Source of the DNA: a virus
Taxonomy: Duplodnaviria > Heunggongvirae > Uroviricota > Caudoviricetes
Reading direction: 5' to 3' (one strand)
Virus record (IMG/VR): IMGVR_UViG_2706794699_000009
DNA: 4,111 nt
The notes beneath the pieces are model-generated. The model was not told the origin of the DNA. It made no database searches and was given only the letters and a program-made list of their open reading frames with translations. A program made the translations under genes and the position numbers. Within the stretch, counting starts at the first letter, position 1; each line of letters opens with the position of its first letter. Of the stretch, positions 1 to 4,111 are shown piece by piece.

Positions 1-67
1 CAATCGTCAGCGTCGTCACTCTCGTCTGGGGAATATCTCCCCGGCAGCCTTCAGGGAAAAATATCAT
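1..67 (-). CDS. Possible 5' end of an unidentified ORF running off the left edge (ATG at 65-67), or the out-of-frame continuation of the 79-474 ORF
   Basis: Minus-strand frame is open from the ATG at 65-67 to the window edge (MIFFPEGCRGDIPQTRVTTLTI...). No obvious Shine-Dalgarno. The same frame would be reached from the 79-474 ORF if the A7 run at 81-87 had one more base. Too short to judge. Confidence 0.2.
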   Translation of the reverse strand, partial: MIFFPEGCRGDIPQTRVTTLTI

Positions 68-78
68 CAGATGGCTGC

Positions 79-432
79 TTAAAAAAAGAACAAATGGTAG
101 TGTCCGCTATTGCCAGTACACCTCAATTGCTCTGCGGCTTCGCTCAGAGCTGGCGTATGTTCCCGGCCTACTGATTCACACAGGTAATCAACGAAACCGG
201 ACACCAGTTTTCGTTCGCGAGGCGTGATCGCCCCACCGACCGGAGTCCAGTAATCGAAACCCAGTTGCAGGAGTTTGAAAAAACGCTTGTGGAATGCGTA
301 GTTACACACACGCTTAAAGTCTGCGTGTATCCACTCACCTATTTTGATTTGATGCAGAAAATCGCAACTCTCCGGCGTCGCCGGGAGAAGTAATCCGGAA
401 GAGGTTTGTTTGACCAGTTGTATATGTGCCAT
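79..432 (-). CDS. Hypothetical small phage protein (nin-region-like), family not recognised
   Basis: Minus-strand ORF with stop at 79-81. ATG at 430-432 is preceded by GGAG at about 7 nt spacing (CCGGAGAAAGCCGATG). The ORF track extends it to a TTG at 472-474 that overlaps the upstream stop (TTGA); I prefer the ATG. The ORF ends in a T7 homopolymer on the minus strand. Confidence 0.55.
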   Translation of the reverse strand: MAHIQLVKQTSSGLLLPATPESCDFLHQIKIGEWIHADFKRVCNYAFHKRFFKLLQLGFDYWTPVGGAITPRERKLVSGFVDYLCESVGREHTPALSEAAEQLRCTGNSGHYHLFFF

Positions 433-470
433 CGGCTTTCTCCGGTGGCACGGTGTTACACAGCAGGAGT

Positions 471-758
471 TCAATCCTGCTCAAGATTGTAGATGAGTTT
501 ATTCTTCAGCAAAAGCAGAAAACCAGCCTTAAAACCAATCTCTTTCAAAACCCGTAATGATGTGACAAATTCGTCCTCACGCAAAATAAAACCGTCCGTC
601 AGAAGTCCATTACAAAAATAAAATAACACAGCACCGCTCTTCCTTTGTTGAGATTGCAAACATCTAATGCGGCAATGGCTGACAATCGCTCCATTCTCAA
701 CGCGCACAGCATAGAGGCCATTTTCACTAAAAATTTCACGCAATTCTTCGATTTTCAT
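471..758 (-). CDS. Hypothetical small phage protein, 95 aa, family not recognised
   Basis: ATG at 756-758 preceded by GGAAGGA about 8 nt upstream. Lies downstream of a candidate promoter and immediately upstream of the 79-432 ORF, forming a two-gene cassette. Confidence 0.6.
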   Translation of the reverse strand: MKIEELREIFSENGLYAVRVENGAIVSHCRIRCLQSQQRKSGAVLFYFCNGLLTDGFILREDEFVTSLRVLKEIGFKAGFLLLLKNKLIYNLEQD

Positions 759-839
759 CTTCAGAATCCTTCCAGATAAATAGCTCTCCCCTGTTCGGGG
801 TCCATCCCTCTTCTCCCTGCGCGCTACTTAAGTGAGTCG

Positions 840-867
840 ATTCTATCTGCGAAGGTGCGCGAATCAA
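840..867 (-). promoter_or_regulatory. Candidate sigma70 promoter for the two-gene cassette 758->79
   Basis: On the minus strand: TTGATT (plus 862-867), 16-nt spacer, TAGAAT (plus 840-845). Sits just downstream of the terminator and about 80 nt upstream of the ATG at 758. Hexamer match only. Confidence 0.35.
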
Positions 868-880
868 ATTCACCGGAAAT

Positions 881-930
881 AAACAACAAAAAACCCGCCG
901 AAACGCTGAGAGATCACAGCGATGGGCGGG
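881..930 (-). terminator. Rho-independent terminator ending the queH-like transcript
   Basis: GC-rich bipartite hairpin: outer stem 894-899 with 925-930 (CCCGCC/GGCGGG), inner stem 904-908 with 917-921 (CGCTG/CAGCG), 8-nt loop. On the minus-strand RNA it is followed directly by UUUUUUGUUGUUU (plus 881-893). The plus-strand side has no U tract, so it is orientation-specific for minus. Confidence 0.7.
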
Positions 931-1032
931 TTAAGTGCGGGTGCGTTGAGGATGCCTGACACATCAGAGGTGGGCGGGGATGGGATCAGCTCCCCGCCCG
1001 GTCACTCTTACTTCCTGGATTCGTAGTCTACG

Positions 1033-1053
1033 NNNNNNNNNNNNNNNNNNNNN
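1033..1053. other. Run of 21 N (assembly gap or masked sequence) in the queH-like 3' region
   Basis: Literal n characters at 1033-1053. Confidence 0.95.
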
Positions 1054-1134
1054 TGAAGCAGATAGCCTCAAGCACCCGCAGTCATTCTACTTACCTCGCC
1101 AATATGAAATCAATCAGAAAGGTGCCCCATAAAA

Positions 1135-1821
1135 TCACTCCTTCTCTTCTTTACCGTAGTGGAGTTGACCAATTTTGATAAGAGGGCGTCCCTGAGATTT
1201 GCGGTGTAGATTGGTATCGCGCAGAGAATACACACAGCCACAATATTCCTGCTGATAGAATTTTTCGCGCTTGCTGATTTCAATCATACGGGACGAGCCG
1301 CCCTGCTTGCGCCAGTTATAATCCCAGTACACCATGCCCGGATAATGCGCGACGGCTCGCCGCCCACAGTCGTTAACCTGCTGCATATTTTTCCAGCGTG
1401 AAATGCCCAGTGAACTGCTGATCACACTGAAACCATTTTCAGCGGCGTACAGCGCTGTCCGCTCAAAACGCATGTCAAAACACATGGTGCAACGGATCCC
1501 TCGTTCGGGCTCCCATTCCATTCCTTTGGCTCGTTCAAACCAGTTGTCTGTGTCGTAATCAGCATCAATAAACGGCACGCCGTGTTGTTCAGCAAAGCGA
1601 ATATTCTCATCCTTACGAATTAAATACTCTTTCTGAGGATGAATGTTCGGGTTGTAGAAAAAGATGGTGTAGTCGATTCCCGAGGCCTGAAGCGCCTCCA
1701 TCACCTCACCGGAACATGGAGCACAGCAAGAGTGCAGTAGTAGTTTGTTTGCCCCGTTTGGGAGCTCCAATTTGGGCCGTTTGAAATCAGCAACTGTCAT
1801 AAATATGTTTATTGGGGTCAT
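1135..1821 (-). CDS. queH: QueH-like protein (DUF208 family, epoxyqueuosine reductase-like Fe-S enzyme)
   Basis: 228-aa ORF with the N-terminal [11 protein letters not shown] motif I recognise as the DUF208/QueH signature, plus further Cys at 111, 114 (CTMC), 152 and 194/196 (CGC). Start is ambiguous between the ATG at 1819-1821 and the ATG at 1798-1800; neither has a strong SD. Call rests on motif recollection, not a search. Confidence 0.65.
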
Positions 1822-1968
1822 AAAAATATCAAAGAGTGTAGCATTAGAACGGGGCTATCGGAAACAGATGTGTGACTGCTCCCCGCCCTTTCGGGTGGTC
1901 TCCTGATGATTTGAGGGTGCAGAAATCCCTCCGGTTAAGGATTAAATTTTTAACAGTGCTAAATTTAA

Positions 1969-2382
1969 TTATTCAGTTCTGGATTTTGTCGCCCTGCGTA
2001 TCCGCGCTTTCGCGTTACGCTCAATCTGTATCAGCTTTTCTATATTTCTCCGCCTTTCCTGTTCCTCCTGGCGCAATAGCCTTACATCATCTGCCAGTCT
2101 GGTTTCTCTTTTTGCCACAGAGAGCATCCAGTCAAACGGCTCCACAACCGCACCGCAGATTTTACAGCGGACCTGACGCTCTTTTTCGTCAACCCGTACA
2201 GAGGCGTGATGGCAATATGGTCTTTCCGATGGCTCATAAAGAAAATTAACCTGATTACGAGGGTCATCCTCTTTTACCGGAAATAAAACGATATTGCTTA
2301 ACTCATCTTCTGGTTTTATTTCCATGCTCCTCTCCTTTGATGCGAATGCCAGCGGTAATTGAAGCCTGATAGCTAATTTCAT
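1969..2382 (-). CDS. Small hypothetical phage protein with a Cys/His cluster and a basic, coiled-coil-like C-terminus
   Basis: ORF with stop at 1969-1971. Two candidate starts: the ATG at 2380-2382 directly abutting the upstream TGA (TGAATG), or the internal ATG at 2323-2325 preceded by AAGGAGAGGAG (118-aa product). Contains C38-H39-H40 and C54-x-x-C57 (numbered from the internal start) and an R/E/K-rich tail. Confidence 0.6.
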   Translation of the reverse strand: MKLAIRLQLPLAFASKERSMEIKPEDELSNIVLFPVKEDDPRNQVNFLYEPSERPYCHHASVRVDEKERQVRCKICGAVVEPFDWMLSVAKRETRLADDVRLLRQEEQERRRNIEKLIQIERNAKARIRRATKSRTE

Positions 2383-2805
2383 TCACAGTATCGCCTCCTG
2401 AAAATTACCCTGATAGAAAGCCAGTACACGCTGCATAGCTTCGCTCTTCCGGCACTCGCGACAGATTATATTCAGGCGCCTGTCGTAGCGGCGTATTTCT
2501 CCGTCAGGTAATGACCAGATAAGGTCCGGATCAACAACAACCGGTTTCCTCACCTTTACTCTCGAGAGTTTTTTGCGGGCGCTTTGCCAGTCCTTGCGAG
2601 CCTGTTCAGACGGGAATAAGCCGTAGCCAGAATTATATACATCACCACTTGCGACCAGTTCTATGCATAAGCGACCGACAGACGCACGACTGATACCTGT
2701 TTCATCTGACAACTGCCGAATCGTGACCCGACCGTCCTGATGCACGAGTTCCACAATTCGCGTCTTCAGTTCTTCCCGCTGTTCGGGAGTAAAAGGTTTC
2801 GCCAT
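2383..2805 (-). CDS. ren: Ren-like protein (lambda ren family C-terminal motif) with an N-terminal DeoR-type winged-helix-like region
   Basis: ATG at 2803-2805 preceded by AGGAGGA. C-terminal CRECRKSEAMQRVLAFY closely resembles the lambda Ren C-terminus as I recall it (KECRQSAAMKRVLAVY). Position directly after the replication genes matches lambda O-P-ren order. Functional call from recollection. Confidence 0.6.
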   Translation of the reverse strand: MAKPFTPEQREELKTRIVELVHQDGRVTIRQLSDETGISRASVGRLCIELVASGDVYNSGYGLFPSEQARKDWQSARKKLSRVKVRKPVVVDPDLIWSLPDGEIRRYDRRLNIICRECRKSEAMQRVLAFYQGNFQEAIL

Positions 2806-2819
2806 AAATCCTCCTGAAA

Positions 2820-3323
2820 CTACTTAACAACCCTCGAATGGCTAACATTCGGACGCCAGCTCTCCCAGTTAAAATTCACCCAGCGCCCGCCGTTCATGAN
2901 NNNNNNNNNNNNNNNNNNNNNNNNNNNNNNNNNNNNNNNNNNNNNNNNNNNNNNNNNNNNGATAGCTGCCGCTAAGTGATTCTTCCCGGTACCAGGTTTT
3001 CCGCTGAACGCAAAATTTGTACACCCGGTCATCAGTTCATCGGCGATGGATTTCGCCTGGCTTAACGCGTATCGCTGGCCGTCGTTCTGCACCTGGTAAT
3101 TCGCAAACGAGCATTTACGGTGCAACGGCTGGATGCCTGAGCGATTCAGAATTTTTTCCACCCGCAACTGGCGATTCAGGCGGTTGATCTCCTCGCTACG
3201 TTTCTGGCCTTCAGCAAGTTGCCACTCGCGCCACTCCGCTACCGTTCTGAATGGGGCGGTTACATGTGGCGGGGTCAGTCGGCGGATGCGTTCCAGAACG
3301 CCGCCTGTCGCAATATTTTTCAT
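2820..3323 (-). CDS. dnaC: DnaC-like helicase loader (AAA+ ATPase), coding sequence interrupted by an N run
   Basis: ATG at 3321-3323. N-terminal 121 aa align with E. coli DnaC as recalled, including Walker A FSGKPGTGKNHLAAAI. After the N run the frame resumes with WVNFNWESWR, matching the DnaC C-terminus (WVIFNWDSYR). About 100 residues between these are absent. Confidence 0.85.
   Translation of the reverse strand: MKNIATGGVLERIRRLTPPHVTAPFRTVAEWREWQLAEGQKRSEEINRLNRQLRVEKILNRSGIQPLHRKCSFANYQVQNDGQRYALSQAKSIADELMTGCTNFAFSGKPGTGKNHLAAAIXXXXXXXXXXXXXXXXXXXXXMNGGRWVNFNWESWRPNVSHSRVVK
2900..2960. other. Run of 61 N inside the dnaC-like gene (gap, not length-preserving)
   Basis: Literal n characters at 2900-2960. 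Flanking translations correspond to DnaC residues roughly 118 and 223, so about 300 bp of real sequence is represented by 61 N. Confidence 0.9.
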
Positions 3324-3329
3324 GGTCCG

Positions 3330-4032
3330 TTACCCCCTGAAGCCTGGCGGGATCGCACTGTCCGGCAACGAGACGGTGTTAACCTGTCGGAGCAACGTCT
3401 CAGGCCGAACACCTTTCGGCGCGAACAGGCCCTGGTATTCATTGGCGATGCTGTGTCGAATCACCTGCTCAGGTGTAAAACCCTGCTGACGGAATTTTTC
3501 CAGTTCCCGTATCGCCCCGTTAGCGCCCTGCTCCGTTCGAATCGGTTTTCGCAATGCCTGTCTGAACCGGACCCACTCATGCCAGAGTGTTTCCGGCAAC
3601 CAATCGGGCAGCTCAATAGCCTCCGGCTCGAATTTTTTAGACGCTCGTTTTTGGCGAGGGGGAGATCAGTATTTAGATCTTCCTCTTCCTCTTCCTCTGG
3701 TAACGCTTTTTGATCCGTTTGTGTAACGCTGGCAGCGTTACCTTTTCGTTTCAGTTCGCGTATTTTTGTTACTCGCTCGTTTGTAACCGCCCGTTTTTTT
3801 TAGAGCTTTTTCCGTTATGACGTTCAAAGTTAGGTAGAGAAAGCCCTCCGTCATTTTCGACCAGCCATCCAACCTGAATTAACGCATCAGCAAAACCAGA
3901 CATAAAAGTGATGCGATCTATTGCACTTTTTGTAACGCCGCGAGCGTTACAATCTGCATTACCGTCTATCATTTGTTGATCCGCCCATGCCCAGAAGCGA
4001 ATAACCTGAGGTAGCCTGAGTTTAACGGACAC
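3330..4032 (-). pseudogene. Phage replication protein with a DnaT-like C-terminal domain, broken by two single-base frame breaks; 5' end lies in or against the IS end
   Basis: Three minus-strand segments in different frames: 4032->3769 (N-terminal 87 aa, GTG start), about 3801->3662 (KKRAVTNERV...PEEEEEEDLNTDLP) and 3665->3330 (SPPRQKRASKKFEPEAIELPDWLPETLWHEW...VNTVSLPDSAIPPGFRG). The last segment matches the E. coli DnaT C-terminus as recalled (YPDWQPD...VNTVSEPDSQIPPGFRG). Frames join if the T8 run at 3794-3801 and the G5 run at 3658-3662 each gain one base. Stop at 3330-3332 lies 6 nt before the dnaC-like ATG. Confidence 0.65.
3679..3698. repeat. Hexanucleotide tandem repeat (TCCTCT)x3 encoding a poly-Glu stretch in the replication protein
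   Basis: Plus strand cttcctcttcctcttcctct; on the minus strand this is GAG GAA x3, giving EEEEEE in the middle frame segment. Confidence 0.8.
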
Positions 4033-4111
4033 TCCTTCCTGAAATAGAATGGCATCAGAAGGAGCTAATAATGAGCAGAAAAACCCAACGTTACTCTAAA
4101 GAGTTCAAAGC
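4007..4111 (+). mobile_element. Left end of an IS3-family insertion sequence (IS600-like), running off the right edge
   Basis: Plus-strand ORF starting at 4071 encodes MSRKTQRYSKEFKA, the typical N-terminus of IS3-family OrfA (HTH transposase subunit). Candidate left terminus TGAGG at 4007-4011, 64 bp upstream of the orfA ATG. The boundary is approximate. Confidence 0.5.
4071..4111 (+). CDS. IS3-family transposase OrfA, N-terminal 13 codons (partial)
   Basis: ATG at 4071-4073 preceded by AAGGAG at 4059-4064 (6-nt spacing). Translation MSRKTQRYSKEFK... continues off the window. Confidence 0.55.
   Translation, partial: MSRKTQRYSKEFK

Follow-up and report, generated by a model that had tools for sequence, protein, structure and literature searches.

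We report that an open reading frame on the minus strand of the window, i.e., the whole stretch of 4,111 nucleotides of viral DNA that was analyzed, is a genuine and intact gene for QueH, and that Rac-type lambdoid prophages carry this gene in a variable slot, as a cassette of approximately 0.75-0.8 kb. QueH, an iron-sulfur epoxyqueuosine reductase that needs no cobalamin, turns oQ34 into Q34 in tRNA-Asp, tRNA-Asn, tRNA-His, and tRNA-Tyr. Its substrate, oQ, is made on tRNA by QueA. Escherichia coli does not synthesize vitamin B12 de novo. The reading that we favor, and consider quite probable, is that the gene encodes a functional QueH that was captured once together with its putative promoter and is now carried as phage cargo, which would give lysogens a B12-independent route to Q.

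The identity of the protein is supported by its profile, its predicted fold and its metal-site residues. The earlier note on this DNA, made from the sequence alone, had described a reading frame of 228 codons at 1135-1821 and had assigned it to the QueH/DUF208 enzymes; the frame is as described, and the assignment is confirmed by the profile (E=1.9e-65), the fold (TM 0.85) and the Cys ligands, all of which agree. The match to Pfam family PF02677 (QueH/DUF208) scores 220.6 bits against a cutoff of 23.5 and spans profile positions 1-174 of 175, and phmmer aligns residues 27-203 with the solved QueH of T. maritima (7lc5; E=5e-22). Among NCBIfam models, none matched the product. An AlphaFold model built on 27 homologs (pLDDT 76.8, pTM 0.78) was compared with the PDB by Foldseek. 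The top five matches were all T. maritima QueH entries (TM 0.84-0.86, rmsd 2.3-3.7 A), followed by TtuA and LarE with TM values below 0.4; the predicted model has the adenine-nucleotide alpha-hydrolase-like core of the QueH fold. The findings that the note had listed as speaking against its assignment, i.e., a missing DUF208 match, a different fold or misaligned cysteines, were each looked for, and each check favored QueH.

The cysteines that the note had proposed to examine all align. In T. maritima they are C9, C10, C87, C90, C169 and C171, and in the alignment with the PDB sequences these correspond to C32, C33, C111, C114, C194 and C196 of the window protein (228-aa numbering). These six and Cys36, seven cysteines in all (Cys32/33/36/111/114/194/196), are invariant across 27 gammaproteobacterial homologs. 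The position of Cys36 is occupied in T. maritima QueH by Asp13. We sampled the family with 86 diverse representatives, down to approximately 37% identity, of which 75 align at this position; since 70 of these 75 have Cys there, the CCAPC motif of the window protein is, judged from the alignment, the mainstream of the family, and T. maritima is the exception. The assignment of residues to metals in T. maritima QueH reportedly goes back to Li et al. (2021), and the PDB holds C9S and D13N mutants of that protein, so its depositors had targeted these residues. The protein is probably a functional enzyme and would convert oQ to Q.

The longest form of the queH frame (1135..1821, minus strand) opens with an ATG at 1821. 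Translation more probably begins with the ATG at 1800, which gives a protein of 221 aa, because the RefSeq annotation of the gene (666 bp) begins at this codon, the N-termini of homologs align to Met8 of the 228-aa frame, and strain A10 has ATT in place of the ATG at 1821. Neither of the two candidate ATG codons (1800 and 1821) is preceded by a Shine-Dalgarno sequence. The features of the window are as follows.

1..126, plus strand: end of an IS600-family element, of which a second direct copy starts at 4006
127..432, minus strand: N-terminal part of a DUF1367 (NinB/Orf-like) gene, truncated by IS600
881..999, minus strand: two strong hairpins after hokD (973-999 and 892-932), the second with a U run, forming an intrinsic terminator
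1008..1113, minus strand: hokD type I toxin locus, located by alignment to FDAARGOS_944, where hokD is annotated, and by promoter scan
1097..1882, minus strand: queH cassette, delimited by blastn breakpoints between queH-bearing and queH-less phages
1135..1800, minus strand: queH coding sequence, epoxyqueuosine reductase QueH (PF02677), 221 aa from the ATG at 1800
1835..1843, minus strand: putative extended -10 element TGcTACACT, approximately 35 nt upstream of the ATG at 1800, proposed from its conservation
1969..2382, minus strand: zinc-ribbon ORF, phrog_1621 (unknown function), 118-137 aa, the immediate upstream neighbor of queH
2383..2805, minus strand: DUF977 wHTH protein, labelled 'Ren-like exclusion protein' in PHROGs (phrog_142), the upstream anchor of the slot
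2820..3323, minus strand: ydaV, DnaC-like helicase loader; an N run at 2900-2960 masks 304 bp of the gene
3330..4005, minus strand: ydaU-like replication initiator gene, inactivated by two extra A residues in a poly-A run, a 10-bp deletion and the IS600 insertion
4006..4111, plus strand: start of an IS600-family element, whose orfA begins at 4071

IMG/VR contig UViG_2671180821_000008 matches the window at 100% identity, and a prophage of E. coli FDAARGOS_944 matches it at 98.8-99.9%. The latter is a Rac-type lambdoid prophage of approximately 50 kb with the order int-xis ... cI/cro-ydaT-ydaU-ydaV-DUF977-(Zn-ribbon ORF)-queH-hokD-orf-DUF1367-DUF1364-DUF1133-tRNAs-lysis-structural genes. At its far end (locus L018, 8761-10587), a gene for an ipaH-family T3SS effector E3 ubiquitin ligase lies beside the tail-fibre genes, which points to a Shigella-type background for this record labelled E. 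coli. The note had placed the queH gene of the window in a prophage between ren and the nin-like genes. The prophage is lambdoid, of the Rac type, and the gene does lie between replication and nin-like genes, but the 'ren' gene is that for the DUF977 protein and is not adjacent, as the ORF at 1969-2382 intervenes. This ORF has a strong match to phrog_1621 and a weak one, below threshold, to PF08271; it adjoins queH in just 15 of 80 viral contigs. DUF977 flanks queH in 75 of the 80 and is the constant upstream anchor of the slot.

The coordinates downstream of queH have to be read with the two N runs of the window in mind. These runs (1033-1053 and 2900-2960) are shortened masks and not assembly gaps; true distances are therefore larger than window coordinates, and ORFs that cross the runs are artefacts. 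When the window is set against the otherwise identical FDAARGOS_944 locus, the run at 1033-1053 stands for 277 bp that include most of the hokD coding sequence. What is visible of hokD in the window is a promoter-like site (1113-1084) before the run and the last 25 nt of the coding sequence (1008-1032) after it. This changes the meaning of the strong terminator that the note had seen at 881-930 and had taken as the downstream boundary of queH. The hairpin with its U run (881-932) is real (z=-3.26; 0 of 200 shuffled sequences fold as well), but since the masked hokD lies between, it ends the hokD transcript and not the queH unit. A consensus terminator scan gave 0 sites in the window, the 881-932 terminator being missed on account of its long loop, and found no terminator between queH and the hokD promoter. 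Rfam, searched with the whole window at E<=1, returned nothing, hence no cobalamin or preQ1 riboswitch before queH; hok/sok went undetected because most of that locus is masked. Beyond the hokD terminator, before the NinB-like gene, there is a 95-aa ORF (471-758, minus strand) that belongs to phrog_340 (unknown function) and is hypothetical in RefSeq, and a promoter-like site lies near it at 867-840.

Comparison of related phages delimits the piece of DNA that moves with queH. E. coli 042 and phage HannyBb share with the window only 1054/1129-1871 around queH, and the cassette core common to both is 1129-1871. In the queH-less phage vB_EcoS-640R1, the shared stretches are 1883-2665 and 1059-1096, and three small ORFs occupy the slot between them. 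The blastn breakpoints thus obtained fall at approximately 1097/1129 and 1871/1882, and on these grounds we regard the gene as a cassette. This presence/absence polymorphism in a variable slot agrees with the note's view of the gene as prophage cargo. The hairpin-rich leader that the note had read at 1822-1968 did not hold up: folding gave z=-0.91, with 33 of 200 shuffles folding at least as well, and only some 50-80 bp of this region travels with queH. On the other side of the gene, the downstream neighbor is hokD in 65 of 80 viral contigs; elsewhere it is an NgoMIV-type R-M pair (O157:H7 Z1768) or DUF1971 (strain A10). This slot immediately after queH is a hotspot for cargo of the defence and addiction types. 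In O157:H7 Z1768, the place usually taken by hokD (locus L007, 1306-3316) is held by genes for an NgoMIV-family restriction endonuclease and a DNA cytosine methyltransferase.

The upstream part of the cassette, approximately 70 bp that move together with queH, contains a candidate promoter. The element TGcTACACT is kept in all eight prophage copies compared (8/8), including that of the divergent strain A10, even where the flanks have diverged. TGCTACA(C/A)T occurs at equal distance upstream of chromosomal queH in Scandinavium, Kluyvera, Enterobacter and Symbiopectobacterium, where the flanks are unrelated. A strict sigma-70 consensus scan gave no minus-strand promoter upstream of queH. Judged by its conservation, the element is a putative native queH promoter, captured with the gene.

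Chromosomal relatives of the gene point to where it came from. QueH is strongly conserved across Proteobacteria, and the closest copies outside prophages are those of Scandinavium (92% amino acid identity), Kluyvera (91%), Enterobacter (89-90%), Erwinia (86%) and Providencia (84%). Chromosomal queH at 79-92% identity is present in Enterobacter, Kluyvera, Scandinavium, Erwinia, Providencia, Proteus, Photorhabdus, Serratia and Pantoea, among others. The statement of the note that enterobacterial hosts use QueG therefore needs qualification: queG is universal in E. coli, but for enterobacteria at large the statement is too strong, as many Enterobacterales have a chromosomal queH. In the cases inspected, the surroundings of these chromosomal genes are ordinary. 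In an Erwinia-type genome the order is purL-queH-glrK-glrR-glnB-hmp-glyA (queH at 8001-8666, loci L015/L016), a core enterobacterial neighborhood; Providencia has tmcA/purC next to queH, and Scandinavium and Enterobacter have SDR/Hcp or DeoR/GH28/LysR. Among 80 genome loci, only that of E. albertii has phage neighbors at queH. Since the nearest homologs sit in such contexts, the prophage gene is, on sequence grounds, a housekeeping gene captured from an Enterobacteriaceae chromosome.

Sequence divergence within the prophage clade is consistent with a single capture followed by long diversification in the phage pool under strong purifying selection. The 87 prophage loci contain 20 distinct alleles, none of which has a stop codon. 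Between pairs of alleles, dS goes up to 0.475 and dN is at most 0.023, and the median dN/dS is 0.028 (maximum 0.075; 149 pairs). Between the prophage genes and the nearest chromosomal gene, dS is at least 0.89. The sequence of events that we propose starts with a single capture: a lambdoid phage lineage would have taken up queH from the chromosome of a member of the Enterobacteriaceae, in a cassette of approximately 0.75 kb that included its own putative extended -10 promoter. In E. coli, Shigella and E. albertii, the gene now travels as cargo of Rac-type prophages, inserted after replication/DUF977 and before hokD and the nin-like genes. In lysogens, QueH may then turn oQ into Q independently of B12 or B12 uptake, beside the QueG of the host.

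The gene is common. It is present in 995 of 5,426 complete E. coli genomes, and in 985 of them the match covers 80% or more of the query, at 90-100% identity; it also occurs in E. albertii and in at least 191 IMG/VR contigs. In a phage collection of 50,697 records, one isolated coliphage, the plaque-forming HannyBb, has queH, annotated as hypothetical. Matches to QueH outside E. coli in that collection (31-78% identity) were rejected as reliable cases of phage carriage; the records are unannotated faecal contigs, 280-380-kb entries named 'Acinetobacter phage' or 'Staphylococcus phage', and short entries named 'Listeria phage'. RefSeq annotates exactly this protein as QueH in approximately 1,000 genomes, with the name 'epoxyqueuosine reductase QueH' on all E. 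coli records listed. The prophage gene is thus a correctly annotated, widespread accessory gene of a kind already known, and its identity is database knowledge. In the PHROGs database the QueH family is phrog_3217, of 'unknown function'; PHROGs, and hence Pharokka-style phage annotation, misses what RefSeq names correctly. The E. coli prophage copy is undescribed in the available literature that combines QueH, DUF208 or epoxyqueuosine reductase with phage or prophage, and its association with prophages appears undiscussed there. Hutinet et al. (2019) found QueA, QueG and QueH absent from the viruses that they analyzed, including deazaguanine-modifying ones (PMC6884629).

Every complete E. coli genome (5,426/5,426) also has queG, and QueH is for this reason always a second route in this species. 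QueG and QueH carry out the same reaction (PMC9508795, PMC6461909); QueG requires cobalamin, and QueH is the cobamide-independent alternative (PMC6461909; PMC9508795). Approximately one in five sequenced E. coli (995/5,426, including ST131, APEC, O111 and Shigella-like strains) thus possesses two non-homologous enzymes for one tRNA-modification step, the second of them delivered by phages and evidently under strong purifying selection. It is because QueG needs B12, which E. coli cannot make, that we view the prophage enzyme as a probable B12-independent second route. The note's suggestion that a prophage-borne copy could complete queuosine formation under B12 limitation is accordingly plausible.

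The prophage of the window bears on when such a gene would be useful, as it is clearly defective. Two direct IS600-family copies of 1,266 bp, 99.8% identical (locus L101, 6952-8217 and 1308-2573), bracket a 4.4-kb prophage fragment. The copy in the ydaU-like gene is a simple insertion. The other copy links what is left of the NinB-like gene with the integrase gene, and the late genes are gone from this junction. A composite transposon made of the two copies was considered and rejected, one being a simple insertion and the other an IS-mediated rearrangement or deletion scar. Compared with its intact counterpart in FDAARGOS_944 (262 aa), the ydaU-like gene is broken into two ORFs: a poly-A run at about 3795-3802 has slipped by +2 A, and 10 bp are deleted at a TCCCCCT direct repeat near 3655. 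Although the ydaU-like gene is inactivated and the late region has been lost or moved, queH is intact, and its preservation where replication and lysis are impossible argues for a benefit in the lysogenic state.

This last observation weighs on the first of three other explanations, in which QueH is a helper of the lytic cycle, made mainly from the early-right (pR) transcript once the phage is induced or infects a cell, and of use to the phage by keeping the tRNAs that read NAU/NAC codons fully Q-modified during phage protein synthesis. The gene is co-oriented with the replication and nin-like genes and lies in sense orientation within the early-right operon, so that most of its expression could follow induction; between it and the genes upstream there is no terminator, and HannyBb, which has it, forms plaques. 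Set against this are the promoter-like element of the cassette, which is kept upstream of chromosomal copies as well, the intact gene in a prophage unable to replicate or lyse, and the turnover of tRNA modification, which would presumably be small within one lytic cycle. We therefore consider a mainly lytic role unlikely.

Less likely still is that queH is a neutral passenger, redundant with host QueG and spread by the phage alone with no benefit to the lysogen. The universal presence of queG in E. coli and the unrelated cargo that fills the same slot in other phages are what such a passenger would lead one to expect. We also know of no E. coli phenotype that separates oQ from Q, and for this reason a selective benefit of Q over oQ is hard to name. 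A gene under no constraint, however, does not fit a median dN/dS of 0.028 over dS values up to 0.475 in the prophage clade, the lack of stop codons in 20 alleles from 87 loci, full-length coverage in 985 of 995 genomes, or ligand residues that are all invariant. Given this signal of selection in the sequences, neutral hitch-hiking seems unlikely.

The remaining alternative, a part for queH in a phage 7-deazaguanine DNA-modification pathway, was also raised in the note and is very improbable: phages do use preQ0-pathway genes for DNA modification (PMC6884629), but neither the FDAARGOS_944 prophage of approximately 50 kb nor the HannyBb region has an annotated DpdA/Tgt-like gene or folE, queD, queE or queC, for which the note had suggested that the prophage be inspected, QueH acts on oQ, which QueA makes on tRNA, the deazaguanine-modifying viruses analyzed by Hutinet et al. 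had no QueA, QueG or QueH (PMC6884629), and a product 85-92% identical to housekeeping QueH gives no sign of a new function.

We return to QueH as a probable functional enzyme of lysogens. If it is active, queuosine status in the strains concerned would no longer be tied to B12 supply, which bears on work with queG mutants, on B12-limitation experiments and on tRNA-modification profiling in non-K-12 strains. A more far-reaching version, which we put forward only tentatively and regard as rather doubtful, is that prophage QueH uncouples Q maturation from both B12 and its uptake through BtuB, and is a true auxiliary gene of temperate coliphages. Full Q34 would then persist in lysogens under B12 scarcity in the gut, or once btuB has been lost in escape from BtuB-dependent phages and colicins, and the gene would be an exception to the 2019 survey that reported no viral QueA, QueG or QueH (PMC6884629). 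In a stronger form, the susceptibility to anticodon-targeting toxins or defences would depend on whether Q or oQ is present, and QueH would be the first Q-specific (post-Tgt) tRNA-modification enzyme documented to take part in phage-host conflict. As it stands, the biology is a modest extension of known themes, i.e., morons and auxiliary metabolic genes, and not a new kind of system.

Among solved proteins, the closest parallel is QueH of T. maritima (7lc5/7lc7; IPR003828), with which the window protein shares a full-length profile match, the fold (TM 0.85), the six cysteines, the NPN, RC..C and YCGC motifs, and a single domain of approximately 220 aa. The two differ in sequence (approximately 31% identity) and at Cys36, which is Asp13 in T. 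maritima, and the window copy is encoded by a prophage and not by a core chromosome. QueG of E. coli catalyzes the same reaction according to the literature, and both enzymes are encoded in every queH-carrying E. coli; QueG, however, is cobalamin- and [4Fe-4S]-dependent, has no homology to QueH and differs in its cofactor need, and its gene is core (5,426/5,426 genomes) whereas queH is accessory (995/5,426).

With the morons of the lambdoid nin region and other lysogenic-conversion cargo, queH has in common that a gene-sized segment is present or absent between conserved modules, that it may have its own promoter, and that other cargo, hokD or an R-M system, lies nearby. It differs from them in that no terminator belongs to it: directly downstream come the promoter and gene of hokD, and the next terminator follows hokD. 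The chromosomal queH genes of Enterobacterales encode a near-identical protein of equal length and N-terminus and have the same putative extended -10 element upstream, but they lie among housekeeping genes, whereas the window copy is flanked by phage DUF977 and hokD, and they are separated from the prophage clade by a synonymous divergence of at least 0.89. Finally, a parallel to the pairing of queG with a prophage queH in E. coli is found in S. aureus, for which coexisting QueG and QueH with cofactor-dependent expression have been proposed (PMC13443448).

Follow-up and report, generated by a model that had tools for sequence, protein, structure and literature searches.

A ydaU-family replication-initiator pseudogene of a Rac-like prophage in Shigella sonnei with an IS600 insertion, a 10-bp deletion and a poly-A frameshift

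In the 4,111-nt stretch of DNA analysed here (the window), we found on the minus strand the remnant of a replication-initiator gene, which is very probably a genuine, population-fixed pseudogene of the ydaU family in a Rac-like lambdoid cryptic prophage of Shigella sonnei. Aligned to three intact genes, by which the lesions were defined, the copy carries three independent ones: an IS600 insertion, a run of eight A residues where the intact genes have six, and a 10-bp deletion between two 7-bp direct repeats (Table 1). A preliminary description made from the sequence alone had noticed the split of the gene and had listed, in order of likelihood, under-called homopolymers in the assembly, true pseudogenisation in a decaying prophage and programmed frameshifting; the second of these proved to be the correct explanation. 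The three lesions leave no single uninterrupted YdaU ORF, and the window copy is a pseudogene of the YdaU family, not a functional member.

Table 1 Features of the window, with position, strand and supporting evidence or remark.
Feature	Position	Strand	Evidence or remark
Right end of second, identical IS600 in the same orientation; truncates DUF1367 gene	1..125	+	DUF1367 Pfam match
QueH (epoxyqueuosine reductase), intact prophage cargo	1135-1821	-	Pfam E = 1.9e-65
137-aa ORF (118 aa in assemblies), downstream of DUF977 gene	1969-2382	-	weak zinc-ribbon match PF08271, below cutoff
ydaV, DnaC-like helicase loader, downstream partner of ydaU	2820..3323	-	PHROG 50, E = 9.8e-83
Stop codon TAA of ydaU remnant	3330-3332	-	
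89-aa ORF, DnaT-C-terminal-domain-like, inside third segment	3330-3599	-	
Third segment of remnant, DnaT-C-terminal-domain-like part of YdaU	3330..3656	-	phmmer, intact homologue against PDB
ydaU-family prophage replication-initiator remnant	3330..4006	-	codons 36-262 of the intact 262-aa gene; three frames
Lone remaining TCCCCCT repeat, 10-bp deletion junction, frameshift site 2	3657..3663	-	intact form TCCCCCTAAATCCCCCT
Hexanucleotide tandem repeat GAGGAA (sense), 3.5 copies, encoding linker Glu run	3678..3698	-	TRF
A8 run (T8 on + strand), frameshift site 1	3794..3801	-	alignment, run-length tally, SNP polarity
3-bp target-site duplication copy (GGT on sense strand) from IS600 insertion	4004..4006	.	
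Left end of IS600, inverted repeat and orfA start at 4071	4007..4111	+	

The coding sense on the minus strand of 3300-4060 passes through frames 1, 0 and 2, both changes being in the -1 direction. Frame 1 opens with a GTG at 4032 and reaches its stop at 3769, the linker (KKRAVTNERV...EEEEEEDLNTDLP) is read in frame 0, and frame 2 continues from SPPRQKRASKK... to ...IPPGFRG at the terminal stop codon. The two homopolymers to which the breaks had been ascribed, T8 at 3794-3801 and G5 at 3658-3662 on the plus strand, are both present, and each downstream frame opens, as described, at a stop codon adjoining the run. Moreover, adding one base per run yielded the expected continuous protein of about 235 aa, namely a 705-nt, 234-aa ORF ending in ...VNTVSLPDSAIPPGFRG. 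Its anticipated collinearity with intact 262-aa homologues holds throughout the alignment, except that the repaired ORF has one additional Lys and lacks three residues. The single added base restores the frame at each run because +2+1 = 3 and -10+1 = -9, and the sequence repaired in this way is not the ancestral one. A frame that is restored by one base at a homopolymer is no proof that one base was lost, which is the methodological lesson of this locus: what looked like one-base losses was produced by an IS insertion and a 10-bp deletion.

The intact counterpart was recovered by megablast, in which 681 of 5,426 complete E. coli genomes gave a match covering at least 80% of the query. The annotated intact genes are 93-98% identical at the DNA level, with 97-98% for the best of them over window 3330-4006. 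The matched gene is a 789-bp CDS encoding 262 aa, with ydaT on one side and ydaV on the other; it is annotated in one matched record as 'phage replication initiator YdaU family protein' and in phage Rac (MN652886) as ydaU. Membership of this family is supported by sequence, as PHROG 2509 ('replication initiation protein') matches the intact homologue end to end (residues 1-262 of 262, E = 1.2e-89), which also bears out the earlier designation as a phage replication gene, and by the position between ydaT and the DnaC-like ydaV. In locus L004, the gene order is YdaT_toxin, ydaU 5' fragment, IS600, ydaU remnant and IstB/DnaC-like gene, and the intact loci have the same order.

At the first frameshift site, the intact genes have A6 (TCT AAA AAA CGG) versus A8 in the window. 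At the second site, intact GATCTCCCCCTAAATCCCCCTCGCC corresponds to GATCTCCCCCTCGCC in the window, i.e., GATC-TCCCCCTAAA-TCCCCCT-CGCC versus GATC-TCCCCCT-CGCC, a 10-bp deletion between 7-bp direct repeats rather than the single-base deficit that had been proposed for the G5 run. The deficit proposed for the T8 run is likewise at odds with the common A6 allele, relative to which two bases are added, although it probably applies relative to the rarer A9 allele, the immediate ancestor. The deletion, which between two TCCCCCT repeats is typical of replication slippage, would have put the DnaT-like domain out of frame, and the A8 run most probably arose by a change from A6 to A9, giving an in-frame extra Lys, followed by the loss of one base. 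Among 118 related loci, about 91 contain one uninterrupted ORF ending in ...PPGFRG, all with A6; these ORFs are 260-264 aa long, or 374-378 aa with a different N-terminus. At loci with A7, A8 or A9, the ORF is always truncated.

The IS600 insertion, which removes the true ydaU start, was overlooked in the first reading of the sequence. All E. coli genome matches begin only at query base 54 (window 4007) and homology stops at 4006, contradicting the gene start proposed at 4032: the GTG at this position and the first eight codons of the proposed ORF (VSVKLRLP) are IS600 sequence, and about 35 true N-terminal ydaU codons are missing from the window. Codons 1-35 were located beyond the element in L004, where they are called as a 41-aa ORF. 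There, ...GGGAAGGT precedes IS600 and GGTTATTCG... follows it, versus GGGAAGGTTATTCG in the intact gene, with GGT duplicated. The full-length element in matching assemblies measures 1264 bp and has the ends TGAGGT...ACCTCA; its HTH_Tnp_1 and rve ORFs and the 3-bp target duplication place it in IS600 (IS3 family), and PLSDB annotates it as 'IS3-like element IS600 family transposase'. Oriented opposite to ydaU, it parts the remnant from codons 1-35 and the promoter. Insertion after codon 35, with duplication of the GGT target, would have cut the remnant off from its start codon, and a functional YdaU is presumably absent from strains with this allele.

Considering that both frame breaks lie at homopolymers and that the A-tract length varies from A6 to A9 among database entries, the explanation initially ranked first, i.e., a sequencing or assembly artefact with mis-called homopolymers in an actually intact gene, had to be weighed against the recurrence of the lesions in other assemblies. 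Apart from two N masks, the window agrees with contig AMKI01000039.1 of GCA_000815825.1 at 100% identity. The N runs are not length-preserving: 1033-1053 stands for 277 bp and 2900-2960 for 304 bp, with the L004 counterparts 9223-9499 (hokD toxin region) and 7073-7376 (central ydaV), respectively. The exact ORF products are named Shigella sonnei proteins in source databases (FORC11_0721, FORC11_0720 and SS482266_0802). Furthermore, a chimeric 87-aa product, which spans the IS600 junction as well as the A8 frameshift tail and therefore needs both lesions, was found in its exact form on 492 contigs and, in a separate count, in 481 index blocks. The IS600 junction, the A8 run and the 10-bp deletion were identical in ten out of ten assemblies inspected, which are independent of each other and comprise Illumina short-read drafts and 4.8-Mb long-read contigs. 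In addition, the second break involves no change in homopolymer length, and even with both indels repaired the gene would still be interrupted by IS600. Under-calling, which all of this contradicts, is left with hardly any probability. Neither A8 (best match 71 nt of a 73-nt query, with A6) nor the 10-bp deletion was present in the 5,426 complete E. coli genomes, and an exact scan of a one-genome-per-species genome collection gave no match to the deletion junction. The ydaU lesions are lineage-specific, and assembly error is excluded.

The remnant descends from a two-domain protein for which the description as DnaT-like needs qualification. The C-terminal half of the intact homologue has further matches, to PHROG 6451 ('primosomal protein') and to PHROG 678 ('replication initiation O-like'), and in a phmmer search against PDB its residues 170-262 align to the whole DnaT C-terminal domain (2ru8_A, E = 9.5e-5; 9zbt_D, E = 3.2e-4), a weak match that nevertheless covers the complete domain. 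The tail of the intact YdaU homologue, VNTVSxPDSxIPPGFRG, is nearly identical to that of the DnaT domain (2RU8, 9ZBT). In contrast to DnaT, the N-terminal two-thirds of YdaU are a phage initiator, and the similarity of the C-terminal domains is remote (E ~1e-4). The NCBIfam DnaT equivalog NF002770 reached 16.2 bits versus a cutoff of 201, over the last 19 residues only, and phmmer against PDB gave no alignment to residues 1-91 of DnaT, its N-terminal oligomerisation domain. No Pfam family was matched at E <= 10 by the intact protein or by either of the two fragments, and a DnaT domain is therefore not claimable at Pfam level. A literature search for 'YdaU' together with 'DnaT' found no paper linking them. 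'DnaT-like C-terminal domain', as proposed earlier, is a fair name for this remote homology as judged from sequence, while the protein itself is not a member of the DnaT family.

Intact YdaU consists of a phage-initiator-type N-terminal domain, a charged linker and a DnaT-CTD-like C-terminal domain. Origin binding would fall to the N-terminal domain, and loading of the host helicase to the DnaT-like domain together with the adjacent DnaC-like YdaV. Within the preprimosome, DnaT forms filaments on ssDNA through its C-terminal domain (PMC13377028), and the function of the ydaUVW operon has been described as undetermined (PMC11014345). The fusion of an initiator N-terminus to a DnaT-like C-terminus beside a DnaC-like loader hints at how Rac-type phages may recruit the host helicase; this applies to the YdaU family, which has already been named, and is not particular to the window. 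In its place after ydaT and before the DnaC-like ydaV, the window copy resembles YdaU of K-12 Rac (PHROG 2509), and it has the C-terminal half in common with the K-12-type protein (285 aa) at 92.8% DNA identity. The window copy differs in that it is no intact gene, given the IS600 insertion, the 10-bp deletion and the A8 frameshift, and in its N-terminal domain, which is the 262-aa-type variant without a Pfam match, whereas K-12 YdaU carries DUF1376.

The downstream partner ydaV is intact (248 aa) in matching assemblies; in the window, the N run at 2900-2960 takes the place of 304 bp of the gene. The arrangement resembles O and P of lambda in that an initiator gene is followed by a helicase-loader gene, and YdaU resembles lambda O in its charged linker between two domains. 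Similarly, the lambda origin lies inside the initiator gene, and ydaU has candidate iterons in its linker-coding DNA. The differences are that no sequence homology of YdaU to lambda O was detected outside PHROG 678 'O-like', and that the partner loader is DnaC-like instead of lambda P. Within the linker-coding DNA at 3699-3742, we observed two direct copies of GTAACGCT and a perfect palindrome, GTAACGCTG-c-CAGCGTTAC, and GTTAC/GTAAC motifs continue up to about 3790. The GTAACGCT repeats and the palindrome could be origin iterons, a possible counterpart of the oriJ of Rac, which has been reported as an active origin (PMC3945230).

Programmed recoding, in which two -1 frameshifts or transcriptional slippage on A8 would still yield a full-length initiator, had been called unlikely in the preliminary description, and the comparative data agree. 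Both shifts are indeed -1, and at site 1 a zero-frame AAA AAC after an A forms, as we read the sequence, an in-phase A_AAA_AAC heptamer. A -1 event there would restore the SSKKKRAV of the A9 allele. Runs of eight or more A residues are prone to RNA-polymerase slippage in enterobacteria, and the A8 run reaches this length. An in-phase slippery heptamer is, however, present at site 1 only, since site 2 (GAT CTC CCC CTC GCC) contains no X_XXY_YYZ heptamer. The split architecture is not conserved among homologues, as the ~91 intact ones are single ORFs with A6, and the lesions are limited to one lineage. Moreover, 1264 bp of oppositely oriented IS600 lie between the remnant and its promoter, start codon and first 35 codons. 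We consider recoding extremely improbable.

A tally of the alleles by a pattern scan allowing A6 to A9 covered 116 IMG/VR loci and two genome loci. A6 was found at 105 of these 118 loci and A7 at three (L022, L033 and L116), while six combined A8 with the deletion and IS600; two carried A8 with the deletion and no IS (L055 and L128), and another two A9 with the deletion and no IS (L072 and L120). In the genome collection, the matches of the variable-length pattern were S. flexneri SFBU1023 and E. coli ECMA0423, both with an A6 allele. Among proteins, P0058, a full-length 261-aa protein of S. dysenteriae, has SSKKKRAV, as an A9 allele would give, with PLNPP intact, so that A9 combined with an undeleted repeat is known from protein sequence alone; P0002, a partial S. 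sonnei protein, has KKK and an intact N-terminus. As a mutational hot spot, the A run has changed repeatedly, with A7 on three different SNP backgrounds.

The GAGGAA hexamer varies as well, with 3 to 8 copies in deletion-bearing S. sonnei-type loci and 1 to 4 in intact alleles (loci considered: window 3678-3698, L006, L007, L009, L010, L030, L055, L069, L072, L120 and L128). To judge from the many S. sonnei proteins of 104-109 aa recorded as 'partial', short-read contigs often stop near the hexamer repeat. Together with the IS600 site, this VNTR may offer markers for typing S. sonnei lineages.

This variability could also be read as that of a contingency locus, in which the A run and the hexamer are hypermutable on/off switches and the S. 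sonnei copy is in the OFF state; the occurrence of all lengths from A6 to A9, of A7 on three backgrounds and of one to eight hexamer copies would fit such phase variation. A fast switch should nevertheless vary, and A8 is invariant in the ten S. sonnei assemblies inspected, whereas A6 prevails at the motif-bearing loci (105 of 118) and is present in each of their uninterrupted ORFs. Changes in hexamer number keep the frame and therefore cannot switch expression, and the 10-bp deletion and IS600 make switching irrelevant in S. sonnei, which together render phase variation very unlikely. There is a similarly slight chance that some function has been retained: the 89-aa ORF, which ends six bases before the ydaV start codon, might be expressed (e.g., by read-through from IS600) as a DnaT-like adaptor kept with the helicase loader, or the A run and hexamer might serve as a switch of prophage replication in wider E. 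coli/Shigella.

For the pseudogene, the most parsimonious order of events, as deduced from the allele series, would be A6 to A9 (in frame), the 10-bp deletion, A9 to A8 and finally IS600. At one SNP in the flanking DNA, the derived base is common to all A8 loci, and the ancestral base is found in both A9 loci and in the A6 outgroups; this polarity makes the A8 loci a derived group inside the lineage with the 10-bp deletion. The direction from A9 to A8 rests on this one informative SNP and one protein (P0058), and a direct step from A6 to A8 (+2), with A9 then arising from A8 in a side branch, may have occurred instead. A lone A8 or A9 call at the intermediate IMG/VR loci could also be a technical error. 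With an intermediate allele observed for each step, the A9, deletion, A8 and IS600 alleles provide a compact example of the stepwise decay of a prophage gene.

A separate C-terminal frameshift is common to L130 (S. flexneri SFBU1023), L131 (E. coli ECMA0423) and three IMG/VR loci, where it leads to ORFs of 210-216 aa ending in ...GTGKIPSAGFYT. The initiator was inactivated more than once, by independent events in several lineages.

The locus is an ordinary, already catalogued kind of Shigella genome decay. IS600 is one of five IS families that have expanded across all Shigella species, whose genomes hold hundreds of pseudogenes (Hawkey et al. 2020, PMC7373316), and of the pseudogenes in S. sonnei 50% were attributed to IS alone and a further 12% to an IS together with another lesion (PMC7373316). 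With IS600 and frameshifting indels in one CDS, the ydaU locus falls into this 12% class; it shows no substantive difference from the pattern described there (PMC7373316) and adds one more example, in a prophage gene. Beyond annotation, the locus matters little.

Finally, the surroundings of the remnant are shaped by the same element. The window represents a ~4.4-kb segment between two direct IS600 copies, and the second copy cuts the DUF1367 gene (window 1-125 and 79-474). Because of the two direct copies, most assemblies carry the segment on contigs of 2-5 kb, as seen in 397 out of the 481 index blocks with the 87-aa product. In the S. sonnei drafts L008, L011, L012 and L013, the far side of IS600 is joined, at ~3176-5962, to a K-12-type Rac module with a 285-aa YdaU carrying DUF1376 and a truncated ydaV, and the ydaU 5' fragment is not found at the far side of the element. 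This points to either a second Rac-like prophage with an IS600-mediated rearrangement or joins made in assembly across the identical IS copies. Downstream of the replication module, the QueH gene adjoins the hokD toxin gene.

Follow-up and report, generated by a model that had tools for sequence, protein, structure and literature searches.

The apparent start of a replication gene in the stretch of viral DNA analysed here (4,111 nucleotides in full, hereafter the window) lies inside the left end of an IS600 insertion sequence, and the arrangement as a whole is very probably explained by an IS600 insertion and a chance hybrid start in a decaying initiator gene. The insertion is an instance of ordinary, already well-understood gene decay, with no new biology. 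The features on which this explanation draws are collected in Table 1.

According to this model, IS600 transposed into the gene at the O position, upstream of the DnaC-like ydaV, of a Rac-like or lambdoid cryptic prophage, where it split codon 36 after its second base and duplicated the target GGT, leaving the first 35 codons, with their ATG, ribosome-binding site and native promoter, 1264 bp away from the remainder of the gene. On its complementary strand, read outward, the IS600 left end happens to offer AGGAAGGA-GTG with eight sense codons following it as far as the terminus, and with the native frame continuing in phase, ORF finders call an 87-aa hybrid; the frame is broken again by a slip of +2 in a homopolymer and by the loss of 10 bp. 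We directly observed where the IS ends, the complete element, its target duplication, the N-terminus that it displaced, the additional lesions and a second use of the leader, and nothing that we found contradicts the insertion model, of which the proposed lack of expression is the weaker part.

Table 1 Features of the window bearing on the IS600 insertion and the interrupted initiator gene.
Feature	Position	Strand	Remarks
Right end of another IS600, same orientation as the copy at 4007	1–125	+	Truncates DUF1367 gene (79–474, minus)
Initiator gene remnant, codons 36–262, predicted pseudogene	3330–4006	-	98% identical to the intact L001 gene
10-bp deletion between AGGGGGA direct repeats, second frameshift	3650–3663	-	Junction 3656/3657
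87-aa hybrid ORF	3769–4032	-	MSVKLRLPQ (9 residues, IS and junction), native 36–105, 8 out-of-frame residues, stop
Homopolymer T8 (T6 in intact genes), +2 frameshift	3794–3801	-	Hybrid ORF stops at 3769–3771
3-bp target-site duplication, one copy	4004–4006	.	ACC on the plus strand, GGT on the gene strand
IS600 (IS3 family) left end	4007–4111	+	Cut by the window edge; full element 1264 bp in matching contigs
Left terminal inverted repeat, TGAGGTAGCC...	4007–4035	+	20/29 positions equal to the right end
Promoter-like site, inward, for orfA (TTAACG, 17-nt spacer, TAGAAT)	4022–4050	+	From L003 minus strand, 10011–9983
IS-borne apparent start, GTG (4030–4032) and abutting AGGAAGGA (4033–4040)	4030–4040	-	SD pairing -6.5 kcal/mol
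IS600 orfA start, MSRKTQRYSKEFK...	4071–4111	+	IS position 65; RefSeq annotation

An IS600 terminus at position 4007

The final 105 bases of the window (4007–4111), TGAGGTAGCCTGAGTTTAACGGACACTCCTTCCTGAAATAGAATGGCATCAGAAGGAGCTAATAATGAGCAGAAAAACC..., are identical at 105 of 105 positions to annotated IS600 left ends. In a megablast search of complete E. coli genomes, the segment 3990–4111 was matched in 3060 of the 5426 genomes, with at least 99% identity in 3101 records, and the RefSeq features lying under the matches were annotated as 'IS3-like element IS600 family transposase'. Perfect agreement over 105 bases with thousands of copies far exceeds anything that chance would be expected to produce.

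To locate the terminus, an alignment was made of the window and five IS600 left ends with unrelated flanks, namely those adjacent to agn43 (O26 11368) and to yqfG (O145 RM12581), in a T6SS remnant (SHP24), in a DUF4132 gene (FDAARGOS_943) and at a second IS600 copy in one of the matching contigs (L003). All columns from T4007 to 4111 were invariant across the five, and to the left of T4007 the flanks were unrelated; the IS3-family end that a preliminary description of this DNA had placed at about 4007 is accordingly that of IS600. Approached from the gene, the same boundary appeared: homology with the uninterrupted gene of E. coli FDAARGOS_944 reaches ...AATAACCT (4007) and then ends, and an uninterrupted homologue, 97–98% similar and likewise ending at 4007, was found in 680 E. 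coli genomes. Following ...AATAACCT, the uninterrupted homologues read TCCCTAATGCGG..., whereas the window reads GAGGTAGCC...; its continuation ...CCTGAGGTAGCCTGAG... is not the native sequence in intact relatives, in which similarity stops at 4007. By homology alone the T at 4007 is assignable to either partner, and we set the terminus there on the strength of the 3-bp duplication and of TG...CA ends of the IS3 type. The alignments thus put the IS terminus at 4007, with prophage homology stopping at 4006/4007, as a comparison with an uninterrupted homologous prophage had been expected to reveal.

The GTG, the SD-like AGGAAGGA and the first eight codons therefore all fall to the right of the terminus, within the IS, as had been suggested. 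That the GTG at 4030–4032 and its SD are instead native, with the IS ending further right, beyond 4032, is vanishingly improbable, given that 4007–4111 is identical in IS600 copies with unrelated flanks and that intact genes carry TCCCTAATGCGGCATC... after ...AATAACCT. An Rfam scan of the whole window, with E values up to 0.1, returned no match, so that none of its RNA families is represented at the IS end.

The complete element and the displaced N-terminus

As the window stops within the IS, its far side was reached through the exact 87-aa product of the minus-strand ORF 3769–4032, which is listed in 481 blocks of an assembly collection. Most of these blocks (397) are on contigs of 2–5 kb, and some copies of the ORF are on chromosome-scale contigs of 4.78–4.82 Mb. 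Two of the matching contigs, L003 and L004, are 100% identical to the entire window, masked N runs excepted.

In L003, a full IS600 copy occupies 8763–10026. It measures 1264 bp, in agreement with the length of IS600 and within the range of about 1.2–1.5 kb of the IS3 family, and has the ends TGAGGT...ACCTCA. Its left inverted repeat, TGAGGTAGCC..., and the reverse complement of its right one, TGAGGTGTAC..., agree at 20 of 29 positions; only the left repeat is in the window. The copy has orfA at IS position 65 and an A7G slippery site at 316, with Pfam matches to HTH_Tnp_1 and rve on orfA/orfB and an NCBIfam transpos_IS3 match of 334 bits on orfB; RefSeq annotates IS600 loci with the note 'programmed frameshift'.

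The other end of the element, predicted to lie about 1.2–1.3 kb to the right, thus turned up at a distance of 1264 bp in contigs matching the window at 100% identity, and the anticipated target duplication of 3–4 bp proved to be the 3-bp GGT. The L003 flanks read GGGAAGGT/IS/GGTTATTCG, compared with GGGAAGGTTATTCG in the intact gene, so that GGT stands on both sides of the element in L003 and the intact gene has a single copy. A 41-aa ORF beyond the IS consists of MASNWIKLEVITPDKPEIFRLAEILNIDPDAALGKV followed by five IS-encoded residues, its first 36 residues being residues 1–36 of the intact 262-aa protein. Comparison with the uninterrupted prophage gave 35 displaced native codons, MASNWIKLEVITPDKPEIFRLAEILNIDPDAALGK, which bears out the earlier proposal that the native N-terminus had been displaced and that the present start is a chance hybrid. 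In silico removal of the IS and one GGT restored residues 1–105 exactly. As reconstructed from these junctions, the event is a simple transposition into codon 35/36.

The far side differs between loci. In the simple-insertion loci L003 and L005–L007 the native start lies beyond the IS. In L004 (8680–8762), the far end of IS600 adjoins a fragment of another transposase, in L008 (8700–8762) it adjoins the 3' end of the Rac ydaV, and in both the duplicate GGT is absent. These differences in far-side DNA indicate IS600-mediated deletion or recombination, which would have followed the original insertion. The two fates that had been offered for the true start, lying beyond the element or lost, are consequently divided among the loci: it is present beyond the IS in the four simple-insertion loci and absent from L004 and L008.

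The junction was spanned by none of the 5426 complete E. coli genomes, and the 38-base junction had no exact match in genome contigs of species representatives. We also considered whether the junction is an assembly artefact of a short-read contig collapsed on a repeat. The window starts and ends in IS600 copies (1–125 and 4007–4111), as is typical of a repeat-bounded short-read contig, and the predominance of 2–5 kb contigs among the blocks with the ORF would fit such an origin; the junction, full IS, duplication and displaced N-terminus are nevertheless present in the 4.78–4.82 Mb contigs of several independent assemblies (L004–L007), which makes an artefact highly unlikely.

The interrupted replication-initiator gene

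The intact homologue of the interrupted gene (L001, 2531–3319) encodes 262 aa. Its protein matched no Pfam family, and NCBIfam gave no usable family; residues 1–262 aligned with positions 1–277 of the 277 of phrog_2509, 'replication initiation protein', with an E value of 1.2e-89, a family name that is an annotation only. The C-terminal half also matched the PHROG families 'primosomal protein' and 'O-like'. The gene is located between ydaT and the DnaC-like ydaV, downstream of cro/ydaT and directly upstream of ydaV, a DnaC/IstB-like helicase-loader gene. Family annotation and synteny together support its designation as a putative replication gene.

Comparison of L001 2531–3319 with L008 7176–8033 gave 81% identity to Rac YdaU over the C-terminal 124 residues and no relationship to it over the N-terminal ~138. 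The same C-terminal 124 residues weakly resemble the C-terminal domain of DnaT (PDB 2ru8, E value 9.5e-5). The initiator is, from these alignments, a mosaic, and the IS landed in its different, N-terminal module. One RefSeq record labels the intact homologue 'YdaU family'; we rejected a filing under DUF1376 (Pfam PF07120), as Pfam gave no match and only the C-terminal 124 residues align with YdaU.

Besides the IS, the gene carries a +2 frameshift in a homopolymer and a 10-bp deletion (Table 1), both common to all IS-bearing loci examined. As a result, three stretches of the gene lie in three frames, in agreement with the ORFs at 3769–4032 and 3330–3599. Because of the +2 frameshift and the deletion in addition to the IS, the replication initiator is, judged from its reading frames, a triply disrupted, dead pseudogene. 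IS insertion into replication genes had been put forward as a route to prophage immobilisation; the insertion in the replication gene is borne out, and immobilisation is not creditable to it alone, because the prophage is heavily decayed and carries many other lesions. We also observed that the copy number of a GAGGAA hexamer repeat encoding a glutamate run (window 3681–3700) varies, with L005–L007 (at about 10370) holding three extra units, or 18 nt.

The apparent GTG start and the hybrid ORF

On the plus strand, CAC is found at 4030–4032 and TCCTTCCT, equivalent to AGGAAGGA, at 4033–4040, both inside the IS. The minus-strand ORF opens with GTG TCC GTT AAA CTC AGG CTA CCT CA/G GTT (the slash marks the junction), so that codons 1–8 and two bases of codon 9 of the ORF at 3769–4032 are IS-derived. 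Residues 8–80 of its product correspond to positions 34–102 of phrog_2509, and about the first 33 positions of the profile are missing. Contrary to the preliminary description, the minus frame is not open from 4032 to the window edge, being closed by TAG at 4096–4098 and TGA at 4105–4107; this changes nothing, because the stretch from 4032 to the edge is the antisense of IS600 orfA.

The nine-residue leader is found elsewhere as well. As VSVKLRLPQ, it begins the ORF of a 160-aa integrase C-terminal fragment (L003, 15645–16127), at the left end of a second IS600 copy, 5.6 kb from the insertion in the replication gene. By this comparison, the leader belongs to the IS600 end and not to the replication gene, and ORF finders would call it wherever the flanking frame is open, and the 87-aa ORF is, in the same terms, a chance fusion called by such programs.

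Several properties bear on whether the hybrid ORF could nonetheless be a real, expressed new gene, in which IS600 would give a portable start to a truncated initiator that retains some activity, for example interference with the replication of incoming phages. The fusion is in frame with the native frame, the SD-like purine run AGGAAGGA pairs with the 3' end of 16S rRNA at -6.5 kcal/mol, the exact 87-aa product in 481 blocks implies that the junction is stably inherited, and the same leader stands in frame on the integrase fragment. Against these points, chance alone would put one third of insertions in this orientation in frame, and the wide occurrence is explained by clonal inheritance. The paired stretch of the SD-like run lies 0 nt from the GTG, compared with spacings of 6 nt at the native ATG of the initiator gene, 7 nt at ydaV and 5 nt at IS600 orfA. 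A simple consensus scan found no outward promoter-like site in or around the IS; the sole sigma-70-like site there is the inward orfA promoter, which fires across the GTG in the opposite direction. Moreover, the ORF retains only native residues 36–105 before the stop that follows the +2 frameshift, and the domain common to the initiator and Rac YdaU (81%, with the weak DnaT-like match) is out of frame. Taking both sides together, we judge an expressed new gene to be improbable.

The 87-aa ORF has neither the SD spacing of a functional gene, nor an outward promoter-like site in the consensus scan, nor an intact frame through its domains. Because the SD abuts the GTG, an outward promoter-like site is absent and two frameshifts follow, the hybrid ORF most probably does not function as a gene, and we infer that it is not expressed and that initiator function has been lost. 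Read-through from the prophage early promoter may cross the antisense strand of the IS, and some translation can start from a GTG that has a purine-rich run beside it.

A broader proposal is that the IS600 left end carries a conserved outward start (AGGAAGGA-GTG with eight sense codons) that systematically gives rise to truncated fusions. The IS600-borne start heads both the replication initiator and the integrase, two occurrences in a span of 6 kb, and a second frame at the IS600 left end contains ATG. We consider this proposal very improbable; if it were true, some fusion fragments may be expressed and selected, for instance a truncated initiator acting against related phages. Under the preferred explanation, a chance hybrid start in a decaying gene, the consequence is one for annotation: the ORF at 3769–4032 on the minus strand is to be annotated as part of an IS-disrupted pseudogene and not as an 87-aa protein, and the leader MSVKLRLPQ may serve as a marker of an IS600-junction artefact, recurring with the same orientation and frame.

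Comparison with known systems

The element shares with IS600 of Shigella and E. coli the TG...CA ends, imperfect inverted repeats, orfA/orfB with A7G, rve (DDE) and the 3-bp duplication; we found no distinguishing difference, the window itself ending 105 bp into the element. Among the five IS that have expanded in every Shigella species is IS600, which in this genus is a major contributor to pseudogene formation and gene inactivation (Hawkey et al. 2020, PMC7373316). The locus resembles IS-mediated prophage decay in Shigella in having several IS and IS-bounded rearrangements. The absence of the junction from the 5426 complete E. coli genomes, a high IS load and chromosomes of 4.8 Mb point to a putative Shigella host, and the latter two suggest Shigella sonnei. 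With the Rac YdaU/YdaV module and with lambda O/P it shares a gene at the O position, upstream of a DnaC-like ydaV; it differs from Rac YdaU in its unrelated N-terminal ~138 residues and in having no match to DUF1376.

Several insertion sequences, among them IS1, IS2, IS3, IS10 and IS150, can activate neighbouring genes via outward promoters. The present case is similar in that IS-borne signals stand beside a truncated gene, and differs in that those signals comprise only the SD-like run and the GTG, with no outward promoter-like site and a frameshifted downstream gene.

Prophage context of the insertion

The 3.9-kb prophage segment in the window is bracketed by direct IS600 copies, the one at 1–125 cutting the DUF1367 gene at about residue 117 of ~199. 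In L003 the flanks of this copy do not match each other (CAAT..., ...GTT), and the copy connects the DUF1367 gene with an integrase fragment; it therefore marks a rearrangement. Together with the varying far-side DNA, the direct copies show IS600 serving as a rearrangement substrate in the decaying prophage. The surrounding prophage, which adjoins modC, also contains IS2-like, IS110-family and further IS3-family elements.

The N runs of the window (1033–1053 and 2900–2960) are compressed masks. The 21 N at 1033–1053 stand for 277 bases (L003, 13223–13499) covering most of a hok/gef toxin gene, and the 61 N at 2900–2960 for 304 bases in the DnaC-like ydaV (L003, 11073–11376); wherever one of these runs intervenes, ORF lengths and positions in the window therefore deviate from the real ones, and ydaV encodes 248 aa, not 167. 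Among the early-region genes, we observed a prophage-borne gene (1135–1821, minus) for an epoxyqueuosine reductase QueH (Pfam E value 1.9e-65) and, as its neighbours, genes for a DUF977 winged-helix protein (2383–2805) and a small protein (1969–2382) with a weak, sub-threshold match to a zinc ribbon.
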